Assembly: GCA_022813865.1 (NCBI GenBank) | Contig: JALDZX010000017.1 | Coordinates: 310,001-374,000 of the forward strand | Length of the DNA stretch: 64,000 nucleotides | Direction of reading: 5' to 3' | Source of the DNA: Xylographa opegraphella | Taxonomy: Eukaryota | Shown here: piece by piece, positions 1 through 64,000 of the stretch | Layout: each line of letters begins with the position of its first letter | How positions within the stretch are numbered: position 1 is the first letter of the stretch | Made by a program: the position numbers and the translations under genes | The notes under the pieces: generated by a model | Databases searched by the model: none | What the model was told of the DNA's origin: nothing | Seen by the model: only the letters and a program-made list of their open reading frames with translations

Positions 1-2069
1 TGGACTTCTATCGGCTTCTGTACAATATACCGAAAGTAATACTCTTTGTAGACACTCAACTATGTATCAGAACGGAGATTCGAAGCGCAGCCTGCAAGCT
101 ACAGAAAGGTCAGACTACCTTTGTGAACTAGGTTCCAACAATGCGTTGTGACGGGCTGTGAGTTAGTGAATGAATTCAGTGCAAGTCAGTATGTAAGTCT
201 TGTTACCGGAGACCTGTGGTTCAGATGGCTGTGCAGGATTTCAAGCTCCTGGTGCCTAGAGGACCACGAAAAGGAGACTTTGAGCTCGGTTGTTATTGCA
301 TGGGTAAGGCTTGATGGAATCCCTCGTAACCGTAATCTACTTGACCAGCCATTCTGAGCTTGTGTATCACAGCACGAGGCATGTATACGCAAGTGAGTAT
401 TATTTCACCACCGAGTAGGACCATGGATTGATGTGAATCACAAACACCACACGCTCGGACAAGTGTTCAGTCTGGCGACCAAGGCAACAAGCTGACTGAT
501 GATTGTTGGCGCGGATAGACGCGCTCTCTGTGATGGGTGGGTACCGCGATGTTTTTGAGGAAACCCACGGATAGCAAGCATTCAGCGAGCACGCAGATAC
601 GGTAGGCACACCACCGCGATTGTGAAGATGGGATACCCCAATCGTCTCTCATCGAGTGGTGCTGATGTCTTGCCGACCTTACCGTACCAACCAAGGCTTT
701 TGTGTCGCTTGTCAAGTTATCAGCACGTCGCGTAAGGTACCTAAGAGGTGGACACCCTTTTCGATACCTACCTTACCTTACCTAAGGTACCTCGTGAGCC
801 AGTTTACTATTTCCCCGCACTTCTCTGAGCGGAAAGGCGCCTTCCTCCACAGCACCAAAGGAACTGATCAGGATACCAGATCGACAATCTTCTTGGCCGT
901 CAGCAGTCACATGCTGGGACCACATGCATCAGGCACGTCACCTGGTCCTACAGATGAACCGCTTGTGAATCCCGCGTGTGTACCGCTGACAATTCATGAA
1001 CTGAGTCCAAATAAACTTGCAGGACCCGAAAGTCATTCGCAAGGTAGTATGGTATAGGGGCAACCCTGAGGCCCGGGACACGAAGAGTAGTAAACAAAAT
1101 GAATATCATCGTTGCAAGTTCGGATGCTCCAGCTGTCAGCTCCATCATTGACCTGCCCATCCAGAACCTTGTTCTCGTTCCTCCAGTCCAAGAACCCATT
1201 TGTCTGACATTGGAAGATGCCAATATGGACTATGATGCTGGATTGAAGCTTGGGGGTTCATTCAGGACTCATCGTCCAGATACCTTACTTTCAGCATTAG
1301 GGGCCTGCTGTCTTACCTTCCACGTCTATCGCTTAATCATAGGTCCTTCGTTTCAGAAGGAATATGCGTGGAACGATGTATCGGCGCTGGTTCGGCTACC
1401 ATTGGCGTGAAACCCCTTCCCATTTCTATCCCCACAGGTGATCCGTGGGCGTGTGTAAGGTTAGGTTAGCAATCCGTCCAAACTGGCAAAGACTCAGCGA
1501 GATCCACATGCAGGAGTATATCGCAGTGTTCCAGTGTTTGGCGACCAAGCCATGCAAACTACCAAATAAGGGCACACCATACGACGACTTCCCACAGGTC
1601 CACATAATCCTATCTAACGTACAAGGGGTTGGAATGCTTGGAGCGTGGTGACGGTGAGAAAGTCAGGTAGGAGAGGCGCGAAGGATGAAGCTGGGATATG
1701 GAGAATGCAACTGGATCTAATCTACAGACAACATATTCAAGTACGCTCGGGACCAGGCAGCGGATCAAGGACTGAGACATCGTGTCCACATACGATCAGA
1801 AGGTACGACAAGTGCACCTCCTTCGCAGATCCACTTTGGAATTGATCTGCTCGAATCGGCCGGCGGTGGCGCCATTTACCGGGTGAGCGCTCACTCCTGA
1901 AGTATGTACATGCAAGAAAGTCGAACATCGCATAGATGCGCCGCATCTGTTCGTCACTCATATAAAACAAAGTGTGTCCCTGCACGCGAGGCACAGCCTG
2001 ATCATCCAGATATCGTAGCCAAAATCGGCATGCTCTCTCGATCGTGAACTGGGGCAGAAGGCACGAAGA

Positions 2070-3135
2070 CTAATCCCAGTACCACTGCACGTTGGCATAG
2101 CGACCCACCCCTGACAATCCGAGCGTGTTGTAAAGTGCGGGCGAGAGATCGATGTCCTGGTTCCCTGCCTACGTAACTATTAGTACCGAACGAAGATCGG
2201 GAATGCAATGACAGTGGCCCGAGGAGAGCACTTACACAGCCAGCGCATTTGTCGACCACCATGCCCTTGTTGCTCTTCCCTGTAGCTGGGTTCGTAATGT
2301 GGAGAACGCGCCAGCAGAGCGGATTTTCGACTTCCCCGCTGCTCAAAGAACCCATCATTTCGTGCGAGACAGCCACGACGAAGTCGGTGTCTTGGTAAAT
2401 ATAACTGTTCGGCCCATAGCCGCAGGCTCCCAAACCTTGAGAAGGATTGTAAAAGGTCATGTCTCCAACACACGGCGTGCCGGCTGTGCATCCATCGGCT
2501 TGAGTAGCACCAGGCAGTGTTGCAACCTCGTAGGATTTCCCGTCAGAGGCTGGAGGAGCACCAACAGCCACACCTGACGCAGGCATTTCTCCTGCAGTGG
2601 CCCCGCCCACGACTGGTGCAGCGGGTGCAGCGGCGACAGGACTCGATACAGGTGCTGCAACTGGCACGGGTACTGAGGCCGGTGTTGAAGCTGCAACAGG
2701 AACTGGCGTGGTTGTAGATGTCGAAGTTGGGACTGGCACTGACACTGGCGCTGCAGGAGGGGTGTTGGCAGCAGCGGCACTTGTAGTCATTGAAGTCGTG
2801 GTCGTAGAAGTCGTCATTGCGGAAGTTGAGGTCGATATTGGCTGGATTGGCGAAGAAGCGGCTACTACTGACGCAATAGACGTGGTTGAAAAGGCGGATG
2901 CTGGGGCGACTGGGGTCGGCACTGGGACAAAGATCGCAGCTGGAGTGCTGGAGGTCGAAGTTGTGGTTGTAGCTGGCGGAAGATCACCGGGAGCGACCCA
3001 GATAGTTGTTACAACCTCGACAGTCTCAACCACTTCCTCAGTAACTGTGAACCAGATAATGTCGCGTTTAACCATCGGCGCTGCCGTGGTACAGGCTATA
3101 AACAGGGCAAAGGCTGCAATGCTGAAGGACTTCAT
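2070..3135 (-). CDS. Secreted RlpA-like double-psi beta-barrel (expansin-like/Asp f 7-like) protein with Ser/Thr/Pro/Ala-rich linker; 1 intron (2169-2235)
   Basis: Signal peptide MKSFSIAAFALFIACTTA, then KR site. C-terminal GDMTFYNP..GLGACG..FVVAVS..VVDKCAGC. The GTAAGT..ACTAAT..TAG intron restores AGNQDIDLSPALY...VQWYWD*. Confidence 0.85.
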
Positions 3136-4808
3136 GCTGGGTGGTAAAGAGTAGACCGTATATGGAACTTTTGAATAGGCTTCCCGGGCTACTTAACAAT
3201 GAGTGTGGTTTGATCGACTGGCGATACAATGATGCGTCCTCCGCAATGAATGTTGTCGCTTCTTGTCACAATGGTGCAAAATGGAACAGAAGTTTGACAG
3301 AGGGGAATGAATGAATGACACTGATTGGCTTGAAGAGAGCGTGCAGAGATGCAGGATCTGAGTTAAAGAACGTGAAGGCAGCCACTCTACAGAACCAAAT
3401 GAATGAAAGTGAGTGAGCAAATGGGAAAAGGCGCCGAGCGTGAGCGTGGAAGTGTCAAGGAAGGGAAACGAGATTCCTTTCATGGCCAGCGAAACAAGCC
3501 GACTAACAGGGGGCAGTGAAGCGGGGCCGCTGTGCAGGGGAAGGCCAGCGAGGTTCGCAGCCAGGCACACCAATGAAAAGACACGCTTGACCTAACAGTC
3601 GGGAGAACATCAGCGGCTGGCTCATGAAGCAGCGGGCTTTGATCAGCCGAACAGGGCCTGGAGACGCTGTGATTGGGCGAAGGATGACACAACGACAACA
3701 GGACTGGCTGTGCCTCTGGTTTCCGAGGTTTTTGTTTTGTTCCAGCGGCCTCCCTCCCGATTATGCATGATAGCGGTTGTGTATCGATAAGATGATCTGC
3801 ATTATGCTTCTGCCATGAATCCAGCATGCTGCCTATATCAGCAACTCGTTTGTTTGTAATATCAATTCAAATGTGCTTGAGAAAGAAGTCGAGTGCGACG
3901 CAACGTGGAACTCTTGAGGCTAATTCGCCAAGACTTCTTGGCCAGGCCTGAGCTTACTCTAACTGGTTAGATAAGGTACTTAACCTCATGCTACACGTGG
4001 CCCCTGAGCGTGTGCACCCAGCTGCACTTCCACCTCGACATATTTACGGCTGGTCGGTCAGTGCTCGTTATGCAATATGTAGTGCCTACCAAGCCTGATT
4101 GCAACAGCTCCCCGAATCAGGCCAGCGGTGGGAAATTCAAGTCCGGTCAGCTGTCAAGTCTATTACCATCCTCGGCCCACGCAGCACACTACGGTGGGAG
4201 CACCGCCCACAAGCTTACCTTTTGGCAGAATACAACGAGCCTATAGTAAAGTCCTTCTCTGTTTCTTATCTTTGGACTGTTCTTCTATATGGTTTTCTTG
4301 TATGGATGACGCAGTAGAATATTGGTCAAGGGATTTCCCCCATGCAGCAGCCAGTCGGCCGCTTCACCTCACACACGGCGCTTCGATCATCAAGTCTGCC
4401 TTTCTCCCCACTATTACTTACCTTATCACAAGTATCTGTTGTTTCTAAGCGGATAATGCATTAACTCCCTTACATAGCTGAAGAAGCTCCACAATAAATA
4501 TGGCTGTTGCAAATTGACATGCATATTTTAATACTCATTATGGTTGACTCAACTTATAACTACTACCAACCGGTTCAGAAGTTCAAAGAATAACAGAGAG
4601 CTACAGGAGATCATCCACCGCTACACCACCATTCCCAAAGAATGCACTTCACCCACCCCTCAAAGCACTGTCACAGCATGGCCTGGTGGCCGTAAACCCT
4701 AGGTGCCAAACGCCAAGCCGCACTAATCAATTTCAGTCATCGAGTCTCCCCCAGTCCTTTCAGCAAAACAAGGAAGAACGAAAGATCAGCAAAAAAGAAA
4801 AAGAAGCT

Positions 4809-4959
4809 TGCCCGGACAGGGATTTGAACCCCGATCACCCCCGAAAATGTTCCTGTTGAAATCGTGAAGTCGTCAAGGTATTAAACGATGTAGAGCTAAA
4901 CTATGTACAAGAAAGAAACCTGGTATTTTGGGGGCATGCTACCATTGCACCATCCGGGC
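4809..4959 (-). tRNA. tRNA-like Pol III gene, isotype undetermined; anticodon loop replaced by 87-nt insert
   Basis: Acceptor GCCCGGA/TCCGGGC+A73, D arm GTGC-AATGGTA-GCAT, stem CCCCC/GGGGG, 4-nt variable loop, T arm CGGGG-TTCAAAT-CCCTG. Downstream T5 and T6 runs (4791-4802) and upstream TATATATAA (4994-5002). Confidence 0.8.
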
Positions 4960-5727
4960 CTTTTTGTTGTTGAGGAACCACTGCGCTTAACCATTATATA
5001 TAGTTGCTGCTCTCGCCGCGCCTATCGCGCTTGGTCGGTGAGGTTTCGGTCTGCCTCATGCTTGCTCTGCGCACCTGAGGCGTCCACGCCGAGCTGATGA
5101 GAAGGGTCCTTGGGCTACGGGGACCTGTTGCTACTGTTACAGTCGTATCGCTGGTGGGGTTCTCAGGGTCGCGAAGTCATACAGATACTGTCCATCGCGG
5201 TGTTTTGTCCTACGCTGTTTCGTGCAAGTCCTGTTCATCCACATCTCTGCGTCTCTCGTGCACTCACTCCTCATATACAATCTTCATCTGCTGGATCTTA
5301 TCCTTCGAAATCTATACACCCTCATTCATCTCCAACGTCTCCACATAGATGGCAGACAACGCCGCCCACTCATCGCCTCCATCCCAAATTTCCCCTTTCC
5401 CCTCTCTTCCCACCCTCATCTGCACCCCGTGCGACCGAGTCGTCTCTATCCACCACCAACCCTCGCCTCACATCGCGGTCATCCACGCCCGACAGACCTG
5501 CACGCTTCTACAACAACCGATCACGCAACAAGCCGCAACAAGCCGCATCGAGCGAAACACTTCGTCTCAAGAACACAACTTCCTCAGTTCCAAACTCCCT
5601 GCTTCGGTGTACGGCGTCGAAGAGAAAACTGGACACAATTGATGACCATCATAACAGACTCTCATACGCATGATCAGTCGGATATGCCCGATGGGAGACT
5701 ACAATCGTCTTTCCATGTAGTTGGAAA

Positions 5728-5800
5728 TAGGGGTAGCACTGGCCATACTGTCGCACCGGTCATACTGTCGCACCGTCGCGCCGGCGAAATTATCGCACCG
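5728..5800 (+). mobile_element. Possible solo DNA-transposon terminus (TA + GGGG + three 17-bp subterminal direct repeats)
   Basis: TA-GGGGTAGCAC followed by TGGCCATACTGTCGCAC, CGGTCATACTGTCGCAC and degenerate CGGCGAAATTATCGCAC. No inverted partner or transposase noticed. Confidence 0.35.
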
Positions 5801-6197
5801 GCCGTTTCCGGATGAATGTATGGGCGGATCGATGGGCAACTACAGGCATTGTCGGAAGAGTCACCATATCAACTTCTCGCATCCTCTCTCTCTACCTTGA
5901 TTTCTTATGAAGGGAATGGGCTGGCTATACTTGCTTTTTCGAAACCTCTTGAGTCATACACTCTGAGTTGTTCAAGCAGGAATGAATTGAGCTACGCATC
6001 TAGGACATGCACGACGATAAAACCCTTCGCAAACTTCGACAAATGCACATTGTTACCCTCTGCCCTGCCTACTTACACCGCCAACCGCGAAGATGAAGTT
6101 GCCTTCCCAGTAGCTTTCAGTACGCCCTTCAATAACAACTCTGTACATGCAGTTCGTAGCTAGAAAAACGCCAACCACCGGACCCACAGTTCTGGTC

Positions 6198-9158
<2,961 letters not shown>

Positions 9159-9765
9159 ATTGTGTGCCCAGTTGAACTTTGGTGGTGGCTTGCGTACTGT
9201 TTACAGCTGTAGTAGCACTGCTTTGAGCCAGTGATACAGTGGTCGAGATGGTCTCAGTGTTTGACGCTCCCCGCTAGTCTAACATGAGGGCTGTGCAACG
9301 GAAATAGATTTTAAGAGCCAAATTGACAGCGTGAAAGTTTTCCAGCCATATTAAGTAGCGATACAATAGATCTTTACTATGTAACAATTACTGCAATCGA
9401 AGAAGTCGACTCTGCAGGATTGCAAACTGTTACTGGGACATCCTGCGCTAGCGATGAGGCTTTTAGCGACCTCGAGCGGGCAGTTTATTTTCAACAGTCC
9501 TTCGTCCCGGAAGTGCAGGCACGACGAACTACGTCGGTCAAGTGAAGATGACTTGGCTTCCTACTCCTGCCTCTGAGCCAAGTTACACTTTACACGGTGT
9601 CAGGAACCACTGAGGTTTGCTAAGCACTTCCAGCAGTTTTAATGTGTAAAATGAAATCTTCTCAAATGTTTGAGAAGTCGTGGACTAGTATACACGTTCC
9701 TTGACTCCCCTATGCAGCATAAATGTGACGAGGCTTAAGCTCAGAGTACATGCACCCTGGCCCTT

Positions 9766-10680
9766 TCAATATGGCGAATAACCTCTTCCCCGACCTCGAT
9801 ATCCGCCACGATATCCCCCTCGAGGAGGATAGCCTCCACGGTCGTAGCCACCACGACCGTAGCCACCACGGTCAAATCCACCACGGCCGCCGCGAGGTCC
9901 ACCTCGTCCGCCACGACCACCTCGCGTTAGACCAGGCACATTAGTACGTTTCGGAACAACCTAGCCGATGCGTCAGTATTATGACAGGAGAAATAGGTAG
10001 GATTAGAGTATTGAGTATGTACTTTGAGATTTCTGCCACGAAACATACTCTCGTTCAGAACTAGGGCCTGAGCCACAAGATGGGGTTCCGTAAATTCCAC
10101 GTAGGCGTATCTAGCAAGTATTAGTCGACAACTGGAAGACGCCAGACGTTTCCGCTACAGGCCAGCGTGGTTTAGTCATGATAACAAGTATTCTGTGGCG
10201 CCTGCAAACATAATCAAAGACTTACCCTTTAGGATGCCCAGTGAACTTGTCCAACAAGATTGTGACTCTGTTGATAGAACCGCAGCTCTGAAAATGTGCC
10301 TGAATCTCCTCCGGCGATGCACCGTAGTCTACGTTCCCAACAAATATACTTCGGGCATCGATATCTTCCTTATCTTCCCTGCCATCACGCTCATTCTGGT
10401 CCAGCGAAGCTTGCATCTCTCGCAGCTTAGCAGCCTCTGCTTCCATTTCGGCGACCCTTCTCTTCATTGCAGAGATCTCTTCCTAATTGTTCATCATCAG
10501 TAGCTATTTTTCTAATAATTTCTCTCCGAGCTCTTGAGCTTCATGACACCAGACAGAGCGTATCACGCGTAGGAAGATTGTCGCATGGTATAGGAGGACT
10601 CCATCTCTTACTTCATCATCTCCTCCATCTTCGTGAAAGTCCTTATGCTCATCTTCTAACTTGACATCTCGGTCAGACAT
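9766..10680 (-). CDS. PAB2: Nuclear poly(A)-binding protein 2 (PABPN1/Pab2/Sgn1 family; coiled coil + RRM + RGG tail), 3 introns
   Basis: [78 protein letters not shown] followed by RGG repeats ending YSPY*. Confidence 0.93.
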
Positions 10681-11051
10681 CGTTGTTGTCGTACGAAGAT
10701 CAATGTTCTAGCTACAGCTTGCCGAGGATGTAAGGTCTTGAGGATTGCGCTCGTTTAGAAGAACAATAATAATACGGTAAGGTATTTATTTGAACGAAGA
10801 AATTGCAGCTGCTGAAGCATCACCGCATTCAGAACTTAATGAAAGAAAGTGAACAATTATGACGGGGAGGCTAACCCCAGTTCAAGCTCGAAGCTCATTT
10901 GAGCGCACGGACTTTGAAAACAAACACGCTATACCTTAAAGGGTAATAGTTCTGTACAGAAGTTCCAGATGATAGATGCTCAAGTCAGTCGAATGCTGGA
11001 GTTACAACCAGCTTTTGTTGGTGTTGCATATCCCTCGATTAGAAGATTGCA

Positions 11052-13700
11052 ATGGCTAATTGGTCGACAGCAGAGGATGCGATCTTGCCAGCTCAATTAG
11101 CAATCCTCGCGATATATAACCCCTCTCTAGGCCAATCTGACGACACTCTTCACGATCAAGTACTCTATTACTATTCTTCCAAGTCGAGCAGGAGCCGAAG
11201 ACAACGGAAGTCGGTAGACGAAGATTCGGCCCAGAGACAAAATGAGGATCGAAATGAGCGATTGCGCCAGATTGGTCTCGCACAGGGCATGGTGGAGTTT
11301 GCTAAGTGTGAACACCAGACAGTGGAAGACCATGCAAGCACGAGGCTGAATGCAAACCTAGGGCTTTTTCTAACGGAGAGAACTTGGATTCTGTAGAGTC
11401 AGAGAAGTCGAGAACACTTCTCCATGAGCTCGAGCACGGGTGGTGGATTCTAGCTGTGTGTACTCCCTCCCTCTGGCCCTTTCATATCTCTGATTCATTT
11501 TGCAGTCTGTGGATCTGACTCGCCTTCCAAGTGCACCTAGCGGGAATACATCCCTGTCTCAGACATCAAAACCGGGTACGAGAGTGGAATATTCCAGTAG
11601 AGAGGTCTGTCCACAGGCCTTGCTTCTACAACATTTACTACGGGCCCACTCGATATTCCTTCTACACCATGGACCGAACCTATCCGAACTTTACTCTCAT
11701 CTGACGCGGCAGAAGTTTTGTGACGCTCTTGAGCGGTTCTGGAGTGGCTTCGTCCGCGAATGGAACGTCCTGCTTCATGGTAACCCAGCAGTTGATATCT
11801 ACAATGGACTCAAGCTTGCCGCTGGTGGAGAACTTGGTATAGGTGTAGGAGAAGAAGCCTGGGGCAGTGGAGAACGAGAGGTACTGGAAGGTTTTGTGGA
11901 CAGAACCGAGGGTCTTGTCGACATAATGGTGTCAAGATTCGGAGATGCACTTGACGGCGCCGAGGACGACTCTGGCAAAGATGGTCATGCAAGCGCGAGC
12001 CGGGTAGTGGAGGCTACTTCATCGTGGCTAGGTTCACGTACATCGCCCGGATCATCAGATGGGGTAATATTTTCGGGCATCGGTGCTTTGGATAGATCGT
12101 CACTGAAAAGCGTCTCAGCCTGGATGGAATGGCTTTACAAGTATGGTGAAAACGCATATGGAGTTCGTGATAATCCTCACTCAGTGCCAAGGCGGAAGCG
12201 CAAGAAAAGGAGCACAGCTGAAGCACATCCTATTTCTGGCAAGACAAGTGCTGAGACACGCAGACATGATCATGAGCGGCAGAACAATCGGTCGCCATTG
12301 GGTGGTACCACTGTTCAGCAGAATACGTCTTCCTTTGCTATTCCGCCACCAATCGTGGGAGCTGCCGCTTCGTCCCCGACCAGGCTTCCCTCCGCAACGG
12401 ACGCACAAAAGAATGGCGGATCACCGGAACGCAAGAAGGGCACATCACCTACTGAGAACACAGAAGCTTTTCCTGGGGCGGATAGCATATTGAAGTATAT
12501 GACATTAGGTATCTACGGCTCGAGCTGGGGTATCGCCGCCGGGCGTCCCGCTGTCCATCGGCAAATCTCCAAGGATAGCAGTGCGGATGACGGACCCAGT
12601 CCACCGAACTTGACAGTTATGCGGGAGATAGATCCAAAGCCGATGTCGGCCTCGCACGACGGTTCGCTATCAACATCAGGACAAGACGTCATCCAAGGGG
12701 CGTTCTTGATTGGCCTTCGGGGCGACCTTGAGAATGAGGGCATGACTGAAGATGAGGGTGGCAATACCGAAACCGGGACCGATCGGGAGCAGAGGATGGA
12801 AAGCAGTGATTGGAACAGGAGAGTGTCGATCCGGACACTGTACGTGAGCAGGGCTCGAAAGGCAGTGTCTGACAGCAACGATCTGTCAATCGACGGTTTG
12901 TGTCACCGTACCTCCCCATTTCCGACAGTCGATATACTAACACGCGTTATGAACCCAGACAGCACCCCCACCACAAAGCCCGACCGTTTGCGCGTGGTCG
13001 TCTACGTCGTGAGTCGACCCCCATCCCGGACCCAGAGCCCGGCTAACACCCCCCTCCACAGCGCCAACCCTTCATCTTCACCTTCCTCTTCGAACTTCCC
13101 ACCGACTCCCTCTCCATGTCCTCCCTCTACCGCGCCCTGCACCACCAGCTCGGCCCCCTCCAACGCCCCCTCCTAGCCTCCACCTCCCCATTACACGTGC
13201 ACGAGCGCCTCTGGGCAGCCGCCGACCCGCAGAGCACCTCCCCCGCCCTCAGCACCCACCCCATCCACGACCTCGTCTACGACCCCGGCACCCTCACCAT
13301 CCACACCACCATCCCCAACATCCCCCCGCCCGGGGCCCCCGCCCCGCCGCCCTGGTCCCGCGCCGACGCCCTCGCCGTCCACGCCCTCATCCTCGCCACC
13401 CACGCCGCCACGCGCCGCCACGCCTCTGAGCTCGAGCGCTCCCTCCGCTCCGCCCGCGCCTGGTGCCTCGTCTGGATGCGTCTCCCGCGCCCCGCGTCCG
13501 CGTCCGCCTTCCGCGAGGCGCTGCTCCTCCGCAAGGCGAGCGAGCCTACTGCTGCGGCTGCGGGGCGCAGGCCCGCTCGCTTGTTCGGCTTCGTGCCGGC
13601 TGCGGAGGGGGCCGGCTGGGCGGCGCCGGGGAGGGTGGCGGAGGGGATTGGGATCGATGCGAGGCGGTATGTGGAGGGTTTGTTGAGTTTGAATCGCTGA
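11052..13700 (+). CDS. CCZ1: Vacuolar fusion protein Ccz1 (Mon1-Ccz1 GEF subunit, longin domains), about 4 introns
   Basis: PAQLAILAIYNPSLG..DQVLYYY, ERLRQIGLAQGMVEFA, LLHELEHGWWILA/SVDLT, GELGIGVGEEAWGSGEREVLE, C-term GIGIDARRYVEGLLSLNR*. Confidence 0.88.
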
Positions 13701-13722
13701 TGTGGGGGAGTATGTCGCTCGC

Positions 13723-14195
13723 TGTATGTATGTATGTATGTATGTATGTATGTATCAAGAAACACAAGAGGGGGGTGGGGGGTTGGTTGAGATTAGTCGT
13801 ATTCAGACCCATCTATCTATGTATATCCTCCATCGCCCCACCACACAAAACAATAAACACCCCCAACACGACTTCCCCCCTCGCTGCAGTCCCGAACCGC
13901 CGCCGGCGGGCGCGATCGGCGCGAATTGTCTAGCCCTCACAACAACGCCCCCCTCCGTGTTTGCTTCGTCGATGAGGATATGTTACTCCTAACTTCACAT
14001 AATACTAAACCGGCCTTTGAGAGGTATCTTTCTCTCTCTGTCTCTATCAGCCCTCATCCCAATTCCCACCCCTATTTTTACTTCCACAAAATATTAATCC
14101 CGGACCCCCCACCCCCCCTTCCTGCACTGTAATTTCCCGCACTACATTCGCCCGCGGCCGAGAGGCGGGAATAGGTCCAGCGACACGAGATCCGA

Positions 14196-14234
<39 letters not shown>

Positions 14235-14560
14235 TGTTCCCCGTGGGCACGGGAATGCACTTAGGGAGGCGGAGGGTGTCCCCACGCTCGGGGCCATGAG
14301 TGGGAAGGGGACGCTATGCGGGGGGTGGAGGTTCATGGGGTGGTGATTTGGAGGGTATTGTGATGAGATGAGATGGGGATGTGCTACTTCAAGAGGATGG
14401 GATGGGATGGGATGGGATGGGAGACAATAGATGCCCAGCCAACGCCCTCCCGCTCTCATTCTGTATTCCATGCACTTGCGAATCTACTCCACGAGGAACG
14501 ACTATAATCCTCACAGCACAGCACAGCACAGCACAGCACAACACAGCACAGCACAGCACA
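13723..14560. repeat. Microsatellite cluster: (TATG)n 13723-13755, (AG)16 14199-14230, (GGGAT)n 14395-14422, (CACAG)n 14512-14560
   Basis: Read directly from the sequence, in the convergent CCZ1/velvet intergenic region. Confidence 0.95.
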
Positions 14561-15051
14561 AAAAACCCAGCGAGCACAAAACCACCAAGTACATTTATCA
14601 AAAGACATAAAAAAGCGTACCGCGCACCAACGCCTCCGCGCGGCAAGGGGATCTAGAGTAAGGTGCACAAAAACGCCCGCCCGATGGGTGAACCCCAAAA
14701 AACGAAAGGGTATCATTTGCGCGTCCAGACCACCGGTAGCAGAGGGCGCTGTTCGCCCACCAAGGAAAAGCACCGCCTTTGCCTCCCTGACTTTTTTTTT
14801 CCCCTGCCAATCTATTTGAAAGGGGGTGTGGCTTGGCCACGAGAGTGACCGCGAGCTGATGCGTAGATGCGGAGGTCGTTGAAGACGGGAAGGACTTTCG
14901 CGACCGAGATGGGTTGAAGAGAAATAAGAGTGGCCGGTTAGACCTCCGAGATGATGATTTGATGACGAGATTGGACATTGCTGCTTCCCTTTTCGTCGCC
15001 GGTTCAAGTTGTTCGCCAAGTGGCTATGCCTCCGTCCCCGGTCGCGTCCAA

Positions 15052-16548
15052 CTACTTCCTCCGTTTCTTCCTCGGCTTCGGCGAAGCTCGGTCGTCGTGG
15101 GGGCCGCCGGCTACACTCTCCTCGCTCTCGGTGTTGGCTCGCTTCTTCCCTGCCGCAGAGATTTTACCCTCGCTTCCCTTTTTGACCTGCACGTTGGCAC
15201 CCTGGAGCTTGAGACCCTTGGTGAGGATCGAACTGGCCCGCATGCCCGGAAAGTCCTTTGCGCTGAAGACCTCAAAGACATCGCTGTCGACCTCCGCGAT
15301 GGTCGGCATGGGCCCGCCCGGCAGCAGCGAGTTGACATTCAAACTGACGAGGGTGAAGTGGAGCCGATACAAGCCGTTCTGGCGGCACGACAGATCGTGG
15401 AAGATGAAAAAGCATCCGGTACGGGAGTTCTCCGGGGCGGACGATGGAGTTTCGGGGTCAATGCCGATGAAAGGGTTCGCGACCAGGGTACCCATGAGAC
15501 GGCGGGACAGCCTCTCGGAATTGTTAGGATCGGAGATGGAGGATACATCACGGCCGGCCGGACTGGTCCGCCGCGGAATGGAATGCAAGGCACAGTGGAC
15601 GATGTTCATCGGCCATCGGATCTTCGCTTGATCCTCCGGAGAGTCGGGATCGAAGTCGGTCAGGGTGAGTTGCAGGATTGGTGGAGGATCGATGGTCCGT
15701 CGGTCCCGCTCGCCTTGACCGCAGGCTCGCGCAGCGATGGGTTGCTGACGAATCTTGAGCCGGCATCGGTTCTGCCCGAGATTCGGGTCGGGTGCGGCCG
15801 GACGAGGCACGTAATTCGACGAACTCTCGTGGGTGCTCGAAGAAACAGCGGTGGTACTTACGCCGCTATCCGAAAGATGGGTGATCGATGGTCGAGTGAT
15901 GTGCGAAATGGAAGGGCCTCTGGAACTGGTGAAGGAGCTCACGGAGCTGCGAGGAGCCGAGTGGACTGGCGAAACAGAGGACGGTACAGTGGGCCGACTC
16001 TCTTCCCACTGCGAATATCGTCGCGCTGCTTCCGGATACCCATGAGGTCCCGTTTGACTGGTCTGCGGACTCGACGTTGGCCGGTCATCGAAGCACTCTG
16101 GGCGTGATGTTGATGGTGGAGATATTTGGAGGCTCCCCCGTGGCGAGACGGGCGAGACGGTGGTCCGTATGTTCGCAGCGGAGTATGGATCCGGGTGCAG
16201 GACTCGAGCCAACGGTACCGCAGCTGGTGGCCTGTCGGCGGGACTTCTTATCATCAAAGGAGGGTATGGTGGACGGGGGAGGCTCGGCGCACCCGAGGGC
16301 GGGTACGATGGATAGCGGTGCAGAGGAAATGGAGGGGGCGATGCCAACGCGGGCAGCGTATTCGGTGGCGGTAGGTTTCGAGAAAATGGGTTCTGTGACA
16401 GCGTGGGTGGAGGAGGGAATGGCGGAGGGTGCAGCGGCGGAAGCTGGGTCAGGGCCATTGGGTACGACGGTCCCGCCGGTCCTGCCGGACCCGCGTTCTG
16501 TGGATGGATTGGCGTTGGCGGTGGAGGGCGAGGAGGTCGTGGGGACAT
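15052..16548 (-). CDS. velC: Velvet-domain transcription regulator, VelC-like (Pro-rich N-terminus, C-terminal velvet domain, basic NLS)
   Basis: RLKIRQQPIAARACGQGERDRRTIDPPPILQL...FFIFHDLSCRQNGLYRLHFTL...FEVFSAKDFPGMRASS; ends PRKKRRK. Subfamily inferred from domain position. Confidence 0.8.
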   Translation of the reverse strand: MSPRPPRPPPPTPIHPQNAGPAGPAGPSYPMALTQLPPLHPPPFPPPPTLSQNPFSRNLPPPNTLPALASPPPFPLHRYPSYPPSGAPSLPRPPYPPLMIRSPADRPPAAVPLARVLHPDPYSAANIRTTVSPVSPRGSLQISPPSTSRPECFDDRPTSSPQTSQTGPHGYPEAARRYSQWEESRPTVPSSVSPVHSAPRSSVSSFTSSRGPSISHITRPSITHLSDSGVSTTAVSSSTHESSSNYVPRPAAPDPNLGQNRCRLKIRQQPIAARACGQGERDRRTIDPPPILQLTLTDFDPDSPEDQAKIRWPMNIVHCALHSIPRRTSPAGRDVSSISDPNNSERLSRRLMGTLVANPFIGIDPETPSSAPENSRTGCFFIFHDLSCRQNGLYRLHFTLVSLNVNSLLPGGPMPTIAEVDSDVFEVFSAKDFPGMRASSILTKGLKLQGANVQVKKGSEGKISAAGKKRANTESEESVAGGPHDDRASPKPRKKRRK

Positions 16549-16939
16549 AGGTCAGGTGCGTCGACCCCCACGAGGCCTGGATGGCAACGACAGAGCGGAT
16601 TCACATCACATGGAGATGGATGCAAGCCGCTCGCGACTGAAGGAAACTGAGGCTCGAGCCGGGCGACAGCAGCAAAGGAAGTGAGGTCTCTGCAGCACGC
16701 CACCGGAGTCCTGGCGGTTGGTGGGGCGGACGGAGGTTTTGAGCGGGATGGTGGCAGAGGTGCAGGCTGGCGAAGAGCGCTCTACTGGCTGGACATGGGA
16801 GGTGAGTCGGTGGAGGTGGATGGCGCATGGTCTGAGCAGCGAGGAGAGGTGCTAAGCTCCCTCGCCGTATGATCAGCGCGCCTGGAGGGAAGGGTAGCCC
16901 GCTACCGCGCAGGCTGACGGGATGATGGAGATTGAGAGG

Positions 16940-17490
16940 ACTAGGTAGGTACGGAAGTAAGGTCAGGTCAGGTCGAGTCAGGTCGAGTCAGGTCGAGTCA
17001 GGTCAGTGGTAGGGCGAGACGGAGCGGGTAGTTGAGTGGATTAGAGCGGAGTAGCTGCCGCATCTGAGCTGTGCGTTGGAAGGCGGTAAGTGACTAGGTA
17101 GGTAGGTAGGTGTATGATTGATGGAGGATGGGGGAGGTGGGAGGTGGGAGGTTGGATGTGGAGGTGGATGCGGATGTGGATGTGGATCTTTCGAGATTGC
17201 AGGGCCAGGGGTGGGTGTTGTGGTGTGGATGGATGGGCCAGCTGGCCAGCTGAATGAAGGATGAAGGATGAAGGATGAAGGATGAAGGATGATATGATTC
17301 GAGAGCGACGAGAAGAGAAAGGGAAGGCAGGAATAGGAAAAAGCATAAAAGCGAGATCTAGATTGGATCGTGCGCTAGGTCTGAGCGCTGGCCTTCTTTA
17401 CGATACTTCCCATGGTTAAGGTAGGGGAGGGGGGAGGGGGGAGGGGGGAGAGGGAGCGTTGGGGGCGTTGGGGGCGTTGAGCGCGTTGGA
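16940..17490. repeat. Simple-repeat tract upstream of the velvet gene: (TCAGGTCGAG)n, (TAGG)n, (GGATGAA)n, G-runs, (GGGGGCGTT)n
   Basis: Read directly from the sequence. Confidence 0.85.
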
Positions 17491-20400
17491 AGGTCGGACG
17501 AGGGGGGCCAAACATCCCAGCGCACGATGCAGAAAAAGCAGCAGCGAAATCCGAGTTCACTCTCTGCCCTCCACCCCCGCTAGCGGCCTGCAGGAGAGAG
17601 AGAGAGCGTCTGGCGCAAAACATAGGATAGTACGACGGAGCTCGCTCGACCGACTGGGTAAGGAACGTCCGACTAAGGCAGTCCCTATCCACGAAAAGGG
17701 AAGTACCGTCTCTAGGGTAGGTCAGGTAAGGCAAGCTGAGGTTGCAGTGTACAGCATTCCTCCTGCACTCGTCCACCGACGCCTCCGAACGGCCACACAA
17801 GGGTGGTTTCGGCAGTTCAGTTCAGTCCAACGCTTGCTGATCAGTGATCAATAGATCGAATAAGGTAGGCAGGCAATGAACATGAGTATGCATCCCGAAC
17901 CTCTCCCCTCGCTATCCATCACGACATACATGCTGCTGATTCTCCGCGCTTGCCATCACCGAGTACCTTATCTACCTTACCTTACTACAGGACCGTAGTA
18001 CCTTAGTCCGCACCAAGTCCACCACCTCTCGATCGCATTCGGACCTCCCTTCCGTCCTCTGCTGCCGCTTTCGGCTGTTTGGGACGTCGTGAACGGGTTC
18101 GGCTCCTCTTCCGAACGGGGTGGTGCTGGCCACTGGGCCTCTCAGCAGTCGCCGCCGATCACTGATCGGGCCCCTCGGCAACCACGGTCGAGCAGCGTCG
18201 AACTAAATCCCAGCGTCCCCGGTTGAGGTCGTGCATCTGTTCTACCGTAGATACCAGAGTAGTACGGAGTAGCAGTAGTGAATAGGTAATACCTGAGTGA
18301 TGACCATCTCGCCACCGCAATGAGAATTTGCCGCTTTCTGCCCGCTGAAACGGCAACGAAAACCAAGGGCAGCCCAGCTGGAATGCGTGCACTGAGCAGT
18401 GGTGATACGTGCGCTTCTTCGTCGTGTTGAAATGCTCACCACTCCGAACCCGGAAATCCTTCTGTGATCTTTCTCTCGGCACTTGGCTATCATCCCGTCC
18501 CCCCCGTCGCATCTGTCCTGCCGGCCAGGAACATCACTCACCGTTGGTCCCGGAACTGTTTTCCCACTGAAATGATGATGGAGGCTCACTGCCGCCGTGA
18601 TGACGCTAGCCGGCCCCCCTCGGCCCCTCCCCCTCTGATCTCTTTCCTCTTCGACGACTGGTCACCCAAGGTCGAGATGACGGATGCCTCCTAGTCATAA
18701 ATCAGAATTGCCATGTTCGTGTCTGCGAATGAACGTCTAGTCCACGACGTGCGTGCATTGGCCGGACGGTTCATCGAAACATTGAACAGCCTCGCATTTC
18801 TCATTTCCACCACCGGGAGAACCTGGCGCACCATCTTCGGTCTCCACAGTCGGATCGCCAACTCAAGGACGAAGATGGCAAAAAGGCAGCCGGAGCTCCA
18901 GGTGGGCGGTCACCAGCTTCCCTGCTGCAGCTGTCAAACCGGCAGAGGTCCCCACTCTGGAGACGTTCGTCCAATGAAGCCCGTCCAACGGCGAGAAAGA
19001 TGGACGGACGCAGTCGCAGGCAAGCCGCATGTTCATATTAGACCATCTCAATCATCCCCGACACATGGGTACCCATCCTGCCACTTTCCAGGGTGCTGGA
19101 TGGCAACGTCTGCAGCTTTTCGTGCCGATGTCATCATGCTGTTTCATTTGACATTGGCAACATTCGATGCTTGAATACGTAGCGCGAGCATGGGAAAAGG
19201 ATGGGCAGCCTGTGCTTCGTGCCGAAAATCACATCTCGCACTTCCGTTGCCCTTGACCCGAGCCTCACAGCCGGCTCGCCCATTGGCTGGTCTCTCAGTA
19301 TCTCCACAATACGAGGATCTGCCAGATCATGCAACTACAGCCGGCAGGCGTCAAGCCCCGGATTCGATCGGCGAATAGCGGGAAATGACACCGACGGCTC
19401 CTTCCGGCAAAACGCAGCATTATGTTTATTCTGCTCGCTGTCAACACGACTGCTGCTACGGACTACTGATGAAGGCTGCCGTCGGTACTTCTTAATGGCT
19501 GAGAAGGACGAGGACGGGTCCGAACGGAAACCTCATCTGCAGCTGCGCAACCCCTGCTGCTTGCTCTGTCAGGGGTCACATCGACCAGCGGTGTCCCCCA
19601 CGCCCCCTCCCACGGATCTCTGTATCCTCCGCTGCTTGCGAACCAACGTGGGAGAGGCCCTGGGTGACGACGACGAAGTACGGCATGGCCTGACGAGGTG
19701 CGCAGGACCTTCGTACCTAGCTTATGATTGACCTGTCAGCCGTGAAGCTGCCTCTGGTGTTAGCGGCCCGCCTAGCTAGTCCCGCGCGAATTAGTGGCAT
19801 GTTTTGGCTAATTGATGGCGGACATTCAACGGTGTTCCGCCAATGAAGCGATCGTGTCAACCGGTCGAGGTAAGTCGTTTGGCCCGCACTAAAATATGGG
19901 AAAGACTCGGTGTCCTCGAACCGGGAATTTAGTGTTGTCCGCAGTGCCGAATGGGCGCTGCGGCCGGTCTGATACTTCCACCCGTCCACCCTGTACAGTA
20001 GTATCGACCTCGACAGATATGCACTACTGCCCAAACACACCGTCCCGCTCGGGCGCGAGCTACAAAGCCTGGGTGTGACGATATGTGAGTCTGGCTGCGC
20101 AGGGCGCAATGGTGCAGTTGGTGCCCAGGTGGAAGGAAGGTCGTTATCATGAGCGGCAGCGGGGGAAGACACAACACGGTGCGTGATACGGCGCGTGTCC
20201 AGTGCGACCACGGCCTCCCGAAGGCTGCCTGTGCCGAACGGAATGGGTATCTTTGAGGAGGGACGGTACGGTAAGGTAAGTGTAAGGTATCGATCTGTGC
20301 ATCGAACCACCCAGATGATCCTTGTACCTGCAGCTGTCAAAACCTTATCGCTGGGTCCACTCCTGGCGCGGCGAGAAGGGAGGGAGGGTGAGATGGGTGG

Positions 20401-21579
20401 GCGACCACTTCCGGTTACCGTCCTGAGTCTGTCACACCCACCACCGTCGTTTGCTTCCAACGGAGGTACTTTGTGGACCGCTGCTTCCACGCTACCCTTC
20501 CGTCGCGAGACTTTGCAGCTGGCTCCAGGTTCGATGATTCTTCTTGGGCGCTCACGTCGTTCGTCACCGTCAGCTCAGCTGCGGCGGTGGCTGCCTGCTT
20601 CTCGTGCTTTGGTCGCGGGTGGGCGAAAAGTACCCGAGAACTTGAGAGCGTGGCCGGCACTGTGTAAGGTAAAATGAGCTGCGCTGAGGCATGAGGCGAC
20701 TACTAGCCCGAGCACGTGATACTGCTAAAACCCAACGGACCGCTAGCCCCGATAATGCACCACGCCCACGAATAGGAAAGATGCCGCATCACGATAAAAA
20801 AGCCGCTCTGCCAAAAACACACCCGTTTTTTTGGTCCCGTTTTTTTTTTTTTTTGCGCAATCAAGGCCCAGGTCAGGTACAGGGGTGCGGAAAGGCAATT
20901 CTCCCCTGCAAGCCTCAGGCAACACTAAACCTCATCCCAACACACCTCACCTTCCCCCCCCCCGGTCGAAGGACTTCGCCCCCGGTCCCTGGCGTCCATC
21001 ATTCGCTCCTTCGGGCACTGGTCAGCAGGGGCCTCCCCCCCGCGCTGCGCTTCTGTCCCTCTTGGGGGCCTGGGTGAAGGGGGCAGCGCGCGCGCGCACT
21101 TGGGTTGATGCGCGCACACTATGTAGCAGAAAGAGGGGAGAGGAGGCGGTGAGTGTGCGGCCACGATGGAATTTCTTCGCAGGCCTCGCCAAACGCAGTT
21201 CGTGGGTCGCTTTTCGACTGCTGTGGGATGAGACACGAGGCATCAGGCATCAATTACAGAAGGATGGGTAGGTATTTCTACTGTGTACGCATTTCTTCTG
21301 GACCAAGCATTCCCCCCCCCCCCCACGTCCTTTTTCGGCACCGGAGCACCACCGTCCGTCTCGTGCGCTACTGCGAGATCGGCCCGCCCGAACGGGAATG
21401 GGATCGGAGAGGGGAGAGGCATGGGGAGGGGGAGAGGCATGGGGAAGGGGGGGAGGGGGAAGGGGGGGGGGTTATGCTGAGGGAGTGTATGTTTTAGCTA
21501 TGAGGGAAAAGTACCATAATGTAGTGAGTTAGGTAGATCTTTCGATTACTGCTATTACTAGACTAGGTACTGCTACGGA

Positions 21580-21645
21580 GTACTACTACTACTACTACTG
21601 CTACTACTACTGCTACTACTACCACTACTACTACCACCACCACCA
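21580..21645. repeat. (TAC)n/(CAC)n trinucleotide microsatellite
   Basis: tactactactactactactgctactac...caccaccac. Confidence 0.9.
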
Positions 21646-22317
21646 CTTGCTCTAGCCCCCCCACCTCCAGCGCACCGGACGCTTCGCTCCGCTCTCGTCC
21701 TATTGGACGCTTTACTTTGCTTGCTTGCTTGCTTACTTACCTACTTACTACAAAAGGAGCTTTAGGCGTGTAGTGAGTACCTTAACTAATCAAATAAACA
21801 AACAACCAACTACCCAAATAACTAAACAGCATGATCCCACGCATATCAAAAGGCCCCCGCCGTCCCGCGCGCTGAGCTGGGAGCTGAGCGGGAAGCTGTG
21901 TGTAGCTCGGCCGCTGCTTGAGATAGGGGACGCGGTGGCTGCGGGCGCGGGTTCGGACGCCGGAGGGCGGAGTGTGGATGGATGGATGGGAGGGAGCTTC
22001 GCGTGAGGGCGGGGAGGGGGCCGGGCGGGGTATGCTGCACTGTGTTTTTCGGCCGTTGGGGTAGAAGGGCGGTGGAGGGGCGGAGAGGGCGGCGGGGCTG
22101 CTCGTCAGATAGGGAATGGGTGGCATGGCGGGCCCTCGTGTGCGTTTCGGGGGCTCAGGTGCCGTGCCTTGCCTTGCCTTACTTTGTAGCGACCCGTCTC
22201 AAGGGAATGTCAAACAGGTATGGGGGGGGGGGGAACGGCGCTGCTCTGGAACACGCCGCCGTATACGGAGCGCGGAGCGCGGGGTTTGGTCTGTGTGGAG
22301 AGGTGATTACTTCGTAG

Positions 22318-22370
22318 GATGAGGGAGTTTCGAGCATGAGGGTTTCGAGCATGAGGGTTTCGAGCACGAG
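22318..22370. repeat. 15-bp tandem repeat (GGGTTTCGAGCATGA) x about 3
   Basis: gagtttcgagcatgagggtttcgagcatgagggtttcgagcacgag. Confidence 0.85.
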
Positions 22371-22546
22371 GTTCGGCGCTAGTAGAATAATACTCAGATG
22401 GCCATTCGACCTACTTTAGAATTATCAATTCCCATCGAAGTAGAATGATCGACGTATAGACCAGCTAGATTCGTGACTCTCGCTATCCCGACCAACGGAT
22501 GCCCCGTCTCCCTTCCAGCGCCCGCCCTCGCTCAACAACCCACCCC

Positions 22547-24004
22547 TCACCCTCCCTCGACCCCATCCCCCTCCCCAACAACCACGCTCTCCAACCCCCG
22601 CGCCAAAAACGCCCCCGTCAAGAAATCCCGCGGCCCATACCACCGCTCCACCAACCACGGCACCGCCTGCGGCCCATACACTGCCGACGCCCGCGCCCGC
22701 AGCAGCACCTCCCGACCACGATCGCGCTCCCCCCGCCCGCGCAGCAGCAGCGCCAGCAGCACCTGGCTCTCGTCCGCGCCGCGGCTCTGCGCGTCCTCGG
22801 CGCCGAGGGCGAACCACTCGGAAGCGAGCAGGCGGCGCTCGCGCAGCGAGGCGAACGGGCCCGCGCGGGGCCCTGGCCGCAGGCGTCCTGCTGCCCCACC
22901 GCCGCTCCGCGACCCGAGGCCGAGGTAGTACCGCCCCAGCTTGTGCGCAGCGTCCGAGATGCCGGCGGCGGCGGCGCGCAGCAGGAAGCGCTCGTGGTCC
23001 GGGTGGGCGGGGGCGCGGTAGGCGGTGGCGAGGTAGTAGTAGGCCCAGGGGTCGTGGTGCTCGCGCGCGCCCTGCTCGAGCGCGACGCGCGCGCCGTCCG
23101 TGTCGCCCGTGCGCTTGCGCAGCTTGGCCAGCGTGCTCCACCCCTTGCTCATGGTCGCGCCCACCGCCTCCGCGCCCGTGTACGTCCCGCTGTCGCGCAG
23201 CATCGCCGCCTCGCACAGCTGTAGCGCTTGCCGAGGGCGGCCCTGCGCCGCGAGCAGCTCCGCTTGCAGCACCATCGCCGCGGGGTTGCCTGCCTCTACT
23301 AGCCGTAGTAGGTGCGTCCGCGCGCCGGCGATGTCGGGGTGCCGCGTGCGCTCCGTCTGTACGGCCTGGCTGACGAGCGTGATGGTCGCGGCCTCGTCGT
23401 CCAGCGCGGACGCCGACAGCAGCAGCTCGCGTGCGACGGGGAAGAGCGCCGGGTCGCCGGCCTTGAGCAGGATTTGCGCGAGGATGGTCAGCGTCATGGG
23501 CTGAATGCCGTGCTCTGCGCCGGGGTGTCAGCCCTTTGTTTCTCGCGCCTCTCGTGCCCTCCATCTCTCTCTCCATTCCATCCGGTAGCATTGCCCCTCC
23601 CGTGCCCTCTCGAGAAACTCACCGTCACATAATCTTTGCACGGCAATCTTCCCCGGCCGGCTGTACCGCGTCAGCTTCTCAAACGCCTCCAGCGCCATCT
23701 CCGCCTCCACCACGCTCACAGGCAGGCCCCCTGCCTCGTACGCCGCTAGTAGGACCTCCGTCGGCCATAACCGCCGGGGGCCTCGCTGCTGCTGCTGCTG
23801 GTCCGCGGGACGGTGCTTGCGGTCCCATTCAGCGTCTTTGACTTTGGGCGAGCGGCGCCAGGATTCGCGCTGGACCGAAGCGGTATGGAACGATTGAAGT
23901 TTGTGGAGGATCGGTCGAGGACGGGGGTGTTGACTGTGGATGAAAAGGGGACGCGTGTGGTGGCTGTGGATGGTGCGGAGCGGGGCGACGAAGCGGCTGC
24001 TCAT
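22547..24004 (-). CDS. Mitochondrial Sel1/TPR-like helical repeat protein (MSS2-like); 1 intron (~23516-23622)
   Basis: Arg/His-rich presequence MSSRFVAPLRTIHSHH...SFHTAS. GTGAGT..GCTGAC..CAG intron joins RLCD to EHGIQPMTLTILAQ. Sel1-like motifs DPWAYYYLA, AAAAGISDAAHKLGRYY. Confidence 0.65.
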
Positions 24005-24556
24005 TTTGGGAGCATCGTTGTTTTGTGGTGGAGGTTTTGGGGTGCAGAGGTATGTTGTCGGGAGGGGGGCGGGTGGATGTATTTCCGGTATTGGGATTGA
24101 GAAGCTTGGACCGGATAGTTCGCATGCGGAAACCAGCAATAGTGTACACGCATTCAAGGCTAGGTGTGTGCTATTGTTCTGTTTTATAGGTATGAGCGAC
24201 TTTGATTGCAGAATTTCACGTGGTATACAGTGGAGAATGGGTGAGGTAAATGCTTAGTGGCCTGTCGTAGGACTGCAATAGCCTTCGACACTTGAGTTAT
24301 CTCGCCAGGAGAATGATCTTACTCATATGGTAGAGCTTCAAGCGCTTTCGATTGGTTGTATCTGTAATACGTTGACGTATGCTAAAGACCGTTGACGGCG
24401 TCCTTCAGAAAATCGAGTACTGTCTATTTGTTCCAACGACGAACCTCTCTATGGAACTCTTCCCTGACCCTAAAATTCGTTTCGAACACACCAATACCGC
24501 TCTTCTCAACGATGTGCAATATTGAAACATAGCTCATTCCATAAACCAATGGCTCA

Positions 24557-26772
24557 TCACAGCTTAGGCCCAAACTTCACCCGCTCGTCCTTCTTAACCA
24601 ATACCTCGGAATTGGGATAAGGGTCAATAGTCAGAGCATTGAGCGGGTTCAATTCGCTGGCGCGGTGGAACAGGTCCTCGTACACCTTTCCATCGTATCG
24701 TCCCAAACTGCTGTCGAGTTGCCAGTCCGGGAATTTCCAGGAATCAACGAGCCTCACAGCATGCGGTCTGATCTCCTCGAGAAGCTTCATCACGGTCTTC
24801 GTCCTAGCGAGCTGGATCTGACGAACCGTAACGGCACTGGAGGAGAAGAATTCGCTGGCCTCTCGCTCGAGCGTATTCAATGCGTAAAGTCTGAATAGCT
24901 TCTGCAATAATGCAATAGTGTCCGGGTCGAGCTCGGATTGGATTGCGTTTCCCTTCAGAGCGTCGTGGAAGTTCTTGACGACCAGATACTGTGAATGAGC
25001 CGTGCTAAGGCGCCAGAAATCCACAAGAAGACTGTTCCAGGAGTTTTTGTCTTCGTCACGATGTTTGAGGGCCTCAAAGGTGAGGAATGCTGTTCGCCAA
25101 GCAAAAGCTGCCACTATATCTTCATCTCGGCCGAGAACATCAAAAGCAGCGCCCATATCACGACGGGCAAGGAAGTTTTGAAGAATATTAGTCGTGTCAT
25201 TGGCTGGAGGGCTGCCCTTAAGGACCGTACGTGCAGATTTCAGGAGCTAGGACTATCAGCATTGCAAAAGAATTTGAGCGACATACCACTTACATATCTT
25301 GCAACCTGCTGGGTCAACATGTAGTTGTCGCCCTCCCAAGTTGTGGTTGGCAGATAATCTGCATACCAAGATCCAATTCCAGAGAAACTGCTGTACCCAT
25401 GACCACCGCATGCCCGCCGACAGACCTCCAGGCCTTCTGCAGCTGTAGTGCTCGCAAGAGCCTTCAGTCCACAGGATGTAGCATGCAGATCCGCTAATAG
25501 GTCCGTGCCTGGATGTAGCTCTTCGGGACCAGCGCCACGATTGGTCGAGGATGCTTTTCCAGCGTCGCCTGCCATCTTCTTCTGGTTTTGTTGATAAAGC
25601 TCCATCATGCCCCTGCCAGTGAAGTGCAGCGCAAAGGTAGCAGCTAACAGAGGTAACAGTCGTATCTGAACCCTATAGCGCGGATTAGCTTTTAAACTAA
25701 AGACGCGAGTTGCAAGTCCATGGGGCCGCAACAAAACTTACATCGTATAATTCAGAACCTGATTCTCTCCAGTCTCCCATTCTTGAGCATCTCGATCCTG
25801 GAACTGCCGTCGAACGGCAGCGTATCTAGTAGCGATTGTAACACCACGAGCAAGCACTCCCCCTGACTGGAGTACGATGGTTGACCGTACCCACGTCAAT
25901 GTTCCATATACTAAGGACGCAGAGGCAGGCCTTATATATTTATTTGACTTCGGGTCGATTCCTGAGAATTTCGCCAGCATGTTGACATGGGGAATCTTGA
26001 CATGGTTCAGGAGTAGGAACCCGTTATCCATGGTGTTGTACCCAAATTTAGGGCCTATATCACCGACTGAAATGCCCTCTAGCGGCTCGTGTGTCTTCAT
26101 ATCCCGTATTTGTACCACGAATGGATGAGGACCATAGCTCTTTCCACCAATTACCAATTGAGCCATAACAACAGCATGGTTGGCAGTCCTTCCCAGCGAT
26201 CCTATCCACCACTTTGAAGCTGTGAGATGAGGTGAGTGTATAGTGAATGTCTTGTCGTCCGGATTCCAGGTAGCAGTTGTCTCCAAACCTCGGACATTAG
26301 AGCCGTGACCTAGCTCTGTCTGAGCATAGCAGCCTATTATCTCATATTTCTCAGCTTTTTCCAAGAAGAGCTTGTGTTGCTTTGGCGTGCCCTGGTCCCG
26401 CAGAGTGATAAGAAACATGCTGGAATGGAGTCCGTAGGGGCCCGGCTCGCTAATGAGCTCGTTGGCCATTATGAACTCTTCCTGTGACCATTTGTTTTTC
26501 ACCTTGAGCTGCTCTAATCGCTTTGCTCGAGCCAAAGCGGTCTTAAAGCGGTCGACTCTGCCATCGAAGTAGTTCTGCGATTTGTCAAAGACCTTGTCTG
26601 CCTGAAGGACCTTCAATATCTTGGCCTGTCTCTGAAGCACTTCATTGGTGAAAAGGAATGTAGCGAGCTTGTCGACGTCGAGGTTTGACTTGCTCCTTTC
26701 TTGGATAAGAAGATCTGAGCCTTGAGGGTCCGAGGGCTTCAGCTTCTTCACCCAAGCTGGTGGTGGAGCCAT
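24557..26772 (-). CDS. POX1: Peroxisomal acyl-CoA oxidase, 2 introns
   Basis: IIGCYAQTELGHGSNVRGLETTAT, ASKWWIGSLG, GDIGPKFG...DNGFL, CRRACGGHGYS, TWEGDNYML, SSLGRYDGKVYE. C-terminal PKL (PTS1 variant). Confidence 0.95.
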
Positions 26773-26946
26773 GGCAGTGGAAGGGTATCCTGCTTGTGGG
26801 TTTTACCAAGGAACGTGTGCTCCTTTGATCTCTTCTTGAAGGTGAAAGTCGAGAGGAGGGACGAATTGATCAGACGGAGCGAATGTCGAGTGTAATATGG
26901 AGAAAATGCATGGACTTGGAATGACGACTGGAGATACATAAACTGC

Positions 26947-27214
26947 CCGAGGGCCGAGGTTCCCCGGATTTCGCTTAGGATAGGTCCAGTCTACCCCTTT
27001 CTGCGAGGCACAGGCCAGATGGTCCTTGTTCTTCACTCTGTAACAGGAATTCGATGTCGTCCGTCTCCTCGAACATGGCCAACTTGACCAAGGCGTTTAT
27101 GCCGGTAACCGAAGGCCCACTCGCACTTTGTTTGGATAAAATCGCACGCAGACGAGAGCAAGATTCCTCTTTACAATTAATTCATGTAAAGTTGTTTTGA
27201 TGACGAAACCGAGG
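26947..27214. promoter_or_regulatory. Three CCTCGG/CCGAGG FarA/FarB (CTF1-type) fatty-acid response elements upstream of POX1
   Basis: CCGAGG at 26947-26952, 26954-26959 and 27209-27214, within 450 bp of the POX1 ATG. The motif is established for beta-oxidation genes in Aspergillus nidulans. Confidence 0.7.
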
Positions 27215-27634
27215 CATGAGTTTTCATATTGATCGTCTTGCACAATCAGTTCGCTCTCAAAAACGGCGATGGTGAAGTATTATGGTACTTTCTACACCTG
27301 AGTGATCGAGGTTGAAGTCCCATTTAGTGATTGAGCTATTCTACCTTCTTCTCCACTGCCTTTCTCAAATATGTGAAGACGGCTGCTGCGTTCCTTCCAA
27401 AATCTGTTTTCCAATGCTCCATTCTGATAGACCCTTTCTGATAGAGTCTCAAAGCTTCCTCATTGACTCCCTCTTCGCCCCTTACAACATCACATATTGT
27501 GCATGGAAGGTATGACCCACCCCCTGAGCTCAATAACCACCACAATAACCACACCGTTCATATCAATCCACCCAATACGCACTCCTACCCAGCATCTTAC
27601 CCGTCATGAAGAACCACATTATCCTTACCTCCCC

Positions 27635-28509
27635 ATGAAGCCCCCATTCCCCCGTCTCTGGCTGCTGCTGGTCGTCCAGACCCTCGGCAGCGCCGCCCCC
27701 ATCGACAAACCTCACCTCTACTACAGCGCTGCGGCCGATACATATGCGCCCCCTGGCTCTTATCTGCACTGGAGCACTAACAACAAGCACCTCACATTTC
27801 ACGTCCTTCGTCTGCACGCCCGCCTTTACCAACCATCCAGCGAGTCTGAGGAGGGGCGCAGCCAGTCCGGGAAACCGTCGCTTCTCGGGTTTTCGATGTC
27901 CGACATGGGACCTTGGTGATTGTATGGTAGACTCATACAATGCGGGCTGGCTCGATATGGTCCTATCGCCGCATGGTTACGACGGAAATTCGGTGAGCCT
28001 GCTAGCGTTTTTGAATATGCTGTCCGACCCTTCGAAGGGGTGCTGGTACAACTGCCAACGGATTTCATTGTCCTCGGCCGTTTTTTCTGACGCTTCAAAC
28101 ATAGTCCCGCCAGTCATCTATGGATGTGCAGATTGTGCTATCCCTGGCCGAAGGCCACAGTCCACCGCCTTATTGCTTCGAAACCCTACCCACGTCCAGT
28201 CCGCGCTCGCCCAAAAACGGCTTCCTCGACGACCAAGAACCTATGTCCTCTCGGAATACGTCTGCGAGAGTCTCGCACACCACTACAAAATCACCAAGAC
28301 CAACATCCCAACCACACCCCGAGCCAGTCCGAGCATCCCACCCCCCCCAACCCCCCCTCCATAAGCCCTGCTCGAACCGGCCAGCCCTCGAGACTGCGAG
28401 TCCGGGCCACGCCACAGCAGGAAGGAGTCCGGAGCCAGGAACCAGCACGCGGCTGTTTTGGATGGTGGCGGGACTGACGGCTGTGGGGTCGTTCATGTGG
28501 TGTATGTAG
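27635..28509 (+). pseudogene. Fragmented secreted/GPI-like Cys-containing protein (frame-disrupted gene or sequencing error)
   Basis: Signal peptide MKPPFPRLWLLLVVQTLGSA. A Cys-bearing middle part lies in a second frame (RCPTWDLGDC..GCWYNCQ..GCADC) and a hydrophobic tail (LFWMVAGLTAVGSFMWCM*) in a third. Confidence 0.35.
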
Positions 28510-29267
28510 GAACAGTGGCGCTCGATACCCTTAATGCCTTGAGGTCATCATTCCCCGCCTACGGCCCGGTTACCTTGATTGGTTGCCCTCAGTCGCTTTC
28601 CCCCTGAGCTGACGCGCCGGATCGGGCACGCACTGCATGGCCCGTAGCTTAAGGTACCTTAGTTAACAGCTCCCCGTCCTAGCCCGTACCTGCCTAAAGC
28701 CCCTTGTCCATTTACGTTGCAGTACTTTTATAAGTAGTTGTCCAACTTTACGCGTGTACGCCCTGGATCTTCTAGTACATTCTCACTATATATATCTAGC
28801 GTGATCCAAGCTCAGTGCGTAGGCCAATCAGTCGACAGCAAGGTGCGAAAGGGCGCTGGTGATGGGCGCTCATGCCAATTACGCTCGCTCGCTAAATTGG
28901 ACATAACGTAAACCTACAATCCTACCTATTCAGCAGAGGGGTCAACAGAAGAGTGGCAAGGTCCGTTAGATGGTCTTGGGCGGCATGCTTGAAGGTATAG
29001 GGACAATCATGGATAAGAAAAGATAGTCTACTTTTTAGCACTGATGACCTGCAACCGTTTCGTGCCAACGGAGAGACATTGCACCGACCGAGACACTCAC
29101 GCATGCGATTAATAGTATATCAAAACTCAATCGTATTTTGTAAATAGCGGTAGAGACTGAGATGGTACTCGTATCCAACAAAACCGGATTCACCCGTAAA
29201 CAAACGAAACATATCCCGTGCTGCGCGACTAATCAAACATATTGGCAACAAAACAGAATCGACTGCT

Positions 29268-30597
29268 TCAGCTCATGGTGGTGCTGACACCCTTATTGGT
29301 AGGATTGTCAACCGAATCGGCACTGACAGCGGCATTCCAGTCATTGGTGACCTCTGTAGGTACAGCACCGCCGGCGGTCAGAAAACCTTGAAGCCTGGGC
29401 GGTGGTGTGATTGTGACGGTCGCGCTCATTTTGTCGTTGCCGATAGTGGCGGTAGCGCCATACCCCTTGTCAATCAGCTTGTGGACAATGGTGTTCACTC
29501 CATGGAGGCAAGCCGCTGCAGTTGCAAAAAGGAGAAAGCCGAAGAAGACCTCTTTACCGGGTCCTTGCAATTTGTCACCGCTGATCTTGTTGAGAATGTC
29601 CATGATTTCCTTGCTATAGAGAACGAACGAGGTCAACGTCAGTCACGTTCGACTCAAGCATAGATAGAGCGGGGAAGTATGGAAGAGAGAACTGACACAT
29701 CTCTCCGAATCTTGTCAAGGTCGTTCTCATTGAGATCATCAGTGTTACTGCCAGCCCCCATTCTGTCGGCTCCCATTAAGCCGGTCAGAGTGGCCTGAGG
29801 TGGCGGATTCAGAGCAGTGGACCAATTTCCACTATCGTAGTCGTAGGTAGTTGAGACATAGTAAGTGTTCGTGGATGGGTTTGGCGTCGTGAGATCATAG
29901 TTACAAACGGCGCTTACGGCGCCGGTAATCATCGTAGTCGACTGGACACCCTTTTCGTACCACCATTGAGCTTTTTCTTGTGGCTGATACCACGAAGACA
30001 TATTGAGTCCAAGTTCAGTGGTATCAACATATATCTACATGCAGTCAGCAATGGAAGCAACACGCTGAGCCAGCAAAAGAATTCAGGCTCCCAAGCATGC
30101 CGCATGGTAAGGGAATCCGAGTTTCGAATCCGTTCGGCGGCACTGCAGCCATGTTTACAGGAAAGACTTACTGGCTCAAACTCGCCCGAAGGAGTCATGA
30201 CCCCGACAATGATGTGGACACCGCTAGTGCCCTCGTAGTGATAGCCGTTTTTGCCAATCTTCAGAAAACCGGGTTTCGAGGCAACAGACGAAGGTTGAAA
30301 GAGTCCATTGCTGTCCAGATCAAAGACTTGGCCAGGATTACAAGCTTGCCACATGCCACCAACTGTGACCTGAGCATTGCCGGCGGGAATATCCAGCGTC
30401 CAATTAAGACCGTATTGGACGGTCCAAGTTACACTGGCACGTGGTGAAAGGGACTTTGACTGCCAGACCATATTGTAGGTAAGGGCACCGGTACTGTCCA
30501 GCACAGACTTGGCAATACAATAGCTGAAGCCATTTTGGGACAGCTTCCCCAGGTTATAGGCAGATTCCCAAACGGCGACGGTTCTGTTGGTGGCCAT
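29268..30597 (-). CDS. Uncharacterised leaderless beta-rich protein, about 369 aa; introns 30035-30171 and 29614-29696
   Basis: Three ORF pieces join in frame via GTAAGT..CTGAC..TAG and GTCAGT..CTGAC..TAG introns. TATA-like CTATATAA about 125 bp upstream. Confidence 0.8.
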
Positions 30598-33500
30598 TTC
30601 GTTTGCTTCTTCGGAAAAATGAGTTGGTCGACAAAGTATAAAGTGAGGATGGATGATGTCCAAGGAAATATTGCTCTAGGATGGTCTGGATCAAGAAGCC
30701 GAGGGGAAGCTGCTCCATTATATAGAGATTCTTGGCCCTCCATGGATGCGTCATGATTTGTGGACATCCACAATCTCCAATAGCTAGAACCGTTGATACG
30801 AGCTCTCGCCGATCTCAGTGTGACCAAAATCTAACGAGAAACAGTCTGGAGGCAGAAGAAAGTACATCAGCCAGCCACTTCATGCGATATCGAAGACAGC
30901 TGAGGTCCTAACCACGGTAACGTCTCGACTTAACCTTTAGTGAACACTCATGCAGTGCAAAGCTGAGGCGGTAGATACTGGTACCGCGGGTTGCAATGTA
31001 ACCCAAGTTGTGGCAACAGACAATCAGGACACTGTGACTAGAAAGCAGAAACACTTTCAGCCGGCCACATTGGCTGTTATCGACCAGAGCTGATGTCCAA
31101 AACCACAGTAGTCTCGACTATACCAATCATAAACACTCACAAAGTCTAACAGCTGAAGCCCCCAATACAAGAAGTTGCAGGCTTCTAGGTGATCTAAATC
31201 GCAACTAGGAAAGAATCTGGACGAAAAAGCATTGTTCAGCCAGCCACCTCTACCGATCATATCGGAAGTGGCTGATACTCAAGCCATAATGGTGCCTCGA
31301 TTCAGCCTCGACTTATCCGGTGAGTGACAGACTTTGGTCTGACGGTCGCTAGACGGCACCTTTTCTTTTGATTTCATGTATCCAGATCGAGTAACACCGC
31401 TGGGGTGCGCAGCCATTCGGTGCTCAATTTCATGGGGTTGGACCGTTCCCTTCTTGGTCGGTGGAGCAGCGCCAAACTGCCTCAATGAGCGACAAGGCAG
31501 GCTGTTTCAAACGTCCGCGCTTTGTGGCACAATAGCATTCTTTACCACCCCCAGCAACTTTGTACTGTACATCTTCCGCAAACATCCATATTTTCGTAGT
31601 TCAAGCCCTGGAAGCTTCACCCGATCCCAGTACAAGAAGAGCTTTAGTGAGGCACGGAGCACACAAGTACATAGTAGCCAAGAAGATGTGAACACGGTAC
31701 AGATACGCCACCGAATAGTGACTGACTCGGGTTCAATTTGACCAACTAGAAAGCGAGTAACGAAGGTCAGCACTAAGTTAACTGCATGATAAGGCGAATG
31801 CAGTACAGTGTGGGAAAGACCAAGTCAGTTAGGGCCAGCATTGTCAGGTCAGAAATTCCGGTTCAGGGAATCGTGAAGTGAGCTTGGTCATTGAGGAAGG
31901 CTGTGTCCAAGCTGTTTCGCTACGATCGGTTTGAAAGAAACACGCACAGAGATGAAGCTGAAAACCAATTGAGAATAGTTAGACACCTTCGGGAGCAGAG
32001 ATATCGCTGTGGCTGGCTGGAGCATCTTTGAAGAGAATGAATGATCTCAGCCCTCGTGGAAGCACCGCCGCTTCCAGACATGAAGCTATCCGTCTGGTAT
32101 ATTTTTGTTAGACCACTTGGGGTTAGAATTATGATAGCTGAGTCGACGCTACCAGATGAAAGCAGTCGCATGGAGATTCGTGAAGCTACGTGATGAAGAG
32201 CTGAAAGCTGAAGCCCGCGGGTGGTCGGTGCAAGCCGGATGTTATATGCCAAGCTCCTCACAGCTGACAAAACCGGGTTACTAGCTTGGCAAAAGGGTGG
32301 CCAATGATTGGTTCTCGAGAGCACGTTCCATCGTGGCTTTCCCTTAGTAGGTAGGAGGTAGGTGCCTGAGGGAGGTAGGGCAGGTGGGAGGCACTCGGGA
32401 CCCCCGGGCGACCTCGCGCCAACGGCGGCCGGCCTCCTGAAATGCAGTGAATGGATGGATGTCCAAGGGAAGTTACTCCAGAGATGTTCGCTTCACCCTG
32501 GCTGCTAATACGACAATCTATAGCGAGGGAAGTCTCAAAACGTCTATGGTTTGTTTTCTCCGACGCGCCGCTAGAACTCTGGTGGCCTTGTTAGTCCTAG
32601 CTGACTCTCCGGCAACCAAGCTCATCTGTTCTACGCAACTTGATTCCGACTGATGGGTCACTGATCATCTCGACTGAATTGTGGATTTCAGGAACGAGAA
32701 CATCTGGCTCCGAGTTTGTCTTATGTCAGGCTCGTCACCCCGCAAGCCGTGAGCGGTGAAGTCGTTATGTCACAATATGAATAATAGGGGAGAATAAGGT
32801 AAGGTGCTTCAGTAATACGTACCTACCTTAGTGCTCAAGCGCCCCATGACCTGCAGCGCTTGCTCGATGAAGTCATAGCTGATCGATTGGTCGAAGGCTC
32901 TCCTTGGATCCTCGAGGTACGTAGTTTATAATTGCATCTACCTTACTGTGTACGCTTTTTCCAACCAACCAAGATGGGGGGCGCAAAAATGGCTCTTTCC
33001 TTGTACTTCAGAGCTGTTGAAAAGCTCCAGGCGAGCTCCACGTAGACTATGGTCAAAGAAGTGTCAGCAGTAGACTACTCTGTAGCTGCTTCTTGTACTG
33101 TGTATAGCCTGACTACCTCTTACCATCCGTCTTGACGGGTAAATCGTTTTCCTACTCATGTGACCCACTTCGGTCCCTCGATCTACTTCTTTCATCTTAT
33201 GGGCCGGTCACGAGGCCCTTCATAGAGCCAATCGTCACCCTCTCCTACCTCTCCATCATCACCACTGTCCCTCGGTGCATTGATGATTCTCGTTGCATAT
33301 AGCCGTTAGCCGTTGGATGTCCAAGTGTGACATTCACGGTAGCTTTCCCCGCATTTTCAATTCCGTCGTGGTGTGATGATTGGCCACATGCTCTCTTCGA
33401 ACTGCTCTCGCACAGCCTCAGGGGAGTCTGCTACTTCTGCTTCGAGCATCACGCCCGAAACAACGGCCCGTTTGCCGTATGCGTAGAAGCACGCGCTGGA

Positions 33501-33731
33501 ACGTTCTCTTAACGCCTGCTGCTTTATGGAACCGGATGACCTCACTTGCTCACCTCTCCGACGCTGCTGCTCTGTCTGCACTCTTGCTCCTTCCTAGCCC
33601 GGCAAACCACTTTCTCCTGCAGTCCCCAGTCATCGGCTAGACTTGGTTGGCCTCGCTATAAAGGGAATGCAAGACCTCCAGCCATAGCGATCAGCTGTAT
33701 CAGCAAATTCGGTACTTCAAATTCATTCATA

Positions 33732-36030
<2,299 letters not shown>

Positions 36031-36702
36031 GTAGTCAATTGAAGTAAATATCGAGTATAGCGATGTACTGTAAATACATATCGAGGGTAACACAGACGCT
36101 GAATCCTGTATTACTGAAGAATACCATATATTGAGCTCTCAAGTATCTGATAATAGCCGAAAGACCTATGCTGTTCTACAAACGGACTTGCAAAAGCCGC
36201 CCCTAGAAAGTTAATCAACAGGGCAATCATGTACAACTTCAGGCACTAGCATTGGTATCGCAGTAACATAGTCATTTAGGAACACTATTGTGGAACAGGA
36301 TACGTGCTTTCGTAAGCCGTGATTGAAAGTCAAACAAAACCTGTTTTGGTGATGATTAGGTTATTGTTTCGTTTACTTTCGTGTACCGGGGGATGCATCT
36401 GCAAGGATCCCAACCTCCATCAAGCTCTACCAACCTCATCCACGGAACTCCGGGCTTGATAAGGCACTTTGCGCTTACGGCTAACGACTAGATGAAATCA
36501 TGAACTTTCAATTGCTCTTTACTGTTTAATACTTCTGTACAGTTTGGTGCGCTCTGATCACATAACGTCGGCGCATAAGAGCCTGTAAACATAGAAATCT
36601 TATAGCATCTCCTGCAAAGGCCTCAAAGCTCATTCCCCCCCAGTGTTGACATCCTCTTCTAGCTTTCCCATACGTCTCTGCGGGCTATCTTCCGCCGTGC
36701 CA

Positions 36703-38294
36703 ATGCGCCTGGCATGTCCACTCCTCTGCCTTCCAACATCCCTCCGGTTACTCATCTCAACCTATTCAGCCACGACTGCCTGCCATGAAGCGCAATGGCC
36801 CTACAATTTGCCACCACATGTCAAATACTTCCCGGAAGACGAGCCACTCGTCAGAAGAAACATCGATATACGAGAGCGGTTTCTTAACCAAAGAACGTTG
36901 GGTACGAGGAAAATGACAACGGACGAAGGAGAAATGTTTTTCTTGGAGTATTGGCGATTTGAAGGGGAAGGTGGAGATGTGGTTGACGAGCTTCTCAAGA
37001 GGGGGATCAGCAATAATGAGACGCCTGATGGCCATCTCGATGGGTTTAATGGTTCAATGCTTCAAAGTCACAAGCCTCCGCTTCTGCAACACGAAAGCCA
37101 CGAAGTTAGTCAACGTCCTCTTCTCGCGAGGTACTTCAGCCCTCAGCGAGCGCAACTCTATCCCCGAGATTTCATCTGCCCGACTGGAACATCGGACTGT
37201 TCCTACATCAATCAGCCGAACTCCTGCTGCGAGAACGGCCTGACGTGCAACATCGTTCCGAACACAGGCCTAGGGGTAGTAGGATGCTGTGCGGGCTCAA
37301 GCTGTTCTGGGCAGGTCGCGAGCTGTCCCGACAGCTATACATCATGTCCATCCAGCCAGGGAGGAGGCTGCTGTATTCCTGGTTATGTGTGTAGTGGTGT
37401 TGGATGTAAGCCTTTCCCCGAGCCCACTTATCGACTGATGTGAGACTGATCATCGTGCTAGGTGTCCTCAGCTCAACCGCTACGGTCGTGGTTATCCAGA
37501 CAGTGGCAGTCTCCCTCTCGCCAAGTACAAGCACCATCGTATCAACAACCGTGATCTCCACACCCACATCCACCTCCACACCCACCACTACATCCGTCAC
37601 GAGCACATCTACCACAACCGTAATCCAAAGCAGGGCATCCACCCCTATCGCTCTAACCTGCTCGCCGGGCTTCCAATCCTGCCCCGCAAGCTTCGGAGGC
37701 GGCTGCTGCACAAGCGGCCGCCTCTGCGGAACAGGCGTCGAGTGCCCCGCCGCCTCGACCTCGCCCTCCACCTCCATCTCACCAGCATCCATCACAGTCA
37801 GTGCCCCCATCCGCCCCACCTCCATCGCCGGCCTCACCACGACCATCACCCCCTCCATCTGCCCCACCGGCTTCTACCAATGCAGCGCCTACTACAACGG
37901 CGGCAACTGCTGCCAAATCGGCCGCGACTGCGCCTCCACCTCCTGCCCCCCTCGCGCCTCTTCCACCGCCCTGCTCTCCAACGGCATCACCGTCGTGAAC
38001 GCCCCCACCGCCGGCGCCACCGCCACGGGGCCCAACGCGGCCGGGGTCCAGGTCGGCTCCTGCGCCACGGGTTGGTTCCTCTGTGGGAGTCAGGCTGGCG
38101 GCGGGTGCTGTCCCAGTGGATATTCGTGTGCTGCCGGTGAGTGTTTGGCCGGGCCCGGTGCCAGTGAGACCGGGGCCGCGGCTAGCGTCGCACAGGAAGC
38201 GGCCAGCGAGGGCGCTGGTGTGGGGAGGTTGTCGTGTCGTGACGTTTCTTGGGTGGCGGTGGTGGTGGGCGCGCTTGTGTTTTGGATGTGGTGA
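36703..38294 (+). CDS. Cys-rich, Ser/Thr-rich putative GPI-anchored cell-wall protein; intron 37406-37461
   Basis: Signal peptide, WPYNLPPHVKYFPEDE, repeated CP..C...GGGCC modules, Thr/Ser stalk, hydrophobic C-terminus. Confidence 0.8.
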
Positions 38295-38707
38295 CTGCGT
38301 CGAGAGAAGTAATTTCCACGCAGCATTGGCACAGGTGAATAGGCGAGGGTTGGCTTGGTAAGCACGTATGCCTGTTCCATTGCCATATTGGGCACGGGCG
38401 CGGTTTGGGCCCGTGGCGGATTCGATCGGATCGGGGTGGGAGGCTTGGTGTGGGCTGGCGGGCGACTGTAGTCGGGGGATCTGTGTGTTACGGCGCTGGA
38501 TCGGTGATTGGCTACATAACCTGTAGGTAGGTAGGCTCTGCAAGCGTGGTCTGACTATCTACCATAAAGTTCCATTTATTCTAGATATCACTTACGGAGG
38601 AGTGACTCTTGTCTGCTACCGTGACGTTGCACCTATCATGGCCTTGAGGCGCGTAATGCCCATTCGCTATTCTTATCTATCTATCTACTCTGACCTACAG
38701 GAGTATG

Positions 38708-38880
38708 ACATGGAACAGAACATAGTACAGACAATATGCCCGCTCGCTGCCTATCGACTCTGATCGAGAAGAAGTAGAACATGGAACAGAACATAGTACA
38801 GACAATATGTCCGCTCACTGTCTATCGACTGTTGATCGACAAGAGTAGAACATGGAGCAGAACATAGTACAGACAAAATG
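38708..38880. repeat. 71-bp tandem repeat, about 2.4 copies
   Basis: ACATGGAACAGAACATAGTACAGACAA... starts at 38708, 38779 and 38850. Confidence 0.9.
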
Positions 38881-39282
38881 GGTTGGAAGCCCGCATTTAG
38901 GAATTCAGAAGATCCACCACCCAGTGGTACATCGCTGTGTGGCCTCGTGTCCCCAAAGCCAGCTGGAAGAGCAAAACTCGGCTTGTGTGCATTGACGCTC
39001 GTGATAATGTCATCGGCGACTCTGTTGTACAGGAGCACGACAGAAGCGAGCATGTCACATACCAAGTAGTCTACTCCTTCAGAAGGCCGTTCACCGACCG
39101 CATCGAAAAAAGCAAAGATGCATCGGTGATACATCGGGCCAGGCCGTCCGGGCACCAAACACCATCGCTGGTATCGCTGGAATGGAAAGGAGGAAATGCC
39201 GAAGTGAAACAAGTGGTCAATGTCATCCCGAGAAGATGGCTGGCAGCCATGATGTGTGTTTCGAGGCAGGGGCTGTCAGAAA

Positions 39283-42200
39283 TCAGTCTTGGTGATGCCG
39301 AACGTCTTCGAGAATATTACCCTCTTTCACCGATGCCGCACCACCATCTCCGTTTCCGACTGCTGATTCCTCAGAGGGGGCGTCTGGGCTTGCCGGACTA
39401 TCCTGTGGACCGGCTGAACCATCGGAGGGGCCTGCATCGACGGCTTGGTTCTCCTGGGCAGCCTGTCTGGCTTGTTGTTTCTCCCAGCCTTCGCGCCTGT
39501 TCCTCTCGTCCTTGACTTTCCGCATCCGCTCAGCCTCTTCAACGCCTCCGCTCTGCCTGAGCTTTCCCTCCTCAACGAAGCTTCCAAGTTCTTTCTTGAA
39601 GTCGCTGTCCCGACGGTCCTCTAGTTCCCTTTGCCTTGCCCTTTCGGCGCGCTCGATAGCCTCCAGTCGACTTTCATGATTCGGCTGCAGTGCCCGTACT
39701 TCGTCCAGTACGCCGTCCTTAACCTTGACCGGGTCCACATCAGGGATCACCGAGGTCAACCCACGTGAAGTATTACGTAAACTCCCAGGGTTGCCGGGCG
39801 TGGAATGAAGGTTCTGTTGCTTCGTAGCTTGTTCAACCAGCGCGAATGTCCGAGTGGCTTTCTCGAGGTCGTCTTGTAAATCGATAGTCAACTCTTCCTG
39901 GAGCGTCAAGAATTCCCTATCGATACAGACAAGCTCGAGTTCCTTTTCCCATATCTTGGTCCAAATCGGCCTCTCGCGCTTGACGCATTCTTGCATCTTT
40001 TTCACCTCTGCTGTGGCGACACTTATTTCCCTGCTAACCGTTTCTAACTGTCTTGGCAAAGGTCGCACCCCACGAGTCACAACGTCCTTACGAAGGTCTT
40101 CGACAATATCTTGTAAGTCGTCGACTCGGTTCACGATGTTTTCAGAATCTTCACCGAGGGACTTCTTCCCAGCGTTGACATATGCTCGGCCACTTCCATT
40201 CTCAATCTTTGATACCGTGGTATCGATGGTGCTCACCTTGATTGAAGACGCTTTGCTCTGGACCACTTTCACCGACGATTCTACTTCGCTTTTGAATGCA
40301 GAGAATGCTTGACGGACGACTGCTAGATCGCGACGTAGTGTCTGAACTTCGGTGAGTTGAGTGCCGGTCTCGACGGGTGAAGCGGAAGATCTTGTACCGG
40401 TCGACTTGTATAATTCGAGAGACCCTGCACGGCGTTGTCCCGAGGGTGGCATTGTAGCGATGGTAGCCATTGTCTTCGCGGTGTCCTGTTGGCGTTCGAA
40501 AACTTGCTGAAGGGCAAGTTGCTGTCCGTCCACTACACCCCGAACACCTTCTACCATCCTTCGGAGTCCACCAAGTCCTTCGTCGATATGCTTCTTGACC
40601 TCGTCTAATATCTCCACGTTCAAAACAAGCACAGAGCGATCCTTCACATCGCCAAGGTCTTCCAATTCGTGTCTGACTCCAGAGACTGGATCCTGGATAT
40701 ATATTTCTGGTAAGTCATTCCCATTGTTGTGGGTATTCCAGGCAAACTTCTCAATGAAAGCCAATTGTAAACGTGCCACAGACAAGTCACTCGACCCATC
40801 AGGGAGTACGAACTTCTTGATCTTCGACTTGTATTGTAGGAAAATAGTCAATTCTTTCCCAGGCTGTGGAGACTGCTCGGCAACAAATTCTTGCATCGGC
40901 GGGGAGACACGACGTGCTGGTCTATAAGCCTCATGATATATAGTAGTGCTATCCGGTTGACGCTGCTGACGAATAGCGGCCTCCTTTTGGCTTTCTTCTT
41001 CAGTGGTTCGACGCGTGTCATAGTCTGGGAGCTCATCAATCCCGTTCAGAGGAGGGCTATTGACTGTAGCGCCCAGTAGAGCATGCTCACTCTCGTTCAA
41101 GTCAGGGTGAGAAGACACGGACTTGCCTTCGGTTGTTTTTGTAGTGGAGAGATCATCGCCCCTTCGCCGATCAACTCCATTGTCCATAAATATCTCGTTG
41201 TTTGGAGTAGGTTCCTCTGATATCCGACGTGGTATCGCGGTTCCTCGTATCGGCGACTGTTCTAGGCCTCGATGGGCAGACTTTTGACGACTTGGTAAGA
41301 ACGAGCCTCGCGTGCGCACAGCATTCAAGGAATCTCTGACGTCTTTGCCTCGATTTGGAATGGGAGTGTTCTGTGTCGGTGGAAGCATAGGTACACCACT
41401 TGGTGAAGCACCTAAGTGTTTCGAAATTTGATACGCAGAGTAACGTCGTGAGGCTCGTCTCTCAAGATCACCACCCCGCTGTAATGCTGCAAGAGCGTCT
41501 TGTTGCTTCGGTGGCGGAGGCGGTGGAGGTTGTGTAGGTGAATCGTCGTCTTCATGTGTCGACAACCGCTGAATTGGTAGTCTGTATTCTTCAGGTGACA
41601 GTACTGGGAGTGCTTGCAGCGTATTACTTGAAAGAGAGGAGTCAGAGACTGATGGTGGAATCGGTCGACCGTCTCTGTTGGCACTACGGGCTGACGTGTC
41701 CGAAGGAATCGCACTGTTCTCTGCCCGCATGGGACGAGAATTCACGTTTTGCACAGATGATGTACGAGGCGGAACTCCAACGTCGTCAGCAGCATGAACT
41801 ACACTACTGACATTCCGTCGTTCTGGAGTGTTGCTTCTGGGCCGTTGTTGAGGTACCTCATCGAGCATTTGACTTAGGGAGGTAGTACCAGGCACCATAC
41901 TAGTACTCCCATTACTCAGCGTCCTTTGAGCTGGTAAAGTATTGCTTGAGAACACCTCTCTGCCCTGTTTTTGTCTCAGCTTCTGTTGCTTCCGTTTCAG
42001 GCCATGGAGAAGGTTGATGATGATATCGCGAATCCGTGGCAGATATTTGTCAAGGCTGGCGGTGCTAGCATCCTGGCTTAACGTATCCTCCAATATAGCA
42101 CGTAGCTTTTCCGGGACAGGGCCTAAATCAGCCGTCTCAACTCCGACTGCGTTGAACGCTCGGCAAGCAATATTGAACTCGTAACCCAGACGAACGTAAA

Positions 42201-42592
42201 CATCCGACACCTCGCTTTCCGTGGCCGTCTGCCTTGACCATTGTGTAAGACACTCAAGAAGTTGTTTAGTAGCAATCAGTAAGTGCGTGACACTTTTCTC
42301 AATCTGTGAGAGCTGTTGAGAGGGCTATCTACTAAGTCAGCGCTGATTTCTTTATTTTAGAGCTTTCCACCAGACGCGCCTGAATACTCACATTCCGCCG
42401 CTGATTTGACTGCGGCCTTGCGGTACTTGTTGAGTTGCGAGGTCCAGAAAGTGATGCTGTTTGACTTGATGGACCAGGCTGCGAAGAGTTTGAGGGGGCT
42501 TGCACCGGCAGAGGAGGACCAGAACTTGACTCTGTTTCGCCTGCAGGGGACCTTCTCTGAGCTGACCGCTGTGAACTTGTGGAAGGCTGCAT
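39283..42592 (-). CDS. BUD6: Actin-interacting polarisome protein Bud6/Aip3; one 5' intron
   Basis: IEKSVTHLLIATKQLLECLTQW, SDVYVRLGYEFNIACRAF, LERRASRRYSAYQI, LQLAFIEKFAW, EIYIQDP, RVDDLQDIVEDLRKDV, WTKIWEKEL, ALQPNHESRLEAIERAE. Confidence 0.93.
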
Positions 42593-43294
42593 ATCTACTC
42601 AGGAGTTATGGAGGAGATCTTTCATCCAGTAGACGGCCAAAGTGGTCGGACAGAGAAGAATGTTACAGAGTATACACAGTTCGATCTCACTTGTCCATGA
42701 AATACAATCATACCACAGTACAACTAGCGCCGCGTGTTTAGGATACCTTAGGATACCTTAGATACAGCAGCCGACAGCCGCGGTACGCTAAATCAATTCA
42801 ACACACAATTTGCGCCCGTCTGAGGCCGTTACAGACTTCGTCGTGCAAGTGACATCGGCTCGGGAGTGTAGTCAGGCTTGAGTCCAGCACTCTGTTGTCA
42901 TATACAGCACAACCTACCCACTCTCGCATTCATTTCGCCCAGTGGTCCATCACGACAAGGGCATTGCTAATAGCGGCACCTAGTGAACTAAAAGTAAAGT
43001 CCGGCCGCTTTCACGAAACCCAGTCACGACTGGCTCAAGCCATTTTAGCTTCCGCCCGGGGTTTTGACTTTCATACCAGGACTCCAAGAGCAACTCTTGA
43101 CTTCGACTTTGAACGTCCTTCATCTTGTCCCCTGTTTCCCTCGCTGTGTCCACTTTCTCGAGGGGCTGCAAGTCAGCTGGTGGTGCTTCTGGACGCTGCA
43201 TCTCTCCGTTGTGATTGACGCACGCACCGTCACACACTTGAGGACATTCGGCGTTGAAGCAAGGCCGGCTGCCACTGTGTGATTCCCTGAAATC

Positions 43295-46200
43295 ATGGCG
43301 CCTCCTACACTCAATGGAGGTACTGATATGGAGAGCAATGGGTCCACTTTGAAAGCTCCCAACTCTGCTCAGCAACTACCAAAGGCTCTCACCGGGCCTA
43401 AAATGGCTGAGGGAAATCGAAAGCCCGTTGCCGTTGCCGATGATGGGTCTCAGAGGTAAGCTCATCTCGTATCGTTTACAATTGTGTAATAGTCAATTAT
43501 AATCCTTAGATACTGATTGACTCCTTGATGGTTATTATGATTGAAGACTAATGCATTATCATCGTTTCTAGACGCGCCCAGCAGCCGAAGGCTTGGACCT
43601 CAAACATCAATCCAATAACGCAACAACCGCATAATTCCGCGCAATCTAATGGTAATACAACACCAGCGAGAAGCTCATCTCATAGAAGTATGGCATCCCA
43701 AGACCCTGTCGTGTCCGATCGGAACGCAAACGATCGTCAGATGTGGGCTCTAGGCAATGCTATTGTAAGACTTTACCACTGGCATTAACACCACGTTTTG
43801 TCTGCTTATTTCTCTGTAGGGTCTTGTTGGCACCGTTGTTACAAGAAAAGGTGATGCTTTTTCAGGAGTCTTTGCTGGCGCGACGACGGAGGTCAATGAA
43901 TCCACATTTCTTTTCAAAATGGTGAGGCATTTACTAGAGCGATCCAAAGCAAATACCAATGGAATCCGCGATTGCTCGGGCGAATATGTGGGAACAGGCT
44001 TTGATCATTCAATGGTCTTCAATGCTGGCGATATAGCAGATATCAGCATAGAGAATGTACCAACCACCACCGCTAGTTTTCCGAATGGTAAGCAATTTCT
44101 TCGGCCGCTGACAACGATCATGACCAAGCCTAATGAGTAGTAGGCGCTGGACAAGGATTTCGTATCGATTCGGATATTTCTGCTAATTTTGCATCACGAG
44201 AGCGAAACCTTCAGCGTTGGGAGGCTCCTTCGTCCACCGATGTTGACATGTCACTTGAAACCAGCGGAGAGTGGGATCAATTCAAAGCAAACGAGGAGCG
44301 CTTTGGCTTGAAGTCCGATTTCAATGAAGAGATGTACACCACTAAGATTGATAGATCAGGGCCGATGTATCGCTTGCGAGAGATCGAAGCAGAAAGGAAG
44401 GTCCGCGAAATTGAAGGTGACCTTTCAAGCAATTCTCATATCAGAGAAGAACGCGGCTTGGCGATTGAGGACAATGGACACAATGAAGAAGAGAAGTTGG
44501 TAACTGTGATAGGTTTCGAAATCATCACTGACATTCTACAGATATAGCGGCGTTCGCCGGAACGGTCTTGAATACCCTCCTTTGCAGTCTAATCAGCCTA
44601 ACAAATATACTCCTCCTGCCCGTAGAGCAGCCCATGTCAAACCCGCTACTACTGGCTCTGTCGATCCAGCTATCATTTCTGCACAGATAGCTCGTCCAGC
44701 GGAGTCAACACAAATTTCCGAAGTGCAACCAGTGGTCAGGGAAAAGGACGCAACCGTAATACCTAAGGCCACTATAACACAAAAAGGGACACAGGGCCCG
44801 GTGAAAGAGGAAGAGTCAACCCTGACTGCCACGCCAGCGCCTAAAAAGTTGGACACTCAAAAAGCCGCTATTGGTGCCACGGCGACTGAGAATGTCGAGT
44901 TTAACGTTCTCGATTCTTTCCGTCAATTCAAGAACACCGAGATGATGAAAGTCCAAGATAGTAGGCGTCAACGGCAATCGGTAGACAAGGCAGTCAAGCT
45001 AAATGACCTTATGAAATTTTCCAAGAACTTTAAGCTGCTCACTCCAGTCCCAGTTGATCTGGTACCTATCCTGGCCAAGGACAAGTCAAAGCAGGACGAG
45101 ATAGTTGAGAAGGCCGAACGCAATGCTAAGACTTTGGCTGCAGCTGGGAAATCCGGTAAGCTCTCGGCTTCGACTGATCAAAAGTCATCCAGATCGCTCG
45201 CTTTAGCACGATATGAAGTCGACACCGCCGTTTCCAATAACGATCTTCACAACTCGCGCGGGCGATCGGGTCAACCAGCACAAGTCCAGCACACTTCAAA
45301 AGACCGACCACATAATATAAATGGATCTAATCCGCCTGTACGCGCTCAGCAAGGCTTGTTGAGTCATCGACTTGCGGATAGTCATCGACTTCACAAAGCG
45401 AACATGCAGACTATGCCTGCGCCAAACCCTCTCCCTATACAGGATGCGCGCCACACCATTCCCAGACCATCAGTATCGGGCAGTGGAGTTTCAAGTCCAC
45501 AAGCAATAAATGGCATGCGGAGCCCAACGTCGGCCACGTCGGCCAAATTCAACGTGAAGGCTATGGAATTCAAGCCAAATCCTGCAGCTAATGCTTTCAA
45601 ACCTGGTGTAGATCCTAGCAATGCATCGAGTCCTAGGACAGGACTCAACACTCGCTCTGTTTCTCGAGCATCAACGCCTTCGGCCTTCTTTGGAGATCGG
45701 AAGCTGATCCCACTGGACGAACGTTCTTCTATACTAGACAACTTTAATCCTATCGTATTTCTAAGTGAAGAGGCAAAAAGCAATCCTGCTACCAAAAACT
45801 CAGGCTCCAACGGGGGCATCAGAGAAGCATTTCGGACTCCACCAACGTGGAACTCGCCTAAAGAAGGTGAAGAATATAGATCATACAGAGATATGTTTGA
45901 AAAGGCACGTCCATCACAAGCCTCGGCCATGCAGCACAACTCGCCAGTCAACCCACCACTTGCTCACCAACATCAGCTTCCTCTTCATCTACAGAATGGT
46001 CCACATGGTATCCCTCAAGTTCATACTCCGCAGCAAATACCGCATCAATTACCAGCTCAATCTCATCACTACCCCCCAGGCCCGCATCATTATGATGAAC
46101 ATCATATGCGTCCCTCTGCTTCTTCTTCGTCTGTTTATCCAGCACCATCACCACGGATGCAGTCAACAAACATGGCTTATCCTTCTCCTATGAACCACCA

Positions 46201-46843
46201 TGCTCAACTTGCATACGGCCAGCCCATGCCGCAGTATGTCGTAGGTCCGAACGGACCACAGCCCACCAGTTTTAGGCAATTTTCGGGCCCTCAGATGATG
46301 GCTCCTCAAGGACCTCACCTTGCACCTATCATGGTACAACAGCCTTCCGCAGGGGCATATATGACTGTGCCACAAGCAATGCCGATGCCGTTTAATCCTC
46401 AAATGGGCATGTATCCCGGTGCAATGCCACAACCTTACGGCGGGCCCTCCCAACCACCAAGCGGTTATCCAAGCCCTGGCCGTGGTGGACACATGATGAT
46501 GCAACAGGGCTCGCATCAAGGCCAACCAGTCTATATGGCGCCCAGTCAGTATGGTCACCCTGTTTACGCTCAGCAGCCACCAGCCCATAGTATGAGTCCA
46601 AGCTCCGGGTGTTTTACACACATACTGACTTCTGACATAGTGACGCCTATGCGCGGAGGTTTCACCTCTCCACAACCTCATTACGCGCAGAGTCCATACC
46701 AGCAACAGCAATACCCCCAACATGCTCTTCGTACACCTGGCAGTGGCTATGCACAGCTCAGCCAGGTTCATCACCAGCATATGCATCCCCACCAAGGTCC
46801 TCCGCCATCTGGCCCTGTGGAATTGGGGGAGGAGCCAAAATGA
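43295..46843 (+). CDS. PBP1: Ataxin-2 homolog / Pab1-binding protein (LsmAD, low-complexity Pro/Gln/Met C-terminus), several introns
   Basis: FRIDSDIS..RERNLQRW; LsmAD WDQFKANEERFGLKSDFNEEMYTTKIDRS..HIREERG; DLMKFSKNFKLLTPVPVDLVPILAKDK; PAM2-like FNVKAMEFKPNPAA. Confidence 0.9.
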
Positions 46844-47638
46844 AGCAATGTCGGCATTGATCAAGCCAGTAACACACTGTGCCTTTGGACTCCTGCAAAT
46901 GCTCAGCTGCCATGATTTGCATCACACTTTTGCATATACCCCGGAGTCACTCTTATAATTCGCATTGGCCTGGCTGCCTCAGGATCGTTGCATCAGCGAA
47001 AGGCGTTGGCGAAAAGTCCAGGATACAACACCGCTTCGAACAGACCATGTTCGTGCATGGCGTTTCTGCCAGCCGTGTCTACTCGTGCGAAAGTGGCGTG
47101 AGTCGTGGGGAAAAATGGGCGGACCAGTCTTGATAAGCCTGGAATTGGAGGTCCCTTCTTTCCATATTATTCTCCATTACCGTATGGCAGCACTTCTGTT
47201 GCGGCAGAAGTGCTGCTTACTGTGGTTGGAAGGAGGATATTCAAGAAAAGACGGGGCAGACTTTTGGGGAACAGCAATTGAGATTGATAGATACGGTAGC
47301 TTGCCTGATAGCTGTTGGTCGTGGGGAGAGTCGTGCGTGCAATGGATGCATTACAGCAAGCCTATCAGTGCACATGAGAACAGTTTTTTTTCCAATGCTT
47401 GACGTGATCGGCTGTGAAGCGAAGACCAGCGTGAGGTGTTTAGTGCACTCATTATATACAAGACATCACTTTTAAGTATCATACGAACAATATATAAACC
47501 AGAAGAGCAGATACTTTTCCCCCTGGGCCCAATATAGGTATGTTCCCAACAAGCCTGCAACCAGACATGTGGCCCGGCCGGTTCTAGACAATTTCCCTTT
47601 CCAATCCAAGCCCACATGCAAACCACAGAATACCTCGT

Positions 47639-48938
47639 TCAAGCCTTCACATTGTATCCCACCGCCTGCAGACTCTCCTTCAGCGCCCTCAAAGCCCGGT
47701 CGACGTCATCCCTTTTGTCATCCATGATACTGACGCCCATGTGACCGAACCTGATATATTTGGTTGCGATCTCCTTGTGCAGGCCGCCGGCGAAGACGAC
47801 CCCGCGCTTTAGCAGATGGGGCAGGATCTCGGGCGGCTTGATTTCGTTGGGGAGGTAGATTGCTGTCATGCCGTTGGCTTGGTTCTCGGCTTTCGATGCG
47901 AGCTGGGACAGTCCGTAGGAGGTTATGGTGGACTTGATGTGCTGCGAGACGGCGCGGTGGCGCGCAAAGCGGTCGGCGAGGGGGACGGAGAGGATTTGGG
48001 TGAGGGAGGTGTGCAGGGCGTGTATCAGCTGCGGCGACGGGGTGGCGAAGTATGAGGGCTTCTTGGCCTCGTAGTTTTGCATGACTGTAGGAGGATGATC
48101 AGTATTCTGTTCTGAGGGTCGATGTAGGAGAAGGTCTTGGGATTCTCAAAAGCAAGAAGCACGTACTTGGAAGCCAATTCTTGAAGGATCCAAAGTATGA
48201 GCTGGGGGGTGTCCGCCGGTTCTTGAAGACCTCGATGGCACGTCCGGAGCACATCATTATGCACAGACCGGCGGGACAGCCGATAGCCTTCTGGCTCGCG
48301 GTCAGTACGACGTCAATGCCCCATTCGTCGAACTGTATTTCTTCCGACCCAACGCTGCATACGCCGTCGACGACCACGAGAGTCTCCGGGCTGACCCTGT
48401 GAACGAGTTCCGATAGAGCCTTGATCTCGCTCAGGACGCCGGTACTCGTGTCCACGTGAGTAACGGTGAGGAGCTTGTACTTCTTCTCCTTCAGTGCTTT
48501 CTCCACTTCCGGCATCTGCGGCCGATCCCCTATCGGCGCCTTAAGCTGTGTGGCCTTGACGCCGTATGTCTCGAAGCAATCGGCAAACGAGTCCGCAAAG
48601 TAGCCGGTGTGCAAGACCAGAACTTCCTCGTCCCGCTCCACAAGGTTGGCAGCAACCATGTCCCAGCCAAGGGTACCGCTCCCGGAGATTACGAAGGGTT
48701 GTGAGTCGGGTCGTACGGTCTGGAAAAGCTTGCGGAGCATTGTAAGAGTGTCTCCAAATGTATTCACAAATGGCATGCCGACATGAGACTCGCTGCGACA
48801 ATCCAGTCAGCAGAGAAGGGGTAGGCTTCGAGATACTCTAGCCACATACCTATAATGGCTCATGCTTTGGAGGACCGCATCGTCAAATTCAATGGGCCCT
48901 GGTATCAACAGAGCTGGATGTTCAAGCTGGTTCGACAT
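47639..48938 (-). CDS. AGX1: Alanine-glyoxylate aminotransferase (class V PLP enzyme), AUG-initiated form; introns ~48793-48849 and ~48085-48166
   Basis: LLIPGPIEF, SGSGTLGWD, THVDTSTGV, VVDGVCS, TASQKAIGCPAG (PLP lysine), YFATPSPQL, IRFGHMG. Confidence 0.93.
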
Positions 48939-49193
48939 ACTGCCGGTCTTTTTCTTGCCCGCGTCGATGCCTTGGGGTGTAGATCGCGTAACGGGGGTGT
49001 ATGGGATGTCGTCGTTCGTAGCAGACTGCCGCTCGGTGGAGAAGGGGGTATTGATCTGTAGGACCGGTCTCTGCTCCAGATGTCGTGAGATCAGAGACAG
49101 ACGCTGTCTTGCGCGTGGGGTCGCCAGGGCTGATGATGATATGAGGGGTCTCCTAGCTATTCCTCGGCAGATCGATGAGCGCAGTGCGGCCAG
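48939..49193 (-). CDS. Putative CUG-initiated N-terminal extension of AGX1 (presequence + PTS2)
   Basis: In frame and stop-free, with no ATG in any frame from 48939 to 49310. CTG at 49193 (ACG-CTG-G) and 49127 (GCC-CTG-G). RLSLISRHL at 49077-49103. Confidence 0.65.
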
Positions 49194-51294
49194 CGTGACA
49201 AGCTGGGGGTACAGATACAAAATGGAATTTTAGGAAGCAAGGATATTAAAGTACACAAGTGCTGGTTGTCGAGAAAAATCGTACAGAAAGACTTTTCCTC
49301 AGGATTAGGGCATTTTGCGGTGAGCCCGATTTCGCTCTCCTTCCTTCGCAGCCACAAGAGGCTGGGCCTCGAAGCCACAGCAGGGGTCCACGGCTACGTC
49401 GTATTGAAGCCGAGCACATCCTTTTCTAAGAGACCACTTGCCGTGTATTAGACGTAGATTAGAAATCGAGACCATGAGAGGCATACGGCCTTCCCGGAGC
49501 TGGTTGAATGTGGTTGTTGTGGCTAAACCGTCTTCCAGCGTCCAAAACAGTGTTTGAGAGAATTGGTGGGATATGTCTGCTTTCCAATTGACGACAGGTT
49601 ACACACTGCTATATTGTTTGCTTGGAGATCCCCTCATCAAATATGGGCTTCTTGAGGTGATTGAGAGGTGACCATGAGGTGAGAACCTTTGCTTCATAGA
49701 TGGCAGTTTTAGCGTTTCTTTGCCGTATATCCAGGTACCTGGTATTCATTTTATGAACCCCGACCCTTTTTGTATACGAATCACACGCACGGGGTTGCTG
49801 TTCCTTTGGGGATATTCTTTCGTGAGAAACTGGACAAATATCTTCCACTTCCAGTCCTATGTCCTTGCACCTACAGCATCATCCTTCGCTATCACGGCCA
49901 TCAAAACCATGCTTGGTACAAATATAACCGGCTCATAGCTGCCAATCGCGTTGGAGTTTCTGTTGAGTCGTGCTTCTCCAAGCAAAGCGTGGTCGCGCGC
50001 TCAAGTCTTTGTGGGACGTTTTATCTTTTGCCTTGACCCACAACTTCTTCCCCAGCTGCGTACTTGCCATTGGTAGGTAACCCTACCTCTGGTCTTCTCT
50101 TTCAGCGGAAGTGATTCTGTCTCGGGATCTCCCCTGCGAGGAGTTCTGCTTGAATACGTATGTTGCGAGAAGGTCGACTGTGCCTTACATTTGTATGAAT
50201 CAGTGTTCTGCTATCTTGTCAGCCTCTTCATAACTCTGTCCTCCACAGAACTCAAAAATATATGGTGATTTGGTGGTTGTGATTTTAAATTCTCAAGTGG
50301 TACAAAGAAATTTTCAAAATCTATCAGCTTCATGAGCATACAATTACCAATGGAATTCAGAGTATGAACAACATAAACTTCCATAACGTGTTTAAGCCGT
50401 CGTGTCTACGTTTCATGTCTTCAAGTTCAGCATGCAGCTAAAGACCTGTCCTGCACTCACAAACGTTCAGGAACAGTGCATATCTTACCATCCGATCCTT
50501 CATCACAGCAATCAAGTATCTCCGCACCATACCCGTGACTATCACCAATCCCAAGCTCATCAATGACGCGCGAATTGACGGCCAGACCAAAGCGGTATCT
50601 GATACTTCAAGACATACGGACTTACACTAGCTCGACAACACGAAGCGGAGCAGCTCACAGCTATGGAAGCATTCGTGCTTCCCAGCGGAGCCAGCGCCAA
50701 CGCTAGCAATCTGATACATGTCCTAGAGGAATTACACAAGCTTACCATCCGCATCGACCTCAATCTGGCAAGACGCCTTGCTACGGGAGCCCGGTGTCAC
50801 AGGCTCGCCCTTGTTCGGAACAATGAACAGCAGGAAGAAGTTTTGGAGTTTTGGAATAGAATGGAGGGTGGGGGGTTTTCGAGGTAATCAAGTGTCTGCT
50901 GGACAATTGGGTCGAGAAGGTGATGGCTGCACTAGTCTAGAAGACAGCTGGGACCCAAATTGGTTGATATGGACGAGTTTAGAAGCAAATACAAAATCAA
51001 AACAGTGCAGTCACTTCACACTACCACAACTATTGATCTCGCAAATTGCGTACCAGCTAGCCAGATGAAATGCACGAGAGGTGTTCACGCTTATTGATGG
51101 TACAATACCCACGCGGCCGAGGACCCAGATCCCAACATTTATCTCAAGTTCTCTCTTAACTTATGCCAGTCAAAAATACAGCATCGATCTCGGCTCCTCC
51201 CGTACGTTTACATGATGGGTATCGCAAAGCATGTACACCTATCCAGCCTACACCCCAGACCTGCCCCATCCTTAGCAACATCTCACACCCTTTG

Positions 51295-54200
51295 TCAGCT
51301 CTTGGGCTCCAGCTTTCTCGATGGTACAGGGCGCTTCGCCGTCTCTATGTTGCCAGATTGCTTCGCGGATGTGATTCTGATCTTGCCAATTCCGGGTCTG
51401 GAGAAAATAGACTTTTTAGCTACCTGAGACTTATCCACGGCTGACATTGAATGTCGATCTGCAGCACCTGCTTTCTTCGGTGGTGGGGGGATTGTAGGTT
51501 CACTGTTCCTAGGCGGAATCAATTCTATCGTACTCTCGTCAGAATCGGTCTCTGACTCGAATACATCGCCATTTTCTTGACTCCATCTCGTCGCTTTAAG
51601 TTTGGCCTTCCGGTTCGCTTCCATTTGATCTGCGACGTGGTGATCGACGTCATCAGTAGAAGCTGCCACTTCGCCGGCGATGTCAGTGTCGGGTCCTGGT
51701 TGAGTCACAGCACTTCCAGCAGACTGGACAGGATGTATGACCTCATTAACGATTGCAGAAGGTTTGGCAGATGTAATCGCAGTCTCGGCGCTCTTGACAA
51801 CTTCGACGTGCTTCTTTCGCAAGGAGTTCCGGTTTGGTTCGTCTGAAAGCTCTTTCGGCAACTCCGACGTATCTACAGGACTTCTCCGTGCTAGATAGCC
51901 TGGCAGTGAGCGTCTTTTCGACCTTGACTCGTTGATAGCAGGGTCTACAAGCTCAATCTCCGGTTCATCTTCCGCATTACTCTCAGATTGTTCATCGTAG
52001 TCTACTGTCAACGTTCTCCGTCCCTTGGTATTTGTTGCTGTTGATATTCTGCGGCTTTTTCTTGTACTGAATTCGTCATCATCATCCGGTGGCACTGCCT
52101 TGGTTAATTTTCGCTTCTTAGTTTCGGCTTTTCCGGCAAGTACAGCATGATTGCTGCTGGTCTGGGGAAGATCAGACGATATGATAAGGACGGATTCTTC
52201 TCGGAATGCCGATGCGAGTGCCTCAGAGTTTATGGCGCGTCGTTGTTGATCTGTGTTAAGCTCAATCTCAGCCAACCTTGCACTGGAAATATTGAGCTTG
52301 ATAATTTTCCTCTTGTCGCCTGCTTTGATTGGATAAGTGGCGACTGCGGTCGGAGTCGGCAGACCGGGAAGATCGCTTCGAACCATCGTACGATCCTTTC
52401 CCTTACGCTTCGAAGCTGTAGATGGCTCGCTATTAGCTTGCTGTGGCTCCTCAAGGACATGAAAGGGCTCTGGCTGGGTATAATGGCTGGGCTGTGGAGA
52501 TAAGGCAGGGCCAGTCGGGTCTGGGTACTCATATGAAATGCCGTTATCCGGTATAGTGAACTCTTGAGATTCCGGATTGGAGTCTCCCATAGCATATAGT
52601 GCGTCCTGCGCTGCTTTCTGGAATGGCAGACTCTCTGATGGGTGGTCAGTCATGTTTGCAATTGGCGCCCTCGCTTCCTTGCCGTTAACACGAGAAGAAA
52701 GTGGTGGTTGATCATATCCAAGGCTATTCAAGAGTGGATCGATCGGAATATCGTCGTGCTGGTCTCCATTGGTATGAGGTCGTGCTTCAGTGCTGTGAGT
52801 CATCTGAACTCCCTGATCGTCCACATAATGTTCATCCAGAGTAGGATCTCTTGACTTTGCCATTTGAGCTTCATCCTGATGTCTGCGTAGTCGTCGAGTT
52901 TCATGCGGATGATCATCCCCAGCCTTTTTAACAAAGTGTATGTTCGAATGGCTGAAGTCAACAAGACTCTCAACGCTTCGAGGATCTGCGAATTTTTTGG
53001 TGTCGTGTCCCAAAATGGTGCCTTTCGGCTCGAACGGCTTGGTCAGGGGATTTTTGCGACAACTACTACAATGACAAATCTTAAGACAACGAGGGCACTT
53101 CCAATCTGGATCTTGCATCACGGTCTGCGGCATCATGTCAAAACCGCGCCACAGTGTGCCATAGCAGAATGCTGTACCGCAACTGCAGATCGCGTGCTTC
53201 CATTTGGGACCGCGGTGAACACATATGTGGCAACTGACATTATCCTGGAGCCACTTTTCAGACCGCCTCTTCTTAGGTTTTTTCTTGACAGAGCCATCAT
53301 TATTGATTTCGTCTTCTTCAGGGGCTTCATCCACTTCTGGCTCAACATCGTCCTGGATTTGCTTCTTCGGATCGTGCCAGGGGCGAAGTTTGAGCTGCTC
53401 TTGGCAAATTTCGGCAAGAGTCTTATGTTTCAGGCGCTTTCGCTCGAACTCCAAAGTTTTCGGTAGGCTACCGACAATTCCTTCTTCGAAATTTAGAATC
53501 TGGGTTCGCCAGAGATCGTGCTTCTCTACAAGATCTTTCCATGGAAATTGCTCCACCCATTTGAATTTGGAAAGACAACGGCAACTTCGACCCATAACAT
53601 AGCACTCCATGCAAATATCATAGCTATCTTCCTCGCCATTTGCCAATGGTTCGACACAGGTAGGGCATGTTAGAAAGCGGTTGAAGATGTTGCACCGACA
53701 ATAAGAGCATGTGATGTTGCTTTCATATGGTAGGTACTGCACGCGCTTGTCGAGTGGTACGCCTGGTAAAGGCATTTCCGACAATAAGATCTGAGTATAC
53801 AGGATAAACAATCGTTTGAAGTCCTTCTTCAACTGTCGGATCTTTGAACTGTAGGTCAAGTCCAATAGCTGCTGTTCATCGGACACCGCGCGCTTCTGAA
53901 GTTCCACATACCGTAGAATATTAGAGTAGCGTTGAAGAGAGAACAAGACTATGGCCTTATTTTTGTATTGCTCGTCACGACATACCAGCCGAGCGCGCGG
54001 AAGCGCCTCATTTAATGCCATCTCCAGGGTTTCTACCGTTGTTCTATTCCATGCAGCTTTCATTGTTCTTGTGCCCCGATTCCACACTTGATGAGGAGCC
54101 AAGGGAGGTATGAGTAAGAAATCACCGACTTTCTGCTCGACGATATAAGTGGTGAACGGCGCGGCTTTCCAGGCATTTATTTGCGCAAAATGAGACTCGA

Positions 54201-55085
54201 CCTCGATGTCGTGGCCCAAAGTAGAAAGCCAATATTCAGAGACTAGGTGCCTATCTTTCGTCTCTGTCATGAACCAGATCGAAGAGCCTGGTTTGGTTGG
54301 TTTGCCGTCTTCTCCAACAAGACCGGAAGTTTCGACCATGATGTTCTGGCCGAGGCTCGCGCACATCTCTCTATGAGCAGGGGTGTACGTCCCTTCGTGG
54401 CCGATGTAGCACATCATATTCTCCGCCCGCATAGCGGGCGGCAGGCAGCTCATCAAGTCGCCAGCCCTAGCAGCACCTCTACTTTTGCGCAGACCGATTC
54501 CATGAGGGTTCTGTTCATCCGCCGATCCTGGCCCTCCAACCTCTCCAGTACTATCATTCAAGTAGAAGACCCCGGCTGGTATCTGCTCCTTCAGCTTGTC
54601 ATGCCACAGTGGAGGACAGTCAATATCTTTCAGATAGATGCGTTGCCGATTGGGTTCCTTGTAGTTGTAAGGATTCCACTGGTTCGTTAAAAGCGGCAAA
54701 TTGTTCAAGTAGTGGTTGATAGAAAGTGGCATGTTCTCTTTCTTCGTAAGATTACGGGCCTGCTCGACTTCTCACTAGTCAGTAGTTTTAAGACCAGACA
54801 CAAGCATAGAAACGTACATGTCTGGCCTACATTGTCCCTTAACCAGCGTGTTGTGAATGTCCATTTATCCAATTTATGCTGGAAGCCGTCTATGACCAGA
54901 GGCTTTCCACCGATGATGACATGTAACAAGACGAGCTTCTCGAATGCTTCCAGGCCTTGGTGCTCAATCATGTCACAGGGTATCCGCGTGACATACTCGA
55001 AATTCGGTGTGCTCTCGACGAGCGCATCGAGGTCAAGGTTGGGAGGAATTGGCTCGAAGGCTGCTGAAGGGCGTTGAGCTGGCAT
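51295..55085 (-). CDS. JmjC-domain chromatin protein with Cys-rich and zf-4CXXC_R1-like zinc fingers (DMM-1/KDM3-like); 1 intron near 54765-54817
   Basis: IYLKDIDCP, GTYTPAHREMC (HxE), IPPLAPHQVWN (distal His); CSYCRCNIFNRFLTCPTC..DICMECY; CHIC..ICSC..WKCPRCLKICHCSSC. Confidence 0.85.
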
Positions 55086-55677
55086 GACAGCGGTTGGCGA
55101 CTCAAAAAGGCTGATTGCAGTAAAGGACCACGTAATAATGGTAGAAGTCCTATCCTCAAGGTCATATGGTGCAGAACATCAACAATTCCAGAGCTTGCGT
55201 CCAAGCTACGGCAGCTAACGCCAGTGAACGGCGCCAACAATTATAACTTCTCGTAAATTAGACATCATAGTAGCCGCAGTGAAGCCGACTGCTCTCGGGT
55301 GTTGACCATGCGTATCGTAGGCGGAGTTAAGAGTTCAGAAATTGGGATATGACATGATAGGGCTGAAATTACGGAGGTGGTTGGAGCTTGAATTCACGTG
55401 ATTCTCGTAGAGGAAACACGCTCGAGCGATTCAATTTTGCGAAACGTTCCGAGATAACCAGTCCAGTGCTTAAAATGATGGACCAGCATGCAAACTTGCG
55501 AAAGGCATATCGCCCAAGCCTTCAATCTCTCCCTGATGATTTTTTTGACAGCTAATCAAAGCGACACTGCCGTGATGCAGCTGCTTCGAGGTCCTCACAA
55601 AGACCGAGTTTGAATGAATTCAGCGCTTGCGTTTTTCAACCCCGTTTTTCGCATCCAAGCACTATTGTGTTACAAGA

Positions 55678-56934
55678 ATGGCTTTCTTGACGTCGAGCAT
55701 GGTTACCAGGCAGAAGGCTGTTTGTTATATGAGGGTCTCCGGGCTAGTAACTCCTATCGGACCAAAAGCACACACATGGACTCAAATTCGGCCTATTTCA
55801 ACAAAGGAGACCGGCTTGCCGAGGGTTGTGTGGTCGAAGTGCTCTCGGGTATGCAGATCAGCGAGTAGAAAGCCTACTCATGCTGTTCTAAGGACAGCTT
55901 CAACAGTGGTAACACCGCAAGCCAGAACCTCTCATGCCCCGGAGATTAATGTCCCACTTGTATACGAGGCTCCCAAGACCGGTATCGTTGCTTCTTTACC
56001 GAGGAGTTGGATCCCTTATGCGGAGCTGATCCGTCTGGACAAGCCAACAGGAACCTACTATCTTTTTTTCCCTTGTCTATTCTCGACTCTTATGGGTGCC
56101 ACATATAACGGTGCTGCACCACTTGAAGTTCTTTCTGCGACGATGCTGTTCTTTACTGGCGCTATCATTATGCGTGGGGCAGGCTGTACGATCAATGATC
56201 TGTGGGATCGAAATCTAGATCCGTATGTTGCTCGAACCAGGCTTCGACCGATTGCTCGTGGAGCTGTGGCGCCGTCACGTGCCGTAGTCTTCACTGGCTT
56301 TCAGTTGCTCACGGGTCTGGCTATTCTTCTCCAATTTCCAACATCTTGTCTTTACTACGGCATTCCAAGTCTGTTGCTCGTTGCTACGTACCCGTTGGCC
56401 AAGCGTGTCACGCATTACCCGCAATTTGTCCTTGGTCTTACGTTCTCTTGGGGAGCTCTCATGGGGTTTCCAGCTTTGGGAGTGGACCTAATCGCTGATA
56501 GTACGGCAGCCAAGGCGGCAGGTCTTTTGTATTCGAGCTGTGTCGCGTGGACCGTGCTATACGATATGATCTACGCCCATATGGATATCAAAGACGATGC
56601 CAAGGCTGGAATCAAGAGTATCGCGCTTCGACACAACAAGGAGACCAAGGTGGTTCTCTCAGGTCTGGCAGTGATACAAATCGGACTACTGGCTGCCTCG
56701 GGAATGGCGATCGGAGCCAGTCCGGTCTTCTACATCGGTAGCTGTGGCTCTGCAGCTATAACTCTTGGTACTATGATATGGAAGGTGAAGCTAAAGGACG
56801 TTGGTGACTGCTGGTGGTGGTTCAAGAATGGGGCCTTGCTTACAGGTGGTGGAATAGCAGCTGGATTGTTGGGAGAATACGTGCTGCAGACTAATGGGAA
56901 CAAATACAAAGCTATCAAGCAAGAGCCACTTTGA
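55678..56934 (+). CDS. COQ2: 4-hydroxybenzoate polyprenyltransferase (UbiA family), mitochondrial
   Basis: PYAELIRLDKPTG, RGAGCTINDLWDRNLD..RTRLRPIARG, YPLAKRVT, YDMIYAHMDIKDDAKAGIKS. Arg-rich N-terminus; start codon uncertain. Confidence 0.93.
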   Translation: MAFLTSSMVTRQKAVCYMRVSGLVTPIGPKAHTWTQIRPISTKETGLPRVVWSKCSRVCRSASRKPTHAVLRTASTVVTPQARTSHAPEINVPLVYEAPKTGIVASLPRSWIPYAELIRLDKPTGTYYLFFPCLFSTLMGATYNGAAPLEVLSATMLFFTGAIIMRGAGCTINDLWDRNLDPYVARTRLRPIARGAVAPSRAVVFTGFQLLTGLAILLQFPTSCLYYGIPSLLLVATYPLAKRVTHYPQFVLGLTFSWGALMGFPALGVDLIADSTAAKAAGLLYSSCVAWTVLYDMIYAHMDIKDDAKAGIKSIALRHNKETKVVLSGLAVIQIGLLAASGMAIGASPVFYIGSCGSAAITLGTMIWKVKLKDVGDCWWWFKNGALLTGGGIAAGLLGEYVLQTNGNKYKAIKQEPL

Positions 56935-57613
56935 CGACCTTGGATTTTCTAGAGTGAATAGCTACGTCTCAACTTACCACCACCATTCTGAGCTCTAAGA
57001 TACAAGCAGCCACCGATCCGGAATCCTTCGGAAAGCAGATCGAGAATCAAACACCTAACATTCTCTACGAGCGCACCATGCATGGCATCTCCGAAGTTGT
57101 GAATTAGCTTCGTATTGTTCGTCGCACATTGTTTGCACATCCACCCCGAAGTGCTTTCAGCAGCTTGCATTGTCTGTCATATAGACACTACTTCCCGTGA
57201 ATACTCCAATGGATGCACACACATTGTCCTCGAACAAAATGCATCGGTGTATACACATTGTTTATTTAACGAAAAAAAACTGCTGCATTCAAAGCTCTTC
57301 TCGTCGCAATTATTCTCCAGCTCTCCTGGCCGTCTACAAATACACATTCTGCTGGAGCGGGCCAGTCTATCTACCCACAACTGCTTACACTACAACCATT
57401 CCATCTACAGCAAACCAATCCGCGTCAGGACACTACAAAACACCACCGTCCTCTTCCCTTCTTCGAATCACGCGCAACCTCACCCCTTCAGTCTGCAGAC
57501 GACTCCCAACTCAACCACTCTCCAACCACCACACACCAAACCCTCCATCTCAACACAACCACCCACCCGCGACCACCAGCCCCCACACCAAAACACTCCC
57601 CCAAACAGCAACC

Positions 57614-57910
57614 ATGCCACCCACGCGCCTCCTCCCGCGCCAAAACGACCCCACCATCATCTACGGCACCCCTCCACCCACGCACTTCCCCGACGCCATT
57701 GTCTCCCGGATCCCCACCCCCAACACCACCACCATCGTCGGCGCCATCATCGCCGTCCTCCTCGCCGCCCTCCTCGTCACCGCCATCTGGTGGCTCGTGC
57801 ACCGCGCTCGCGGGACCGGGACCCAACGTACTGCTCTCCAGGTGCTTTTCGGTCATAAAGGGAAGGAGGAGCCTGCGGAGGCGGGGGGGTATTGCATGGC
57901 GGGGCTTTGA
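57614..57910 (+). CDS. Small (98 aa) single-pass membrane protein, unknown function
   Basis: ACC-ATG start, C-ending codon bias, TM helix IVGAIIAVLLAALLVTAIWWLV followed by HRAR (positive-inside). Confidence 0.5.
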   Translation: MPPTRLLPRQNDPTIIYGTPPPTHFPDAIVSRIPTPNTTTIVGAIIAVLLAALLVTAIWWLVHRARGTGTQRTALQVLFGHKGKEEPAEAGGYCMAGL

Positions 57911-59095
57911 GCCGGGAGTTAGGGTCGAAGGTAGGAGCGGAATAGCAGAGGCGGGGTGGGATGATTAATGGACGGACATGTCTTTGATAGATAGCCTAAG
58001 CCCTTGTAACTCCCACGTACCACTATCCTACCTTACTTTACTCGTGCACCACACCTCTCCGGCGTAGCGATCCACCAGACGCAGACGCGAGAGTTTCTCC
58101 CACCCGCCGCCTTTAAACTCTCCCACCAAGTATCCCAGACGCACTATTAACTATAAAGGCACGTTCACCCATCGCTGTTGTCCTCTCATTCCCTATTCAG
58201 CCAGCAGGTCTCGTGCATCAGCCAGCTTCCCCTGGCCCGAGGGCGTCAATAATACTAGCTTTTCTTTCCTGCCCTTTTCGGTTCGATGGCCTGTACGCAC
58301 CACGCTTGGCCTTCCGTCTTCGTCGTCTACACGTCCGCCTAGGGCGCTCTTGCCTAAAAAACTACGCTTCCACGCTCCCCGCTGCCCACCGCTATCAAAG
58401 CCCTGCATCCTCCCATGTCTCGTCCGCGGCATCGCAGTGCAGGACGCCCTTACTCCCAGCCATGCGCGCAGCTAAAGCGGAGCGAGGGTGCGAGAAGAAT
58501 AGCGCAGCCTAGGAGGCCGCTGGCACGGTGGCGGGGTTGGAGGGCAAGGGCAAGGGTTGGTGGTTTGGATGGAGATAAGATGGAGGAGTTGGGGTGAGGG
58601 CCGGGGGTGAGGGTATTTATTCCAGATAGACGAGATGGGGGGGATGATGGAGGACGGGCCGGAGGGGACGGGAACGGGGACGGCGAAGGGCGATGCGTGT
58701 CGTTGGCGGGTGGGTCAAACCTCGTGTGCCCGGCTAGGAGCTATCGTGGGCTATGGCTGGGATGTCTCGCGCCGCAGAACCGCAAAGTCACCAAAGCGGA
58801 TGCACGCACAGGAAGGTATATATTTGTGAAAATTCGGTTCCGTGCAAAGCCGTCCTCATTGCGGTACCTCTTTCTATGGTACCTTCTGCGGGAGGGGAGA
58901 TTTATCGCTGCGCGTTTGCATACAAGTCGACCCAGCCCCCGTGGTCCCTATGAGTTTCTCCTTCGAATATTTCCCCTCGGCTGGTATGCCCCGGCTTTTG
59001 CGTACCACATCGTACCTCTAGCTATTGTACATCTTTTCAAACCATCTGTCGATCGCGTCCTTCTGTTTCTGCTCGCCGATGGGGGTTATGTGCCG

Positions 59096-59998
59096 TCAAT
59101 CTTTAATGGCCGGTTTCGATGCAGCGCTCGAGGGAGCAACTTTGCTTTTTCGCTTTCCAATATTCCAGCCCCATCCCCTTAGTACTTTGACGACCTTGGG
59201 AGTGATAGCTGCCGTGATTGGGACGCGGATAAAAATGAAAGATTTGTGGATGGCGTAAGCAAGAGCCAGTTGTGTCCAGATACCTAGGAAGTAGATGTTA
59301 GCGGTGACGCAGTTACACGGCCAGGGAAAGGGATCTCGGCACCACGAGAGCAATGCTGATCAGGAGTTTCATGTCGATCAACGAACATAGTTTGGAACTA
59401 TGCTCCTGAAGTATTCGAAGAACATACTTGCTGATTCCCCTGCATTCGCCTTTTCCGCGTCCTTGACCCCGTGATCGTACCCAGCTATTGCCCCATCAAC
59501 TGCCACCTGCACCTCTTCCGCACTCTCGCCTCCGGCGCCTCTCCATTTCGCAGGAATTTGTATCGGCACCGCTCTCTTGAACCATTCCACTATGTGATGC
59601 TCCCATTCCCCTATCCGGTCCGTACCGATCGCTCTGACCGCAATAAAACAGAACGGGAAATCGATGGCGGTAAGCAGCAGATAGACGCCGACAGCAGACC
59701 AGCCATATTCACGCGAAAGCTTTCTCATGCGCTGCGAAAGCGTCAAGGAAGGTTCTGGAGAGTTCAGATTCGGGGTTGGGTTGTACTTGGGGGGAGCCGG
59801 CGGCTTTCCCGAGAAGAGTCGTTTTGAAGTAGCTCGGAGGTGTGGATTGTAGCGAAAGGAGCTGGTCAGGTCACCCGAGCGTTGGGGGATGGGAGAACGA
59901 GATGTTTGGTGAACGAAGCGCTGATTGTTTCTCTGGAGCCATCGGAAGGCGTTCCGAGTAGGAAAATCAGTTGGTTGTAGGAGACGGAAGGGAAGCAT
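59096..59998 (-). CDS. NAT2: Mitochondrial DUF1279/FAM210 (Nat2-like) membrane protein; intron ~59284-59428
   Basis: LSQRMRKLSREYGWSAVGVYLLLTAIDFPFCFIAVR; IWTQLALAYAIHKSFIFIRVPITAAITPKVVKVLRGWGW; Arg-rich presequence. Confidence 0.88.
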
Positions 59999-60201
59999 GG
60001 TCTGAGGGGGTCGAAGGCGTCGAGCCAAGCGAAGCTTTCTGCTAGGGATGGACGGTGCCTTTCATGATTGAGGAGGAGTTCAAAGGCCGAGCCATCAGAG
60101 ATCCACGTTAGTAAATGAACACATTTGGTCGGCCCTCCAAAATTCTGAACCTTAAGATACCTGTAGCGTGACGTAAGCCAAATTACTTAATCAGCTAGGA
60201 C

Positions 60202-60229
60202 AGGCACGTGAGGCACGTGAGGCACGTGA
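60202..60229. promoter_or_regulatory. Triple tandem E-box (AGGCACGTG)x3 upstream of NAT2
   Basis: caggcacgtgaggcacgtgaggcacgtga; each reads TCACGTG on the minus strand (Cbf1/bHLH-type). TGACGT nearby at ~60169. Confidence 0.6.
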
Positions 60230-63200
60230 TGCTCTCGGAGGTTCATGAAGCCGGAGTGGACCGTCCGGTCTATAAGCACAGACCACGAAGCACATTAACA
60301 GCAACATAGGCTTCGTTAACGCGATATTTTGCTTTATTGTTCAATTGAAAACTCAGAATCAAGTCCAAAGTCAAGTCTCCATTATATGCTAGATCAAACA
60401 CGAAAGTTTCAGACTCCGATGTCGCACACGACCATCCCCTGAACATCTCCGAAACGTGGAGCTTCATTAATTGTAAGTCTGGGGGAGTAGTAGTGAGGAG
60501 TGGAGGAGAAGCCTTTTTTGTCGATCGAATGTGGAAACCGCCTAGAAGCCGGCATCGTTGCTCTATTTCTGTCAATCCGAGCACTCCGTCCTCAGTCATA
60601 ACAGCAACTAAGATAATGGCTACACGATAGGTATACTCTGCACGCCTTGGAATCATTCTCGGGCATCAACTGAATGTGAGTGAAAGCTCATGCAGATTCC
60701 AGTAACTTGCCCGACTGAAAAATGGTCGTTTTTGGAGGCGTACCCGTACCTCAACGATGACCACGTGCTCGGGGGCCACCGGTTTACCTAAAGCGTTGCT
60801 TTCATTGCCACTTGGTAGCTTTGGAGTCAATATAAAGTGTGGCAATAAGGTTGGAGGCTAACGGGTAAAGATTGTGAAGACCGTCTAGCTCTGAAGAGGT
60901 TTCCCTGTGGCTTGCCTGGAAGGAAGTCAACGCTATTTCTCGAATCCGTATCGTCGCTGCTTAGCTCTCTGAGTCAGCTTTTCGTCACGATGATAGAGCG
61001 TTCCGGCTGGAATTTGCGTAGGGGAAGCAATGACCTGACACACCGCTGCGTAACAGCCCACACTTGTGGAGCCCCCAGGTTGAATGAGTGATGATCAGAA
61101 CAGGAGACAGGAAGCCGTAGACAAGTGCCTGACTAGGACATGGCCGCCCCACGGCTGCATGCTAACCCGGTCCTTGTCGCGTGTGAACAACTTCGATGTT
61201 AGATTCTCATAAAAGTAATTTTCTGGCATCAGTCTTTGGTTTTCTGAAGTCAGACGCCTATCGAAAACTATGCTTCAGAGCTTAGCCCTTCCGCAATGAC
61301 TGCTCGACCGAAACAACAGCAGGTAGAAAGTTAAAGACCGCCACTGTAATTGTTTGAACAAGGCTCGCCAACCTCTCACGACAGTGGTAGGAATTGTAGA
61401 GAAGCACGAAATGATGGCAACGGCAGAGGACATCAATTAGGAACAATACGGCAGGCCATTCCGGCTTCAGGTCTCCAGAGTTCCTGACGTGCAAGGGGTG
61501 CATCTTTCACTTGCTCGGGAAGGATCATGGCGGTGGGACGAGTACTAACGGTCCTATCAACCCGGAAGCCCAACAACTCTATTTCCGCCGTGAAAAAGTC
61601 AAAGCCAGCCTGACTTTATCAAAGGTTCTCCACCGGGCCAAGACAGCCGCCGCGCTCGTCTCGAACTCTGTCGGTCTAGCGACGTTTAGTCAGAAAGGCT
61701 CGATGAGGGCGAATGCTCCCGTCAGCCTCGCTTTTTCACTTGTTCAAGCGGTCATGAAGCACTACCACAGCCAAGGGGACCGAGCGCGGGAGGGCGAGTC
61801 CCAGTTGAAGAGCCGACGGCCCGGGTCGAGAGCATGAGCTTGGGATTGGAGGCTCGGAGACGAAAGGGTTTGCGACAACAGGTAACCAGCTCGGGGTCAC
61901 AGGGGAGAGCATGGGGAAGTGGGGAAGACATTATGACCATCAGGGTTAGATAGGGACCGCACGGCGGTACTACGGAGTTCCAGTTGCTAGCAGAGCTGCA
62001 CTCGCGAGCAAGTCCTCTAGTGCCGCATGCTCGTGGCTTGCATGCACCTGTTGTGGTAGGTAGAGCCCGGCCGAGGGTTGGAGAACGGTTAGATAGCTGG
62101 TACAATGGCCTGGGATATCTGGGGCTGCAGACCGGGGGTCTGAGAAGGTAGAAGCGGAGTGTCAAAGGCGTCATGGACTAAAAGGGCATTGCAGGCCCAA
62201 GAAATGCCATGCCATTGTTGCACAGGAGCTGAGCTGGTTCGTCCCGCGAGTGTATGGAGGAGCAGACTAGGATTATCAAGGCCGAAGGCCAGCAGAGCCG
62301 ACGACGCCTGTGGCCCAATCCGGTCGACGTTGAGGCCCTGCCGCCGGCACATCACACGCCGGACAGTAGGAGACATGCAATGCAGGCAGGGATGCGGGTC
62401 TTAGTGCAGTGGTCCGGACAGACGTCAAACTCCCAGCAGGGACTTAATGCACCGCAGATTGTGATGGGCAAAAGGAAACGAAGTGGAAGAGCACCAAAGA
62501 GTGGTTCACGGCGTTGGAGCCAGCCTCGCCAAAAGAAAAGCGGTCCGTGCACATGGAAAGGGAGGCAACGACAGTTCATGAAAAGAGGCCCAAGCACATC
62601 CACGATGGCCTTGCTCGTCGCTGGTCGCCGGCAGAGATGGTCATGATGCTCATGATGCTCATCAATTACCATCATCGCCGACCGAACAGCACAGCACATC
62701 GTGTGCACTACTGGCAAGCATGGCAGCGATACGTAACCCCCCCTTCTCCGGTGTGCCCAAATCAGTGTTTTTGCCCACCGGCAGGGGTGACGGGCGGGCT
62801 CACGCCGGTGGCATGGCAAGCTCAAAGTGTAATCGATATTGGCATTTCTGCTGCTCACGCCATCGTGATAGGAGTGTTTGAATCCCAGCATTCCGAGCCA
62901 GCAGATTGATAGTGTGTGATGGCTGACTGTACCGTCCCCTTCAAAATCCCCCCCTGCCACGGACCATCGACCGCCAGGCTCCCGGCTTCAGGCCTGAGGG
63001 GAAGGCTTGGCCGAGCCAGAGCCGGAACCGTCGACGACACCCACGAGGGGAGGCGAGCCAGGCCCACGCCGAACATGGGGAAAGAAGGCAGAAGGCAAGG
63101 GCCGACCGTGATTCAGAGTCGCCGCATTTCACCTGAGTAAGATCACCACGGCACCTTTCGCGGTAGACAGCGTCCAAGCTTCGCTGGTTCGGGACTTGCA

Positions 63201-64000
63201 GAGGTGACGAGTCGCGGTCCGCTAATGTTGGTGTGCCCGTGGTGGAGGAAGGGCCGCTACTCGCAGTGCCCGAGACTATTATACCTTACCTTACCTGACT
63301 GCGTATAGGTATACAGTAGGTACCAAAATAGGCCAAGGTTAAGGTGACTTTCACCTTAGGCCTTAGGGTAGATACGTAGTCTCCCAGTCTACCGAATCGC
63401 CTGACAAAATTGACGATATTCATCACCCATCACTTAATGAAGCCTCATTCGCGAAGCCCCAACGGATCGAGCCTCGAGCAGCAGCCAAAACACCACCCTG
63501 CTGATCATGGTAGATTGCAGCACGCGGTGCCGTGAGATGAGCCCAGCCTGTTCCGTCCCTCTGCGGTCCCCGTCACGCATGAGACGAAGTTGTTTCGTTG
63601 TGCTCAGCAGTCTTTTTTGTGGCCTTGATCTGGCCTTTGTGCGTAATTCTCCGGACACGCATCGATGATGCATGTAGCTTGGCTCCCCCCCTACTTTCCC
63701 ACTCACACACCCCCGGAAAACCCATGTTATTTCCCTGCCGTTGGCGCACTTTACCCCGGTCGACTTCCGTCCGTTTGGCAGGTGTCATCCTCACCCTTGC
63801 CCTACGATGGCCCACTTTCCAACCATCCACCCCCCCCATCCCGTCACAACATCACATGGCGGAAACGTCCCAACGTTCTTTACTCCCCTTTGTCTCCAAA
63901 CACCATACTTTCGGGGTAAATTCCCCAGCGGCGCGTCCGGTTCGATCAGCAGCCATGGGTACGTGTTTTATCGAGCTGGCTGAACCTACCGATGCAGTGC

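Follow-up and report, generated by a model that had tools for sequence, protein, structure and literature searches.

An intron-containing nuclear tRNA gene with a non-canonical anticodon loop, probably a recently disabled gene copy

Eukaryotic tRNA introns are located between positions 37 and 38, where an anticodon-intron helix stacks on the anticodon arm and extends it; in eukaryotes with a four-subunit splicing endonuclease this location is described as invariable, and the splice sites are fixed mainly by how far they lie from the tRNA body, local requirements being relaxed (PMC10485636). Their length is given as 6–133 nt (PMC4090602), and predicted tRNA introns of 113 and 323 nt have been reported as well (PMC8450103). 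As for the mature anticodon loop, U33 is almost invariant and makes the U-turn (PMC5041475), while t6A37, described as essential for the tRNAs decoding ANN codons, requires the motif 36-UAA-38 and is abolished in tRNA-Ile by mutating A38 or U36 (PMC8565320). Genes with a deviating anticodon region are also on record: high-scoring pseudogenes are described as commonly carrying anticodon mutations (PMC8450103), and the yeast tX(XXX)D, a tRNA gene of undetermined specificity, is counted among the actively transcribed tRNA genes of this organism (PMC4937561).

The gene described here is a genuine nuclear Pol III-type tRNA gene that has A and B boxes inside it and a putative intron at the canonical site between 37 and 38. 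It is located in the window (the whole stretch of 64 kb that was analysed, from an ascomycete-like genome) on the minus strand at 4959–4809, is 151 nt long (G1 at 4959, A73 at 4809) and lies approximately 1.3 kb downstream of a gene for an RSP5/Nedd4-type ubiquitin ligase. This RSP5-type gene (~6300–9000) flanks it on one side and an Asp f 7/DPBB-like ORF (2002–3192) on the other. A plus-strand ORF at 5042–5815, without a family in the Pfam search and with a low protein atlas recognition score, is probably not a gene.

The tRNA body and its Pol III signals

The tRNA shape of the feature is not a product of chance. With positions 4805–4963 searched alone, the Rfam tRNA model RF00005 gave 44.9 bits (cut-off 29 bits; E 6.3e-09) and all model positions 1–71 were matched, despite 87 nt replacing the 7-nt anticodon loop. 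The alignment placed CCCCC and GGGGG as the two strands of the anticodon stem with posterior probabilities near 1. The Rfam speed filters lost the gene both in the scan of the whole window and in a 401-nt scan, and ARAGORN detected it only when introns were allowed, the default run missing it. Since default ARAGORN and filtered Rfam both overlook this gene, tRNA genes with long introns can escape annotation. ARAGORN at a lowered threshold (-ps80) reported 117 "genes" in the window, which were discarded as noise. Likewise, the only two matches that Rfam gave at E up to 10 were treated as chance, one of 16 bits between the T arm and mascRNA, the other to SNORD59, lying downstream and scoring 14.6 bits. 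The stems, exons and putative transcription signals are as follows.

Minus strand: acceptor stem, GCCCGGA/UCCGGGC, 7/7 Watson-Crick pairs
Minus strand: D stem, GUGC/GCAU, 3 Watson-Crick pairs and G10-U25
Minus strand: anticodon stem, CCCCC/GGGGG, 5/5 paired
Minus strand: T stem, CGGGG/CCCUG, 4 Watson-Crick pairs and G50-U64
4924..4959, minus strand: 5' exon, positions 1–37, 36 nt with position 17 absent (Rfam tRNA alignment and sequence)
4809..4843, minus strand: 3' exon, positions 38–73, 35 nt (Rfam alignment and sequence)
4994..5002, minus strand: TATA-like run TATATATAA, 35–43 nt upstream of G1 (read from the sequence)
4942..4952, minus strand: A-box region TGGTGCAATGG, tRNA positions 8–19 (read from the sequence)
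4820..4830, minus strand: B box GGTTCAAATCC, pattern GGTTCRANNCC
4791..4802, minus strand: terminator-like T runs, T5 at 4802–4798 and T6 at 4796–4791, beginning 7 nt past A73

The 5' exon comprises the 5' acceptor strand, the D arm, CCCCC and the loop bases AAAAUA, and the 3' exon comprises C38, GGGGG, the variable loop, the T arm, the 3' acceptor strand and the discriminator A73. The D loop has 7 nt, the variable loop is UGAU (4 nt) and the T loop is UUCAAAU. The conserved bases U8, A14, G18, G19, A21, U54, U55, C56 and A58 are all there, the co-varying tertiary pair A15/U48 is intact, and a G at position -1 is encoded in the DNA at 4960. The B-box consensus GGTTCRANNCC has a single match in the 64-kb window, at 4830–4820. 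The A-box region differs at two specified positions from what we take to be the consensus and matches it otherwise. The TATA-like run may have a role in Pol III initiation. The longest T run within the gene is T4, and T5 is absent inside it. A scan for sigma-70 promoters and intrinsic terminators is not applicable to a eukaryotic Pol III gene and was left out of account.

An earlier note on this DNA had described acceptor, D and T arms that pair fully, intact A and B boxes, an upstream TATA and an oligo-T terminator, together with a 4-nt variable loop, the genomic G-1 and A73, and had judged the gene undecayed in body, promoter and terminator. All of this can be read in the sequence, with one G-U pair each in the D and T stems and the two presumed departures in the A box, and the Infernal-type score that it proposed as a check agrees with an intact body. 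The note had also suggested that the body may be of a Gly/His-like rather than an Ile-like kind.

The intron and the spliced anticodon loop

Exactly 87 nt lie between the strands of the anticodon stem, with a G+C content of 34% vs 66% in the exons. Most of this insert belongs to the intron, whose end can pair with the anticodon loop.

4844..4923, minus strand: intron, 80 nt assuming canonical 37/38 cuts, AU-rich
4925..4929, minus strand: loop bases A32–U36 (AAAAU), 5' arm of the anticodon-intron helix in the minimum-energy folds
4844..4848, minus strand: intron 3' end AUUUU, 3' arm of the anticodon-intron helix in the folds

Loop bases 32–36, with AAU at positions 34–36, are complementary to the last five intron bases at 5/5 positions. 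In the minimum-energy fold (-16.7 kcal/mol) AAAAU/AUUUU is stacked on the anticodon stem, a single C bulging out at the 3' splice site, so that the order of elements is a 1-nt bulge, a 5-bp central helix, a 5-nt 5' bulge and then a 6-bp helix; the pair probabilities of the AAAAU arm are 0.72–0.77. The A/U run can slip to a form with a 4-bp central helix (-14.5 kcal/mol) at a cost of 2.2 kcal/mol, and both forms put the cuts at or next to 37/38. The textbook register, in which A32 pairs with U(-3) and three nucleotides (UUC) bulge out, lies at -10.6 kcal/mol and costs 6.1 kcal/mol; given this cost and the 1-nt bulge in the best fold, splicing may be inefficient. An intron of the archaeal type at a non-canonical position, where a 4-bp helix with two 3-nt bulges fixes the splice sites regardless of the tRNA body, was considered and rejected, since the fold shows a 5-bp helix between bulges of 1 and 5 nt. 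By analogy with eukaryotic pre-tRNAs, the AAAAU/AUUUU pairing is their ordinary anticodon-intron helix.

Removal of the intron after position 37 leaves a 71-nt tRNA with the loop AAAAUAC and the anticodon AAU. In this canonical join the purine A37 is present, next to A32, A33, U36 and C38; an A at position 32 is unusual in tRNAs, and the 36-UAA-38 motif is broken (U36, A37, C38). U33 occurs in 0 of the 8 possible 7-nt joins, and none of the simple splices gives an anticodon loop of canonical form. Without U33 and 36-UAA-38, the spliced product is unlikely to decode well. At least two to three loop positions (32, 33 and 38) are thus off for a decoder of ANN codons, the other exon bases being without defect. 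ARAGORN accepted as tRNA all 27 joins made in silico with loops of 7–9 nt and called Ile(aat) for four of the eight 7-nt joins, including the canonical one. A loop of canonical shape, AUACCAU, appears if the stem grows by 3 bp; it was rejected because an 8-bp anticodon stem is unfit for a decoder, and U33 with a purine at 37 is expected by chance at some offset.

The earlier note's count of 87 nt, its loop AAAAUAC lacking U33 and its extension of the stem by AAAAT/ATTTT with a single bulged C were all recovered here. The weight it laid on the last of these is not supported. It had held both the extended helix and the 1-nt bulge against normal splicing by the endonuclease, but such a helix is described as the normal architecture of pre-tRNAs, with local requirements that are relaxed and sites measured from the body (PMC10485636), and the A/U run of this gene can slip.

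Alternative readings of the gene

The reading we favour, to which we give about an even chance of being right, is a tRNA paralogue that can still be spliced but whose anticodon loop is disabled, a "high-scoring pseudogene"; we are probably dealing with a copy disabled not long ago rather than with a novel type of RNA. As the endonuclease measures from the tRNA body, it should cut after 37 and before 38, and cuts shifted one base onward at both sides would give the identical product, which would be the 71-nt tRNA with the loop AAAAUAC, a poor decoder. Such a paralogue may still bind TFIIIC and be transcribed and spliced. Its transcription, its splicing at 37/38, its loss of decoding and its recent origin are what we infer from the features above. 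What counts against a pseudogene is the undecayed body, in which every stem pairs and the tertiary bases are kept, so that it would need to be very young. Moreover, random decay does not obviously give defects confined to loop positions 32, 33 and 38, and it is precisely through bases 32 and 33 that the loop pairs in full with the intron, a hint that selection has favoured the helix or that one hairpin-templated mutation took place.

The earlier note had proposed a non-decoding tRNA-derived RNA of about 150 nt, a TFIIIC-bound boundary element or a tRNA with non-canonical processing, each of which may still apply. In the next reading, the tRNA body would be retained only for its Pol III promoter, its RNase P/Z signals and its recognition by the splicing endonuclease. 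The gene would then be a scaffold for a non-decoding product, either the released 80-nt intron, linear or circular, acting by base pairing, or a stable RNA of ~150 nt. A perfect body, promoter and terminator around an anticodon loop that alone is non-canonical would suit it, as would the complete pairing of that loop with the intron end; free tRNA introns of yeast are reported to repress mRNAs via base pairing (PMC13079951), and tX(XXX)D is a precedent for transcription (PMC4937561). Against it, the intron folded alone is no stabler than its shuffles (z +0.56; equalled or bettered by 141 of 200), the anticodon arm with the intron reaches z -0.68, the Rfam search of the intron at E up to 10 returned nothing, and no convincing C/D or H/ACA box arrangement was seen in it by eye. 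The other matches of the gene in the rest of the 64-kb window are just 9–17 nt long with E >= 1.7, which is the level of chance. We consider a non-decoding product unlikely, and slightly less likely again that the gene is a Pol III unit maintained by selection for the 80-nt intron or the stable 150-nt RNA, with A32 and A33 kept for the longer helix. A working decoder seems improbable to us. Here the spliced AAU (inosine-AU after deamination) would read Ile codons despite A33, the tRNA being charged by IleRS through the anticodon, or being a chimera of body and anticodon that mistranslates. The canonical splice does give AAU with A37, and the discriminator A73 and the L-shape contacts are intact, but A32 is unusual and the 7-nt D loop with the 4-nt variable loop appears unlike the usual Ile pattern. 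A functional fungal tRNA with a purine at 33 is known, the Candida tRNA-Ser reading CUG, with G33 (PMC5041475), and cases of anticodons shifting from one tRNA family to another are on record (PMC3923123); against this, A33 means loss of the U-turn base (PMC5041475), and C38 disrupts the motif for t6A37 (PMC8565320).

We rate lower still a chromatin boundary bound by TFIIIC/Pol III between the RSP5-type gene and the next one, with the RNA irrelevant. tRNA genes in general are able to act as boundaries, and the full B box, the near-consensus A box and the position between the two flanking genes agree with this role. A boundary needs the boxes alone, and the perfect stems, the tertiary-pair bases and the terminator are left unexplained; a TFIIIC-only site has a B box without a complete transcription unit, whereas here there is a complete tRNA gene with a terminator. 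The boundary reading is compatible with the others. A further reading is a non-canonical intron of 82 nt placed after the first loop base, which would leave the loop CUUUUCG and thus a tRNA-Lys(UUU). This is the model of ARAGORN, which with introns allowed reports tRNA-Lys(ttt) and an 82-nt intron at 30-31 in its own numbering, and the model does have U at 33. It also makes G26 part of the anticodon stem by pairing it with a U, with no position 26 left, a 3-nt variable loop and a pyrimidine at 37, while the Rfam alignment backs the CCCCC/GGGGG frame, and introns elsewhere than 37/38 are at odds with what is described for eukaryotes with a four-subunit endonuclease (PMC10485636); we regard it as very improbable. 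Finally, an artefact of assembly or sequencing that hides a normal loop, named in the earlier note as a way in which its reading could fail, is hardly credible. A contig from Logan, 83,275 nt long and with a mean word depth of 163, has 0 differences and 0 gaps over 4600–5200, and since this read-based contig is identical there, an assembly error is unlikely. The run behind it (X1, the sole DNA run with this stretch) may be the source of the assembly, so that the agreement is not fully independent, and contigs drop rare variants.

A scan of metagenomes with a 21-nt D-arm pattern found 11 loci, all of them intron-less tRNAs, which ARAGORN assigned to Gln (8), Arg (2) and Gly (1), with one adjacent Glu besides; several have an encoded CCA and appear to be prokaryotic, and none of the 11 is a relative of the gene. 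Two other DNA runs of the same study (X2 and X3) had no contig matching 4600–5200 at 80% likeness, which is not evidence of absence in relatives. Among the papers listed in literature searches, none dealt with A33 in a tRNA gene of a fungus or with a tRNA-like gene beside RSP5.

Significance and comparison with known systems

If the gene is a disabled paralogue, it is an ordinary case in which changes of the anticodon loop precede the decay of the body, and it warns that annotation by anticodon position alone would call it tRNA-Ile. If orthologues keep the odd loop together with its pairing to the intron, it would represent a rare fungal tRNA gene re-purposed for a non-decoding product and also a natural test of what the splicing endonuclease vs the ribosome needs in the anticodon loop.

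Among known systems, the gene is close to the canonical intron-containing nuclear tRNA genes of fungi and other eukaryotes. It has their Pol III type-2 layout, in which an oligo-T terminator follows the A and B boxes; its predicted intron begins one base past the anticodon on the 3' side, and the predicted helix is stacked on the anticodon stem. At 80 nt, this intron falls within the 6–133 nt described for known eukaryotic introns (PMC4090602; PMC10485636). It differs from them in the spliced loop AAAAUAC, with A32/A33 where they have a pyrimidine followed by U33, and in a best fold whose bulge at the 3' splice site measures 1 nt against the usual 3 nt and whose central helix has 5 bp.

As in tRNA-derived SINE heads, there is a tRNA-like sequence with A and B boxes. 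Unlike in SINE heads, the cloverleaf is full, including the 3' acceptor strand, the terminator follows directly after A73, and the extra sequence interrupts the anticodon loop instead of following the tRNA-like part. Moreover, no flanking direct repeats were found around the gene and only one copy is present within the 64 kb, so that the anatomy is not that of the SINE head which the earlier note had kept in view as a counter-explanation. Free tRNA introns and tRNA intronic circular RNAs are similar in that an intron RNA is transcribed by Pol III within a tRNA body and released by the endonuclease (PMC13079951, PMC6614914), but there the host tRNA also decodes normally, while the loop here is non-canonical. 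Candida tRNA-Ser(CAG) is likewise a fungal nuclear tRNA with a purine at 33, G33, and is yet functional (PMC5041475); that tRNA is conserved across a clade and has a known role in CUG reassignment, whereas the present gene has A33 and its C38 also breaks the t6A motif.

The S. cerevisiae tX(XXX)D and the high-scoring pseudogenes resemble the gene in their good body score and in an anticodon region that defeats assignment. Unlike in this class, a long intron adjoins the anomaly here, and its end pairs perfectly with the altered bases.

tRNA body and detection

A complete tRNA cloverleaf can be read in the 151-nt sequence on the minus strand from window position 4959 (G1) to 4809 (A73). It has the bases responsible for the L-shape, the co-varying A15/U48 pair among them, and the anticodon-stem strands are separated by exactly 87 nt.

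Elements of the tRNA gene and its flanks
5002-4994, minus strand: TATATATAA run, upstream
4960, minus strand: G at -1, upstream
4959-4809, minus strand, within the gene:
acceptor stem GCCCGGA/UCCGGGC, minus strand, 7/7 pairs
D stem GUGC/GCAU, minus strand, G10-U25 included
D loop, minus strand, 7 nt, G18 and G19 present
anticodon stem CCCCC/GGGGG, minus strand
variable loop UGAU, minus strand, 4 nt
T stem CGGGG/CCCUG, minus strand, G50-U64 included
T loop UUCAAAU and discriminator A73, minus strand
4802-4798, minus strand: T5 run, downstream (T5/T6 start 7 nt past A73)
4796-4791, minus strand: T6 run, downstream

The longest T run within the gene is T4, so no Pol III terminator-like stretch lies inside it. 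A search for the GGTTCRANNCC pattern returned a single occurrence in 64 kb, within this gene. The A-rich 5' leader (4960-4971) and the U-rich trailer/terminator (4792-4803) are 83% complementary over 12 nt (inverted repeat I1), and the two could pair in the primary transcript. A 21-nt D-arm stretch is identical to intron-less, prokaryotic-looking tRNA genes at 11 loci in metagenomes, of which 8 are Gln, 2 Arg and 1 Gly; we read the identity as convergence in a conserved arm, not relatedness.

When applied to 4805-4963 alone (159 bases), the Rfam model RF00005 matched over its full length (model positions 1-71) with 44.9 bits and an E-value of 6.3e-09; its gathering score is 29, and the 87 nt were scored as an insertion replacing the 7-nt loop. 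This match is more than chance. Neither the whole-window scan at the gathering threshold nor a search of 401 nt with E-values as high as 10 reported RF00005 for the gene, because the speed filters discarded it. With default settings ARAGORN found no tRNA in the window; with introns allowed it found exactly one, the gene under study. Routine scans can overlook long-intron tRNA genes.

Genomic setting and sequence accuracy

The locus has an RSP5/Nedd4-type E3 ligase gene on one side, some 1.3 kb upstream as the tRNA gene is transcribed and on the same strand, and an open reading frame (ORF) of 396 aa on the other.

Neighbouring features
6300-9000, minus strand: RSP5/Nedd4-type E3 ligase gene
8803-8949, minus strand: its C2 domain
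within 7180-8769, minus strand: its three WW domains
7025-7345, 6839-7021 and 6529-6906, minus strand: its HECT pieces
2002-3192, minus strand: 396-aa ORF resembling Ascomycota Asp f 7/DPBB-type proteins
5042-5815, plus strand: ORF, probably not a gene

The domain pieces of the ligase gene do not share one reading frame, and this implies that it contains several short introns. The ORF at 2002-3192 has no Pfam match; in the protein atlas it comes nearest to clusters of Ascomycota proteins called Allergen Asp f 7 or hypothetical (scores 0.92-0.93), and a lower-ranked Barwin family/lytic transglycolase cluster (DPBB and Barwin domains, 0.88) is a lead only. The ORF at 5042-5815 on the plus strand lacks a Pfam family and scores low for recognition, and is discounted as probably no gene. 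The tRNA locus thus falls in an intergenic region of an ascomycete-like genome, the setting assumed in the earlier note.

The sequence itself was compared with a Logan contig (83,275 nt, mean word depth 163) assembled from the reads of the DNA sequencing run X1, which showed 0 differing letters and 0 gaps over 4600-5200. Because X1 is a possible source of this assembly, the support is partly independent, the contig being still separately assembled from reads. A normal loop masked by an assembly error is thus unlikely. Two further runs of the same study gave no contig that matched 4600-5200, a result that does not speak for absence of the gene in relatives.

Neither terminal inverted repeats nor flanking direct repeats were found around the insert or the gene, nor was a second copy of any part of it in the 64-kb window. 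These results speak against a SINE head, which had been named as a refuting case, and its anatomy is ruled out since the gene ends with its own acceptor strand and terminator.

Intron and predicted splicing architecture

The G+C content of the 87-nt insert is 34%, compared with 66% in the exons. Cutting at 37/38 defines an 80-nt intron (4923-4844), a length inside the 6-133 nt that have been reported (PMC4090602); animal tRNA introns of 113 and 323 nt have also been predicted (PMC8450103). The intron folded alone did not exceed its shuffles in stability (z-score +0.56, with 141 of 200 shuffles at least as stable); the z-scores were -0.68 for the anticodon arm plus intron and -1.48 for the whole gene. 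Rfam had no match within the intron.

In the minimum-energy fold, AAAAU (32-36) is stacked on the five bases that end the intron, AUUUU, and C38 bulges out; a 5-nt 5'-strand bulge (ACCAG) and a 6-bp helix (GUUUCU/AGGAAC) follow. The A/U run permits a register slip: a 4-bp form (33-36 with -2 to -5, A32 opposite U(-1)/C38) costs 2.2 kcal/mol, and the cost is 6.1 kcal/mol for the textbook form, in which A32 pairs with U(-3) and UUC makes a 3-nt bulge. According to a 2023 review, tRNA introns lie between 37 and 38 in eukaryotes with the four-subunit endonuclease, and the anticodon loop pairs with bases of the intron in a helix that stacks on and lengthens the anticodon arm; splice-site choice is largely a matter of distance from the tRNA body, and sequence requirements near the sites of splicing and within the helix are relaxed, the proximal base pair alone being conserved and critical (PMC10485636). 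The predicted order of stem, 3'-strand bulge, short helix, 5'-strand bulge and second helix is that of eukaryotic pre-tRNAs. The extended stem had been taken to argue against splicing; we do not think so, as the modelled layout fits the anticodon-intron helix described in that review, and the substrate may be cut. We are fairly sure that 4959-4809 is a real tRNA gene with an intron at the canonical position.

Predicted spliced anticodon loop and possible roles

All eight seven-nt joins were generated, each made of x bases of the insert's 5' side and 7-x bases of its 3' side. ARAGORN accepted each of them as a tRNA (3 Lys(ttt), 1 Asn(att), 4 Ile(aat)), and none has U at position 33. Together with the full cloverleaf and the RF00005 score, this bears out the earlier description of an intact tRNA-like gene lacking a canonical loop. 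Cutting after position 37 yields the loop AAAAUAC, with anticodon AAU by position, and so does moving the cut on each side one base further along; the in-silico canonical product is a 71-nt tRNA with the loop A32 A33 A34 A35 U36 A37 C38. The intron model of ARAGORN itself was Lys-UUU, with an intron of 82 nt placed behind the first base of the loop, and gained U33 only by drawing G26 into the stem. We consider it very unlikely: position 26 is then absent, the variable loop has 3 nt and a pyrimidine stands at 37, whereas the CCCCC/GGGGG frame is backed by the Rfam alignment.

U33, which makes the U-turn, is almost invariant in tRNAs, the named exceptions being eukaryotic initiator tRNAs, which carry C33, and the CUG-reading Candida tRNA-Ser, which carries G33 (PMC5041475). 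To decode ANN codons, those that begin with A, a tRNA needs t6A37, which depends on the 36-UAA-38 motif, and mutation of U36 or A38 in tRNA-Ile abolishes it (PMC8565320); here, position 38 is C instead of A. As judged from its sequence, the spliced tRNA would lack two features that an Ile-type decoder independently requires, U33 and 36-UAA-38. Their absence makes an unusual yet working Ile tRNA improbable.

We give about an even chance to a paralogue in which the anticodon loop has been disabled, perhaps still transcribed and spliced. It is favoured because "high-scoring pseudogenes" whose anticodons have changed are said to be relatively common (PMC8450103) and because both decoder requirements fail. 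However, the tRNA body shows zero decay, and the aberrant A32 and A33 exactly complete the pairing with the intron, a pattern that selection for the helix, or else a single mutation templated by the hairpin, could have produced. The same two features keep alive a non-decoding or scaffold function, which we consider unlikely, though less so than a working Ile tRNA. A pure boundary role is possible, as for any tRNA gene, but leaves the intact stems unexplained. For a non-decoding or scaffold function, the nearest precedents are reported from yeast: free tRNA introns acting on mRNAs (PMC13079951) and a transcribed tRNA of undetermined specificity (PMC4937561).

Follow-up and report, generated by a model that had tools for sequence, protein, structure and literature searches.

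Conserved putative non-AUG start positions and a predicted PTS2-bearing leader on a fungal alanine-glyoxylate aminotransferase gene

The aminotransferase gene and its leader

The window analysed here is a 64,000-nucleotide stretch of Xylographa opegraphella DNA (contig JALDZX010000017.1, positions 310,001 to 374,000). On its reverse strand it contains a gene that is predicted to encode a class V aminotransferase of the alanine-glyoxylate aminotransferase type (AGX1/AGT; Table 1). The two introns, GTATGT...CAG and GTACGT...CAG, are the sole GT-AG combination that yields one open frame, and the spliced product from the ATG at 48938 is 386 amino acids long, with NVKA at its C-terminal end. Exon 2 matches the Pfam family Aminotran_5 (PF00266) with an E-value of 4e-19, the protein matches carry the name alanine--glyoxylate transaminase, and full-length homologues are 58-87% identical among themselves.

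Upstream of this ATG the frame remains open for 97 codons before it is closed by a TAA, in line with the minimum of 94 codons given by an earlier, sequence-only reading of the window. The same reading had reported about 370 nt devoid of ATG, and there is indeed none in any frame of the coding strand between 48939 and 49312. The absence over these 374 nt is beyond chance, as about six ATGs would be expected at about one per 64 positions. The two CTG codons that had been singled out as possible starts stand in the contexts described for them, A(-3)/G(+4) at 49193 (start 1) and G(-3)/G(+4) at 49127 (start 2); the main AUG is start 3. From start 2 to the PTS2-type nonapeptide (49127-49104, reverse strand) the leader reads LATPRARQ. 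The nonapeptide would occupy residues 9-17 if initiation takes place at CUG 49127, or residues 31-39 if it takes place at CUG 49193. A Pfam search of the leader matched no family. Hairpins downstream of the two CUG codons find no support in the window: the 80 nt that follow start 1 form less stable structures than shuffled versions do (z +2.0), and for start 2 the value is z -1.05.

Table 1. Features of the AGT locus and its leader, in window positions.
Feature	Position	Strand	Description
AGT core coding region	47639..48938	-	exons 48938-48850, 48792-48167 and 48084-47639; TGA at 47641-47639
Start 3, main AUG	48936..48938	-	MSNQLEHP...; 386-aa core without N-terminal signal
Variable acidic Pro/Ser-rich linker	48939..49028	-	QSATNDDIPYTPVTRSTPQGIDAGKKKTGS; poorly conserved in the protein alignment
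Conserved box NTPFSTER	49029..49052	-	8 residues past the PTS2
PTS2-type nonapeptide RLSLISRHL	49077..49103	-	column counts across 61 leaders in the text
Start 2, CUG	49125..49127	-	TCAGCC CUG G; would give 449 aa, with the PTS2 at residues 9-17
Segment from start 1 to start 2	49128..49193	-	LAALRSSICRGIARRPLISSSA; with initiator Met, (M)AALRSSICRGIARRPLISSSA; basic, acid-free, presequence-like
Start 1, CUG	49191..49193	-	GTCACG CUG G; would give 471 aa (85-codon leader and 386-aa core)
In-frame TAA closing the leader frame	49230..49232	-	13 codons upstream of start 1
Nearest upstream ATG, two-codon mini-ORF ATG CCC TAA	49305..49313	-	ATGCCCTAA; candidate uORF only, if part of the mRNA

Leaders in related fungi

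Of the 1094 candidates in a protein search with the leader and exon 1, 302 reached E<=0.001. Among the 120 of these that were listed, the motif PGP[IV]E[FI] is present in 118, and 113 of the 118 have a PTS2-like nonapeptide upstream of it. Judging by their source names, the proteins listed include members of Lecanoromycetes, Eurotiomycetes, Dothideomycetes, Leotiomycetes and Sordariomycetes. At the DNA level, 288 pattern matches yielded 194 confirmed orthologous loci, and the best 80 of the 194, many of them closely related to one another, were analysed. Together with the window, 76 of these 80 loci could be parsed, resulting in 62 distinct leaders, all but one of which contain a PTS2. The resulting set of 61 consists of 60 leaders from metagenome contigs plus that of the window. 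In the leader outside the set (L018) the PTS2 is partly deleted; both starts are kept and six PTS2 residues are missing. Four further loci (L041, L061, L062 and L067) stand outside all counts because a motif varies or because the frame is interrupted between leader and PGPIEF. Inspected by eye, they have the same PTS2, and three of the four show an x-L-A start motif.

A methionine precedes PGPIEF by 11-14 codons (12 in most) in 57 of the 61 leaders, and by 20 codons in the other four (the L028 group). The sequence-only reading had proposed that the 5' regions of relatives be aligned; across the 61 leaders the open frame, the PTS2, the CUG context and the depletion of ATG all prove to be conserved.

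Candidate start codons

At the aligned position of start 2, every one of the 61 leaders has CTG (37), ATG (18) or GTG (6). All 43 non-AUG codons are accompanied by a purine at -3 and a G at +4, and the ATG codons are found in a relaxed context. Start 1 is present in frame in 41 of the 61 leaders, as CTG (30), ATG (10) or GTG (1). Here, A(-3) and G(+4) accompany all the CTG codons, and each of the ten ATG codons is preceded by a pyrimidine at -3 and lacks G(+4). The remaining 20 leaders lack an in-frame start 1; L046, L052 and L053, which we read as Eurotiales-like from the named protein matches, have no start 1 at all. In the group closest to the window (L001-L011, seven distinct leaders) the start-1 motif GTCATYCTGGCG is kept, 38 or 32 nt from start 2 and out of frame, and opens an ORF of 9-20 codons that ends at or overlaps start 2. 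From this it follows that the long isoform is dispensable, or that start 1 has another role.

Away from the starts, leucines of the leader are encoded by CTG in only 75 of 475 cases, and the linker contains one start-like codon in 2777 codons. A tree built from the core region (53 rows) requires at least seven changes of the start-2 codon and at least nine of the state of start 1. In the DNA alignment with 15 relatives, conservation starts at A..CTGGC, with none upstream, and in 36 of the 61 leaders no in-frame ATG is present between the upstream stop and the PTS2. The comparison strongly supports both CUG codons as conserved start positions, at which AUG or GUG stands instead in some relatives.

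The segment between start 1 and start 2

In leaders with an in-frame start 1, the stretch that precedes the PTS2 is 17-42 residues long and rich in Arg, Ser and Thr. In the 41 leaders concerned, it contains only 6 Asp or Glu and 185 Arg or Lys in 1166 residues (16% Arg/Lys). The sequence-only reading had called the segment a mitochondrial-type presequence, and the basic, acid-free composition agrees with this; the amphipathic moment is not above that of shuffles. For the 41 segments, the maximum moment has a median of 0.60 versus 0.51 for shuffles, with p<0.2 in 16 of the 41 and p 0.45 in the window; the closest relatives, moreover, have their CUG1 out of frame. The motifs RRPL and R-x-Y-P-[SA] recur before start 2 in distant lineages, which is only suggestive of a processing site. 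The mitochondrial label for the CUG1 isoform derives from this composition, and we give that label an even chance of being right.

Start 1 might instead be unrelated to mitochondria. It could produce another peroxisomal isoform, whose PTS2 would occupy residues 31-39, or it could tune the supply of ribosomes to CUG2 and the AUG, acting as an in-frame or, in some lineages, an out-of-frame upstream start. The short overlapping ORF to which the CUG1 motif is confined in L001-L011 would suit such a role, as would the 20 leaders that do without an in-frame start 1 and the unremarkable amphipathic moment. It leaves the near-absence of acidic residues from an Arg/Ser/Thr-rich stretch and the recurrence of the two motifs in distant lineages to be accounted for, however, and if the long form were already PTS2-competent, the separate conservation of a start 2 shortly before the PTS2 would be hard to explain. 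Furthermore, an ATG at the start-1 position is always in weak context (10 of 10), as expected if the downstream starts still need to be reached. We regard a non-mitochondrial start 1 as a serious possibility, somewhat short of even odds.

The PTS2-type motif and the conserved box

The refined PTS2 consensus is R-[LVIQ]-x-x-[LVIHQ]-[LSGAK]-x-[HQ]-[LAF]; it is satisfied by 52 of the 61 leaders, and RLSLISRHL of the window fits it. The match to a PTS2, pointed out in the sequence-only reading, extends to all 61 leaders at each of the four defining positions, namely R/K (position 1), L/I (position 2), H (position 8) and L/I (position 9). In the AF2 model of a homologue (P0023), a helix at residues 28-39 spans the PTS2, and the rest of residues 1-95 is of low confidence and disordered, the region of the NTPFSTER box included. 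A box of the type NTP[FY]xxER is present in 60 of the 61 leaders and follows the PTS2 at a spacing of eight residues in 50 of the 60. Acidic residues are frequent after the PTS2 (314 Asp or Glu in 1912 residues).

The nonapeptide and the box could together form another N-terminal module that is not a Pex7 signal, such as part of a bipartite mitochondrial presequence or of a processing site, an element with a regulatory function, or a degron. To our knowledge, a box at a fixed distance from the nonapeptide is no described feature of PTS2 signals, and the constant spacing would be at home in such a module; the leader, besides, has no Pfam match, and its PTS2 role is a prediction from sequence. 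Against this, the four defining positions are invariant and most leaders satisfy the refined consensus, the predicted helix is a short one in an otherwise disordered tail, and the nonapeptide begins at residues 5-14 from start 2, which is typical of PTS2. The AGT of Magnaporthe is also reported to be peroxisomal (PMC3338719). A module of this other kind is improbable.

Candidate upstream exons, AUG depletion and probable translation of the leader

In the window, a GT...AG interval of 82 nt (49284-49203) could join the frame of an ATG at 49419 to the leader in phase. The leader might then be reached from an AUG in an upstream exon, for instance from ATG 49419 via GTACGA...CAG at 49284-49203, in which case the CUG codons would be plain leucines. 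Both pieces are open as well as in phase, and 82 nt is also the length of the second AGT intron, but, judged by the usual consensus, the donor has no T at +6 and the branch-like CTAAA makes a weak match. Several public gene models do attach upstream exons to the leader, yet the N-termini attached in this way are mutually dissimilar, and several of the NCBI models are flagged 'partial'. Nothing is conserved upstream of A..CTGGC in the 15 relatives, the position is an ATG in other lineages, and whenever it encodes Leu the codon is always CTG. Relatives are also poor in ATG upstream of the first start: the nearest lies at a median distance of 189 nt (n=55), versus a background median of 44.5 nt. 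The chance of such an upstream exon is very small.

The leaders total 13,842 nt from first start to main ATG, in which only one out-of-frame ATG is found, and 60 of the 61 leaders have none. In exon 2 of the same loci, used as a control, the corresponding count is 195 in 23,979 nt (8.1 per kb). Base composition predicts 89 out-of-frame ATGs in the leaders, where the other permutations of A, T and G are seen 22-129 times. These figures strongly support a purge of out-of-frame AUGs from the leaders, which would be needed for leaky scanning. The configuration found is the one leaky scanning would call for, with no intervening out-of-frame AUG and with upstream starts that are predicted to be weak, being either near-cognate codons or AUGs in poor context.

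In the stretch from the PTS2 to the box (51 sequences), the entropies at the three codon positions are 0.70, 0.44 and 1.46, and the invariant Arg and Leu residues make use of most of their synonymous codons, so that translation of the leader is strongly supported by the pattern of substitution. That the leader is instead an untranslated 5' region, conserved as RNA or DNA, as its lack of AUG in the window might suggest, is scarcely credible given a third-position entropy that exceeds those of positions 1 and 2 two- to threefold, varying synonymous codons, a frame open in all parsed relatives and an AUG at the same start positions in many of them. The idea of a chance open frame was also considered and was rejected, because the codon-position coding signature contradicts it.

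A proposed model of nested starts

Our preferred reading, to which we assign a probability of roughly 0.7, is that one AGT mRNA carries three nested in-frame starts that are used by leaky scanning, with the targeting described here. A minority of the scanning ribosomes would start at the near-cognate CUG 49127, and the PTS2 near the N-terminus of this isoform (residues 9-17) would lead to its import into peroxisomes by the Pex7 route. Most ribosomes would scan past the leader, which is free of out-of-frame AUGs, to AUG 48938 and produce the untagged 386-residue enzyme; this would be cytosolic unless imported as the dimer partner of a tagged subunit. Initiation at CUG 49193 would add a basic, acid-free segment of 22 residues. 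The likeliest role of this longest isoform, although much less certain, would be import into mitochondria, the presequence then prevailing over the PTS2. How efficiently each start is used, and where each of the three isoforms goes, is what we infer from these features.

The sequence-only reading had proposed mitochondrial, peroxisomal and cytosolic isoforms produced by leaky scanning from one gene. Of this scheme, the near-cognate PTS2 isoform and the untagged isoform are supported by the comparison, whereas the mitochondrial form from CUG1 is one that we can only infer. A PTS2 isoform initiated at a non-AUG codon is highly probable. Extended to the Pezizomycotina as a whole, the scheme would have a single AGT mRNA give a mitochondrial form from CUG1, a peroxisomal PTS2 form from CUG2 and a cytosolic form from the AUG, with start strength tuned in evolution such that CUG or GUG is always in optimal and AUG always in weak context, and with the PTS2 forming part of a larger, so far undescribed module with the NTPFSTER box at its fixed distance. 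In this full form it is put forward tentatively.

Comparison with known systems

In yeast, ALA1 (with an ACG start), GRS1 (UUG) and CCA1 (three AUGs) are dual-targeted from nested starts, and the arrangement proposed for AGT resembles theirs in having nested in-frame starts on one mRNA and both organellar and cytosolic isoforms. The yeast proteins have mitochondrial and cytosolic or nuclear forms, however, and none of them is known to join a presequence-like tier to a PTS2 tier. Mammalian AGXT uses AUG starts, which are picked by alternative transcription or translation starts. Its distribution between peroxisomes and mitochondria is variable (Danpure 1997, as cited in PMC3798809 and PMC4585086). 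The likeness comprises the same enzyme activity (predicted here) and fold family, and an optional N-terminal mitochondrial signal (putative here) in competition with a peroxisomal one within one gene product. The mammalian peroxisomal signal is of the C-terminal PTS1 type, whereas that of fungal AGT would be an N-terminal PTS2 read from a CUG. N-terminal mitochondrial signals override peroxisomal ones (PMC4585086).

The closest precedent is Ustilago maydis 6-phosphogluconate dehydrogenase Pgd1, for which non-AUG initiation has been reported to produce an isoform with a cryptic PTS2 from what is annotated as 5' UTR (Kremp et al. 2020, PMC7214817). Pgd1 and AGT have in common a PTS2 (predicted in AGT) that is encoded before the annotated AUG, where an in-frame AUG is lacking, a near-cognate start giving, or in AGT predicted to give, a minor peroxisomal isoform beside the cytosolic one, and conservation of the motif in related fungi. 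They differ in that the Pgd1 starts are a tandem AGG AUU, while AGT has CUG in optimal context, in two tiers and with AUG/GUG interchange in relatives. Pgd1 is also another enzyme, for which the isoform was shown experimentally, while the evidence for AGT is comparative. The words 'aminotransferase' and 'glyoxylate' occur nowhere in PMC7214817. Near-cognate starts of cpc-1 in Pezizomycotina have conserved A(-3) and G(+4) (Ivanov et al. 2017, PMC5487733); the near-cognate-initiated N-terminal extension, conserved between Neurospora cpc-1 and its Pezizomycotina homologues, serves the translational control of a transcription factor and not organelle targeting, and AGT has no occurrence in the main text of that paper. 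Among the 65 in-silico PTS2 candidates in the supplement of PMC3237427, AGT is absent, and a search of open-access papers found no report that fungal AGT carries a PTS2 or has a leader read from a non-AUG start.

If the proposal is true, AGT would provide a second, and far more widely conserved, fungal PTS2 isoform made by non-AUG initiation. A leader read from CUG would be a rarely documented way of placing one enzyme in several compartments, and, should the long form be mitochondrial, a natural three-way targeting switch. The proposal would also bring the conversion of glyoxylate to glycine alongside the peroxisomal glyoxylate cycle. The comparative signature, with start positions in 61 of 61 leaders and a roughly 100-fold depletion of AUG, could guide the search for other cases.

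Fungal AGT gene models appear to be systematically wrong at their 5' end, in that they are cut at the core Met, flagged as partial or supplied with upstream exons that are invented. Studies of where AGT localises, for example in the rice blast fungus, may have overlooked its main targeting signal. Magnaporthe oryzae AGT1, the orthologous enzyme, is reported to be peroxisomal and is functionally important (Bhadauria et al. 2012, PMC3338719); its published model has 385 amino acids from the core Met, and an N-terminal PTS2 leader is not considered in the paper. There, targeting was ascribed to the C-terminal QKA by means of a C-terminal fragment, full-length GFP fusions having given no signal (PMC3338719). 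The localisation of the QKA fragment implies that a second peroxisomal route may exist in some fungi.

The AGT gene and its leader

The stretch in question covers the 5' end of a class V aminotransferase gene of the alanine-glyoxylate aminotransferase (AGT) type, on the minus strand. Its exon 2 matches Pfam Aminotran_5 (E 4e-19), and the best named protein matches are from lecanoromycete, lichen-forming fungi (Umbilicaria, Icmadophila, Bachmanniomyces and Polycauliona), so the source is probably a lecanoromycete too. Upstream of the main ATG at 48938, an open frame of 97 codons (the leader) is closed by TAA at 49232-49230, and the coding strand lacks ATG in any frame from 48939 to 49312, the next one being at 49313. 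The sequence-only reading had proposed that translation of this leader begins at two CTG codons, start 1 at 49193 (GTCACG CTG G) and start 2 at 49127 (TCAGCC CTG G), and includes a PTS2-type nonapeptide, RLSLISRHL; the open frame, the lack of ATG, both contexts and the nonapeptide (49103-49077, minus strand) are as it described. Among the leaders of relatives, compared as it had suggested, frame, PTS2, CUG context and ATG depletion are largely kept.

Features of the AGT gene and its surroundings in the window
Feature	Position	Strand	Remarks
AGT core exons, from ATG 48938	48938-48850, 48792-48167, 48084-47639	minus	386-aa product, ends NVKA
NTPFSTER box	49029-49052	minus	AF2-disordered region, downstream of PTS2
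Mini-ORF, two codons, ATG CCC TAA (ATGCCCTAA at 49313)	49305-49313	minus	120 nt upstream of CUG 49193
Flanking 1158-aa open frame	51295-54771	minus	upstream of AGT, end ~2.1 kb before leader
Flanking 776-aa Gln/Pro-rich open frame	44513-46843	plus	downstream of AGT, convergent with AGT

Searching proteins with the leader and exon 1 as query gave 302 matches at E<=0.001 among 1094 candidates, the named ones belonging, by their source names, to at least five Pezizomycotina classes. The core motif PGP[IV]E[FI] is present in 118 of the 120 matches listed, and 113 of those 118 have a PTS2-like nonapeptide upstream; the other five are models that start past the nonapeptide, have its first residue spliced out or end it in a variant residue (RLDQVSRHV in homologue P0076, for instance). 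At the DNA level, a scan of metagenome contigs yielded 288 pattern matches, 194 of them confirmed, and the best 80 of the 194 were used. Together with the window, 76 of these 80 loci (numbered with L) could be parsed into a frame from stop to PGPIEF, giving 62 distinct leader DNAs. Counts refer to 61 of these, L018 being excluded for its partly deleted nonapeptide; L041, L061, L062 and L067 could not be parsed and are absent from every count.

Annotated N-termini of public AGT models do not agree beyond the 5' limit of the conserved region (P0008, P0010, P0011, P0025, P0027, P0035 and P0044 are among those with disagreeing 5' ends). Some have unrelated upstream exons grafted on, two splice out the Arg with which the PTS2 opens, several NCBI models (Penicillium and Aspergillus among them) are flagged as partial, and others begin at the core Met. 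It seems that the missing AUG has led to systematic mis-annotation of the 5' end of the gene.

Coding signature and depletion of ATG

No in-frame ATG lies between the upstream stop and the nonapeptide in 36 of the 61 leaders; among the other 25, ATG occupies start 1, start 2 or both in 20, and in five it occurs far upstream alone, where the sequence is not conserved. From the first start to the main ATG there is a single out-of-frame ATG in 13,842 nt (none in 60/61 leaders), versus 89 expected from base composition. The remaining orderings of the bases A, T and G are found out of frame 22-129 times in the leaders, and exon 2 of the same loci, taken as control, contains 195 out-of-frame ATGs in 23,979 nt. 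The internal in-frame ATGs (n=17) all coincide with start 2 except those of L070, a second ATG two codons past start 1, and L072, an ATG within the nonapeptide. The nearest ATG upstream of the first start is at a median distance of 189 nt (n=55), compared to a background median of 44.5 nt. From the nonapeptide to the NTPFSTER box, entropy at codon positions 1, 2 and 3 is 0.70, 0.44 and 1.46 (25 ungapped codons, 51 sequences), and most synonymous codons are in use for the invariant Arg and Leu residues. These sequence signatures mark the leader as conserved coding sequence, and the comparison shows, at that level, its translation, its start positions and its PTS2.

The leader could instead be joined in phase to the frame of an ATG at 49419, through a GTACGA...CAG interval of 82 nt (49284-49203), but neither the conservation nor the upstream-ATG analysis lends this junction comparative support among relatives. 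When the DNA of 15 relatives is aligned, conservation runs from A..CTGGC, at start 1, onward, with none upstream.

The two start sites

Start 2 is present 4-13 codons before the nonapeptide in 61/61 leaders, as CTG in 37, ATG in 18 (counting L033, 4 codons away) and GTG in 6. Every one of the 43 non-AUG codons combines a purine at -3 with G at +4; the ATG codons include some with C at -3 and some with a +4 base other than G. Elsewhere in the leaders, CTG makes up just 75 of 475 Leu codons, and in the linker, the variable, acidic, Pro/Ser-rich segment at 48939-49028 in the window, 1 codon in 2777 satisfies the start-like criteria applied to start 2. A quick core-region tree with 53 rows implies at least 7 changes of the start-2 codon and at least 9 of the start-1 state.

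An in-frame start 1 is found 10-32 codons upstream of start 2 in 41/61 leaders (CTG 30, ATG 10, GTG 1). Every CTG here has A(-3) and G(+4); none of the ten ATGs is followed by G at +4, and the -3 base is a pyrimidine in each of them. Start-like sites 20-130 nt upstream of start 2 (n=59) are in frame in 42 cases, in frame 1 in 3 and in frame 2 in 14. The leader is basic between start 1 and the nonapeptide, with 6 Asp/Glu and 185 Arg/Lys in 1166 residues; past the nonapeptide, 314 of 1912 leader residues are Asp/Glu. The helical hydrophobic moment of the start-1 segment is not higher than in shuffled sequences (p<0.2 in 16/41; p=0.45 in the window).

The PTS2 and the NTPFSTER box

Four nonapeptide positions are kept in 61/61 leaders, namely 1 (R/K), 2 (L/I), 8 (H) and 9 (L/I), and 52/61 match the refined PTS2 pattern. 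For homologue P0023, an AF2 model (56 sequences in the alignment; mean pLDDT 80.7) is of low confidence for residues 1-95, except for a helix at 28-39 that spans the nonapeptide. An NTP[FY]xxER box is present in 60/61 leaders, 8 residues past the nonapeptide in 50 of the 60; we know of no described PTS2 feature that resembles it.

Proposed mechanism

Near-cognate initiation at CUG 49127 would produce a PTS2-bearing peroxisomal isoform, imported by the Pex7 route, while ribosomes scanning past it would reach AUG 48938 and make untagged enzyme. Initiation at CUG 49193 would add the basic leader, most plausibly a mitochondrial presequence. We infer both the initiation efficiencies and the destinations of the isoforms, and a three-compartment design is possible. 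Mitochondrial N-terminal signals are reported to be dominant over peroxisomal ones (PMC4585086); such overriding would explain a separate conserved start just before the PTS2. Neither CUG in the window is followed by a stable hairpin.

The AGT leader would be a non-AUG-initiated targeting extension. Its nearest precedent comes from Ustilago Pgd1, the cryptic PTS2 of which is translated from AGG AUU; AGT is not mentioned in that paper (PMC7214817). Near-cognate starts of Pezizomycotina cpc-1 are reportedly conserved with A(-3) and G(+4) (PMC5487733), and mammalian AGT is described as varying between mitochondria and peroxisomes (cited in PMC3798809). Counting against the mechanism, the Magnaporthe AGT orthologue is reported to be peroxisomal via a C-terminal fragment ending QKA (PMC3338719). 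AGT is absent from the 65 in-silico Magnaporthe PTS2 candidates of PMC3237427. Full-text searches of open-access literature gave no description of this leader on fungal AGT.

Variation among leaders

The closest relatives (seven distinct leaders: L001, L002, L005, L006, L007, L010 and L011) retain the start-1 motif GTCATYCTGGCG, in most cases near 2460-2500 of the locus. It lies 38 or 32 nt from start 2 and is therefore out of frame, opening an ORF of 9-20 codons that ends just before or at start 2 or overlaps it; in this lineage the long isoform looks to have turned into an upstream ORF. Start 2 occurs alone, without start 1, in L046, L052 and L053, which we interpret as Eurotiales-like.

Just before start 2, distant lineages share a short recurring motif, which is R-x-Y-P-[SA] in Dothideomycete- and Leotiomycete-like leaders and RRPL in the window and other lichen-fungus leaders; speculatively, it might be a presequence processing site. 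The leader of L018 (1672-nt contig), STVAALRPSICRG..., is near that of the window, with a GTG start 1, a CTG start 2 and zero out-of-frame ATG. It is missing six residues of the nonapeptide region (ISRHLE), which might reflect natural loss or else an error of assembly. L028, L035, L037, L043 and the unparsed L041 have KLSLISRHL, with Lys replacing Arg at PTS2 position 1. In this group the usual core start is without Met (…GISTPRQPEHP), and the last in-frame Met is 8 codons upstream (PTMAAAKG).
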